Of a stretch of 64,000 nucleotides of DNA, positions 1 through 64,000 are shown piece after piece. A model generated the notes under the pieces. That model was given only the letters and a program-made list of their open reading frames with translations. It was not told where the DNA came from and made no database searches. Made by a program: the position numbers and the translations under genes. How positions within the stretch are numbered: position 1 is the first letter of the stretch; each line of letters starts with the position of its first letter. Where the stretch lies: assembly GCF_036365525.1 (NCBI RefSeq), contig NC_090371.1, positions 275,543,929-275,607,928 of the forward strand. Reading direction: 5' to 3'. Source of the DNA: Heterodontus francisci (Eukaryota).

Positions 1-664
1 ATATGGCTTTTCACTGGGAATTACCAAATATGGAAGCAAAATAGGACACAGGAGAAAAAAAACTACTTCCTAGCTTTTTTTACACTATTTTGTGCTGGAT
101 TGCTTCCAGTAATGTATGATTGATTTGACCAAAATTCATTCCAAATGCAAAATAGATTTTACACTGTCCTCTAAAGGTCAATCATCAGCTATAAATAGCA
201 CTAAAAGTAATAAAACAAAGAACTGTAACACGCAAAATAGAAATTAATAGTACGGAGAGGGTTAGTCTCTAAAATCTAACAATTGTTGAAGACTTCCGCC
301 CTTGCACAATCGTGAGGGAACAAGAGATTAAATTCCTAAAAGGTGACGATGATCTCTAATTTTGTTCTGTCGACTGGATGTTAAACATTCTGTGCTCCTA
401 TATGAAGAAGAAAGTGACTGTTCACTAACATTTCTCTCCAAAAATGCACTATTAAAAGCAGATTAGCCAGTCATTCATTTCATAAATGTTTGTAGGATCT
501 TACTGGAGAACAGTAGCAGCTGCAGTCACCTGCATAACAACAATCACTGCCTCTCAAAAGTATTTCACTGTATGTCTATTGCTTAAAATGTTTCTGCAGG
601 ATATGATAAGATGCCATATAAATGCAGGACCATCTTTCTTAACCTACTGGAACTTCTTGCTTAA

Positions 665-1002
665 TTCCCTATCTCTGTAATCTCCTCCGGATCTACAACC
701 TTCCGAGATCTGTGTTCCTCTAATTCTGGTCCCTCGTACACCCCTGATTTTCTTTGCCATCGTTGGCAGCCATGTCTTTAGCTGCCTAGGCCCTAAGCTC
801 TCGAATTCCCTCCCTAAACCTCTCTACGTATCTCTCTCCTCATCAGCTTAAAATTTACCTCTGTGACCAAGCTTTTGGCTACCTGCCCTAATATCTTCTT
901 ATATGTCTCGCTGTCAAATTTGGTCTGACAATGCACCTGTGAAGTGACTTGGGATGTTTTACTTCTTCCAGGGTGCTATATAAATGCAAGTTGCTGTTGT
1001 TG
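665..1002 (+). mobile_element. L2-clade LINE 3' fragment
   Basis: CCCTATCTCTGTAATCTCCTCC...GGTGCTATATAAATGCAAGTTG(TTG)n tail; same family recurs several times in the window. Confidence 0.7.
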
Positions 1003-4000
1003 CCTCATTTTAAAGTTTGGCGTTGCAGACTGATTTTGTAGAGACCTGAATCTCCTATTGCTAATCTTGTGCCCTGACTGGCCACCAAATCACAAAATCA
1101 CAGTGCAGAAGGTGGCCATTCAGCCCATTGTGTCCACACCAGCTCTCCGAAAAAGCAATTCACTCAGTTCCATTCCCCCACCTTCTCCCCATAACCCTGC
1201 ACAATTAGTCCACTAAATCAAGCAAAACGGATCAGGAACAATAAAAACTCAAAATAATTCAAATGCATGGAAAGGTCACTGGCTCATTAGAACCTGCTGT
1301 TAACACACCCACCATCAGTAGACAGAGAATGAACAGTGACACCTAACTATGGAAATGACCTTTGGTTTATCTGATATTTCTCCCACATGAGACCGTGCAG
1401 AACTGACTATTGGGAAAAGTCAGTCCTACCATTTGGAGATTACTGTTCCCTCCCATTCAAAGAATTTGACACAAAGCACAAGAAATTCCTCTGCTATCAA
1501 ACGTCCTCTCTAATGACATTATGAAATAAAGCAGTCTCTGTGTGTTGTACTGCATTCTCTGTAACACAACACTCTATGACAATGTTACTGGAGACAGATG
1601 TTGTTAGCTTTGATATTCAACATTCTCTGAAAAAAGATTGCAAATGTTGGAGTTAAGTAACTTTTACTTACGTTGAGTGAAAAATGCAGCTGTCCTATTA
1701 CTGCAAAAAACACAATAAATACTTGAATACATAAAGTAGATTTTGCTTAAAACCAAATATTTCACACACTGCAGAATATTAAAGCACCAAGAAGGTTTCT
1801 CTAATAATATTTTTAAAAAGTACCATCATCTCCCAGAATTTCTCCTTACATATCCCAGCAGCATCTCTTATAGATTAATACTTGCCCTACACCTTAACAA
1901 AACATGCAAAATTAAACTATTGCCTTCTCATTTCCATCAGTTAAAACAATGATTGTACATGGGGATATTACCAACCAACACACAAATACCAATGCTGTGC
2001 CTTTACTGTATCTTATTAAAATAAGTATTGTCCAAAGCAGCTTTGCCGGGTTAGATGAAGAGTGGGAGGAGGCTTGTGTAGAACATTAATGCCGGCATAG
2101 ATCAGCTGGGTCAAATAGACTGTTTCTATGCTGTAGATGCTATTACTTCTATGTGATAAGCTTTGTCTTACATGCTAAGGCTTTCCAATTAAATTAAAAA
2201 TAAATGTCAGCACTTAGAGTAAAACCTGAAAGTACCAGTTAATTAACTGTATACAGCATCTCTGAACAATGTACTCTACATTCCACAAGAGGCAGCTATT
2301 TATATAACTGACCTTATGTCTGTGCACAATTCCTGTCAACATTTTTCATAATAACCCATGTCCACACTTAAAATAGAAACTGTCCATGTAAATCTGTCTT
2401 GCTTAATTCTATTCTCCCTGCCAGTGGAAAGGGAAGAATATGATTTTAAAATGAGGACTGAATTATATTTATTCACCCTAGTCCAATTATCCCCACCTTA
2501 CAACTCCACATCACCTGAAGACTTCACTTGATCTTAATTCCCTATATGCAACACCATGGAGAATTGACTAGTTACAATGAATCTTGGATAGTCTCATTAT
2601 TTTCCAGCTCCCATCATCTGAGGCGACAGGCATTTATACATAGACTGAACGCATGAATAGCTGCCATCTTAGACCTCCTCGAAATGTGCACTGCTCACCT
2701 CATACAGTAAGGCAGTACCTTGAGATGCAGCAGGAAATTGGTACAACAGGGAACTGAACACAGCCAAAAAATACAGGACATTGAAAATTCACTATCTTAT
2801 GTAATATTGTAACAAAAATTTCCAAGTCAGTTTAAAGGTATCTTAACAGTTTTTGGTGAGCAAATGGTTAATTTTACTTTTCTGAAAAAGTCCCACTTGC
2901 CAACTGAAAAGTATTTTCCCACTATATCTCTGATCACTGCATTGGAATCAAATCTAGGCCATCAAATCCCCAGGCACTGCTTCCTTAATCATCTATTGGG
3001 CAGCAGAATTAAGACAAATATTTAACTAGTGCCCTGATCCCAACCAGAAACTCACTTTCTCTTTAAAGGCCTTTCTTAATATTTTAATTCTGTACAGCAG
3101 ACTATAAATGTATCACTGCTGGCAAAAAGCACCTGAAAACAATTTCACAATGACCAAAGGAAGGAAAAGTAGTTTGTGTAAATAAAAGGTGCTCATGTTC
3201 AGTTTACAGTCTCACCTTCAAGTCACAGCATGTGGGTTCAAGCCCCAGCCCAAGACTTGAGTCCATAAAATTACAGCAGGGCGGAGAATCTGCTGCATGA
3301 TCAGAGGTGCTATCCCTCAGATGAGGCACTGCAGCAAAAAGCTGCCTGTTTCAGTGGTTCAGGGTGATTTCAAAGATCCTATGGCACTATTTGGAGAGCA
3401 TTCCGGTCAACATTCCTCCCCTCAACTATCATCAAAAACAAATTAACTAATCATTCAATAATTGCTGGTTATGGAATCTCAGTGGGTGCAAAATATTTGC
3501 CTATAGAACACTCATCACTGTAATTCCATAGGATCATGCCAGTGTACATAAGAGGCTACTTGGACCATAACGTCAGTGCCAGCTCTTTGTGAGACCTAAA
3601 AATGTCAACTGCACTGCACAGTCCCTACAGATATAGCCCCGTATCTTCCTCTGTTTCCCATCTTTATCCAGTCTTCCCTTAAAAACTACAGTGGGATCTG
3701 CCGCAACTATTCCCAAAGCATCCTCTGCTCCAACAACCCTCCATGTATTCAAAGAAATTCATTGCATGTGAAATGCTTTGCGATCTGATAAGCTACTAAA
3801 TAAGTGAGTTATCTTCCAGGCCTGTATTCTCCAATGGGGCCAACACCCTTCCTTTTTGGAAGGGCGGAACATCTCATCTGAGTCAGCATACCAACTTGCA
3901 GTGGCATGCCTTGTCTGATATGGTCCGGGAAAAATTGGGAAATCCTACCAATAGGAAGTCCCCTCCAACACAACAGAGTGGGCAGAGGCTATCAAAATAA

Positions 4001-4433
4001 TAAAGGGATTTGATAAGGTAAATACAGAGAAACTATTTCCTCAGGTGAATGAAGAATGCCAACTCTTTGTGAGACTAACCTAAAAATGTCAACTGCACTG
4101 CACACTCCCTACAGCCCTGTATCTTCCTCCGTTTCCAGTCTTTATCCTTTCTTCCCTTAAAAACTGCCATTTAGGAGTGAAATCAAAAAGCACTTTTTCC
4201 ACACAAAGGGCAGTGGAACCAGAAATCTGGATCTCACTTCCCCCAAAAGGCTGTAGATGCTGAGACATAAAAATTTTGGTGATTGAGATTGATAGATTTT
4301 ATAAAGTAAGGCTATCAAGAGATATGGAACAAAGTTGAGTAAATAGACAAATCATCCAAGATCCAACTAAAAGACAGAACAGACTCGAGGAGCTGAATGG
4401 CCTTCTCCTGTTCCTACATTCTTAAATACTCAC

Positions 4434-4847
4434 CTCAGCACAAGCCTTTAAGCAGGTCTTTTTGAAGCCAAGCAGCTCAGAGACATCTTTCCTGTTGCAG
4501 CCTGTATCACAAGTCCTCTGTATAATGTGTCTCAATACCACAGCAAGCCCAGCTCGACAAAAATTCCCATCCTTTTTCACCAGAGCAGGCAAACGACAAC
4601 TCCGAACCACTGGAGGCAGCTCCTCCTGGGAAAGGATGTTGGTAGGAATATTGGCTGGCATTCCTTTCTTCCAAAAGGGACTGCCATCAGTGTCTTCATT
4701 GGGTACAAGGAACACCTTAATCGATGTGGTGTCACAATAGGACATTAGAAACAAAACAATGGATGTGTGGAGAGGAAAAACCCTGTCTTCTGTGTGGTGG
4801 GATAGCTCGAGGTACAGACAATCATCGTACATGCTGTTGTTCTTCAT
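4434..4847 (-). CDS. GSTCD: GSTCD first coding exon (138 codons); gene continues beyond the left edge
   Basis: Translation LYLE..FPLHTSIVLFLMSYCD..CRLPALV...FCRAGLAVVLRHIIQ...LLGFKKTCLKACAE matches the vertebrate GSTCD N-terminus; phase-0 donor GAG|GTGAGT at 4434/4433; acceptor TTCTATAG| at 4860-4861 just upstream of the ATG; head-to-head with INTS12 as in human. Confidence 0.93.
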
Positions 4848-5832
4848 TTCTGAAATTACCTATAGAAAGTTCAATAGCAGGTCATTAAGAATATAGCTAT
4901 AGTCACTGAAAAATCATTTGCAGTTATCTATTTATAATTTTTTCAAATTATTTTACCAGACTGCCACAAGCAATGGAATAAAAAAATAAAGCATCTGAAA
5001 AGCTTAATGTTTCTGGGTTGTTTTTTGAGATTAAAGGGAACAGGAAGAGTCAAACGAACTTTGGAAATAAACTCTGGTCTACTATTTGTGAAGCGGCTAT
5101 TTTCGAGACAGTGTAAAAGCTGAAATCAAAATAGAATTCCAGGCAAATGAAGCAAGGAGGGAAGATCAAAAATAATTGCCATATATTTTTAATTAAACTG
5201 AGAAATATTCTAGGAGAGATCAAATGGTTCACAAACGTGCATAAAAACATTTGGCATTTCATGGGACTTTTTGCAAAGACAGATGATCAAAAGGGGGCTT
5301 ATGAAAGAATTGGCAGACGGCCCAAGAAAAACCACCAAGACACTGTTTAATATGGAGATCTGTACATGTATGGTAGTGTGTACCAGCAATTTCTGCACAC
5401 AAAGTTCATACTGTGCTGGTGCCCTGAATCATTAAGATCAGGCACCAAAGATCTTAATATATCACTGATTATTCAGATTCTTGAGTCCTGATCATATTAT
5501 GAAAAATTTTATAATCCTGAATATATCTCAAAAGAGGTATGTTAGTTGCAACGAGGTTCTTAAATTTATCACTTGATACTGGGATCTGAATGGTCGGGGC
5601 CCCTCCAAAGGCAGAAACGGAGACAGGAGGCCCTGAAAATACTGATGCTAGGCGGCATGTCAGTTACAGGACGCTGTTCCCAATGCCAGCAATGTTCACC
5701 AGGGAGGGGACCAAAATATTAATAATGCTTACATCTTTATAGTGCCTTTCACAACCTCATTAACACCAAATTACTGGGCTTAACAACTCATGAACTTGTT
5801 TGAAGCTCACCCTAACAGCACATTATTCACTT

Positions 5833-6238
5833 TGGCTCAATAGTAGCACTTTTGTGTTGAAGTCAGAGGGTCAAGAGTTCAAGTCCCACTCTAAAGATCT
5901 ATAATCTTAACAAGTAATCCTGACTGGTACTTCAATGCAGTATTGTTGGAGGTGGTGTCTTTTGGATGACCTCTCAGGTGGGTCCAATAGATTTTACAGC
6001 ATGGCTCAAAGAGGAACGGGGGCGTTCTCCCACTTCCTGGCCACTATTTAACCCTCAGCACCACTAAAACAGATTAACAGGTCATTTACCTCATTGTTGT
6101 TTGTGGAAACTTGCTGTGCACAAATTGGCTGCCGAATTCCCTACATTACAACTGCGACTCCACTTCAAAAGTAATTCATCGGTTGTAAAGCGCTTTGGAT
6201 CGTCCTGAGGCCGTGAAAGGTGCTACATAAATGCAGGT
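5833..6238 (+). mobile_element. DeuSINE (SacSINE1-like), full length
   Basis: tRNA head with B-box GTTCAAGTCCC; Deu-type body CATTGTTGTTTGTGGAAACTTGCTGTGCACAAATTGGCTGCC; L2-like tail GGTGCTACATAAATGCAGG. Confidence 0.75.
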
Positions 6239-6559
6239 CCTGGGAAGAAGTGGTGTGTTGCCAATTCAGATTTCATAAACTATTGACGGGATTGCTGCAT
6301 CCTTTGCACTGCACACGTTCTGCATGTTTCAATAGGTTTTGCAATCTCTGGCTGATTATAAATACTGACTGGAACAATTCCTCTGTGCTGCTTGACAAGG
6401 GATGGAGACTAGGCTGAAGGTGAGTGAGGCTGGGCCTTGTCACAGAGACACAAAGATGAAGCCAGCGGACCTCAGGATCGGGGTGGGAGATAAGAAAGGT
6501 AATTGTCCAGGGCATCCAACAGCTATTTTACAGGTACCAGTATCCCCGCATGCACCTAA

Positions 6560-6700
6560 TTACCTGAAAGGACAGAGCAGCCGTTTCACCAACCCTGGGA
6601 GTGGGGGACCTGAAAACCGGACGGACCGGATGTTACCCGTTGCTAGGACGGGGACAGAGAAAAAGGTGGGACCGGAAGTTGTGCGAGACAGATGCTGAGT
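6560..6700. promoter_or_regulatory. Putative bidirectional GSTCD/INTS12 promoter, probably with the non-coding GSTCD exon 1
   Basis: Local CpG enrichment; ETS/GABPA motifs CCGGATGT (6626-6633) and CCGGAAGT (6672-6679); RFX-like GTTGCTAGG; minus-strand donor CAG|GTAATT at 6564/6563; lies between the two divergent genes. Confidence 0.6.
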
Positions 6701-6850
6701 TGCTTCTCTGGTGTCATTAGGGGGACCCTGAGGTTGGAGCATTGATTCTACCCTGTAAATACTCAGACATTTCGTTCTAATGCGGCTAGTTGGGTTTTCC
6801 CTTTCCTCTCTTTAATTATGGATTTTTTTCTTGCTTCACATTTGTAGGAC

Positions 6851-7003
6851 ATGGCTGTTCCCAACCTAGAGCTGGACCCACTCTTCCTGAAAGCCTTGGG
6901 TTATCTCCATTCAAAAAGTAAAGACTCGGCAGAGAAACTGAAAGCCCTGCTGGACGAGACATTGGCCAGAGGCAGCGATTCTAGCTTTCGACAGACGCAA
7001 AAG
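6851..7003 (+). CDS. INTS12: INTS12 coding exon 1 (51 codons)
   Basis: [51 protein letters not shown] matches the INTS12 N-terminal microdomain; acceptor TTTGTAG| at 6846-6847, donor AAG|GTACAG. Confidence 0.95.
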
Positions 7004-7659
7004 GTACAGTTTTCTTTTATTTAAAAAAAACTGATTGCTTTTGAAAGACTGAATAAAGCGAAAGAACATTTCCTCTGATTGGGGAGTCGTTGATTTAAAA
7101 TTGTCACTGAGAGAGTGAGGAGAGAGATTAGCTGAAGCTTCTTCACACAGACTTGATTGTTGGAGCAGAGAATGCTTTGTCACAGGGAATGAATAACGCA
7201 GAGACCACTGCGTGCTTTAAGGAAAAATTGGATAAATATTTGTAGCAGAAGTTGATACAGGGCTATAGAGAAAGCGCATCGCCGTGGGATGATTAATAAA
7301 AACAGAAAATGTTGGAAATACTCCGGTCAGGCAGCTTCTGTGGAGAGAGAAACAAAACTAACAATTCAGGTTGATTTTTTTGTCAGAACAGTGGGATCAG
7401 TTTTGGATTGCTCTAGCAGAAAAACAGCACAGATACAATGGCCCTCCTGTGTTGTAAATGTCTAGGAGCTGGTATCATCTAAGTGATGTTCCCCTCATAA
7501 CGTGATCTCAGTCAGACTTCTGTGCAGCTGGTTACATGGTGACTGTACCAAATATTTGGGTACACATCTATGATTTTTGAGATAAGCGTGAAAAACAGCC
7601 TGCAAAGTTACCCAAACACAAATCACTGGGGAGGGAGGTTGAGCAGGAGAGGAAGAATA

Positions 7660-9562
7660 GTGGGGAGGGGTGAAATCAAAAAGGAAATTAGGAAAGCAAA
7701 GCGAGGGCATGAAGATTATTGGCAAGCAAAATCAAGGTGAACCCAAAGGTGTTTTATCAATACAATGAGTAAGAGGATAATTAAGGAAAGAGTAGGGCCC
7801 ATAAAAGGCCAAAAAGATAAACTATGCGTAGGGATGTAAGATGTTGGTATGGCTCTTAATGAATACTTTGTGTCTGTCTTCACAAAAGAGGGGGATAGTG
7901 CAGATATTGTAGGTAAGGATGAGGGGTGTGAAGTATTGGATGTGATAACTATAGGAAGAGAGGAAGTATTAATGGGATTAGCATCCTTGAAAGTGGATAA
8001 ATCATTGGGACTGGATGAAATGTACCCCAGACTGTTAAAAGAAGCCAGGGAGGAAATAGCATCAGGTCTGTCCATCATTTTCCAGTCCTCACTGTGTATA
8101 GAGGTGTGGTCCCAGAGGATTGGAGGATTGCTAACATTGTATCTTTGTTTAAAAGGGGAGTGAGGGGTGGACCAAATAATTATAGGCCAGTCAGTCAAAC
8201 TGCAGTAGTGGGAAAATTATTGGAATCTATTCTGAGAGACTGGATAAACTGTCACTTGGAAGGGTGCTAATTAATCAAGGATAGTCAGCATGGATTTATT
8301 AAGGCAAGATCTTGTCTGGCTAACTCGATTGAATTTTTTGAAGCAGTAACAAAAGGAGGATTGATGAGGGTAGTGCAGTTGATGTTGTCTACGGAGATTT
8401 TAGCAAGGTTTTTGACAAGGTCCCTCATGGCAGACTGGTTTAAAACAAAAGGCCATGGGATCCAGGGAAATGTAGCAAGCTGGATACAAAATTTGGCTTA
8501 GTGGTAGGAAACAAAGGGTAATTGTTGGGTGTTTTTGTTATTGGAAGGCTTTTTCCACTGGCATTCCGCAGGGCTCAGTACGAGGTCCCCTTTTTATGGT
8601 ATATATTAACGATTTGTACGTAAGTATCGGGGGCATGATCAAGAAGTTTGTAGATGACACAAAAATTGGCCGCATGGTTGATAGCGAGGAGGATAGCTGT
8701 AGACTGCAGGAAAGTATTGCTGGACTGGTCAGGTGGGTAGAAAAGTGGCAAATGGAATTCAACCCGGGGAAGTGAGGTGATGCATTTGGGGAGGTCAAAT
8801 AGGCAAAGGAATACACAATTAATGGGAGAATACTGAGAGGTGTGGAGGATGTGCGGGACCTTGGAGTGGACGTCCACAGATCCCTGGACGTAGCAGGACA
8901 AGTTGATAAGGTGTTAAGGCATATGAAATTCTTTCCTTTATTAGCCGAGGTATGGAATATAAGCAGGGAGGCTATGCAGAACTGTATAAATCATTAGTTA
9001 AGCCACAACTTGAGTATTGTGTGCAGTTCTGGTTACCTCATTATAGAAAAGATATAATTGCACTAGAGAGGGTACAGAGGAGATTTATGAGCATGTTGCC
9101 AGGTCTGGAAAAATGCAGTTATGAGGGAAGGTTGGATAGGCTGGGGTTGCTCTCCTTGGAACAGAGAAAGCTGAGGGGAGATTTGATTGAAATGTACAAA
9201 ATTGTGAGGGGCCTGAATAGAGTGGATGTGAAGGGCCTATTTACCTTAGCAGAGAAGTCAGTGACTAGGGGGCATAGCTTTCAAGTGATTAGCAGAAGAA
9301 TTAGAGGGGAGATGAAAAAAAGTTTTTTTTCACCCAGAAAGTGGTGGGGTTCTGGCACTCACTGCCTGAAAAGGTGGTAAAGGCAGAAACCCTCAACTCA
9401 TTCAAAATGAGTCTGGATATGCACTTCAAGTGCCGTGACCTGCAGGGCTATAGACCACATGCTGGAAGTGGGGATTAGGCTGGGTGGCTCATTTTTCAGC
9501 CGGCGCAGACACATTGGGCCAAATGGCCTCTTTCTGTGCCGTAAACTTTCTATGATTTCTAT
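7660..9562 (+). mobile_element. 5'-truncated, degraded CR1 LINE
   Basis: ORF2 pieces LNEYFVSVFTKE, KVDKSLGLD, LEYCVQFWLPHYRKD with stops and frameshifts; CR1 3' tail GGGCCAAATGGCCT...TCTATGATTTCTAT. Confidence 0.9.
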
Positions 9563-10519
9563 AAAATAAAGCTGCAAGCCTTTTATCAAAATATTGAGAA
9601 GAATATATAAGGTCTAATAAGCAGTGGCCTCATAGCTGTGAGTTTCTGATCTGTTCCATTCCAATGCCAACCAAGCCTAGTCAGTTTTCCTATGGATGAA
9701 GGAAAATCAGAACACACGTCTTATTTAGGTCACCTAGTGGCTAGGTGTAGAACAACAATAGAAACTTCGGAGCAGGTTTGCTGTCTTTCCTTTTGCCTGG
9801 GCATGGTGTGTTGAAAGGACAGTTGAGAGGGTATTGGAAACCAAATGTTGAATTATGCCCCAAATTATGAGCATTTTTCCATTGACAATTTCTAAGCATG
9901 CATATTTTATTGTCGTCTGACGTACCATCAGAAATGGTACTACGGTAGCCATATGAAACAATACAGTCAGATTTGTGTGAGGCAGCTTTAAACTTGTTAG
10001 AAACTGCATCTTGGGAAAACTACATCCACTCAGTATTTATGTGGTGACTGCAAGAAGTTAATCTATAGAAGTGAGGTACATTATGTAAGGTACATTTGAG
10101 GTATTGAAGGAATCTTTATTTTATATTTGTTTTGCTACGGTTGTAGAAGAAGCTAGGCAGTTAACAGGCTCCCAGGCACTGGCAATGCTGCTGCATAACC
10201 AGCTTCTGAGAGATGTTCTCTGAATTTTGCTTGCTTCCATGTTGTGGAATATAATCCATCCCACCCCCAATAGCAGAGCTGAGTTCAGCAACCCACTCTA
10301 TAGAGATACATTTTAATGCAAAGTTACATCCTATCACTGTCATCGTGATGTTACTTCAAAACACTGTATGAATGTGAGCGAGAGAGTACATTATTTAATT
10401 TTTTATTTAAATGTTCCTCTGAGTATTTCAACATAAATTTTAAAATAGGCTGAGAACATCCTCTGGTGAGCATCTTTCTAAAATGTAACGGTATCGGTTT
10501 GTCTTTGTCTCCTACTCAG

Positions 10520-10900
10520 AAGGTAGCATTGTCCCCTCTGAAGTAAAAGATTATGGGTTCAAGTGCTGCTAAAGGATGAGTGCATAGTCAAGTTGACGTT
10601 TCAGTACAGTACTGAGGGACTCCTGCACTGTTGGAGGTGACCTCTTTTTTTGAGTGAGTATTTGAACTGAGGCCATGTTTGCCTGTTCAGATTAATGTAA
10701 AATATCCCTTGAAGAGGAGGGGAGCTCTCCCAGTATTCTGGCCACATTCCTCCCTCAACCACTCTCACTAAAGACTGATTAACTGGTCTTTTGTCTCGTT
10801 GCTACTTGTGGGACATTGCTGTACACAAATTGGCTGCTACATTTGTCTACACGACAACAAAGACTACACATTGGGGCATCCTGAGGATGTGAAAGGTTCT
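10520..10900 (+). mobile_element. DeuSINE (SacSINE1-like)
   Basis: Same head and body as 5833-6238. Confidence 0.7.
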
Positions 10901-11269
10901 GTCTTGACATTTTTTGACAGAGAATAATGTATTGCTACTTTGGAACTCTTAAACTATTTACAACTGCTTCCGCCTCTGACCTAACTTCTCTTTTTTTTTT
11001 CCTGCTGTGAGTAACAGCTTGTTTATATGGCAAACCGCACCACAGAATCCGAATTCCCTGCTGTCTTGTTGTAACTGCTGGTACCTTGCACAAGATGTCT
11101 CAAAGGTATAAGGCTCTCCTAATAAAGAACACACAGCAGCACATTTATTGTGCAACCCTGAACCCTGGATCTTAAAGGGCACAACAGATAAATTTATTTT
11201 CAAAGAGCAACAGCTAGGCCATAACTCTACGTTTAATTTGTGACCAGCAAATTTGATTTGGAGCACCCG

Positions 11270-11880
11270 AACCACTGAGAGTTCAGCCCGTAAAGTCTGT
11301 TCTACCATTCAGTTAGATCACTGCTGATCTGTACCTCAACTCCATTTACCTCCATTTGCTGATATCCCTTGGTACCTTTACAAAACTCTATTGATCTTGG
11401 TCTTGAAAACTGCAATTTAGTCAGCAGCCACAGCCTTTTGAGGGAGTGAATTCCACATTTCCACTACCCTTTTTTGTGAAAAAAAATGCTTCCTGAATTC
11501 CCTCCTAAAAGGCCTAGCTTTAATTTTAAGACTGTGTCCTATCGTTATGGATTCCCCCACCAGAGGAAAGATTTTCTCTATATCTACCCTGTCAAGTCCC
11601 TTACTCCCTATAAATACCTTAATTTGATCACCCCTCAATCTTCTAAACTCAAGGGAATACAAGGCAACTTTGTGCAGTAATTTAACTCCAGTATCATTCT
11701 GATGAAACTATGTTGTTCCTACTCCAAGGCCAGTGTATCTTTCTTGAGATTCAGAGCCTAAAACCGGATGCAGCACTTGAACTGTATAACTAAAGCATCA
11801 CTTTTTTACATTTGAATTCCAACTCCCTTGAGAAAAGGGACAGCTTTCCGTTAGCCTTTTTATTGCAGTATCTGGAAAAT
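11270..11880 (-). mobile_element. CR1 LINE 3' fragment
   Basis: YSLEFRRLRGD..FSQKRVVEMWNSLPQKAV. Confidence 0.8.
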
Positions 11881-13039
11881 TACAACTAAGACATAGTTGC
11901 CTCTGCTACATCTGACAGGATGAACAAAACAGGATCAGCCAAGCCAGTCTTTGTTCATTTTATCATCCTTCCCTTTTTCAATAACTTCTCATGTCTTCTG
12001 TTTATTTTTTGGGTTAAATTCTTTTCTCTTTCTTCCTTACCCTCCAGTTTTTCCTGTCAACACTTTCCCATCTTGGTTTTCTTTCATTCACTTGCCTTTT
12101 TTACCCCTTGTTGTATGTTGCTGTGTTGTTATTACAATTTCAGTAAAGTTTAATGGTGAGTGCAATATTTTTTGTATTCTATTCACTAGAATTGCAACAA
12201 ATACTCAACTGTACAATTATAGATTTCTTCTGCAGAGTTTGAAAATGTGTAATAATAGGGTGAAGTACTTATGCCCACAAATCTGCCACTCTGGTCAATG
12301 GTGGAACTATTTTGAGGTGATAAATTGAACAGCATTGACACAACATTAAAGCATACTGAATTGAGTTATTTCCCACCCCATCTTCCCTCCCCCTCCAAAT
12401 GTTATATAAGTCTGGTGATAACGCTATTAACTATTCTGTGTGTAACTGGCCTATCTCCCACTACCAGCAGTTCTGACCAAGGTTAGAATTACCACAAATG
12501 TCAAATAATCCAAATTGTGTTCCTTGTTTCTCTGCTGTCTGGCGTAATTTGGCGTGGCATGGCAGAACAATTTGTCTGGACATATCAATAAGTATGTGGA
12601 GTTTCCAGTGATTTTGACTGCAACACAGCCTGATTTTATGAGATACTTTGGTTTGCTGTTGACTGCTCTCATCCTTGTGGTGTCTCTTGGAAATTCCAGA
12701 TGTCTCTAAATTGTCAGACTGCTTGACCGCATCCGGTATTGGACAAGCAAAAGGTTTTTATGACTTACTTTTGGGAAGACTTCTGTCTCCATGACAAACT
12801 CTGTTCCCTAGCCACCTACTCCATTTCCAAGTGGTAGGTTTAAGGAGAGTCTTAAATGAGGAAAGCAAGGTAGAGAGGTGGAGAGATTTAGGTAGGAAAT
12901 TCCAAAGCTTAAGGCCTTGGTCGCTGAAGACACCGCTGCCAACAGTGGAGCGATTAAAATCGGGGATACCCAAGAGGTCATAATAAGAGATGGGACAAGT
13001 GGCCTCTTTTTGTGCAGTAAACTTTCTATGATTCTGTTA

Positions 13040-14235
13040 TTCTAAGAGGAACACAAATAACTTGGAGAACGGTAAGGCAAGGTGCCACATAAAAGGTTAT
13101 TGTGCAAAGTAGGAGCTCTTGGTGTAGAGGGTGACATATTAACATGAATAGAAGATTGGCTGGCTGGCAGAAAACAGAGTGCATAAATGGGTCCTTTTCT
13201 GATTGGCAGGATGTGACGAGTGGAGTCCCGTAGGGGTCTGTGCTGGGGCCTCAACTTTTTACAATTTCTATCAATGATTTAGATGAGGGGAGCGATGGCA
13301 TGGTAGCTAAATTTGCAGATGACACAAAGATAGATAGGAAAGTATGTTCTGAAGAGGACATAAGGAGCTTGCAGACCAATATAGATAGGTTGAGTGAGTG
13401 GGCAAAAAGCTGGCAGGTGGAGTATAATGTGGGAAAATGTAAAGTTGATCACTTTGGCAGGAAGAATAAAAAAGCAGAGTATTACTTAAACTGAGAATGA
13501 CTGCAGAATTCCGAGGTGCAGAGGGATCTAGATGTTCTAGTGCATGAGTAACAAAAAGTTAGTATGCAGGTACAGCAATTAATAAAGAAGGAAAATGGAA
13601 TGCTATCCTTTATTAGGAGAGGAATTGAAAATAAAAGTAAGGATGTTATGCTTCAGTTATACAAGTCATTAGTGAGACCACATCTTGAATACTGTGTGCA
13701 GTTTTGGTCTTATTTAAGGAAGGATGTAAATGCGTTGGAGGCGGTTCAGAGAAGGTTTACTAGGTTGATACCTGGAATTGAGCGGGTTGTCTTATGAGGA
13801 AAGGTTGGACAGATTGGGCTTGTTTTCACTGGAGTTTAGAATAGTGAGGGGAGACTTGATTGAAGTATGTAAGATCATGAACGGTCCTGACAAGGTGGAT
13901 GTGGAAAGGATGTTTCCTCTTGTGGGTGAGTCCAGAACTAGGGGACAATATTTTTAAATTAGGGTCACCCTTTTAGGACAGAGATGAGGAGAACATTTTT
14001 CTCTGAGGGTTGTGCGACTTTGGAACTCTATGCCTGAGAAGGTGGTGGATGCAGGATCATTGAACAATTTTAAGGCGGGGGTAGATAGATTCTTGTAAGT
14101 TAAGGGAATCAAAGGTTATCGGGGTAGATGGGAGTATGGAATTCCAGACACAGACAGAGCAGCCATGATCTTATTGAATGGTGGAGCAGGCTAGAGGGGC
14201 CGAATGGCCTACTTCTGCTCCTAATTCGTATGGGC
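13040..14235 (+). mobile_element. 5'-truncated CR1 LINE
   Basis: LGPQLFTISINDLD..KFADDTK, LVRPHLEYCVQFW; tail GGGCCGAATGGCCTACTTCTGCTCCTAATTCGTATG. Confidence 0.9.
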
Positions 14236-14299
14236 GTAAGGCTGCAGGAGATTAAAAATAGGGATGGGCAAGGCCATGAAGGGATTTGAAAACAAGGAT

Positions 14300-14979
14300 G
14301 GCAACTGTCTGAGGCTGAACCAGATGGTTCGCAATCTTGATGTCATATTTAACATCAAGATGAACTTCCAACCACATGCTGGCACCATCGCTAAAACCAT
14401 CTATTTCCACCTCCGTAGCAATGCCTGACTCCACCCCTGCCTCAACACATTTTCTGCAGAAACCCTCATCTGTTCTTTTGTTACCTTATAGAATTGACAT
14501 TCCAGAACGCTCCTAGCCAGCCTCCCACATTTTACCCTCCATACACTTGAAGTCATCCAAATCTCTGCACTGTCCTGTTCACCCATCACCTTTCTGCTCA
14601 TAGGCTTCCATTGGCTTCAAGTTAAGCAGCACCTCAATTTTAAAATTCTCATCCTTGTTTTCAAATTCTTTCATGGTCTTGCCCATTCCTATCTCTCTAA
14701 TCTCCTGCAGCCTTTCCACCCTCCTCCCCTATGCTCCCCTAATTATCGCCTCTTGAGTATCCTTGATTTTAATTGCCCCACCATTGGCAGCTGTGCCGTC
14801 AGCTGCTAAGTCCTTAAGTTCTGGAATACCCTCCCTACACCTCTGTGCCTCGCTTTTCTCCTTTAAGACACACGTTTTAACCTACCTGTTTGGCCAAGCT
14901 GTCCTAATATCTCCCTATGTGGCTTGGCACATTTCACTAAGTTAAAGGAGCTATATAAGTACCAGTTGTTGTTGTTGTT
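14300..14979 (+). mobile_element. L2-clade LINE 3' fragment
   Basis: FKILILVFKSLHG-type C-terminal coding relic and (TTG)n tail. Confidence 0.75.
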
Positions 14980-15044
14980 GAAGCCAACTGATTTGCTATA
15001 GTTTCAGAAAATATATGTTAATTCAGTGTATACTCCTTGCGTAG

Positions 15045-15197
15045 GAAGTTGAAACACCCAAGGTCGCTACTGGCTCCAAATCCAGTTCTGCAAAGCAGGA
15101 GTCCAAAGTGTCCTCGTCTCTGTCATCGGGCAACAATGGGAAGTCCAGTTCCAGTGAGAAAACCAAGAAGGAAACTGAGAAAAGACCAGCTGAAAAG
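15045..15197 (+). CDS. INTS12: INTS12 coding exon 2 (51 codons)
   Basis: EVETPKVA...KQESKVSSSLSSGNNGK...KKETEKRPAEK; canonical AG/GT, phase 0-0. Confidence 0.93.
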
Positions 15198-16119
15198 GTA
15201 CAAAGTTTCTAGCTAAATTAGCTCTGTAACTGCAAATCGATCTTTACATACAGAAACCATTTACTGTACAAGAGGGAGTTAAGATTATTAACAATGAGTT
15301 GTAAATAATCATGATTTGGAATAATTTAACTGAAATCTCATTGAGCATATGTGAACAACAAAATGTGCAGCTTGTCCTGAAGAAAATTGTTATCTTAAAG
15401 TACTTCAAAGGCAACAAGATTAGTTTGTTTGTTTATCATATCTTCACACTCTTTACCTTGGAGAACAGCGTGGTGTTATGGCCAAGTGATGAGGGGTGTG
15501 TGTGGTTCCCACAGTTCAACTCCAAACTGACAGCAGCAAGTGTTTTTTTTTTTGTTACTAGGGTTTTAATCCCTTTCGTTTTATTTGTCAAATAAACAGA
15601 CAATGACAGGTTTTCTTGTAGGGTTAAAAGTGAGCAATATCCATCCCCGAAATGGTTACAACCGTACCCACACACGCATTCACTCGCGTGCGCACACGCA
15701 CAAGAGATAGAGAGGAAAAGGAGTAAGTGATTTGAAGTGAGGTAGGTTTTCGGGGTTCACAGTAAACCTATTGAATCTTCTCAGAAGTCAATTTCTTTTT
15801 TTAAAATTGCAGGCCTGGGTTTTGTAGATTTCTCTCATAGCTGAGTCTACAATCTAGAGATGGGAGATCACTTTCAGTTCTCTGCTGCACAAGTTGAAGT
15901 GTTGATCTCTCGCTCACACACACAGGCAGGAGTGCTACCAACTGGGCCACAACACCCCTGAACAAGATCAGTGGTATTGGGATTTGATCTTAAATTGCCT
16001 GCATTGTGTTTTGTCCTAAAACAAGGAATATAAATATTTAAGATACTGCTGTTTGTCTTACATTAATTTATAATGATTGTCTGATAAGTTAACCCTCTGG
16101 ATGTTTTCAATTTTGAAAG

Positions 16120-16301
16120 GTTAAACTAGACCCCTTGGAGGGAGTCGACCCCCAAAAAAAAGCCAGGCTGGAGAAAGCAGAGAATCGATCTTCTCCCATC
16201 ACTGTTCAATCTAGCAAGGAGGTGCAGATGCCCGACCTACCAGGCTTCGAGAGCGCAGAGGATTTTGCCATGGAAATGGGACTGGCCTGTGTCGTATGTC
16301 G
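16120..16301 (+). CDS. INTS12: INTS12 coding exon 3
   Basis: [19 protein letters not shown]...[10 protein letters not shown]...[16 protein letters not shown](R); 182 nt, phase 0-2, canonical splice sites. Confidence 0.95.
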
Positions 16302-18031
16302 GTACGAGAGATTAGTATTTTTTACAGATTGATCACCGAGAGCTTTGCACACAGAGAGCTGAGACCAATTGTAGTGTTCAGGTGATGTAGAGTTTGGCAT
16401 GGTGGTGAAGGGAATTAATTGGACTAGAGCACACACAGGTGATTCATTCCTCATTTTAAAGTCGTACATTCTGTCCTTGCTCTTAATCTTTCCACCAATA
16501 TATTCAAGGTGGAGTTAGAATTTTGATTTACAAGGCAGTCGAGGGTTATGGGAGGCAGGCAGGAAAGTGGAGTTGAGGTCACGATCAGATCAATCAAGAC
16601 CTTATTGAATGGCAGAGCAGGATCGAGGGGTCAAATGGCCTACTCCTGCTCCTATTTCTTATGTTCTTATAAATTCTAATGTCCACATTTGTCATGAAAG
16701 CTGGCTAAGTAAATGTATCACGCTCTAAATGCACCCACTTTCCATTCGATAATGCCGCTGTTTCTGTATTAATCTTCTATGTATGGGACCGGAGGTAAAA
16801 GCTTTGGAATTATTCAAGAGGCAAGTTTATTTTGTCGTGCAGGAATCCTACATTACTACAGAAGGATAAACAGGGTGTCCAGAATGCCTCCCTCATCTCT
16901 GCTTAATCTTTGCGATATCAAGTGCAGACCACGTCCATCCTAACTGCATGGGCTCCTGAGTTGCTCTGTGTATAGAGTCTGTATAGGATAGTTTTGACTT
17001 TTCTTTCAGAAGTAAGTGAAAGGGGCAAGAAAAAAATTGTTAGGCTGTTGAGAATGTAAAATGCTTGGTAAATGAAGCCAAAAGTACAGTTACAGGATAG
17101 CCTTTGTGTTCTAGTGGCCAAAAGGATATAAAGTTCAAATAATAAAGGATGATAATTTGTATTGTATGTTGTGCATGTGTGCATATGTGCGTATTTAAAT
17201 CAATAATGTATACCATTCATATGACTTTAAACAACTGAGAGTACATTTCATAGTTAATTGTAAAGTAACCTTATGACAAGGTCTAGTTTCAAAATCTTCC
17301 CAAACAAATCTTTGAAAGTCATTTTGGAAATTTTAAGTGGCTGGTGGCGATAAAGAGAGCTACAGAAGAATGAAAATTGAAAAATGTTCAGTAGTGCAAG
17401 CCACCAGTGGGAGAGTGTTGGGTGGGGCAGTCCATTTTTACCATTTTCATTGTTCAAACTTGTTTTCTGTCTATGCTGGCTGTAACAGATATGGGTAAAA
17501 CATGATTGGACAGCTGCAGCACTACATTCACAACACAAATCATCAATTGGCGGCCTCAACAAAGCCATAGGATAGATAATTTATCCCATCTTGATATGCA
17601 GAATGTCAAAAAGATCCAGGATTAAATTTCATATTGCACTATGTCTTCAAATGGCCATTCTTGCCTTTATCTATGCCCTTCAATTAAAACATAGTCCCTG
17701 GCACTTCCCGCATTTACTGTCTTTCACAGTTACGCTGCTGAAATAGAAATCCCAGGAATTTATGAATCCAATCTGTCGTCCAGTGTTCCACCTCATTCTG
17801 CCTCTGGAAATGACTTACTCTTTTAATGATCTCACTGAAGAATTAGTGACTGGGATGTAATGACTGCAAGTTTATTAGTGACATTCTACTGTTATTGGGG
17901 AATAATCTGTACATTCATAGTACTGAAGTGTCTATATATATACAGAGCATGCTTTCATAGAATAAGATAGTCTATTGAGTTTTTAATGGCACTAGCGATT
18001 ACTGGTTAACTGTTTACCACTTTGCTTATAG

Positions 18032-18191
18032 CCAGATGACTGTTACATCAGGTAATCAGCTGGTAGAATGTCAAGAATGTCACAACCTTTACCACCAAGA
18101 CTGCCATAAACCCCAAGTGACAGACAAGGATGTGAACGACCCACGGCTGGTATGGTATTGTGCCCGCTGTACAAGGCAGATGAAGAAAATG
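18032..18191 (+). CDS. INTS12: INTS12 coding exon 4 (PHD finger)
   Basis: [53 protein letters not shown]; 160 nt restores the frame with the previous exon; ATAG| acceptor, G|GTAAGA donor. Confidence 0.96.
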
Positions 18192-18510
18192 GTAAGAGTT
18201 TCTTTTCCAGTCGGCCCATGTAACTGTACCAAAGTGCTCGATGATGATTTCAGCAGGTGTACGTATCACTTTAGACAGTAAAGTTGAACATGACTGACTG
18301 GCTAGGCTATGGTGATGATTGGCTAGAGAATGGTAGGTTGAGCAAAATAAACAGTTGCCCAGTATTCCAGGATAGTGTGACAGTGTAACCTAGAAAAGTT
18401 GTAAAATTCTTCAATGGTTGAAGTTAAACTAAGGAATAGTTACACTCACGTTGGCAAACTAACTTCTCAGTTAAACATGTTCATCACAGAATGTCTTCTA
18501 TTATATTTAG

Positions 18511-18660
18511 GCACAGAAGACACAAAAGGCTGCTCCAAAAGCTTCCAATTCGGTTGCTAACACTGCTCCATCAGTAAAGGATCCCTTGGTGAAGAAGCCC
18601 GAAATGAAACTTAAACAAGAAATTACCACGTTTCAGGCATTCAAGAGAACCGAAGTGAAG
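18511..18660 (+). CDS. INTS12: INTS12 coding exon 5 (50 codons)
   Basis: [10 protein letters not shown]...[29 protein letters not shown]; TTTAG| acceptor, AAG|GTACAG donor. Confidence 0.95.
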
Positions 18661-18827
18661 GTACAGTAACCACCTCTTGTACAAGTTATCTTTGCTGATG
18701 AAGGTGTGCAGCTAAAAATGTTGCCCTGTGAATTCCTGCATAAGCTTAAATCCTGTTTCCTGTCCCTTTTGGAAGCAGCTGTCATGTCCTAAGGAGATGG
18801 ATTAGGTGAATCTACCAATACAGTCTA

Positions 18828-20215
18828 TTAGAGTCATAGAGTCGGACAGCATAGAAACAGGCCCTTCGGCCCACTGCGTCCATGCAGACCATAATGCCTA
18901 TCTATACTAATCCCACATGCCTGCATTAATTCCATATCCCTCTGCCTTGCTCATTCAAGTACCTGTCCAGATGCCTCTTAAATGTTGCTACTGTTCCTGC
19001 GTCCGCCACCTCCTCTGGCAGCTCATTCCAGATGTGTGAAAAATTTACCCCTTTGATCCCCTTTCAACCTCCTTCCTCTCACCTTAAATCTATACCCTTT
19101 AGTTTTAGACACCCCTACCATGGGAAACAGACTCTGTCTATCTACCCTATCTATGCCTCTCATAATTTTATATACCTCTATCATGTCCCCTCTCAGCCTC
19201 CTTTGCTCCAGGGAAAATAGACCCAGACTATCCAATCTCTCTTTATGACTCAAGCCCTCCAAACCAGGCAACATCCTGGTGAATCTTTTCTGCACCCTCT
19301 TTAGCTTAATCACATCTTTCCTGTAGTGCGGCAACCAGAACTGCACACAGTACTCCAAGTGCGGCCTAACCAATGTTATGTACAACTGCAACATGACGTC
19401 CCAACTCCTGTACTCAACGCCTCGGCCAATGAAGGCAAGCATGCCATACGCCTTCTTCACCAACCTGTCCACCTGTGTTGCCACTTTCAGGGAACTATGT
19501 ACTTGCACCCCAAAGTCTGTCTGCTCAACAACACTCCCCAGGGCCCTGCCATTCACTGAATATGTCCTGCCCTGGTTTGACTTTCCAAAATGCATCACTT
19601 CACACTTGTCTACGTTAAATTCCATTTGCCACTCCCTTGCCCACTTTCCCAGTTGATCTATATCCTGTTGTAACCTTAGACAACCTTCTTCACTGTCCAC
19701 TATCCCACCAATTTTGGTGCCGTCTGCAAACTTACTAATCATACCCCCTACATTCTCATCCAAGTCATTAATATATATGACAAACAACAGAGGGCCCAGT
19801 GCTGATCCCTGCGGCACACCACTGGTCACCGGCCTCCAATCTGTAAAACAACCCTCCGTTATCACCCTCTGCATCCTATCACCAAGCCAATTTTGTACCC
19901 AATTAGCTAGCTGACCCTGGATCCCATGTGTTCGAACCTTCTGGACCAACCTACCATGTGGGACCTTGTCAAAGGCCTTGCTAAAGTCCATGTAGACATG
20001 TCCACCGCCCTGCCCTTGTCAATCCTCTTGGTCACCTCCTCAAAAAACTCAATCAAATTCGTGAGACATGATTTCCCACGCACAAAGCCATGCTGACTAT
20101 CCCTAATCAGACCTTGCCTTTCCAAATGCATATAAATCCTGTCTCTCAGAATCCCTTCCAATAACTTACCCACCACTGATGTAAGTCTCACGGGCCTGTA
20201 GTTCCCTGGCTTCCC
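18828..20215 (-). mobile_element. Young 5'-truncated CR1 (HER1-like) LINE
   Basis: 322-aa ORF with DFSKAFDKVPH, GVPQGS, KFADGTK, LEYCVQFW; tail GGGCCGAAGGGCCTGTTTCTATGCTGT. Confidence 0.95.
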
Positions 20216-20638
20216 TTTTACTCTTTATACTTGTAGAATTCTTAATTTAAATTATTCTTAATTTAAATTATCAGATAATGAAATTTTTTTTCTTTTTAAG
20301 CCAAAGAACGTGACTTTTGAGTTATCAGGAGCTGACAGTAAAATACAAATAGTTTGTACAGGTCAATCTTCCAAGGAATCTCAGACAAGAATAAGTTTCA
20401 GCTGAAGCAGGGCTAAGGGAACCAGTTGTGTTAAGGAACATCTATGAAGTTATTCCTACAGTCTAGTTCGCAGTTGTATAAATTCTTGCAGCTTAGAAGG
20501 GCGATTTAAAAAAACAACTCCAAGGATGTTATAGAACTTTATTCAGCAAGAAATCAGTCCTTTGTGGCCAAAATCAAAAGATACTCCATTAGGTATTATT
20601 CAGAAAAGCCAAAAGCTCTGATTCTTAAACTTCATTCA

Positions 20639-23058
20639 TTGGATGGGGCAGAATTTGTGAGGAGCATCCAGGAGGGCTTCTTGAAACAGTATGTAGATAG
20701 TCCAACTAGGGATGGGGCCATTCTGGACCTGGTATTGGGGAATGAGCCCGGCCAGGTGGTCGAAGTTTCAGTGGGGGAGCATTTCAGGAGCAGTGACCAT
20801 AATTCCATAAGTTTTAAGGTACTTGTGGATAAGGATAAGAGTAGTCCTCGGGTGAAGGTGCTAAATTGGGGGAAGGCTAATTATAACAATATTAGGCAGG
20901 AACTGAAGAATTTAGATTGGGGGTGGCTGTTTGAGGGTAAATCAACATCTGACATGTGGGAGTCTTTCAAACGTCAGCTGATTAGAATCCAGGACCAGCA
21001 TGTTCCTGTGAGGAAGAAAGACAAGTTTGGCAAGTTTCGGGAAGCTTGGATAACACGGGATATTGTGAGCCTAGTCAAAAAGAAAAAGGAAGCATTTGTA
21101 AGGGCTGGAAGGCTAGGAACAGACGAAGCACTTGAGGAATATAAAGACAGTAGGAAGGAACTTAAGCAAGGAGTTAGGAGGGCTAAAAGGGGTCATGAAA
21201 AGTCATTGGCAAACAGGATTAAGGAAAATCCCAAGGCTTTTTATACATATATAAAGAGCAAGAGGGTAACCAGGGAAAGTGTTGGCCCACTCAAGGACAG
21301 AGAAGGGAATCTATGTGTGGAGCCAGAGGAAATGGGTGGGGTGCTAAATGAGTACTTTGCATCAGTATTCACCAAAGAGAAGGACTTGGTGGATGATGAG
21401 CTGAGGAAAGGTCGTGCAGATAGTTTCAGTCATCTCATTATCAAAAATGAGGAGGTGTTGGGTGTCTTGCAAAGCATTAAGGTAGATAAGTCCCCAGGGC
21501 CTGATGGGATCTACCCTAGAATACTGAGGGAGGCAAGGGAAGAAATTGCTGGGGCCTTGACAGAAATCTTTGCATCCTCATTGGCTACAGGTGAGGTCCC
21601 AGAGGACTGGAGAATAGCCAGTGTTGTTCCTTTTGTTTAAGAAGGGTGGCAAGTATAATCCAGGACATTATAGGCCGGTGAGCCTTACGTCAGTGGTAGG
21701 GAAACTATTAGAGAGGATTATTCAGGACAGGATTTACTCCCATTTGGAAACAAACAAACTTATTAGCGAGAGACAGCATGGTTTTGTGAAGGGGAGGTCG
21801 TGTCTTATTAATTTGATTGAGTTTTTTGAGGAAGTGACGAAGATGATTGATGAAGGAAGGGCAGTGGATGTTATCTATATGGACTTCAGTAAAGCCTTTG
21901 ACAAGGTCCCGCATGGCAGACTGGTACAAAAGTTGAAGTCACACGGGATCAGAGGTGAGCTGGCAAGATGGATACAGAACTGGCTCGGTCATAGAAGACA
22001 GAGGGTATCAGTGGATGGGTGTTTTTCTGAATGGAGGGATGTGACTAGTGGTGTTCCGCAGGGATCAGTGCTGGGACCTTTGCTGTTTGTAGTATACATA
22101 AATGATTTGGAGGAAAATGTAGCTGGTCTGATTAGTAAGTTTGCGGACGACACAAAGGTTGGTGGAATTGCGGATAATGATGAGGATTGTCAGAGGATAC
22201 AGCAGGATATAGATCGGTTGGAGACTTCGGCAGAGAAATGGCAGATGGAGTTTAATCCGGACAAATGTGAGGTAATGCATTTTGGTAGGTCTAATGCAGG
22301 TGAGAGGTATGCAGTAAATGGCAGAACCCTTAGGAGTATTGACAGGCAGAGAGATCTGGGCGTACAGGTCCACAGGTCACTGAAAGTGGCAACGCATGTG
22401 AATAAGGTAGTCAAGAAGGCATACGGCATGCTTGCCTTCATCGGTTGGGGCATAGAGTATAAAAATTGGCAAGTCATGTTGCAGCTGTACAGAACCTTAG
22501 TTTGGTCAGACTTAGAATATTGCGTGCAATTCTGGTCGCCACACTACCTGAAGGACGTGGAGGCTTTGGAGAGGGTACAGAGGAGGTTTACCAGGATGTT
22601 GCCTGGTCTGGAGGGCATTAGCTATGAGGAGAGGTTGGAAAAACTCGGATTGTTTTCACTGGAACGACGGAGGTGGAGGGGCGACATGATAGAGGTTTAC
22701 AAAGTTATGAGCGGCATGGACAGAGTGGATAGTCAGAAGCTTTTTCCCAGGGTGGAAGAGTCAGTTATTAGGAGACATAGGTTTAAGGTGAGAGGGGCAA
22801 AGTTTAGAGGGGATGTGCGAGGCAAGTTTTTTTTTTTTACAGAGGGTGGTGAGTGCCTGGAACTTGCTGCCAGGGGAGGTGGTGGAAGCAGATACGATAG
22901 TGACGTTTAAGAGACACCTTGACAAATACATGAATAGGAAGGGGATAGAGGGATATGGGCTCTGGAAGTGCAGAAGGTGTTAGTTTAGGCAGGCATCAAG
23001 ACCTGCGCAGGCTTGGAGGGCCGAATGGCCTGTTCCTGTGCTGTACTGTTCTTTGTTC
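20639..23058 (+). mobile_element. Young CR1 LINE, near-intact ORF2 (end of APE domain plus RT)
   Basis: Two overlapping ORFs (358 and 429 aa) joined by a frameshift in a T-run at ~21630; PTRDGAILDLVL, SDHN, GVPQGSVLGP, FADD; tail GGGCCGAATGGCCTGTTCCTGTGCTGTACTGTTCTTTGTTC. Confidence 0.96.
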
Positions 23059-24719
23059 ATTCAACTGATCTAAAACTGATTTAGTATTTAATACTGTACA
23101 AATGTGATTGATTCATTTGAAGATGCTCCTCATTCTATTATACCTCATAAAACAGCTATCTATATAAAATGATGTAACTCGAGAGTCCCATTCTTCACAA
23201 TTGTAGCACTGTCCTGAAATTTCCCATGAGGGATGTGGTGGATGCTGTACCTGGGTATAGGCATAGCTGATGTTAAAATATGTTAGCTGGAGGAGAAGCT
23301 CCACCCTGTTCTCACCGGGTGATTCTGTCAGCATTACTGACAGAAACGATGCTTGATTATTTTGCTATGGTGCTCAAGCGAGTCTTCTGTGTATACCTAC
23401 TGGGAGAGTACTGAGTCTGAAAAAGCTGATATTTTAGAATTTGGAATAGATAAAGCTGTCCTACCAGATTTGGAAAGAGAAGGGTGGACCCTTGGAGAAT
23501 GGGTTCAGGTGGGGAGATGTTACAGTGTAAGGGTAAGTTTCCTGCCGTAGAGCTATCCAGGGCCCAGCTTCTGTCCTGAGATCGGGGAACATGAAGGAGC
23601 GATAATTCAGAGTGTGGGTTTGCTGAACTCCAGAAATGGAACAGAGCAGCAGTCTTTAATTATTTTTTGTTTGCATTGTTTCTTTCTTCTCACTGGTAGG
23701 TTAATTAGAAGGGGCGGGGGGGTGGGGTGGCAGGTGTTTTTTTTTTGCGATTCTTCGGAAATGTTTATCCCCGTTATGATGTTTTGTATGTTCTGGATGC
23801 CAGCTGATGATTCTAGAACCATGCAACACAGAAGGGGGTTATTCAATCCATCGTGTCTGCGTTGGCTCTTTGCTGGAGCAATCTAAAACCAACCTGCTGT
23901 CTCCATAACCCTGCATTTTCTGCTGGCTCCAGTATTTATTCACTTTTTTCCTTTTAAAGGCAGTTGAAAGTTTCTTATTGTGGGCTATGGTTTATTTGAG
24001 GTAAAAAAAAATCAATTGAAGAACCACTGAAAGAAAATCACAATTATAAAAGGTCAAACTAATAGGAAATGTTTTCCACCTTTTTATACAACATCAACAA
24101 TTTTAAAATCGGGATGTTCTACCTGTGGCTCTAGGCTCACTTGTGGCAGTGAGCCCTGTCAGTTGAGCCTTTGAAGCGCAGACTGATTTGTGTTTATTTC
24201 TTAATTGCTGCTTGTCCCATGTGAATTTTGTGGACCTGGAGGTTTGTTTCTAATGCAACTGTGTGATTAGTAGATAAATCCTAAACAAAACTCCAAGATC
24301 AGTTGATATCAACAGTTTAAGTTGAATGGAGACATGGATTTAATCTTTTTCTCTGGCCTTTAAAACTCTATGCTACGTACCTCGGAAAGATAAAAGCTTA
24401 AACTCCCCTGCTTTAAAGTAGTCAACTTCAGTTATTTGACATATCTCTGTTAAAGAAATAGTTTTAGGATTCTGATTTTCTGTTTTTCATGTATATTCAG
24501 TGTTCACTTCCGCTAACAGGTCTAGGCAGCTAAAATGATTTAGTTCTGTGTGTTTTTCCAAGATCACACTCCAAACATCTCAGTCACCAGCAGATAGCTT
24601 AATGCAACTTGACAAGCTAAAGTTAATAACATCTCTTCATGTTTTAGACTGTGAATTAAATGCTGTGTGTGGAGGAGGGTTAAAAATATTTGCTTAACAG
24701 GAGGTAATCGAGGACAAAG

Positions 24720-25210
24720 TCCCATTCATCCATCACCCCTGTGTTTGTTGACCTACATTGGTTTCTGCCCATCCCCCCCCCCCCCCCCACCCGCCAACTC
24801 CAAACAGTTCAATTTTAATATTCTTATCCTTGTTTTCAAATCCCTCCATAGCCTCACCCCTCCCTATCTCTGTAATCTTCTCCAGCCCCACAATTCTCCA
24901 ACTATTCTGTGTTCCTCCAATTCTGGCCTCTTGCACATCCCTGACTTCCTTTACTCCGCCATTGGCAGACTTGCCTTCAGCTGCCTTGGCCCTCAGCTCT
25001 GGAACTCCCTCTCTAAACTTCTCTACACCTCTCTCCTACTTTAAGACTCACCTTTAAAACCTGCCACTATGACCAAGATTTTGATCACGTGTTCTAATGT
25101 CTCCTCCTTTGGCTCATGTGTCAATTTTATCTTACTATGCTCCTGTGATGCGCCTTGGGCTGATTTACTACATTAAAGGTGCTATATAAATGGTAGTTGC
25201 TGTTGTTGTA
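24720..25210 (+). mobile_element. L2-clade LINE 3' fragment
   Basis: FNILILVFKSLHSLTPPYLCNLL...AFSCLGPQLWNSL; tail GGTGCTATATAAATGGTAGTTGCTGTTGTTG. Confidence 0.8.
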
Positions 25211-25352
25211 ACCAATTTAATGTAAAAGCCATGAGAAGAGTTGAGTGAAATTTAAGACGTTCTAATTATAAAGTGACAACTGCAGGTCTATGTATTTTCA
25301 TTCCACTCAATACTTTTTATAGGTTCAGGCAATTTTATTTTTTGTTTTGCAG

Positions 25353-25913
25353 ACATCCTCATCTGCTTCTGTGAATTCCTCCAATTCTAATACCTCCTCC
25401 TCTTCTGTTAGTGGTCTGACAGGATGGGCTGCCTTTGGAGCTAAAACATCTACTGCAGCACCATCCACAACTAAACTGGGATCATCTGTGCAAAGCACCA
25501 GTGGGAAGCCTACTGCATCTTCCACGAGTCAGAAAACAGTGGGTTTGTCTGGACTAGCAACTTCCAAAGCAGGGCTGGGGTCAAAATTGACCACAGGCAT
25601 TAACTCCGGCACTGGGCCCATAAAGCCGCCCCCTCCCCTAACTCTGGGGAAACCAGGCCTTAACCGATCATCCAGCAACGACAATGTTAGCAAAGTAGGA
25701 TTAACTGGGCCAGGCAGCAGTGGCAGCCAGTCCAACAGTGGGAATGGAGGGGGCACCTCTACTGGTACAGGTGGTAACAATGGTGCCAAAATGCCCACTG
25801 AAGTTGGAAATCCTTCTGTCAAGTTGCCTACATCTCAAGAGTCACAGCTTAATGCTATGAAACGGCTCCAGATGGTAAAGAAGAAAGCAGCACAGAAGAA
25901 ACTTAAAAAGTAA
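25353..25913 (+). CDS. INTS12: INTS12 last coding exon (Ser/Gly-rich C-terminus); full CDS is 452 aa
   Basis: [14 protein letters not shown]...[10 protein letters not shown]...[28 protein letters not shown]-stop, the conserved INTS12 C-terminus; TTTTGCAG| acceptor. Confidence 0.96.
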
Positions 25914-26608
25914 ATGTTAATATGTCCAAACAGATGTGGTTCTCTGTTGTCTTTGTGTTTCTGTACAGAAAAGCAGGCGCATCATCATTGCCAAGGAGAC
26001 CAACAGATTTGCGCCCTTGGATTTGCCCTTGTACATGGAAATGTCTCTTCCAGGCTTTCTTCCCAAAATTTTTTTGTGAAGGGTGATAAGAGCACCATTC
26101 TCTCCTGCCACTAAAGACTTCATGAAATGTACCTAGCATTTGTTGTTGAGGGAGGGTCTTTATTGTTCTGAGTGGGTTCAACCTGTAAGCTGCAGAACTA
26201 AGGCATTTAAGCACAGAGGCTTTGGCACATGGGAATCCAGAGATCATGCTAACACACAGCAGAGAACTCAAAGCAATTTTATAAATTGACATTTTTAACA
26301 AAATTAACGTCCCACCAGCCTTTCTTAGATTAAAAAAGTATTTTTTAAACAGATTACTGATGATTCAGGCTCTGTTCCAAATTTCAAATTATTCTGACGC
26401 AGGCCTGGCTGATTTGAGACCCAGCATGCAGTGATCTTGGTTGTTAAAGTAACACTGAGTCTACATGTAGGGACAACGTCCTCCTGTGTGCTCCACCATT
26501 TTGCAAACTCATTCTTTGGTTTTTCTTCAGATAGCATACAGAGGAAACCTTCCCCTGAAATGTTTAGCAAAAGTTCTCAACAGGCCAAATAAGTTTTACA
26601 CTTCTCAA

Positions 26609-26815
26609 AATAAATCTTGAAAGTTGTGTGAGAGACCAGTTTACTGTGATGTTGAAAACAAGGGCGTTTTGAATTCTGTTAAATGGACCTTTTTTTTTTA
26701 ATACATTTTGTCTCGTGTATAGTACTGTTAATGGAGATGTTGTCTCCATTTGGTGAACTGCACTGGCATTAAAAAAAGAATTAAAATCAAACCCTGTAAC
26801 GTTCTTTTTCTGTGC
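26609..26815 (+). terminator. Candidate INTS12 polyadenylation signals
   Basis: AATAAA at 26609 and ATTAAA at 26768 and 26780, the latter followed by a T/GT-rich tract; 0.7-0.9 kb after the stop and just before repeats resume. Confidence 0.5.
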
Positions 26816-27799
26816 TGTACAATGCAAAGTTGGCCTAGAAGAACTTGCATTAATGTAGCACCTTTCATATCCTCAGCAAGTGCGAAGGTGCTTTACAATC
26901 AATGGGTACTTTTTAAAGTGTGGTCACTTATTGTGTAGGGAAAACAGCAGCCAGTTGGCGTGCACAAAGATCTGTGGGGAGAATGTTGGCCAGGACACCA
27001 GCAGAACACCCCTCCTCCTCTTCAGATAGTCACCAAGAATCTTTTACGTTTACCAGAGCAGGCAAACGGTGCCTCAGTTTAACGTCCCTCGAGCCTGTTA
27101 CAACATTCAGTTAGATCATGGCTGATCTGTTTCGCATTTTCATTTATCTGCCTTTGCTCCATATGGTTGACATCCTTCCATCTATGAAAACCTATATCTT
27201 AATACCAAAAAACCTATCTCAGTCTTGAAATTTTCTGTTGTCTCAGCATCCACAGCCTTTTGAGAAGAGATTTGATTTCCCACTACCATTTGTATGCAAA
27301 GATGCTTCCTAATTTCATTTCTGACTGGTCTCTCTCTAATTTTTAGATTATGCCCTCTTGTTCTGGATGCCCTAACGAAAGGAAATAGTTTATCAGCACC
27401 TGCACTATAATTCCTCTAACATTTTCAACACCTAAATTATACTGCCCCGTAACCTTTTTAGAATCAAGGGAATACATGCAAATAATGCAAGCACCTCAAT
27501 GGCTCAACTGGTTAAGACAATGGGTTGCTGAGCTGAACAGACCAGGAAGATCCTGAGTTGGCTGATTTCAGATTGGTCAACAGCAGGGATATTCCAACTG
27601 TGAATAGTTTTTACTCTTGATCACCATCCAGTGGCCCCCTTCTGGAAGTGCATCCATGTGGCAGTCAAGATGAAAATGGGGTCAAGTTTAGCTGTGATGT
27701 GCCCTTACAACCAGATGGTCTACAGATCTTGTCAGGGCACTTGCACTAAGCAGGTCTCTTCAGTTGGATACTGATCCTCACTAAGGATTCACTAATGTC

Positions 27800-28210
27800 A
27801 TCTGTGGCTCAGCATTAGCACTCATCTCTGAGTCAGAAAGTTGTGGGTTCAAGTCCCGCTTCAGAAACTTGAGCACAAAAATCAGCGCAGTATTGAGAGT
27901 GTGCTGCAGCGTCAGAGGTGCAGTCTCTTAGATGAGACCTTATACCGAGGCCCTGTCTACCCCCTCAGGATCCCATGGCACTACCTTGAAGAGGAGCAGG
28001 GGAATTGTCGTCAGTCCTGGATAGTAATTATCCCTTAATCAACATCACTAAAACTGATTATCTAGTCATTATATAGCTGTTTGTGGGAGCTTGCTGTGCA
28101 CAAAGTGGTTGCTGCATTTCCTACATTATACTTCAAAAGCATTTCAATGGCCGTAAAACGTTTTGGGTTGGCTTAAGATTGTGAAGGGCACAATATAGAT
28201 GTAAGTCTTT
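27800..28210 (+). mobile_element. DeuSINE (SacSINE1-like), full length
   Basis: GTGGCTCAG...CTGAGTCAGAAAGTTGTGGGTTCAAGTCCC head, Deu body, tail. Confidence 0.75.
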
Positions 28211-28413
28211 CACTGCCTGCAGGAAGAGATGGGGGGATCATTTTTTTAAAAGCATAAACAATTCCTTGTTTTCTGCCCATTGCTCCTATCTCCAGAAGCT
28301 GCATGTTGGTAACAACCTTCCATTGCCTTGCCCAATTGCAAGCCAGGACAATTAGGTTTGGTTAATCTACAGCTATCACACCTCAGTCCAGTTCTGTCAC
28401 AAATTTTTACTAG

Positions 28414-28790
28414 TGTTGCAACCAGGTGCGAAAGGGGTCCAGGGGTTCCCTCTCAGCCTTCACCTGGGCTTACCCTAACAGGGTTTAATTTTTAAACACA
28501 CCGTGTTTTTAGCTCCCCCTTGGTGAATCCTTGTTCACTGCTTTCCAATTATAAGACAAAGAAACCAACCAAACAGGTTTTCTTAGGTTTAAAAAAGAAA
28601 GGTTGAAATTTATTAAATTTAAACTCTAATTTGGTTAACGTCTACTAATACACGATGCGCCCACGCTAGCATGCATATGCAATAAGCACCCATGCAGATA
28701 GAGACAGAAAAGAGCAGAAGAAATGAAGTGGAAAAGTTTGAGGCAATATCTGCAGATGGTTTTGGTTACTGTTCTTCGAGCTCGCTGTGT
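28414..28790 (-). mobile_element. LTR fragment, same family as 63214-64000
   Basis: Clear inverted similarity to 63795-64000; ends ...GCAACA on the minus strand. Confidence 0.65.
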
Positions 28791-29179
28791 CTGGCAGCAC
28801 TTGTAACAGGTCTTCTCTTCTTCCCAGCAGCAACTTGAAATTTAATGTCCATATGGCAAAATTAATGTGCCTCATTCTTTGCAGGCAGGGGCCCAGCATG
28901 ACACTAGATTCTGCTGGTTAGCAATTAAGAGCAGGAACCACTGCTGAATTTTGTAATTAAAAAGCAAAAACTACTGGAAATAGATAAGGGGCCAGTGCAT
29001 GCCTGAAAAAAGGCAGGCTGTGATCGTTCAGATGTGTAACCCTTTATTAGGACTGTTCTGATGTAATTATGCATTCAAAATATCATTACTTGTCTTTTTA
29101 CAGATGCTGACTGGTCTTCTTTAATTTACTGTCTGTGAAAAAGCCAAAAATGGCATTCCAACAATTCACAAGATTGCAA

Positions 29180-30450
29180 ATAATTCCAGGGATTTTGCCT
29201 CCACTCTATTTGGAAGCTTATTGCACATTCTCTACGAGAAGAAGAATTTCCTGATGTCATTCCTAAAAATGATCATTTGCTAGTTTGAACCTGTGTCCCC
29301 TACTTCTGCTTACAGTTTAAAATAATATTCTGGGCTTACTTTTTGCGTTCCCTTACAATCTTATAACCCACTATGAGCTCAACTCTCCAACACCTCCTTC
29401 CCAATCAGAAAGATCTTAAATTTCTCCAGTCTTTGCTCATAACTGAGACCCCTTGACTCTTGGAATCAACGTCGTGGTTCGTCTCTGTATTGCCTCAAAC
29501 AATTGAGTCTCTCCCAATCAGAACTGGATATAGTATTCAGGGTGTACTCTGAGTAAGGCATGGTACAGTTTGAGCACTATCTTCTGACTTGCATTCCGCT
29601 CTTTTACCCATTTAGTTCAACTTTTAGTAGGCTTTGTTGATTACTGCATTGGTTAGGCATGCTTAACGCGTGCCTAGGAAGACTCCTAGGTCTCCTTAGC
29701 TTTATTCCTAGATAGCTCAGCATCATTCATGGAGTATGAATGCTGTCTTATTTTCCTTCCTATGTGACTCACTTTACAGTTGTCTGCATAAAATTTCACC
29801 TGTCATTATTCTTCCAGCTTAACCCATTTTGTCCAACTCATTCCTAATCTCTGAGCTGTCTCCTCTAATTTCCAAGATTTACCCTGAATCTTCAGAACTT
29901 TGCACTTACCCAAAAGCATTTTATGTGGTACTTTGTCGAAAGCCTTCTGAAAATTAAGGTATGTCATGTCACAGGCCTTTCCACAATCGACTTGGGATGT
30001 CACTTCCTCAAAGAAGTTAAGATTGGTCAGGCAAGATCTTTCTGAATCCATGTTGACTGGTTATTATTGAATTGATAATCTTCAAGGTTACTCCGGATAA
30101 TCAGTCCCATTGTTTAATATGAAATGGATTTAATTGCCTGTATCTGTTTTGACCCTTATTTGTATATGGACACCACATGTATCAGTTCTCAATCTACTGG
30201 TACCTCGTATTGATTGTCAGCAGCTCACAAATCTCTTCCCTGTCTCTCTCAGTACCTTGGGGTACGTACCATCTGTCCCTGGAAACTGATTTGTTTCGAG
30301 CCCATTTAGACATTCTAGGATTTAACTTCATTAAGATCAAAGCTGTTGATTTTACTTTGGTATATCCATGTTTGGAAAGGGAATGTGTCTTGGCTGAAGG
30401 GATGAAAACTGATCTGATGAAATCACCACCACCCTTGCCGACAGAGTTTC
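29180..30450 (-). mobile_element. Old degraded CR1 LINE
   Basis: RSCLTNL..FFEEVT..YLNFQKAFDKVPH. Confidence 0.75.
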
Positions 30451-31789
30451 TTGTATTTTTTCAATAGCATTGGATACTCTGTCCTGATTTTCTTTCAATA
30501 TTAGCAGTCCAGTTGGTATATTCCTAGTCTGACTCAGTCCTGCTGCAGGTAACATTTTAGGTCATAAGAGGGAAGTCACGATGTAGGAGTAGTGAGAGCA
30601 GTGAGCCTCTCGAATATGTTGTGGGCTGGTATGGGGGATGCTGACTCTCTGCATCACCCTCACAAGGAAGCTGGAACGGTTCTTGGCTGGGGCAGAGATT
30701 GCATCATATAGAAGGTAAATGGCTTCAGATAAAACATGGTCCATGTGATCGCCTGAAATGGTTTCAATCACCTGAGAGAATCGTAGAGGAATTTTCCAGA
30801 GTTTTTTTTTCCTTATTGGCGCTGGATTTTTCTTTGCATCTCCCAGGAGATTACAAGGGTGTCGTTGGGGAGGCTGCGGTTGTGAGGGCCACAGGGTGCA
30901 TGTGTAAAGTGTCTAGTTATGAGTGTGGGCTGGGCTTGATAGACCAGTATTTTCAGCCCGTCAGTTTCATCTGCTCGTATAGGCAAACTGTTACGTCTTT
31001 AAGCCGAAATGGTTGTTATTGTAGTACCTTTGTCTGCCAGTGAGTGATGTCGCGCAATGTATAATGAATTCTGAAATAGTCCTACAGTGTCACAACATCA
31101 TGAACCTTACTTTCACCTTCTCAATCAGGAAGTCTTCCTCAATCCTCCCTCGACTGCACTGTGAGTGTCGGCCTAGAGTATATGCTACCACTGTGCCATG
31201 GCTGATGCCTAGGTAAACTATGAAACGTTGTTTAAACGGTAAGCAGCAATTGCTTACCAGAGCCCTCAATGACAGCCCCAGTAAGAGTTTTGGAATGTGG
31301 GCCATTATAGACATCACCTCAAATCTGGACATCAAGATGCAGCTTTATCAGAGAGCACCTGACTACCACACTAATCAATCCTAATGGCAGTGTTTAACAA
31401 TCAGTGTGTGGAAAACAAATCACGTGATATCTAAATATACAGTAACATTCAATGATTCTTTGGGAAGTGAGAAATGCCTTTGGCTTGGGTGAGAGATAAT
31501 CTAAATGCAGAGTATGGAATACTGTATAGAGCAGGCATGGTACCTGAATTCCTGGCATAGATTTTTCATGACAAATTTATACCAGCTGTCCTATAAAGCA
31601 GAACTAGGCGATGTAAACTTGCTTGGTTCATCTTTTTGCTTGTCTAGCAACAGCTGTATCATTTCATTATGATACTAATGACATGCACTGATGCAAATAT
31701 TACATTGCCACAGATCCAAGGATACACTGCCACATGAATACACTCTCACATTCATAAGAATACACTCACATTGATACAAGCCCTATCAA

Positions 31790-32220
31790 CTAGCATTTAT
31801 ATCACGCCTTTAATGTAGAAAACAATCCCAAGGTGCTTCACAAAGGCGCAATCAAAGAAAAATGGACACTGCATGAGGCAAAGAAGGAGCTAAAAGGAGC
31901 CATGGCCAGAAGCTTAGTCAAAGATGCAGGTTTTAGGAGGGTTTAAAAGGAGGAGGGGGTGATGGAGAGGCAAACGGGTTTAGGGACAGAATTCCAGAGC
32001 ATAAGGTCTAGGTATTTGCAAGCACAGCCGCGATGGTGGGATGAAGGGAGATGCAGATGCACAAGATGACAGATTTTGAGGAATGGAAAGTTCAGGGCCT
32101 GGTAGGACGGGAGGATTTAAAAAGATACGAAAGGACGAAGCCATTAAGGGATTTAAACACAATGAGGATTTTAAATTTCAGATGTTGGGGGACTGGAAAC
32201 CAATATAGGTCAGCAGGGAC
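31790..32220 (-). mobile_element. L2-clade LINE 3' fragment
   Basis: Reverse-complement similarity to 24720-25210. Confidence 0.6.
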
Positions 32221-34199
32221 TTTGGGGAGGAGCCAGTGAGTGAGGCTTCACCGTGTGGGTGGGAATTGACTCATGTTTATATGCGAATGAGAAAAAGTTT
32301 GCCAAACATTTTTCCATGAGGACTGTTTTACTGTCAAGGATCTCACTGATACTTTTGAACCCAAGTGCCTCCCCTCATAACTTGAAAGTATATCATTTCA
32401 TATCTATGTGTCTCGCACATGTGAGAGGAAATGCTTGTTCAGTGCAATTTCAGGTCACAATTTATTTTTTGTTAATTGAAGTTAACAAAAGTTAAAGGGA
32501 GTATATCATTCCAAATGTCTTTGAGAGCACTGCATAATTTGTGACTAGCTCAGTGAATTTCCTTTGCATTGTAATCTATTCAACAGTTGCCTTGGTGATG
32601 TACTTAACCACCACAGCAGCTATTAATGTTCTTAAATACTTAAGAGTCGAAAGCCACATGGTGATAACGTCAAACCAGAATCGATTACCTTATTTTAAGC
32701 TACACGTATTTCTTGAGGTCACTATAATACCATTTACTGCACAGGTTCTCATATGTTGTTATGATTATGTTACAAGTTCAGTACCTTCCAGTCCCTTAGT
32801 TCTAGGCCAAACAAACTTTACTTGTACCATGTTGCAATGAAAGCAAATAAGTTGGCATAGCGTCATCAACAAGAAATAATGTTTCTTCTTACAATATTAT
32901 TCACAATCTATTTATGTTATAAAAAGAAAAAGATTTGCATTTATATAGCACCTCTTATGACTTAGGATGCTCCAACGCCCTTCACAGCCAATTAAGTACT
33001 TTTTGAAGTGTAGTCACTGTTGTTAATGTAACAAAAACAGCCATCAATTAAATGCAGCAAGCTTCCACAAACAGCAAGATGATAACGACCAGATAATCTG
33101 TTCCAGTGATGTTGGTTCAGGGATAAAAACTGGCCAGGACAGCAGGAAAAATTGCCTTGCTCTTCTTTGAAAATTGCCGGGGGATCTTTGATGTCAGAGC
33201 GTCAGCCTGGACCTCGTGCTCAACTCCCTATAAAGAAGCTCCCTAAAAATTGAGCTGTGCGCAGAGATGAACTAGGTGGAGCAACTCACCTCGCTTGCTT
33301 TGACAGCACCTCCCAACTCATGGCCTCTACTACCGAGAAGGACAAAGAGCAGGAACGTCATGGAACACCATCACCTCCAAGTCACATCCCATCTTAGAGA
33401 TGGGCAATGTATGGCCTTGCCACGCCCTGAGAATATATAATTTTAATAAGGTTTATGGTCCCTGATAGGCACATGACCATAGAAAAGAATCACATCACAA
33501 AGGTGTTTGAACTGATTTTGTTTCAGCTACAAGCAAATATCCTTCAAAGACGTATCAGCAAGGACATAAACAGTATGCAGATTCAGAGTGGAGGGCCCAA
33601 CATTTTCGATCAATTAATTGTAAAATAAAATAAAATAGTGTAGTACAGGAAGATGGACAATGGAATAGAAAGAATGAATGTAGTGCAGTATGGATATGGC
33701 ACCATAGTGGTTATGTTACTGGGCTTGTAATCTAGAGTCCTGAAATAAAGATCCAATAGATGCAAATTCCAATCCTACCATGGTAGGTCGTAAATTCAAT
33801 TACTTAAATAAATCTGGGATTAGAAAACCTTATGGTGACTATGAAACTATAGGATTGTCATTAAAGAAAATCCCATCTGGTTCACTAATGGCCTTTAGGG
33901 AAGGGTCTGGCTTTTAACTGCCTACTGAAGCAACCTAGTAAACCACTCAGTTGTACCAAACTGTTATGACCACTCTCACCATGCGGACTGCAGTTGTTCA
34001 AGGAAGTTGCTTATCATAACCTTCCGATGGGCAATAAATGCTGACCTTGCCAATAATGATGCAAATAAGTAGAAAAGAATGCACTTAATATGGAAAAATA
34101 TTACTTTATTACAAGTATTATGTTATAAAATAATCTGTTATCTGTGATCTAAAAAGTATGTAACAATTACTGAACAGACTGCATCAGGGAAGCTAGACT

Positions 34200-35165
34200 A
34201 AAAAAAAGACTTGCACTTATAAAATGCTTTTCATGACCACCGGACATCTCAAATTGCTTTACAGCGAATGATTTTTTTATTTCCAAACTATACTTTATTC
34301 ATAAAAATCTGTAAAAAATACATGACAAAACAGTTCCAAACAGCACCAAGTCAAAAATTACAAACAGTGCAAAGGAGGTCAGTTTCCTTCAATACAATCA
34401 TGAGTTGCCTCACAACCCTTCCATTTCATTTCTCATGCCATATACATTTTACAGCAAACGAAAAATTTCCCGATTCGAGGGGTTTTCCATGGATCCAGCC
34501 CCTCCGTTCAGCTTGGTGGGGGGACCTTACACAGTGGTCTTTCCCCATTGAGCCTTTGCTGTGGCTGCCCCAAGCTTTAGTGTGTCCCTCAGCACGTAGT
34601 CCTGGACCTTGGAATGTGCCAGTCTGCAACATTCGGTCGTGGACAACTCTTTGCGCTGGAAGACCAGCAAGTTTCGGGCAGACCAAAGGCCGTCTTTCAC
34701 CGAATTGATAGTCCTCCAGCAGCAGTTGATGTTTGTCTCGGTGTGCGTCCCTGGGAACAGCCCGTAGAGCACAGACTCCTGGGTTACAGAGCTGCTTGGG
34801 ATGAACCTCGACAAAAACCACTGCATCTGTGTTTTTATTTGAAGTGTAGTCACTGTTATAATGAAGGAAACACTGCAGCAAATTTTATGCATAGCAAAAA
34901 CTCACAAACAGCAAAGTGAAAATGACCAGATGATCTGTTTTATGATGTTAATTGCGGGATAAATATTGGCCAGGACACTGGGGATAACTACTCTGCTCTT
35001 CTTTACAATAATTCCATGGGATCTTTTATGCCCACCTGAGAGGCCAGACAGAGCCTTGCTTTAATGTCTCATCCAAAAGACAGCACCTCCAATAGTACTG
35101 CACTTAAGTGTCAGTCTTGATTTTTGTGCACAAGTCCTGGGGTGGGTCTTGAAGTCAGAACTTTA
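34200..35165 (-). mobile_element. DeuSINE (SacSINE1-like) split by a Tx1-like LINE fragment
   Basis: SINE tail 34200-34271 and body 34838-35165 are colinear with the other copies. Confidence 0.7.
34272..34835 (-). mobile_element. Tx1/L1-group LINE 3' end with A-rich tail
   Basis: Open frame WFLSRFIPSSSVTQESVLYGLFPGTH...INSVKDGLWSARNLLVF...VQDYVLRD...AQW; 3' UTR with AATAAA and an A-rich end. Confidence 0.75.
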
Positions 35166-35939
35166 TAACTCAGAATTGGGTGTACCAACAATTGAGCTGC
35201 AGTTGACGAGGGTTCTGTCAAAAGAGTTTTGTGTTTTTATTTGTAAACTAAGAATTCTGTGTGTGTTTAAAAACTGAGAAAAAGGATTTTTCTGTGAACA
35301 TTGAATGCTGAAACTTGGTGTTTGAACTGAGTGGGACAGACTCCTCAGAAACAGTTGTAAACCGAAAAAGCCCTTTTCCCCGGTCGTGGGGGACAAATAG
35401 AGTGTTTAATTTGGCTACTTTCCGGTAGGTGGGAAACTTTACTAATATGCTGTAACCTGTGGGGTATTGGGACTGAATTAACAGTACATTATCCTGCCTT
35501 GCTCATAACAGTTCACATAGCTTGGTGGTGTGGGCTGCTAATGTTTTGATTCTGTTGTGATTGGACAAGCAATGCAGCAACGCTGCAGATGGCATATGGA
35601 CAGGAGTCAAGCATTCATTTTTACACCGTTCTCAAATTTGCCTGGAGTGGAGTCTAAAACAGCTGTCACTGTTACTTAGCTGCATGCCTAAAGCCTTGCG
35701 TCAAAAGTGAGGTTGCGATCACAAGATAATCATGTGGGTGGAATGTTTGGACCCACCTCCTGAACCATGAGCATTGCTTGTTACTGCACTAAGAGTTGGC
35801 ATGAAACATTTATGGATTTAAAGGGACAATAGTCCTCCAATTTCATTACATAAATGTCCAGGTAAAAGTCGCTGGAAATCTGAAACAAAAACAGAAAAAT
35901 ACTCAGCAGATCTAAACTTGAACTCATCCAAAACCATGA

Positions 35940-36411
35940 TGCTCATATCCTAACTCTCACCAAGCCCTGTTCACCCATCACCTTGTGCTCACTGACCGAC
36001 ATTGGTTCTCAGTCTAGCAAAACGTTGATATACATTTGTTATTCTTGTGTTCAAATCCCTCCATGATCTTGCATGTCTGTAACCTCCTCCAGCCCTACAA
36101 TCCTCTGAAATCTCTGCATTCCTCCAGTTCTATCCTTGTGAGCATCCCCAAATTGCTCCACCATTGGTGGCTGTGCTTTCAGCTGCCTAGGCCCTAGCCT
36201 CTGGAATTCACTCACTATACCTATCTGCTTCTCTAACTCTCCTCCTTTAAGTTGCTCCTTAAGACCCTATCTCTTTGACCAAGCTTTTGGTCACCTGTCC
36301 CAATAGCTCTTTATGTGGCTCTGTGTCAAATTTTGTCTGATAATACTCATGTGAAGCACATTGGGATGTGGTACTATGTTAAAGGCGTTATATAAATGCA
36401 AGTTGTTGTTG
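35940..36411 (+). mobile_element. L2-clade LINE 3' fragment
   Basis: Same family as 665-1002 and 24720-25210. Confidence 0.75.
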
Positions 36412-37665
36412 CTCAAGCAGCTGTTTGTTTCTCATTAAAGTACAATTATCTTAGTGATGTGTCTGTCATTAAGCAATATCCTCCACCTCCAGGTTGGTTG
36501 TGACTAAAAAACAATTTCTTTACAATCCCAGTTATTCCCTATTTCCCATCACAAATTCCAGACTCTGTTTTGCAATCAGGTTTAAATTTGATTCTTCCTC
36601 CATTTGCTGTCAAACTGCCTCTGTAATGGGACATATTCTGGCTCCATTTTAAAGTCAGTACCGTACAAACATTTCTGTTACCGATGTCACGGGTGAGAGT
36701 GCGGACACTGCCCATTTAACTCGCCCTCTTGTAGGCACCTTCCTTTACAGTCCGACTGCCTCTAAAACGGTTCCAGAGCTTAAATCTCCAACCCACGATG
36801 CTGAGGAAGAGGTGACAGCGAGTCGTGAAAAGATCAATATAGACAAGAGTCTTAGAACTGCTGTTTTTCAGTCATTTTCCTTTTGGTTCAATACCATAGT
36901 ACGTCCGCCTTGGTTGCAGATACTATTAATGGATCTTTCCCACCTCGGCAGCTCATCAATTAACTATGCACTTGCCAGCACTGTTACCCGCTCAATTGGG
37001 GCCACACGTAATACTAGGTCACATCCACAATCAACAGTGATCATGGCACAAAAGTTGTCTTTCCTTCTGTTTCAGAAGAGTAGGAGTATTAAACACAGAT
37101 GGTTTGTAAATGCTTTCTACCGATATTTTTATTCAAGTTTTCTTTTTTTCCGAAATTAGCACAGATGAAGAAAATAGGGCCGATATTGACCAAAGTGAGA
37201 TTATGTCTACTGAATCAGCAGTTTGAAATTCAATGGTAAAAATTGACATATTGCCCTTAGATGATACTGGAGCATTTTAGCAGGATTATAAATGAGTTGT
37301 TGGTATTCAATTCAGAATACCTTAACGCATGCCGTGGCTTGATAAGGCTCATTAAACAACAGTTGCCTAAAGGGTTTGGTTTAGACTCAATGCCTATGAC
37401 CTTGATTGCATAAGTCAAATGCGACTGGAAGAATTCACATACTTTGTAGATCATGCACTTCTCAAGGTGATCATGCAGAGAATTCTTAGGGATCAGAGGC
37501 ACCACCACTATGTGCTGAAAGTATTTGGTGGTCAAAAGTACTTTTTGCACTAATGCTGAAACACTAATTTGCACTAATGATACCTAAATAACAACAGTGA
37601 CTTGAAAAAGTACTTCATTGGCTGTGAAAAACTCAAAGAATGTGAAAAGCACTAAATAAATGCAA

Positions 37666-38005
37666 ATTAGATTAGAGATACAGCACTGAAACAGGCCCTT
37701 CGGCCCACCGAGTCTGTGCCGAACATCAACCACCCATTTATACTAATCCTATATTCCTACCAAACATCCCCACCTGTCCCGATAGTTCCCTACCACCTAC
37801 CTATACTAGTGACAATTTATAATGGCCAATTTACCTGTCAACCTGCAAGTCTTTTGGCTTGTGGGAGGAAACCGGAGCACCCGGAGAAAACCCACGCAGA
37901 CACAGGGAGAACTTGCAAACTCCACACAGGCAGCACCCAGAATCGAACCCGGGTCCCTGGAGCTGTGAGGCTGCAGTGCTAACCACTGCGCCACTGTGCT
38001 GCCCC
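37666..38005 (-). mobile_element. HE1-type V-SINE, full length and young
   Basis: tRNA head GTGGCGCAGTGGTTAGC...GGTTCGATTC; V-domain GTTCTCCCTGTGTCTGCGTGGGTTTTCTCCGGGTGCTCCGGTTTCCTCCCAC; CR1-derived tail GGGCCGAAGGGCCTGTTTCAGTGCTGTATCTCTAA. Confidence 0.85.
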
Positions 38006-38419
38006 ATTTGAAATTGTTATGATGGTGCTTCTATATTTTTTGTTGAGTAATTTTTTTGAGGACTCATATTTAAATTGTGGAGATGGATTCATTGGAAGGC
38101 TGAAGATTTCATAGAAGTTAGATTTGCTTTGTTGTCGACAGTTTGAGGGGAGACGGTGGCATAGTGGTAATGTTATTAGACTAGTAATCTAGAGCCCCAG
38201 GCTTATCCTCTGGGGATATGGGCTCGTATCCCACCATAGCAGATGGTGAAATTTGAATTCAATTAATAAATCTGGAATTAAAAGCTAGTCCACTGGTTCA
38301 CTAATAATGTCCTTTAGAGAAGGAAATCTGCTGTTCTTACCTGGTCTGGCCTACATGGGCAATAAATGCTGGCCTAGCAGTGACACCCACATCCCACAAT
38401 AAAAAATAAAACCGTCATT

Positions 38420-39303
38420 GGAAAGACACTGAGATGTTGTTTAAAAACAACCGTGCTGAAAATCATATGATTTAAGCTCAATAAACAACAGAAACCTTGG
38501 TGACCTGGAGAAGATGTTTACAGAGAAACCATATGTCAAGGTTTGTGGAGGTCAAGAGGTTGACTTTCTGTTTTGGGGTTTGGATTGTTTTCAGTTCAGT
38601 TGGGGTGTGGACTGTTTTGAAGACAGTTACTGTTTGGCCTGACAAGGAAAAAGAAATCCCCCAGCTCATCTTTCCTGCACATCTCTAAAGAACCCTGAGA
38701 GGTCCAGTGTGTCAGTTCATCTCTTTTCTCCTGTCGCAGAGAAACGCTGCATATCGAATGTGTGGGAACTAAAACCCCTAATGCTGCATTTCTTCTGAGA
38801 CACTGGAAAAACCTGCCAGATAAATCCTTGATGCCTCCTGAATGAATTGCTCCAGAAAAGGATCCCAGTGACCCGTCGCCATATACCCGGATGCCAGACA
38901 AAAAAAGGGACATCTGACATCCTTCCATAGCTTCTCTTTTTTCTTCAAGAATTAGCAAGTATTTGGCCAAAGGTTCTTTTGTCTTTTCTTTGAAACTGAC
39001 CTCTGCAGAGAGAATTTCTGTATTTTCTTTCAGTGTGTATGTGTATGTGGAGAATTTTAAAAGGGAACTTTTTTCATATTTCAATCTGTGTGTTAACGGT
39101 TTGCTTCATTAGTGGATAAGTCTTGTTTGATAATAAACTGATAATTTTATTGTTTATTAAAGAAACCTGGTTGGTGTATTTTATTCTGGGATAAAGAGTA
39201 AATAATTGACTGAATCGGTAACTGGGTAAACATTTTAAAAATATATGTTATGACCTGCAGAGACTAGAAAAGGCAATGCACTCCTCCCACCTCGCTCATA
39301 CCA
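38420..39303 (+). mobile_element. Probable solo LTR; similar LTR-like stretches at ~15474-15900(-), 35200-35520, 56050-56940
   Basis: TG-rich tract followed by AATAAA, AAGAAACCTG motif and CTCCTCCCACCTCGCTCATACCA end, the same architecture as the other LTRs in the window. Confidence 0.45.
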
Positions 39304-39823
39304 AAATTCGTTCTTGTGCCATTTTTGCTAGTAACTGCAGTTTGGTATCAGTCCAAAAGTTTAAGAGAGGTCACTAGCATTGCTGCATTAACCTATGCAA
39401 TATAAGGCAAATACAATATGCATATAGTTGTGTGTCAATGAGGCTTTATGTATTGATGCTCCCCTGGTGGCTTCACGAAAATCATTATTCTGATCTGTGA
39501 AATTAAAACACGCTTATAGGGCTGAATTTTAGTTCCAGGGTCCCGATCCCGAAGCCGAGATGAATTTTGTAAGAACCTTGAAGAGATTTTGGAGGAGGTG
39601 GCCAATTAAGAGGCCGCATCTGAGAGCCCTGTCCAATTAAGGATGGCAGGAGGACGCCGCAGCCATGAGATCCAATGAAAACGCCTGAGGCTCTGGGTGG
39701 CGGGCAGCCCACCTGGAGAGGTGGGTACAGCTGATGTAGCTGGGGGACTGTGAGGGCGCCTTAAGATGGAGGCACCCTCTAACGACTTGTAAATGATACA
39801 AATTATAGCGTGGCCACAGCTGT

Positions 39824-40557
39824 CTTAATGGAGATGACAAAGTGGCCGCCCACTTTGAGAAACTGGTGTGCGTTGAGTGCCACAATCCTGCACTGGTCTA
39901 GTGTGCCACATCTGCGAAGATAACATCCACCATTCCCAGGAGCATGCGGTACTTGTGTGGGTGCCTGGCATCCTCGATGATCGGTATGATGTTTGTTCTC
40001 TTCTTGGCCACATTGATGAGATCACGGCCAGACCGGTGAGAGAATTCAACTGCGTAAACCAAGCCATCAGGTCCCACAATATCCGACACATGGGAAACAG
40101 TGGTGCCGGACGCTGCTCCCAAATACAGCACTTTGGCTCCGGGCTTGATGTGAATCTGGTCGATGCCACCGAGGATCGCAGCCGCGAGTTTCGACCTGAA
40201 AGGGTTCCACGCTCTGTACTCAATCTTCGTCTCTGCTTCCTCCACCCCAATTCTCTTCTCTCCATACACGGACTCTCCTGGAACCATGTTCCTCGTCACC
40301 AAAGCATCCTCCTTCCCATAGCATATAAACACACCTTCATGCCTGTGTGGCTCCACTGTCACCTTTACTCCACCTCGGAATCCTCCTCTTCCTCCATGAC
40401 CTCCTCTTCCTCGCCCCCCACCCCTGCCTCAGCCACCTCCTCGTCCTCCGGGAGATCTGAAACCACCACCTCGATCTCCTCGGTCACCGAAACCTCCACG
40501 GCCTCCGAAACCACCCCTTCCACCCCCACCACCACGTGGAGAGAACCCTGGTTTCAT
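39824..40557 (-). pseudogene. FBL: Processed, 3'-truncated fibrillarin pseudogene
   Basis: Intronless MKPGFSPRGGG-GAR [19 protein letters not shown]...[11 protein letters not shown]...[20 protein letters not shown]...DVIFADVA; in-frame TGA at codon 43 (40431-40429); 1-nt frameshift near 39900, then DQCRIVALNAHQFLKVGGHFVISIK; homology stops at 39824. Confidence 0.95.
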
Positions 40558-40981
40558 GCTGTTCTGATCCTCCCCCAGTCCCCGCCGCGTTAGGCCATCA
40601 TTGCAGTGGGGGAAACCCCCTCCACAAGATGACCTGTGCCATGGCTATGGCCTTCACAGCCCAGCAGATCCAGGCTGGGCTGCTCTGCAGGATATATCTC
40701 TGCCCTTGCGCCCCCACCCCCCCCCCACACCCACAGTCCCCACCCCCAGCCTGCCACTGAGAGGCAGCCACCATTCAATCTATGGGCTCCAGGCACATTG
40801 GGGCTTGTCTGCCATCAGTAAATCCAGGCGGCTTGTGAAGCATACCCTCAATTGGCACCTTAATTGGCCACTTGTCACCCTTCTAGAAGCTGCCTTGCTG
40901 AAAATAGGCCAGAGAGGGGAACATGCTGGCAGACTGGCTGGTGGCGACAAATTGTTGGCACGCCTGATGCTGAACCCGTCT

Positions 40982-41207
40982 TGTTAATCTGTCAATTGTA
41001 TATCAATTGTTTGATTATATGCAGGTGGAGGGTGTTATTTGGGATCATACTTGAGCACTTATAAGCAGACACTTATTGAGACTGGTGTAGGGTTTTGAGT
41101 GAGGAGCTACATGTTTGTAATTCTTTTATTCTGCACAATAAATGTGAAACTGATTAAAGATAGGCTCCAGCATTATCATTCCATAACCAGCTTTCTGGAT
41201 GAGGACA
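40982..41207 (+). mobile_element. Probable short solo LTR
   Basis: TGT...ACA ends, TATA-like CTTATAAG, AATAAA at ~41137; AT-rich block interrupting GC-rich element sequence; degenerate flanks CGTCT/CACCT. Confidence 0.45.
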
Positions 41208-42249
41208 CACCTTGGGATAAAAATTTTGCCCATAATGTCAGTGAAGAGAAACTTTATCCGCAAACATTTTTTTAAGTTCGTTTACAGACATTGTTGGCAA
41301 GGCCAACATTTATTGTCCATTCCTATTTGTCCTTGAATGTATGTATAGTGAGTTGTTTGATTCAACTGAGGGGCTTGCTTCCTAAAGGACGAAAGTGAAC
41401 CAGTTGGGTTTTTATGATAATCTGTTAGGTTCATGGCTTTTGACTGATACTAGTTTTTTAAATTCCAGATTTATTTAATGAATGGAATTCAAATTCACAA
41501 GCTGCCATGCTGACCTTTTAACTCAAAGACTCATGGATTTTTAGTCCAGACTTCCAGATTACTAGTCCAGTAACATAACCACTATATTACCATATCCCCT
41601 ATCTGTACACATCGGTAGCAGTTTTACAAGATAAACATTTAAATAAGCACAAGAGCCCTTTAAACCATTCCTAGATGGCTGTCCTTCTGACAAGTACCAC
41701 CATCTTACACTCATTCTTAATATCAGCATTAGAAGTTGCAGACATTTGTCTCTATAACTTCTAGGAATGTGTGATGTTAACCTTTTGAAATTCCTTGTCA
41801 GATGATCCATAACTTGTCCTTTGTTCATGTTGACTAAATACAATTATCTCCGTAAGAATGCTTATTCATTAAATTTTCTGTCATACTTAAGCTGATTACA
41901 AATTGCTTACAGGTGCTTACCTTAATTAATCATAAGAAGAACAGTGTACCATTGAGTCCTAACATGGCGCAGCTAAGCTACATGCTATGTGCAATTAAGA
42001 AAAACTTTGGATTTATATAGCGCCTTTCGTGACCTCAGATCATTCCAATGCGCTTCAAAACCAGTGAAGTACTTTTGAAGTGTTATCACTGCTGTAACAG
42101 AGGAAAATGAGCAGCCAATTTGCAGACAGCAAGGTCCCACAAACAGCAATGTGATAATGACCAGATAATCTCTTTTGGTAATGTTAGTTGAGGGATAAAT
42201 ATTGGCCAGGACACTGGGGAGTTGATACCCTGCTGGATGTCGACTTCAG

Positions 42250-43270
42250 TATTTAGAGACCATAGAGGAGCAGTGAGATTTAGGAGCCCAAGTACAGAAA
42301 TCACTAAATGTGGACAGGTACAAAAGATAATTTAAAAGGCTAATGGAATGTTGGCCTTTATCTCGAGGAGGGCTGCAATACAAAGGGTTGGAAGTTATGA
42401 TACAATTATATAAAGCTCTGGTTAGACCCCATTTAGAGTTCTGCATCCATCTCTGCACCTTAGGTAGGGGCAGCATAGACTCACCAGAATGATACCAGAA
42501 CGAAAAGGTTTAAATTATGAGGACAGATTGCATAAACTAGGGTGTAGTCCCTTGAGTATAAAAGAATAAGGGTGATCTAATGATGTTTTTAAGATGATTA
42601 AAGGAATTGATTGGGTAGATATAGAGAAACTGTTCCCTCTGGTGTGTCAGTCCAGAACAAGGGGGCAGCACCTTAACACTATAGCTAGGCTATCAGGAGA
42701 GATAGACTCATAGAGAGATACAGCACTGAAACAGGCCCTTCGGCCCACCGAGTCTGCCCATCAACAACCCATTTATACTAATCTGACATTAATCCCATAT
42801 TCCCTACCATATCCCCACCTTCCCTCAGTTCTCCTACCACCTGCCTACAGTAGGGGCAATTTACAATGGCCAATTTACCTATCAACCTGCAAGTCTTTGG
42901 CTGTGGGAGGAAACCAGAGCACCTGGTGGAAACCCACGCGGTCATTGGGAGAACTTGCAAACTCTGCACAGGCAGTACCCAGACCTGTGAGCTGTGAGGC
43001 TGTGGTGATAACCACTGCGCCACTGTGCCGCCCAGGAAGCATTTTGCCACACAAAGAATAGTGGAAATCTGGAACTCTCTCCACCAGAAAGCTGTTGAGG
43101 ATGGTCAACTGAAAATTTTGAAACTGAGAATAGGTTTTTAATAGGTAAGAGTATTAAGCATAATGGAAACAAGGCAGTTAGATGAAGTTGAGACACAGAT
43201 CAGCCATGATCTATAATTGAATAATGGAACATACTTGAGGGATCAAATGGTCTACTCCTGTTGCTATGTA
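42250..43270 (+). mobile_element. CR1 3' fragment interrupted by an HE1-type SINE
   Basis: GCTAATGGAATGTTGGCC, LVRPHLEFC-type coding relic and CR1 tail; split at ~42702-43033. Confidence 0.75.
42702..43033 (-). mobile_element. HE1-type V-SINE
   Basis: Highly similar to 37666-38005. Confidence 0.85.
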
Positions 43271-43421
43271 TTTTAGTCCCCAGCTGCTGGGCCTGGGACA
43301 TGAACCCTTCACATTCAGTCTCAGAGGTAGGAATCATACCACTCAACCAAAGGCTCAGTCACTCACTCTAATTCCACATGTATGATAATGTAGTTATTCC
43401 ACATATATTAAAATGTCAGGA

Positions 43422-43806
43422 ACATAGCATAGTGGTTATGTTACTGGACTAGTAATTGGAAGGTCTGGGACTAATGATCTAATGACATGAGTTCAAATCC
43501 CACCACAGCAGCTGGGCAATTTAAATTCAGTTAATTAAATAAGTCTAGAATTTAAAAACTTACTAACAATAATGGTGAGCATGTAACCACTGGATTGTTG
43601 TTAAAAACCCAACTGGTTCGCTAATGTCCTTTATTGAAGGAAATCTGCTGTCCTTACTTGGTCTGGCCTACATGTGACTCCAAACCTACAGCAATATGAT
43701 TGACTCTTGACTGCTCGCTGAAATGGTCGAGCAAGCCATTCAGTTAAGGGCAATTAGGGGTCAGCAAGAATTGCCAGCAATGCTCACATCCCTCAAGTAA
43801 AAAAAC
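43422..43806 (+). mobile_element. tRNA-Thr-like-headed SINE; other copies at ~33700-34060(+), 38150-38410(+), 41275-41590(-), 50940-51295(-)
   Basis: A-box TAGCATAGTGG, anticodon-like loop CTAGTAA, B-box GTTCAAATCC; body GGTTCRCTAATGTCCTTT...; tail AAGGGCAATTAGGG...CACATCCC shared with the LINE at 48510-49150. Confidence 0.75.
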
Positions 43807-43837
43807 AAGGACTAGCAGAGTGGAGTTCAGACATTCA

Positions 43838-45760
43838 AAGGCTACACCTTGTTTTAGTGACACCTCCCTTAATGTGGGGTTTGTAAAGGCCCGGAGATAG
43901 TACTCGAAAAATTAATTGGATTGAAAATTGATAAATCCCCTGCACCAGCTAAGCAACATGCCAGAGTATTGAAGGAGGTGGCTATGGAGATATCTTTCAA
44001 AATTCTATAGATTCTGGAGGGGTTCCTACAGACTGGAAAGTAGCAAATGTAACCCCACTATTTAAGAAGGGAGCAAGGGAGAACACGGAGAACTACAAAC
44101 CTGTTAGTTTGACGTCAGTAGTAGGGAAAATATTAGAATCTATTATAAAGTATGTGATAATTGGACACTTGGAAATAATAATGATATGATTGAGCAGAAT
44201 CAACAAGGATTTGTGAAAGGGAACTCATATTTGACAAACCTGTTGGAGTTTTTTGAGGCTGTCGCTTGTAGCATAGATAAAGGAGAACCAGTGAATCTGG
44301 TGTATTTGGATTTTCAGAAGACTTTTGATGAGGTCCTACACAGGAGGTTAATAAACAAAATTAGAGCACATGGAATTAGGGGTAATATACTGCAAAGGAT
44401 CGAGAATTGGTTAACAGACAGATAACAGAAAGTAGGAATAAACGGGTTATTCTCAGGATGGCAGGCTGTGACTAGTGGGGTACCACAAGGATCAGTGCTT
44501 GGGCCACAGCTGTTCACAATCTATATAAATGATTTGGATGTGGAGACCAAATGTAATATTTCCAAATTTGCTGATGACACAAGACCAGGTGGGAATGTAA
44601 GTTGTGAGGAGGATGCAAGGAGGCTTCAAGGGGATTTGGACAGGCTAAGTGAATGGGTGAGTACATGCCAGATGGAATATAATGTGAATAAGTGTGAAAT
44701 CATCCACTTTGATAGAAAAAACAGAAAGGAAGAGTATTTCTTAAATGGTGATTGATGTCCAAAGGGATCTGGGTGTCCTTGTTCATGAGTCACTGAAAGA
44801 CAGTATGCAGGTGCAGCAAGCAATTAGGAAGACAAATGATATGTTGGCCTTCATTGCAAGAGGATTTGAGTACAGGAGTAAAGTTGTCTTGCTGCAATTG
44901 TATACAGCCTTGGTGAGACAGCACCTGGAATATTGTGTACAGTTTTGTCCTCCTCATCTAAGGAAGGATATACTTGCCATAGAGGGAGTGCAACTGAGGT
45001 TCACCAGACTAATTCCTGGGATGGCGGGATTGTCTTATGAGGAGAGACATTTTTTTTTTGTTCCTGGGGTGTGGGCGTTGCTGGCCAGGCCAACATTTAT
45101 TGCCCATTCCTAATTGCCCTTGAGAAGGTGGTGGTGAGCTGCCTTCTTGAACCGCTGAAGTCCATGTTGGGTAGGTATACCCACAGTGCTGTGAGGAAAC
45201 TGGGCCTGTATTCTCTAAAGTTTCTAAGAATGAGAGGTGATCTCATTGAAACTTACAAAATTTTTACAGGGTGTGACAAGGTAGATGTGGGTAGATGTTT
45301 CCTCTGGCTGTTGAGTCTAGAACCAGGGGACATAGTCTCAGAATTAGGGGCAGGCCACTTAAGACTGAGATGAGAAGGAATTTCATCACTCAGAGGGTGG
45401 TGAATGTTTGAAATTCTCTACCCCAGAGGACTGTGGAAGCTCAATCATTGAGCATGTTCAGGACAGAAATCAATAGATTGGATACTAATAACATCAAGGG
45501 ATATGGGGATAGTGGGGAAAAATGGCGTGGAGGTAGACGATCGGCCATGATCTGTTTGAATGGTGCAGCAGGCTGGATGGGCTGAATGGCCTAACCCAGC
45601 TCCTATTTCCTATGTTCCCAACTGCTGGGAGGAGGAAGCCTGCAGGTGAAACAAAAAAGGCGTGACTGGAGGTTACCCATGAAGCCAGCAGTAGGAACAT
45701 GGCACCACACCCATGGATTCAATGCTGAAAGTGGTTTGATGACCTAGCAAGGCAGGAAAG
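43838..45760 (+). pseudogene. Harbinger Myb/SANT-like DNA-binding gene relic, split by a CR1 insertion
   Basis: KATPCFSDTSLNVGFVKARR (43838-43897) joins FPTAGRRKPAGETKKA*LEVTHEASSRNMAPHPWIQC*KWFDDL (~45615-45746), the aPrFs...aW.eVa....QCrKrfnDL pattern of Harbinger Myb-like proteins. Confidence 0.65.
43894..45618 (+). mobile_element. 5'-truncated CR1 inserted into the Harbinger Myb gene; carries a nested minus-strand LINE tail (~45050-45195)
   Basis: EIVLEKLIGLKIDKSP, YLDFQKTFDEVLH, SGVPQGSVLGPQLF, FADDT, LEYCVQF; tail CCTATTTCCTATGTTCC. Confidence 0.9.
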
Positions 45761-46824
45761 ATGAGTGACACATTCACCTACATCCTGATGTGCATATCAC
45801 CCCAAACTGCTCGCTCTGCCTTCTCAAGCCTACTCCAGCACCTCAGTTCTCACACCAACTTACCTTGCACGTACACCCATCCCTCTCAGCAGCAATTCAT
45901 GTCTTAGTGTTCATTACGAGTGAAAAGGCCACTTACCAGCCAGAAACCAAAAATGGGCAAGAACAGAAAGTGGTGGAAAAAAACTAATATTCACCTGGCT
46001 CAAAATTAAAACAGAAACTAATCTAGCATGTGTGACACACCCATGTGCATACCCTTGTCCAACTAGAAATCTTTACTCCTCCTCTTCGTAGCACTTCTAT
46101 GTGGTGCAACCACTGTGGCTTCAGCAGAGGTAGGGGGAGATTGCTCACAGCCCTGCTCTGACTGCTGAGATGCTCGGTCAATGGCCTCTGGATTTTGAAG
46201 CCCGTGAAGGCCCCAGCAAAGACTTCTGCCACTGCACCTGTGCAGGGGCAAACTTGGCCATTGGCACATGAGGCAGCACGTGGGGCACTGACTGAGGTGG
46301 TGGGGGGCAATGGATGAGAAGTGGAAGTACTTTGAGTGGAGTGCCCACTTGCATGTCCCCTTTCACCACCATCCCTCTCATGGCCCAGCCACACTTCCCT
46401 GCCAGAAATGAGTTGGAGAGCACTTAGATACACATCAGTGGGGTGATGAATGGCCAAGGCTAGGTTATCATGCATCCTATTTAAGGTGGTGTTCATAGTG
46501 TGAAAGCCATTGGTGAAGGCCTGCATGAACTCATTTGATTGCCCCATTTAATGCCCCGTGTAGGTGGCCAATCTTTTCATGGACGAAGGCATCATTGTAA
46601 AGGCCTGCAACATCATGTCAGTCAAGCTTCAGACAGACTGCTCCCATCTCTCTGCAAGTGTGCACAATACAGCTGGAACCAGCTCATCACACATTTTATG
46701 CTGCTACTCCAGAAGTATACTCAACGTCAACAGGAAAGGTACAGCATCTGCATCCAGCTGAGCAGAGTTTGGAGAATTCTGTGGCTTCTGACCCAGACAC
46801 TCCACTGCTGTCCCTGTGATCATG

Positions 46825-47125
46825 AGGTCTCTTAATTGCCACATCTGTGCAGTCGATGCTGCCCTGCATCTGAGGGAAACCAGCCAGAGCCGCAAACCTG
46901 AGTGCCCGCTCATTCTGACTGGTGACATTGCAGGGAAAGTTTGAATAATTACCTGCTCTGATAAACAAGCCCTGAGTCATCTGTCTTATGCATTTGTGTG
47001 TGGCCGACTGTGAGATCCTGCAAATGTCTCCAGCAGATCCTTGCAAGGATTCAGAGGCAAAGAAGTTGAGGACAGTGGTAACTTTGACAGTCATTAGTAA
47101 AATGTGACCACCAGGTCCAGGTGGC
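46825..47125 (-). mobile_element. Harbinger (HARBI1-like) DDE transposase fragment
   Basis: VKVTTVLNFFASESLQGSAGDICRISQSATHKCIRQMT...FAALAGFPQMQGSIDCTDVAIKRP matches the HARBI1-family HTH and GFP.V.GAIDCTH motif; truncated after the first catalytic Asp. Confidence 0.85.
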
Positions 47126-48509
47126 GGCAGGTCTGTTGGGAGCAGGCTGCTGCTGCTAATGCTGGTCATCTTGATCCTCATCTGAGGTCCAAAGTAACAC
47201 AGCGTTAGTGGCACCCTTGCTGAACTGATAGATCAGAGCTCCAAAGTGCAGATCAGACATACAAACCACCAAAGTGGAGATGACACCTACAAAGTTGAAA
47301 AAGCAACCACTCAACACAAGCAATCTGAACAAAGCCTTTCACACAAGCAGGTAAGCAAGCAGCTCCGAGGTGTCAGTACTTATTGTCATATGACCCTATC
47401 GTGTCTTCAGCCTTTGTTGTGCTCTTGCATTGTTTTCACTGGCGAGTTCCTGGAAGTGTGGGAAACCCATGAACCCACAGTTAAATTGAAAAAGCCATGT
47501 TAATATCACTATAATTGACTGATTAACATATTGACATTGACAACCTGCCTCTCCTGAGGGGATTGCTCGTACGCAGTCTAATGCCCTGCAATGAAATGGG
47601 GAAGTCAGTGGGTTGAAGCCTGCTTCCCGACGGTATTTTTCCAGAACTTAACCCCCAGCTGTACCCAAAACCCACACACTCACACACGTTAACCCCCCCA
47701 CCCCACCCCCATCTGCTAACTTTAGCAGTTAAATTTGTAGAAAACTGCACAGCTCTACAACATACCAAAAAAAAACCTTTGCCTGAATTTCTCATTCAGC
47801 TACAATATAGACTATCAGATTCCAAAGACTACAGTCATCATTAACTATCAGTCAAAGGAAGTACTGAGTGACAGTGAGAGTGCTTTGGAGCTGCAATGCA
47901 CTCAGTTTGTAACCCATTAAGAGAGAAGACATTCATCAGCCTAACATAACATTGCTTTCTGGCCATATTGTGCAGGCTAATTTTTCTACCAAGCCATCAA
48001 TTCATTGGCTAGTCCCAGAAATCCTTGCCTATTACAGCATGGTGATCCATCACTTTAAATACTTTTCTGTTTCCACTATGCTGTGAAATTGTGGAATTGC
48101 AGCCTTTCTTTTTCACACTGTCTATGCCCAATCAGATTGTGAAATCATGTTATCAAAAACCTAATGAAGACTGCAATCCAAAATCATTCCATCATTAACT
48201 ATACAAAATGTCATTGTTCTGTGCAGTGGAGCATGCATCTCTCTTTCTGCCAGCACAGCACTCTCCCTCAAAGCTACTGTAAGTAATCATGGGTGCTTAA
48301 AGTAATGTCATTGCACATTCAATTTGATTGAGATTTATGTTCACTATAACAAGTTTGGGAAGTGGGATTTTCCTTCAATTTCCAGTGCAGTGACATTGAG
48401 TTTTGTTCAATTTATGTGCTTGCACTGGCAAGATGATGCATTCTTATTTTCCCTTTCAAAATATACCTTATTCAATAAGCAAAGCACAAATGAAGTCCGA
48501 GGCCATTGG

Positions 48510-49150
48510 CTGAAAATTTAACTGGACTAGCCATATAAATATTGTGGCTACAGGAGCAGATCAGAGGCTGGGAATTCTGCAGCAAGTAACTCACCTCCTG
48601 ACTCCCCAAAGCCTGTCCACCAGCTACAAGGCACAAGTCAGGAGTGTGATGGAATACTCTCCACTTGTCTGGATGGGTGCAGCTCCAACAACACTCAAGA
48701 AGCTCGACACCATCCAGAACAAAGCAGCCCACTTGATTGGCACACCATCCACAAACATTCACTCCCTCCATCACCGACACGGAGTGACAGCAGTGTGTAC
48801 CATCTACAAGATGCACTGCAGCAATTCACCAAGGCTCCTTCGACAACACCTTCGAAACCCATGATCTCTACCACCTAGAAGGACAAGGGCAGCAGGTGCA
48901 TGGGAACACCACCACCTGCAAGTTCCCCTCCAAGCCACACACCATCCTGACTTGGAACTATATCGCCGTTTCTTCACTGTCACTGGGTCAAAATCCTGGA
49001 TCTCTTTCTAACAGCACCGTGGGTGTACCTACATGGACTGCAGCGGTTCAAGAAGGCAGCTCACCACCATCTTCTCAAGGGTAATTAGGGATGGGCAATA
49101 AATGCTGGCCTAGCCAGTGATGTCTACATTCCAAGAATGAATAAAAAAAA
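48510..49150 (+). mobile_element. 3' fragment of a CR1/L2-group LINE (partner of the tRNA-Thr-headed SINE); inverted fragment of the same family at ~49440-49660
   Basis: YKAQVRSVMEYSPLVWMGAAPTTLKKLDTIQNKAAHLI..HSLHHRH; tail GGGCAATAAATGCTGGCC...AATAAAAAAAA. Confidence 0.8.
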
Positions 49151-52100
49151 TCGCAACAAGAGGGCACAAACTGAAGAAATTTGAAGGTTAGCACTCAGGA
49201 AGTGGTTGGAATTCTCCACCGCAAACCATTTCAGATAAAAAAGGGAATATCAGAGAGCACAGAGATCAAACAGGTAAGTCGCACTAGGTCAGGTGGTTCA
49301 AGGAGAACATACTTGACTGCCTTTTTCTGTGCTGGAACATTCTATGGCCTCCAACTTTCTGATTGGGGTGAATCTCTGGTGGGATGGGATCTCTGCGTCT
49401 GACATCTCCTGCTGACCCCAGCTATATTTCTGGCTCCAGAATCACTTGTATGTGCAGAAGACAGGTGCCTCTGCTCCTTTGTAGAGGTCACAGGTTTGGA
49501 AGGTGCTGTTGAAGGAGCCTTGGTAAGTTGCTGCAGTGCATCTTGTAAATGGTTCACACTGCTGCCACTGTGCGCCGGTGGTGAAGGGAGTGAATGTTGA
49601 AGTTGGTGGGTGGGGTGCTAATCAAGCAGCTGCTTTGTTGGATGGTGTCAAGCTTCTGGCACAGTGCCAGAGGAAGAAGAGCAGGTGGTGGAAGAGTGAA
49701 GCAGAGTGCCAGGGTGGAAAGCAGAGAAGAGAGTTTGGTGGTGGGTGAATTATCCTATTCTTTAGGAACTCTTGCCCCTCTCTGACCTTTACACTATTAC
49801 TATCCCAGTCTATATTCGAGCACCCACTCTAGGGACTTAAACACATAATTTAGGCTGGCACTTCAGTACACTACTGAGGGAGTTCTGCACTCTCAGAGGT
49901 GATGTTTTTCAGCTAAAACGTTAAACAAAAGCCCATCCTCCTGGTTAGGTGCAAGATCTCACTGCGTAATTTGAAAAAGAATAGGATAATTCCAGTGAAG
50001 ATGAAAGTTCACTTATATCACATTGCTAAATCAAGGCCAGTTTCTGTACCCTCCTAGGTCTGCAACCTGACTATCTGCAAACACTCTAATCTACTGGGTT
50101 TGTCAGCAAGCTTTTTGGCAAGTTTGTAATCATTGATGATTGGGAGGTGTGGGATGGGGATTGGGGAGAGAGAGGGAGCCTGGGGAATGGGGTTAACAAC
50201 TGAATAAGATGGATTTTTTTTAGATACTATCAACTTTTATTTGGAAAGAGGCAAATCCAGAGGTTACCGATGCGGTTTTCAGTTCAGTACAGATCTGGAT
50301 CAGCATGGGCGAGGAATTCCGAGGAGCATTATGTGATTTAGATAATTGTTCAGAATGTTTTCCAGGTCTTTCCTGCATCACTCCAGTCCCTTGACAAAAG
50401 ATTGGCTGAGTGCAATAAGCACCTGCTAATAATTTCCTGATAGTCAGACAAGCAATGAAAGTTTTCCAGTACTGCAAACTTTGCTAAAGGTAATAAGAGA
50501 CTGTATAAAAAGGGAAATTGCAAAATAAGAAAGTTTGTATTGTGTGTCTGACAGTTCAAACTCGACTGGAGATTTGAAAAAAGAAAAATGCTACAAATCT
50601 GGATTTGCTCCAGGTCTGGTACTTATGGATTGTTTGATACACTATTACTATCTTGTGTAACTATATCATATTGCTTTGGGTAGCTATGAAATATATAATT
50701 TATGATAAAATGTTCAAAGTTTGGTATTTCATTCTTGCTAGTCAATTTCCCACGACATTTCACACAAGATTCAAGGTCATGTCTGGTCTTCAATGATAAT
50801 TAAACCTGACATAACTTAGTCTGCATTTTAACGTCATACATCTGTCCTTATTTTTATACATTTCCATGATAAAAAGAACAGGTAAGTAGTTCTGGTGCCC
50901 AGCTCAACACTTATCACTAAACAAATACCACCAAATTCTTATTTGTTCATGGGAAGTGGGTGTTGTTGGTTAGGCCAGCATTATTGCCCATCCCTAATTG
51001 CCCTTGAACTGAGTGGCTTGCTAGGCCATTTCAGAATCAACCACATTGCTATGGGTCTGGAGTCCCATGTAGGCCAGACCAGCAGATTTCCTTCCCGAAA
51101 GGACATCGGTGAAGCAGATGGGTTTTTACAACAATCAAGAATGGTCACCATTAGACTTTTTTTAAACTCCAGATTTATTATTTGAATGCAAATTTCACCA
51201 TCTGCCATGATGAGATTTGAACCCATCTCCCTAGAGCACGAGTGTAGATCTCTGCATCATTAGTGCAGTGACATTACTACTATGCCACCACCTCCCCTAA
51301 TCGGAGCAACATGTCATTTATCAAGATTGCTACACCATTCACGGGGTTCCTTCTTTCAGATGAAGCTTCAAACCGATGTCCCATCTGGCCGCTCAAGTGG
51401 ATGTAAAAGATTCCATGGCATTATTTCAAAGAAGAGCAGGGGAATTCTTTCTGGAGTGCTGGCGAATATTTATCTCTCAACCACCATCACTAACACAGAG
51501 TAGTCATTATCTCATTGCTGATTGTGGGATCTCGCTGTGAGCAAATTGGCTGTCGCATTTCCTACATTGCAACAGTGACCGCTTTGGGCCATCATGATGT
51601 TGTGAAAGGACCTATATAAATACAAGCATTTTCTTTTTCAGCTTGAAGCTGTTTGTGGGACCTTGTGTGCAAAAATGTTTGTTACATGCAACAACAGTGA
51701 TACTAGAAAAATAATTATTTGCCTTTGCGAGTTTCCATGGACATGGAAGGCCCTGTATAAATTCAAATTTGTTAATTACTGGATACTTTCATTGAGGGAG
51801 GAATTAAGGGTTATAAAAACTAGTGGAGTTGTAGAAGAACAGCTGGACCATTGAAATATCAGGACTGACATGGGTTAAAAGTAAATTACATAGGATGAAA
51901 GTTTAAATAGATAAACTGAAACTGGAAGGCGAGGAGGAACTTTATGTTCTATGATGTAGAGTTCATTAGGGAGTAGTTTATACATAGTCAGTGGAATGAA
52001 GGTAATGTTACTTGACTAGTAATCCAGAGGCCTGGAACTTTGCTCCGAGACACAAGTTCAAATCCCACCGCGGCAACTGGTGGAATTTAAATTCAATTAA

Positions 52101-53341
52101 TTAATAAATCTGGAATAAAAAGCTAGTCTCAGTAATGGTGACCATGAAACTACTGGATTGCCGTTAAAAACCCATCTGGCTCACTAATGTCCGTTTGAAA
52201 AGGAGATCTGCCGTCCTTACCCAGTCTGGCCTACAATGTGACTCCAGACTCACAGCAATGTGGTTGACTATTAACTGCCCTCTGAAGTGGCCTGGCAAGA
52301 AACTCAGTTGCATCAAACCATACAGAAAAGTCGAAGAAGAATAAAATCAAATGGACCATCTGGCATCAACCTAGGCACCGGAAACAACAAAGGCACATCC
52401 TGCCCAGTCGACTCTGCAAAGTCCCCCTCAGTAACATCCGGGGGCTTGTGCCAAAATTGGAAGAGTCGTCCAACAGACTAGTCAAGCAATAGCTTGACAT
52501 AGTCATACTCACTAAATCATACCTTTCAGCCAATATTCCAGACTCCTCCATCACCATCCCTGGGTACATCCTGTCCCACCAGCAGGATAGACTCACCAAA
52601 AGTGTGTAAGATTATCATGGATTGATTTGCTTACAAATAATCCTTTCACTCATCTCACTTGAATTTGTCTTATTGACTGCACTGAAATGATGACCTTATA
52701 CATTTCAGAAATGCAGCTGCTTGAAAGACTTTTTCGAATATAAACCCTATGTCTGGACAAAACTATAAAAACCCAATGTCCAGAAACTTTGGTGATTTTT
52801 AGGGAAATGATGATGTTCCAAGATTGATTTAAAGTGATTTAAACTTTTGAGCTTCCACTGCTTATGACGAACTGCTAAGTTGAGCTGGTAACTGTAACCA
52901 CAAACAACTGTTAGACTAGACAGCTAAAACCACAAGGCACAAAAGTGCAGAAAAGCAGAATGCTCAGGTAAAATGTGTCCTAGGGATTAGGGAAATGTGA
53001 AAAGTGTACATGCATAGATACACAGCAGAGCAGGGGCAAGAATGATTGGAATTATCAGGCCAGATGGTAAGGAAACAGGGGTATAAGGAAGAGTGAATTT
53101 CTAACAAAAGCTGTGGAGATAGAAATCACAAATGAGATCCATAGCCTGAGCAAATGTTGGCTGAAGCCCAACTCTTGTCTTGATATCAAAACAGGACAGA
53201 GGGTAAAAAAGAAGTGAACAATGCACTCTACTCAGTCCAGTGTCCTTACAGGCAATATATGATCTCATTGGTGCTGTAAATTGCTAGAACTTTTGGTTGT
53301 CAGGTCTGAACCCCTTGCACAAAATTAATCTTACAAAATAT

Positions 53342-53359
53342 TGGCACCCCATATGGGAC
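53342..53359 (+). promoter_or_regulatory. Primer-binding site, tRNA-Arg(CCT)-like
   Basis: TGGCACCCCATATGGGAC, 17/18 match to the complement of the vertebrate tRNA-Arg(CCT) 3' end (TGGCACCCCAGATGGGAC, recalled), 6 nt after the 5' LTR end. Confidence 0.7.
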
Positions 53360-53994
53360 CTGATGAGTAGTCATTTCTTTTTTGTTCTACAGTAGGTTTT
53401 TAGGATTCATAGATGTGGCCACCACATGGATTTAGGAGGGGAGCCGAACTGAGTGTGAGATCTGATCACCCACCAGTGATAAAAGGTGCACTGAGAGAAT
53501 ATCGAAGGACGTCAAAGAAGTGTTAGAGAGTAAGTTGGGTAAAGAGAACTTACAAGAGTTGTTGTCAGAGTGCCTGACAAAAGCTGCTGCGAAATCCTAC
53601 AAAAAGGTTCATCCAGGAACGAGTGGATGGTAAGAGAATTAAGGTAGATAAGAGTAAGAAGTCATTAGCTTATGCTGCCCACTCTTATGGTCAGAGGAGT
53701 CACGAGGCAATGGGTGATATGGAAAAGGAGATAGAATGATTGAAACAATCCCTAAAAGATGAGGAACAACCTTCAAGCATCTAAATGTCATGTTACAACA
53801 ACATTGCTCCAAAGCAAATGCTAGTGCTATTGTTATTGACCCTCAAGAAACTAAGATCCAATTAAGTCAGTTAAAAAAAGAAAATTAGAAACTTAAGCGA
53901 GAATTAGTAGATGAAAGAGGAGCCTTGAGAGAGATAGTGAATAAGCCCAGTCGGGAAGCTGACCATTCTCGATGTAGACTAAAAATGTATGAAT

Positions 53995-54405
53995 TAAGTC
54001 TTGATTTTAAAATTCTCATCCTTGTTTTCAAATCCCTTTGTGGCCTCACCCCTCCCTATCTCTGTAATCTCCTCCAGCCCCACAACCCTCTGTGATATCT
54101 GCACTCCTCTAATTCTGGCCTCTTGAGGATCCCCAATTTTAATCGCGCCACCATTGGTGGATGCACCTTCAGTTGCCTTGGCCCTAAGCACTGGAATACT
54201 CTCCCTACACCTCGCCACCTCTCTAGCTCAGTCTCCTCCTTTAAGACATTCCTTAAAAATTACCTCTTGACCAAGCTTTTGGTCATGTGATCTAATATCT
54301 CCTTTTGTGACTCAGTGTCATATTTTGTTTTATAATGATCCTCTGAAGTGCCTTGGGACATTTTATTATGTTAAATGCGCCATATAAATATAAGTTGTTG
54401 TTGTT
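53995..54405 (+). mobile_element. L2-clade 3' fragment inserted in the gag of the LTR element
   Basis: TTTAAAATTCTCATCCTTGTTTTCAAATCCC...(TTG)n tail interrupts gag-like coding sequence. Confidence 0.8.
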
Positions 54406-56837
54406 TTTGAAACTAGGAAGACAGGAGGCTCTGGCGTCAGCTATCACCACCGGACCCTTACCTGGGATTAATTGATTGTAGCAGTGTGATGAAGAAAATT
54501 GGGGAGACTTAGAGTGGGAAGCTGCCTCCTATAACAACCCCAACCATGGTTTTCCAGATGCTCTGCTGGTCTGTGGCCTTACCATTTAGTCAAGATAATG
54601 ATCAGCAAAGTGGTTTAATGGAAACAACCGTCCTATCCAAACTGGCTATCCAAAGTGAAGTAGAGCTTTTTGCATGAGAATTAGGTACCATAAAAGAAGG
54701 AGACGACTCTATCACTGTCACTGAGTGATGCAGTAATTTTAAGCGAATACACCATGCATTAGAAGCAAATGATTTAAAGAAAGTTGGGCTAACTTCGACA
54801 CGGCCATTTGGCAGCAAGGGGCCGATGTCTACTGGACGCAGCCTTGGCACATCTAGGGATAAGAAACCTCAATCTAATGTTGTTGTGCACACAGACCTTC
54901 CAGGAAAAAGGGGAGACTCACCATGCTTTTGGTAATAAATTACATGACCTGTATGAGAGGTCGCAACAAATCCCATCTGACAGGAATGGGTGAACTGGTG
55001 CCCAATTTAAACAAATGTTCCTAAATCAATTATAACCATTGATTAACACAATGCTGGGTATTAGTACCTACAAAAACACCCCTTGGAATACAGTGGTGGC
55101 AAATGCCCAGTTGGCTTATGAGGCAGAAAAGTCATCACAAACCAGATAAGTCACAGGCTCTCCCACAAAAGAAATCAGTGGCTGTGGTAGAGAGGCCAGA
55201 GGCACCTAAGAATTGGAATCCAAAAAGGCCCTATTGTATTTGCGAAAGAGAGGGACATATAGCTGAAGATTGCAGGTTTCCACCAAAAGGACAGCCACCG
55301 GAGTATACGTGTAAGCCGATGAGTCCCTTGCAAGTTGAGCAAAAATTGGATAAACTGCTCACCCTGATGACTACAGCTGTTAGGACTAGCGGTTCACCAA
55401 GAGTTTTATGCTAGTCCATCAGCGCCAGTGCCGAGGGTCACCCTGTCCAGCAGACCCAATGAAGGGATCAGGTGCCCCCTAGAAAAGTCAGTAGTGGGGT
55501 TCCGACACGATGGCCGTGGCAGACCCATGATCTCTTTTGTCTTACAGGGGGCCCGGCGACAGATGTTGGCGGACACTGGATCAGCAGTAACCACACCCCC
55601 ACATCCTGAAAGCCATAGCATGGCTGCAGGGGATGCTTTTTGCTTAAAGGCTTTGTGACTGCTTTTAAATTGTGTGGGCGGGTGGGGTGGGCGCCTCCAT
55701 ACTGATACCTCAGGTAGTGGCCAGGCTATCATTGTAGTATTCTTAAAAAGTTCAAAGGCAAATAACTCCGAGAAAATATCAATTTACAATTTTTAAATAC
55801 ACATTCTTGACTTTCACTGGAATGTATATGGATACCAGATTTTAACCTTCCATTGAATTATGCACGGGTGATTTATTCCAATTGAACTACAAAAATTCCC
55901 AATTGGTGATATGATTTTCCTGTCTCTAGCACAATGACTTCCTCTCATTCTATTTTACACATCCTATTAATTATCATTGTCACACTCATGCAAGGAGAAA
56001 TTCTGAAATATGAAAGGAACTGATGAATTGACCTTAAAACAGTTACCTTTTGTTGCAAAATAAGATGGAGTAAGAGGTCAGGTGACCTCTCCTGTACTGC
56101 GAATACACATGGTAACTAATGGAACCCTGAACCAATCGTCATGTCTGGTCAAGTGTTGAAGAAAGCATTAGCAATGTAAATCGCCCATTCAATCTCAATG
56201 CCTACTCCTCTTCAACAAGTTGGGCTAACAATGACTTTGCAGACATGGTGACTCCAGACTCAAATTCAGAATAATGGGTCTGAGAAGGCACCACTTCATC
56301 AAGATAGCATAGGGATGAGCAACATCCAAACCCATTGTCTAACAATGGCCAAACCATCAGACACCATTTATGAAAACACAAAGGGAGAGCAGCTTGGGTC
56401 ACCTGACAGAAACCAAGTCTCAGATCAGGAGTTTTTAAAATAAGCGACATTTTCTGTGCAGCAATTATGAAGCCAGAAGGGAGACCCATTCCAGTTAGAA
56501 GGACCCTGCCAGAATACTATCTTTAAAGTACCTACAGGCAGAGACGAAAGGTGACCTTGAAACTCCCTACCTGAGAAATTGTAACAGGATTTCGGTCATT
56601 GAGCTGTGACTGGGACTTAAGTAAAGAACTCTGCAACAAAGCAGCTGTCCAGCTGAAACTTTCCAAACAAAGTTTGACGTCAGTGAACCAGAAAAAGGGA
56701 AAAACAGGCCTGCACCATTTTTAAATCTTCCTTCTGGGGAAACAAACAAGCTTTCACAATGAACTCTTTTTTTTAAATCATCAGACCTAAATGCATGCTA
56801 TCTTTTAATCTCTATCTTTTCTTCTGTGTGCATGGGT

Positions 56838-56858
56838 GTGTGTGTGTGTGTGTGTGTG
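56838..56858 (+). repeat. (TG)n microsatellite
   Basis: About 10 TG units. Confidence 0.9.
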
Positions 56859-56951
56859 AGTGGGTGAAGTTGCAAATATTTTGGGGTATTGCTTAATAAA
56901 CATTTATCTTTAAGCCTACAAGAAAACCTGTCATTTGTGTAATAATAACAT

Positions 56952-57089
56952 AATAAAAGCAAAATACTGCAGATGCTGGAAATCTGAAATAAAAACAGAA
57001 AGTGCTGGAAATACTCAGCAGGTCAGGCAGCATCTGTGGAGAGAGAAGCAGAGTTTACGTTTCAGGTCTGTGACCTTTCATCAGAACCC
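56952..57089 (-). mobile_element. Penelope-like element terminal repeat fragment; degenerate copies at ~7295-7390 and 35870-35910
   Basis: AAATACTGCAGATGCTGGAAATCTGAAATAAAAACAGAAAGTGCTGGAAATACTCAGCAGGTCAGGCAGCATCTGTGGAGAGAG, ending in a hammerhead motif on the minus strand. Confidence 0.65.
57051..57089 (-). ncRNA. Minimal type I hammerhead ribozyme motif
   Basis: GGGUU-CUGAUGA-A-AGGUC(ACA)GACCU-GAAAC-GUA-AACUC: complete catalytic core, stem I and stem II pair, palindromic minimal stem III. Confidence 0.65.
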
Positions 57090-57094
57090 AACAA

Positions 57095-57442
57095 ACTTGT
57101 GGTAGAAACCACACATCCCCAGAAACCTCATGACTTCCCATTTGGTCTCGGGGCAGAGAAATCCATCAATGCTTGTATTTTTGGTGTTCTTGGCAACACT
57201 TGTCCTTGACCGAGGCAGGTTACCTGCACATTTGCAAATTCACTTTTGGCAAGGTTTATCACCAAATCAGCCGACTGTAATTTTCTAAACAGACATTCTA
57301 GTTGTTCCAAGTGGTCCTTCCTAGTGTCACTGTATGCCAGCACATCATCAAGGTAAACCACAGAGTTAGGAACACTGGCTACCACTTGATTCATTAATTT
57401 CTGTAATGTTGCTGGTGCATTTTTTAGCCTGAATGGCATCAC
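57095..57442 (-). mobile_element. Ty3/Gypsy reverse transcriptase fragment (separate element, opposite strand)
   Basis: MPFRLKNAPATLQKLMN...VVYLDDVLAYS...HLEQL..LVINLAKSEF. Confidence 0.9.
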
Positions 57443-59673
57443 TCAGCATTGGAGAAGACCATCCACTCTACCATTACAAGATCCATAGCCTGAGCAAATG
57501 CTGGCTGAAGCCTAATGCTTGTCTTGCTATCAAAACAGGACAGAGGGTAAAAAAAGTGAACGATTCACTCTACTCCATCCAGTATCCTTATGGGCAATAT
57601 ATGATCTCTTTAGTGCTGTACATTGCTGCCTAAGCATTGTAATGCGTTGATCTCAGCTGTGTAACAATAAAAGAGAATTGCTAGAACTTCAGGTTGTCAG
57701 GTCCTGAACTCTTGCACAAAATTATATATTACAGGTGATGGCACAGTGGCATGCAGTAGGGAGGGAGCGGCCCTGGGTGTCCTCAACATTGACTCTGAAC
57801 CCCATGAATTCTCATGGCATCAAGTCAAACATGGGAAAGGAAACCTGTTGCTGATTACTATCTACTGCTGCCTCTCAGCTAATGAATCAGTATGCTTCCA
57901 TGTTGAACAGCACTTGAAGAAGCAGAGGGTAGCAAGGGCACAGAATGTACTCTGGATTGGGGACTTCAATACCCATCACTAAAAGTGGCTCAGTAGCTTC
58001 ACTACTGACCAAGCTGGCTGAAGGACATATCTGTCAGCCTAGGCCTGCAGCAGGTGGTGAGAGAACCAACACAAGGGAAAAACCTACTTGACCCCATCCT
58101 CACCAGTTTATCTGTCCATGACAGTATTGGTAGGAGTGACCACCACACATACCTTGTGGAGGTGAAGTCCCGTCTTCACACTGAAGATATCCTGCTTTGT
58201 GTTGCGTGTCACTACCACTGTGCTAAATGGGATAGCTTCAGAACAGATCTAGCAGCTCAAAACTGGGCATCCATGAGGCAGTGCAGGCCATCAGCAGCAA
58301 CAGAATTGTATTCAACCACAATCTGTAACCTCATGGCCCGTCATATCCCTCACTCTAGTATTACCATCAGGACAGGGGAATGACCGTTGTTCAGTGAGGA
58401 GTACAAGGGAGCATGCCAAGAGCAGCATCAGACATATCTAAAAATCTGGTGCCAACCTGGTGAAGCTGAAGAAGCGGCATGTGATAGAGTTAAGTGATCC
58501 CACAACCAATGGATCAGATCAAAGCTCTGCTGTCCTGCCACATCTAGTCATGAATGGTGGTGACAATTAAACAACAAACTGGAGGCTGTGACTCCACAAA
58601 CAACCCCATCCTCAATAATAGTGGAGTGGAAGATCCATTTTGGCTTCCTCCGGAGATCCTCAGCGCCAATTTGATTCACGTGTTAGCAGGAAACAGCCGA
58701 AGGCACTGGATACAGCAGAGGTTATTGGTCCTGACAACATCCCAGCTGTCATACTGAAGACTTGTGCTTCAGAACTAGCTGCATCACTAGCCAAGCTGTT
58801 CCAGTACAGCTTTAGAACTGACATCTACCTCATAATGTGGAAAATTGGGTATGTCCTGTCCAGAAAATGCAGGACAAATCCAATCTTGCCAATTACCACC
58901 CCATCAGCCTACTGTCATTCATCAGCGAAGTGATAGAAAGTGTCAAGCGGCACTTACTCAGCAATAACCTGATCACCGATGTTCTAGTTTGAGGTCTGCC
59001 AGGGCCAGTTGGCTCCTGACCTCATTACCGCCTTGGTCCAAACATACACAAAACAGCTGAACTCCAGAGACGAGGCAAGACTGACTGCCCTCAACATCAA
59101 GGCAGCATTTGACAGAGTGTGGCATCAAGGAGCCCTAGCAAAATTAAAGGTCAATGGGAATTAGTGTGAAAACTCTCCACTGTTTGAGTCATACCCAGCA
59201 CAAAGGAAGATGGTTGTGGCTGTTGAAGACCAATCATCTCAGCTCCAGCACATCTCTGTAGGAGTTCCTTAGGGTAGTGTCCTAGGCCCAACCATCTTCA
59301 GCTGCTTCAATAATGACCTTCCATCCAACATAAAGTTAGCAGTGGGATGTTTGTTGATGATTGCACGCACAACTCCTCAGATAATGAAGCAGTCCATGTC
59401 TGCATGCAGCAAGACCTGGACAACGTTCAGACTTAGGCTGATAAGGGCAGCAAATGTTACAAGTGCCGGGCAATTATCATCTCCAACAAGAGAGAATCTA
59501 ATCATCTCCCCTTGACATTCAATAGCATTACCATCGTTGAATCCCCTACCATCAACATGCTGGGAATTGCCATTGACCAGAAACCTAACTGGATCAGCCA
59601 CATAAATACTGTAGCTAGAAGTCTGAGGCTGAGAATTCTATGGCTAGTAAATCATTTCACGACTCCCAAAGCC

Positions 59674-59924
59674 TGTAATGAGGAGATGCCACCAGGTAAT
59701 GTTTTTTTTTTATATGTTGTCGATGCAACATAAATGAGATGCATGGAGTCCAGTTGGTTGAAGATCTCAAACTAGATTACAACTAGATTATGTATAGTAC
59801 AGAACTAACTATTTACAGAACCTAACTCTGGGTGTTACAGTTCACATGACTGCATTCTGGTACTTAGCTTATTAGCATACTAAGATCTTAAAGGGACATC
59901 ACTTTTAAAGGCAATCATCTAACA
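59674..59924. mobile_element. Solo LTR (251 bp)
   Basis: TGTAATG...CTAACA ends; 5-bp flanks AAGCC/GAGCC; cleanly interrupts LINE sequence CCCAAAGCC|TATCTACC. Confidence 0.75.
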
Positions 59925-60719
59925 GAGCCTATCTACCATCAAAAAAAACACAAGTCAGCAGTGTGATGGAATAATCTCCACTTGCCTGGGTAAGTGCAGC
60001 TCCAACAACGCAAGCAGCCCAACACCATCCTGAACAAAGTAGCCTGCTTAAATCTGCACACCACCCACCGCTGGCGCACATCAGCAGTAGATATACATAT
60101 ACAAGACGCGCTGCAGCAACTCACCAAGCCTCCCTTAACAGTACCTTCCAAACCCGCAACCTCTACCACCTAGAATGACAAGGTCAGCAGACGCATGGGA
60201 ACACCACCACTTGCAAGTTCCTCTCCAAGCCACACAGTATCTTAAGTTGGAACTATATCGCCGTTTGTTCACTGTCACGACGTCAAAAACCTGGAACTCT
60301 CTTCCGAACAGCACAGTGGGTGTACCTACACCACATGGAATGCAGTGGTTCAAGCAGGCAGCTCACCAACTTCTCAAGGGCATTGAATACTGGCCTTGCT
60401 AACAATGTTCACATCTCATGAAATAAAAATAAATGCACTGAATGATCCATTCTCATTCCATGCTTATGTTCTTGAAATATTAGCAACCCATTCTGTAACA
60501 TTTTATCCTTTTCTTTCCTGTCCATATAGCTACAGATGTAGGAAAGTACAACAATGTCATGCTGAGTGTACACAGACATGTCTAACTTGTTTCATGACAT
60601 TCCAATTATTCCTACATACAATTTTATTTTTTTAATTTCCCCCTCCAATAGTCTCCTCCCTCTCTGGAGCTTCACATTGGGGTGCTATCCCATGTGTATC
60701 AGCAGTCCTCTGGTAGTTA

Positions 60720-61165
60720 AACAAAGAACTGGCATTTATATGCCACCTTTCATGTCCTTTGGGACATCCTAAGAGATTTATAGCCAATGAAGTACTTTTG
60801 AAGTGCAATCACTATTGTAACCTAGGAAATCCAGCAGCCAATTTGCATACATGAACCTCCCACAAACAGCAATGCGAGGCATGACTGGGTGATTCAATTT
60901 TATTGATGTCAGTTGAGGGACAAATATTTTTCAGGACACTGGGCAGAACACCCTAGCTTTTTCTCAAATAATGCCATGAAAGCTCTTCTGTCCCACCTGA
61001 GGAGGCAGATGGGGCCTTGGTTTAACATCTCAGAGTGCAGTACCACCTCTGTGCTCCATTGGATTATTAGCATAGATTTTGTGTTTAATTCTCTGGAGTG
61101 GGGTTTGAACCTTCAACCTTCTAATTCGCAAGGTGAGAGCACCATCACTGAGCCAAGGGTGACAC
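60720..61165 (-). mobile_element. DeuSINE (SacSINE1-like); further partial copies at ~3195-3520, 26840-27085, 32930-33195, 42000-42220, 49820-49980, 51350-51640
   Basis: Reverse complement of the 27800-28210 type. Confidence 0.7.
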
Positions 61166-62429
61166 TTTGCTCAGCTTATGGACAAGGACTGTCCTAGGTC
61201 ATTCCCTGATCTGTGCTGAGGGAACTGACCTTAGTAACCATTGCAGTATGGACTTCAATCAGCCAGAGCTCCTGAGTTAGGAAAATCAGCCAAGACTGAC
61301 TCCTGCTGAAAGGGAACATCAAATGAAGCCAGGGCCAGGCTTGGCATGTTCACCTCCCATTTTCAAAAGATTAAGAAGTTTGCCTACACCCAGGGGAGCA
61401 GTATAAAATAGTTTATTTAGTCTGTTTACTTTGTATTATATGTAACAGTATTAAATGTCCTTCTCACACTCAGTATGAATAGAGGTTGACAAAAACAGCA
61501 ACAAATTACTTGGAGACACTGATAAACATTGGTTACAGGACTGGGCTTCTGTGGATTGTGAAACTGCATGCTTGCCAACCCAGTTTGCCAAGGTGACTTA
61601 TGACTGAGCCAGAAGGTACTGAGCTCAGCCAGGGTAGCAAAGTGCCACAATTTGCCTCAGCAAAGTAAAATTAAGCTAAATCATTACCGAATTAGTTATT
61701 TATATTTCAAGAACTTAAGCATGGAATGAGAAAAGCTCATTCAATACATCAAGTCCCTTCATTCCACAGACCATATACAATCTGCTCTATCAGCCCTACC
61801 TCACTGGAGCAAAGCTTACAGAAAAAAGTTCCCCCGTCTTCCAATTTCAGAAACTGAAAATAGAAAACAAAAGTCAGCCAGAGTTCCTGTTTTAAAAAAT
61901 CATTATTTGGTGATCCCTGCTGGAAAGCATGCATTTGAGGGACATGAACTGAGTATAGGAATGGGTTTAATTGTAATTTTGTAGTTGAATAGCCTGCCAA
62001 CACTTACTATCTGAGCTTAAAGATGAGAAATGGCCATTTGGATGAGCAACCAACCAGATGATGTCCTGGCCAGGGAACCTTACTTTGGGGGAAAAAGGAA
62101 AGGGAGACAGGGAATCTGGTTTAAAAAGTAGTGAGTAATCTGGTGTAACCATGATAAAACTAGCCCAAAGCACTGATTCACTAGGCAAAAACTTCAAGGC
62201 AAGTTGCATGAAATGACAACTTGCTTTATTCCTGTGAATGTTTTGCCCTCTTTTAGGACACTTATGGTGTTTTGATAATCTTTCAGACACAACTGCATTA
62301 TAGACACAATTGAAAAACTTTCTGACCCTACCACAAGTGCTAACTGTGCATGACCGCAATTGCCTTGGGAGGGAAATTTTCTTTCTTTTAAAAAAAAAAG
62401 TGCTCTTGTATGTTTTACAAATTATTTTA

Positions 62430-63160
62430 CAGCACTGAAACACCCCATTCAGCCCAACTACTCTGTGCTGGTGTTTATGCTACACATGAGCCTCCTCCCA
62501 CCCCCTACTTCATCTCACCCCATCACCATATCCTTCTATTCCTTTCTCCCTCATGTGTTTATCCAGTTTCCCCTTAAATGCATCTACGCTATTTGCTTCA
62601 GTTATTCCGTGGGTAGATAGTCCCACATTCTCACCACTCTCCTGAATTCCCCAATTGGATTTATTAGTGACTATCTTATATTTATGGTCCCCTAGTTCTG
62701 GTCTCCGCCTAACAAGTGAAATCATCTCCACATCTACCCTATTGAAATTCCTTTATATGTTTAAAGACCTCTATCAAGTCATAACACTGGCTCTGCATAA
62801 GAATTTTTAGTAACATAAGTAGTAGGCTATTCAGCCCCTTAAGTCTGCTCTGCTATTCATTTGGATCATGGCTGATCTGTACTTCACCTCCATTTACTCA
62901 CCTTAGCTCTATATCCCTTGATAGATTTTAGTTGGATAAGGCCATCAATCTGTCTCTAAAGCTCCAATTGACCCAGCATCCATAGTCTTTTGGGGGATAG
63001 ATTTCCAGATTTCTACTACCCTTTGTGTGAAGAAATACTTCCTGATTTCACTCCTTCAAAGGCCTAAGCTCTGATTTTAAAAGATCATGTTCCCTTGTTC
63101 TTGATTTTTCCCACCAGAGGAGAGAGTTTCTATCTGCTCTATCCTTTTAACATTTTTAAC
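62430..63160 (-). mobile_element. Two CR1 3' fragments
   Basis: EANSVDAFKGKLDKHMREKGIEGY; second tail similar to 11270-11650 and 27100-27480. Confidence 0.7.
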
Positions 63161-63213
63161 ACTTCCCGGAGAGACTGTGGGCTGACCAGTTGCTATGTAG
63201 CTCTGTACAGGAG

Positions 63214-64000
63214 TGTCATGCAGGCCCCACCTTGCCAAAAATGAGACATTAATTTCATCACATGAACATTGATTTTTAAAGTAAGGGAAGAACTTGTATT
63301 TTTAAAAGATCAGACCCTTGTCTGGAAAGGCATTTTCATAGTAACAGACAGTACTTGAAAAGGACAAAAGGGTCCACTCCTTGCTCCAATTTAATCCACA
63401 ATGGACTTTTGATTATCACATGTTGAAGGTAGCAAGGTTAGAATTCCAGGTTAACTGCTAAGATGGCCAAATACCACAAACAAACATGGTCAGACCAGTT
63501 TAGTCACATGACTAACTGGCTGTTGGAGTTTTTTTAAATTTGAACTTGCCAGAGTTTTAAAACTCAGAAAGCTGTTTGCTCCTGGACTGGAAAAGACCTC
63601 TCTCCTGTCTGCTCATCTCTTTCTCACCAGCTTTAGAATCCATTGAAGACACAGAAACCCCAAGAAAGGTCTCCGACAGCGAACAAGATTTAAAAAGAAT
63701 ACTAAGCCCCAACAAAAAGCAAGAATTACCTACAAGCAAGAACTATCTACAAATGGACTATCGTGAGCTCAAAGCACAGTAACAAGAAACTCTTCTGATA
63801 TTGCTTCAAACCTCTCCACTTTATTTTTCTTCTGCTCTTTTCTGTCTCTATTTGCATGTGCATATCACGTATGCATGCTAGCGTGGGGCATATCGTGTAT
63901 CCATAGGCATCAACCACATTAGAGCTTAAGTTCTAATAAATTTCACTTTTCTTCTTCAAACCTAAGGAAGCCTGTTTGTGCTCATTTCTTTGCCTTATAA
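63214..64000 (+). mobile_element. LTR-like repeat running off the right edge
   Basis: Starts TGTCATG; 63795-64000 is the reverse complement of ~28545-28750; internal AATAAA. Confidence 0.6.

What the first reader, a model, noticed from the sequence alone, without database searches (positions are those of the whole stretch)
39516..41234. Spliced fibrillarin cDNA packaged inside a Harbinger-like TIR transposon (Pack-TIR candidate carrying an RNA-derived gene)
Seen: an intronless FBL copy (short 5' UTR plus ~245 codons) sits in the middle of a 1.7-kb unit with imperfect TIRs (GGGCTGAATTTT / GGGCAAAATTTT), inverted subterminal CCAATTAAGG motifs and a perfect 3-bp ATA duplication outside the TIRs. 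Known: PIF/Harbinger elements make 3-bp TSDs, and described Pack-TIRs/Pack-MULEs mostly carry genomic (intron-containing) fragments. Inference: either a retrocopy landed in a resident MITE, or a DNA transposon captured an mRNA-derived sequence and could move it. The second case would be an unusual RNA-to-DNA-transposon gene-capture route in a shark.
Basis: partly seen in the sequence, partly recalled or inferred. Interest (0 to 1): 0.75.

Follow-up and report, generated by a model that had tools for sequence, protein, structure and literature searches.

The report
Young fibrillarin retrocopy inside old MITE
A broken, intron-less copy of most of the fibrillarin gene sits, apparently as a single copy, inside a small DNA transposon of a cartilaginous fish, where it likely landed long after the transposon had stopped moving, so this is probably an ordinary nested insertion whose one oddity is that it has no poly(A) tail and stops exactly at a likely exon boundary.

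Summary
The structure is real, but mobilisation is not supported. In same-sample DNA contigs the FBL part and both junctions lie at single-copy depth, the arms are repeated, and one contig aligns to both arms while skipping FBL. The insert differs from the sample's FBL transcript at 7 of 597 letters (no transversions); the left arm differs from most relatives at 12 or more of 305 (7 transversions). So a young cDNA most likely entered an older, resident MITE. Precedents exist: single-copy Pack-TIRs mostly form after transposition, and bat Helitrons carry and amplify retrogenes. The unexplained feature: the copy keeps its start codon, has no poly(A) and ends exactly at a likely exon-7 donor (about 1% by chance), which hints at a splicing-intermediate or chimeric RNA template. 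No assembly or orthologue could be searched.

The parts
39516..39518 (+). left 3-bp target-site duplication (ATA)
   Evidence: sequence
39519..39542 (+). left terminal inverted repeat, degenerate (17 of 24 letters match the right end)
   Evidence: repeat depth begins in bin 39501-39567
39519..39823 (.). left arm of a non-autonomous TIR element (305 bp), with CCAATTAAG motifs at 39602 and 39633
   Evidence: summed contig depth 48-221 times the flank; one contig aligns up to 39821, two letters from the FBL end (table 5)
39824..40557 (-). spliced FBL copy, start codon to ...ISIK (likely exons 1-7); nonsense codon 40431-40429; 1-nt frameshift at about 39900; no poly(A)
   Evidence: 7 other letters and 12 gap letters against the same-sample transcript-like contig over 39907-40503
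40558..40592 (-). probable FBL 5' UTR (boundary inferred, not shown)
   Evidence: 3 CpG in 35 nt against 0 in the next 64 nt, Fisher p=0.04 on a boundary chosen after looking
40593..40981 (.). right arm of the TIR element (about 389 bp), with the inverted CCAATTAAG motif at 40854-40871
   Evidence: depth 5-26 times the flank from 40640 on, about 2 times in 40573-40639; one contig aligns 39785-39821, 40657-40693 and from 40751
40982..41207 (.). nested very high-copy repeat of about 220 bp, solo-LTR-like (begins TG, holds AATAAA); class inferred; right end between 41199 and 41207
   Evidence: depth 4,600-11,900 times the flank; 113 loose ends before 40982 and 201 behind 41199 with mixed flanks; longest pieces carry 29-32 other letters in about 180
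41208..41231 (-). right terminal inverted repeat
41232..41234 (+). right 3-bp target-site duplication (ATA)
   Evidence: sequence

Best explanation
A spliced, now broken FBL copy sits inside a repeated TIR element, and it likely entered that element as a cDNA long after the element had inserted here, with no sign that the composite moved afterwards. Order of events (inferred): (1) a ~720-bp non-autonomous, likely PIF/Harbinger-type element inserted at ATA and decayed; (2) a ~226-bp solo-LTR-like repeat inserted in its right arm; (3) much later a host reverse transcriptase (likely a LINE enzyme) used a DNA end in the middle of the element, at 39823 on the + strand, to copy an FBL RNA from the end of exon 7 through the start codon into the 5' UTR, and the gap was closed; (4) the promoterless copy picked up a stop, a frameshift and CpG changes. 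For the 3' end I commit to an RNA that itself ended at the exon-7 donor (a splicing intermediate or a transcript cut there), about 45% within this model; exon 7 spliced onto element sequence about 25%; internal priming or later deletion falling on the boundary by chance about 30%. Shown: the layers, the divergences, single-copy depth in one sample. Inferred: the order, the enzyme, the template.
For: Single copy: flank depth 11.4; contigs across the 3' junction (39586-39853) 11.7, FBL (39824-40241) 12.6, the 5' junction (40487-40684) 10.9 and the right arm (40655-41014) 10.6, all with 0 other letters; at all 7 FBL positions listed, total DNA depth is 11.7-12.6 and no other letter is read (X1; X3 is the same sample and nearly the same numbers). 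Empty relative: pieces with the same depth (10.9 in X1, 9.69 in X3), read as one contig, align 39785-39821, 40657-40693 and from 40751; another joins 39764 to 40743. Age: insert versus the sample's FBL transcript-like contig 7 of 597 (95% CI 0.5-2.4%), all transitions, 5 of 7 at CpG; the left arm differs from the majority of relatives at 12 of the 16 rows shown in 305 bp, 7 of them transversions (Fisher p=0.012 for all changes, 0.0005 for transversions). A sister arm within 2.4% would leave 238 bp free of shared 32-letter runs in about 1 of 20,000 simulations, yet the arm contigs run unbroken. Exon boundary: of 161 fetched proteins 155 matched the ISIK pattern; 154 go on ANC(I/V)D and one sawshark model (P0123) leaves exactly after ISIK; two ray isoforms part just before GFSPR; recalled vertebrate exon sizes fall on plausible junction letters and one, 40240, is where a DNA contig ends (40241). 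Literature: most single-copy Pack-TIRs arose after transposition (PMC8277862 section 7 and passages); retrocopies are common in cartilaginous fishes (14,081 counted; bioRxiv 10.64898/2026.06.26.734816 passage).
Against: The parent gene itself is hardly visible in these DNA contigs: at full depth it would lift the 39824-40241 contig to about 19.8, and 12.6 was seen, so this data set can under-show a locus with FBL sequence, and human-like contigs are filtered; a sister copy in such a region is not excluded. No contig break is seen at two of the recalled exon junctions (40069, 39936). Majority differences in the arm may reflect a minor subfamily rather than age. Only one sample holds the locus and it may be the source of the window; 'RNA' for X5 is a guess. 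Tables were cut (84 letter rows, 69 joints, 1,139 loose ends, 11,918 pieces not shown), so the empty junction was never read ('between: not known'). No convincing insertion TSD was found for the cDNA. A single cut-and-paste move would leave no sister copy.
Confidence: 0.8

Rival explanations
1. Capture and mobilisation: an active Harbinger-type element took up the FBL cDNA elsewhere and then transposed here (or from here) as one unit.
For: One TIR pair and one intact 3-bp duplication enclose everything. A transposase-like remnant lies 5 kb away, so the superfamily was present (leads only). Helitrons have done this with retrogenes.
Against: Single-copy depth at both junctions; arms older than the insert; degenerate TIRs (10 of 12); a diverged nested repeat 24 bp from the right end.
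Confidence: 0.07
2. Chimeric-RNA targeting (a variant of the best model): the parent's exon 7 was spliced onto a copy of this MITE family in or behind the FBL gene; the MITE tail of that RNA annealed to a break in the resident element and templated the repair.
For: The copy ends exactly at a likely donor, about 0.6-0.8% by chance for 8 recalled junctions; element homology reaches within 2 letters of the FBL end; it would explain why the cDNA is in a MITE at all; one sawshark model joins exon 7 to other sequence.
Against: No listed piece of the transcript-like run crosses 39824/39823, and the acceptor in the empty element could not be read; the arm contig is unbroken, though the parent locus is under-covered. 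No AATAAA or ATTAAA follows in the arm.
Confidence: 0.2
3. Internal priming or later deletion (a variant of the best model): a full mRNA was primed by microhomology at the start of exon 8, as in tailless retropseudogenes, or the 3' part was deleted later; the exon boundary is coincidence.
For: The flank is compatible with the back-translated next residues at 6 of 8 letters with a one-letter shift; 5'-complete, 3'-cut retrocopies made by internal priming are described in therians (PMC5322556 passages).
Against: 15% of 682 arm positions score as well; the described class has 8-35 nt duplications and A-rich priming sites, neither seen here.
Confidence: 0.24
4. The two arms are unrelated repeats and the TIR/TSD is a chance pairing around a retrocopy.
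For: The short TIR+TSD signature is common in this window (22 pairs); the right TIR's own repeat depth cannot be separated from the nested repeat.
Against: Contigs from other loci align to both arms across the FBL gap; repeat depth starts at the left TIR; inverted subterminal motifs.
Confidence: 0.06
5. Genomic capture of FBL exons 1-7 with introns, followed by intron loss through cDNA recombination; or template switching by an LTR element's reverse transcriptase.
For: Splicing of a captured exon 7 onto the arm would give the exact end; an earlier, unchecked AI note (e1-8025847) describes an LTR-flanked retrocopy in another shark genome.
Against: Needs two rare events and a multi-kb capture; the LTR-like repeat here is diverged and lies about 390 bp of MITE sequence away from the cDNA.
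Confidence: 0.05

Closest known systems
Single-copy Pack-TIRs of animals (Tan et al. 2021, PMC8277862; abstract, section 7 and passages read)
   Same: Host sequence inside the middle of an old non-autonomous TIR element, single copy, added after the element's insertion.
   Different: The filler is a spliced cDNA; that survey discarded intronless captures by design, and most of its cases are hAT or Tc/Mariner ('Harbinger' and 'shark' occur 0 times in its main text).
Retrogenes nested in bat Helitrons (Thomas et al. 2014, PMC4224331; passages read)
   Same: An mRNA reverse-transcribed into a resident DNA transposon; empty exemplars exist.
   Different: Those have poly(A), LINE-1 type duplications and 5' truncation and were amplified (118 copies); this one keeps the 5' end, lacks the 3' end and tail, sits in a TIR element and shows no amplification.
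Tailless retropseudogenes (Noll et al. 2015, PMC5322556; passages read)
   Same: 5'-complete, 3'-truncated, no oligo(A).
   Different: Described in therians with L1, 8-35 nt duplications and A-rich internal priming; here no such duplication, and the end is at a likely splice donor.
PIF/Harbinger non-autonomous elements (features from PMC9179366 passages)
   Same: Short TIRs and a 3-bp duplication; repeated family.
   Different: No transposase or Myb-like gene in the unit and no autonomous partner matched; TIR degenerate.

Membership tests
PIF/Harbinger MITE | 3-bp target-site duplication | tested here: met
   ATA on both sides; 3 bp is the rule for the superfamily
PIF/Harbinger MITE | terminal inverted repeats of about 25-50 bp | tested here: inconclusive
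   17 of 24 letters match, weaker beyond; the signature alone is near chance
PIF/Harbinger MITE | dispersed non-coding family with both arms in one element | tested here: met
   arms at 5-221 times flank depth; contigs aligning to both arms
PIF/Harbinger MITE | [quoted passage not shown] | not testable with these tools
   no assembly held; the remnant at 46-47 kb shows no match to the unit
processed pseudogene (retrocopy) | introns removed, colinear with mRNA | tested here: met
   colinear with the transcript-like contig over 597 nt; junction positions and recalled exon sizes
processed pseudogene (retrocopy) | 3' poly(A) and flanking duplication of canonical target-primed insertion | tested here: not met
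   longest A run in the following arm is 4, no AATAAA; best direct repeats are 5-6 letters, about 10% by chance
Pack-TIR (Tan et al. 2021) | non-TE host sequence between the two halves of one TIR element | tested here: met
Pack-TIR (Tan et al. 2021) | DNA-level capture (intronless copies of multi-exon genes excluded) | tested here: not met
   the filler is spliced; exclusion rule
multicopy (mobilised) Pack-TIR | several loci with distinct flanks and duplications | tested here: not met
   single-copy depth at both junctions in one sample, with the coverage caveat
multicopy (mobilised) Pack-TIR | no element at the orthologous site of relatives | not testable with these tools
   no DNA holder from another organism was listed
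tailless retropseudogene | 5'-complete, 3'-truncated, no oligo(A) | tested here: met
   (completeness of the 5' UTR not shown)
tailless retropseudogene | 8-35 nt duplication and A-rich internal priming site | tested here: not met

The most novel reading that the evidence does not exclude
An RNA-derived Pack-TIR: a break in a Harbinger-type MITE was filled by reverse transcription of an FBL RNA caught at, or spliced through, its exon-7 donor (a splicing intermediate, or exon 7 joined to MITE sequence that guided it to a homologous copy). This would be an RNA-templated gap-filling route into TIR transposons that Pack-TIR surveys filter out, and a germline fossil of a splicing intermediate. It becomes a class only if other cDNA inserts in shark MITEs also end on splice donors.
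Probability: 0.25. Interest if true: 0.5.

Novelty: new member of a known kind. Interest (0 to 1): 0.24.

Why it matters
As a dead single-copy retrocopy nested in an old MITE it matters little: in a genome this rich in repeats, retrocopies often land in one. It would matter if the exact stop at the exon-7 donor is mechanistic, because it would show how reverse transcriptases of a CR1-rich genome copy host RNAs without a poly(A) tail, and that TIR elements can be filled from RNA. That is directly testable across shark assemblies. Mobilisation by a cut-and-paste element, the surprising case, has little support.

Tried and rejected
No own genome was held, so junction BLAST and a family consensus could not be done. 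Window self-BLAST found no second copy of the arms. A CCAATTAAG-pair pattern found 0 loci in viral contigs and 2 in metagenome contigs; both were bacterial-looking chance matches with only 12-17 nt alike. Looking for empty-element copies through spurious translations failed: no candidate for the left-arm frame; 2 hits for the right-arm frame, both low-complexity tandem-repeat proteins. Rfam: 1 match at E 0.96, below its threshold. No RNA holder is on record. The RNA-guess runs give no cover of 39836-39902 or 40573-40639, and X9 (organism B) shows almost no FBL cover; holes prove nothing because of the filter. Candidate insertion duplications: ACAGC directly before the ATG and directly after the last AAG (a 5-letter match somewhere in the 99-nt range has p about 0.10), TGGCC at 40593 with a 7-letter offset, GCTGTG at 40655 with a 3-letter offset; none accepted. 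Exon-8 microhomology is not above background. Earlier findings: nothing by place, sequence or words in 6 look-ups; one search gave 8 notes, 7 on archaea and irrelevant. Paper searches (listings only unless named elsewhere) showed no title on a retrocopy moved by a TIR transposon in a shark and none that gave the FBL exon map; the library lacks most subscription papers. PMC13317346 (passages) has no mention of intronless capture or Harbinger. No supplements were read; those of PMC8277862 and of the bioRxiv preprint (closed) could list related cases.

Full report
Observation. The window shows ATA directly outside GGGCTGAATTTT at 39519 and outside its imperfect inverse ending at 41231. The ends match at 10 of 12 and 17 of 24 letters. 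On its own this is weak: 22 position pairs 1.5-2 kb apart in this window pass a 10-of-12 test with a 3-bp direct flank and 2 pass the stricter one. Between the ends, on the minus strand, lies a fibrillarin copy from ATG 40557 to the codons for ISIK ending at 39824 (Pfam 3e-73). Its best single-domain matches are ray and shark fibrillarins (95-98%). It has a TGA at 40431-40429 and a frame change near 39900, lacks the C-terminal ~55 residues and has no poly(A) or AATAAA behind it.

Data used. No assembly was held. The run search listed 20 runs; 4 held 85% of the words, all one sample and study; 11 held 12-18%. I laid 4 of the 20: two DNA runs and one RNA-guess run of that sample, and one RNA-guess run of a second organism. 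All are contigs; the two DNA runs give nearly the same numbers and count as one observation; the sample may be the source of the window; output tables were cut.

Anatomy. The left flank has depth 11.4. Depth rises in the bin holding the left TIR and stays 48-221 times the flank through the left arm; the right arm is 5-26 times from 40640. Pieces with one shared depth, read as one contig from another locus, align to 39785-39821, 40657-40693 and from 40751, and a second contig joins 39764 to 40743: relatives carry both arms and skip FBL, though what lies between is 'not known'. From 40982 to about 41200 depth is 4,600-11,900 times the flank, with 113 and 201 loose ends of mixed sequence at the two edges: a separate, solo-LTR-like repeat nested in the right arm, 24-32 bp from the right end. 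Without the two inserts the element is about 718 bp. A PIF/Harbinger assignment rests on the 3-bp duplication and short TIRs and remains likely, not shown.

Copy number. Contigs across the 3' junction, the FBL part, the 5' junction and the right arm have depth 11.7, 12.6, 10.9 and 10.6 with no other letters; at the 7 FBL positions listed only this depth is present. That is 0.93-1.11 times the flank. Against this: the parent gene should add depth to shared exon words (about 19.8 expected at full depth, 12.6 seen), so the data can under-show an FBL-bearing locus, and human-like contigs are filtered.

Relative age. A transcript-like contig of the same sample (depth 686) covers 39907-40503 with 7 other letters and 12 gap letters and has the intact codon at 40431, so it is taken as the parent mRNA. 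All 7 are transitions, 5 at CpG; 1.2%, CI 0.5-2.4%. In the left arm the window differs from the majority of relatives at 12 of the 16 rows shown, 7 of them transversions, in 305 bp (p=0.012 and 0.0005); 84 rows were not shown, so this is a floor, but subfamily structure could inflate it. The arm contigs run unbroken for 238 and 327 bp, which a sister within 2.4% would allow about once in 20,000 trials. The nested repeat's longest relatives differ at 29-32 of about 180 letters. The insert is therefore the youngest layer.

The odd end. The copy keeps the start codon and probably ~35 nt of UTR (CpG contrast; boundary uncertain between 40557 and 40656) and stops at AAG. That this is an exon end rests on recalled vertebrate gene structure and on one sawshark model that leaves exactly after ISIK while 154 other matched proteins continue ANC(I/V)D. 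Recalled exon sizes also give a junction at 40240, where a DNA contig ends after two shared letters; no break is seen at two other predicted junctions. With 8 junctions in 1.0-1.3 kb an exact hit has a 0.6-0.8% chance, noticed after the fact. The + strand here is first-strand cDNA, so a 3' end at 39823 inside the element would have primed the copy (inference). No duplication around the cDNA is convincing and exon-8 microhomology is at background.

Mechanism. Most likely (0.8) a resident, decayed MITE received a cDNA and the composite stayed put. Within that, an RNA ending at the exon-7 donor is my pick, with a chimeric exon 7-MITE RNA and chance internal priming or deletion as live variants. 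Capture followed by transposition is at about 0.07: one cut-and-paste move would leave no sister, so it is not excluded.

Comparison. Tan et al. 2021 (PMC8277862; abstract, section 7 and passages) found that only four of their Pack-TIRs (1.4%) were multicopy, that single-copy ones mostly arose after transposition, and they removed intronless captures. Thomas et al. 2014 (PMC4224331; passages) report four mRNAs retroposed into Helitrons and amplified to 118 copies. Noll et al. 2015 (PMC5322556; passages) describe tailless, 5'-complete retrocopies. A 2026 preprint (passages) counts 14,081 retrocopies in cartilaginous fishes. The case works like a post-insertion filler in a TIR element and is a retrocopy; it fails the tests for a DNA-level or multicopy Pack-TIR and for canonical tailed or therian tailless insertions. 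My searches (listings) showed no paper on this locus or on retrocopies ending at splice donors inside MITEs, which is weak evidence of absence.

Verdict. Real structure, headline interpretation not supported; a new member of a known kind (retrocopy nested in a DNA transposon) with one unexplained feature. Interest 0.24; 0.5 if the splice-donor end proves to be a recurring RNA-templated route.

Noticed in passing
window 46023-47232 (-): Decayed transposase-like frames; feature search returns HARBI1 / DDE_Tnp_4 / Plant_tran clusters at 0.92-0.95, Pfam finds nothing. Probably an old Harbinger remnant; no match to the MITE.
   Followed up: partly
window 40982-41207: A ~220-bp solo-LTR-like repeat at thousands-fold depth in DNA contigs and well covered in both RNA-guess runs; family not identified.
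   Followed up: partly
window 19023-22910: Two reverse-transcriptase-like (CR1-type, label recalled) copies face each other as a 73-75% inverted pair; the + copy has long open frames of 376 and 430 aa.
   Followed up: no
window 4422-4859 (-) and 25323-25913 (+): Frames that I recall as exons of GSTCD and INTS12, head to head; the feature search gave only GST-like leads at 0.81-0.84 for the first and Pfam nothing for either.
   Followed up: partly
window 37166-38947: The only other pair passing the stricter inverted-end plus 3-bp flank filter; may be chance.
   Followed up: no
protein P0123: A sawshark fibrillarin model replaces the conserved C-terminus after ISIK with 21 unrelated residues: an alternative last exon or an annotation error.
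   Followed up: partly
window 39824-40503: The parent FBL gene is nearly invisible in the sample's DNA contigs although its transcript-like contig is abundant: under-coverage, filtering or assembly simplification.
   Followed up: partly
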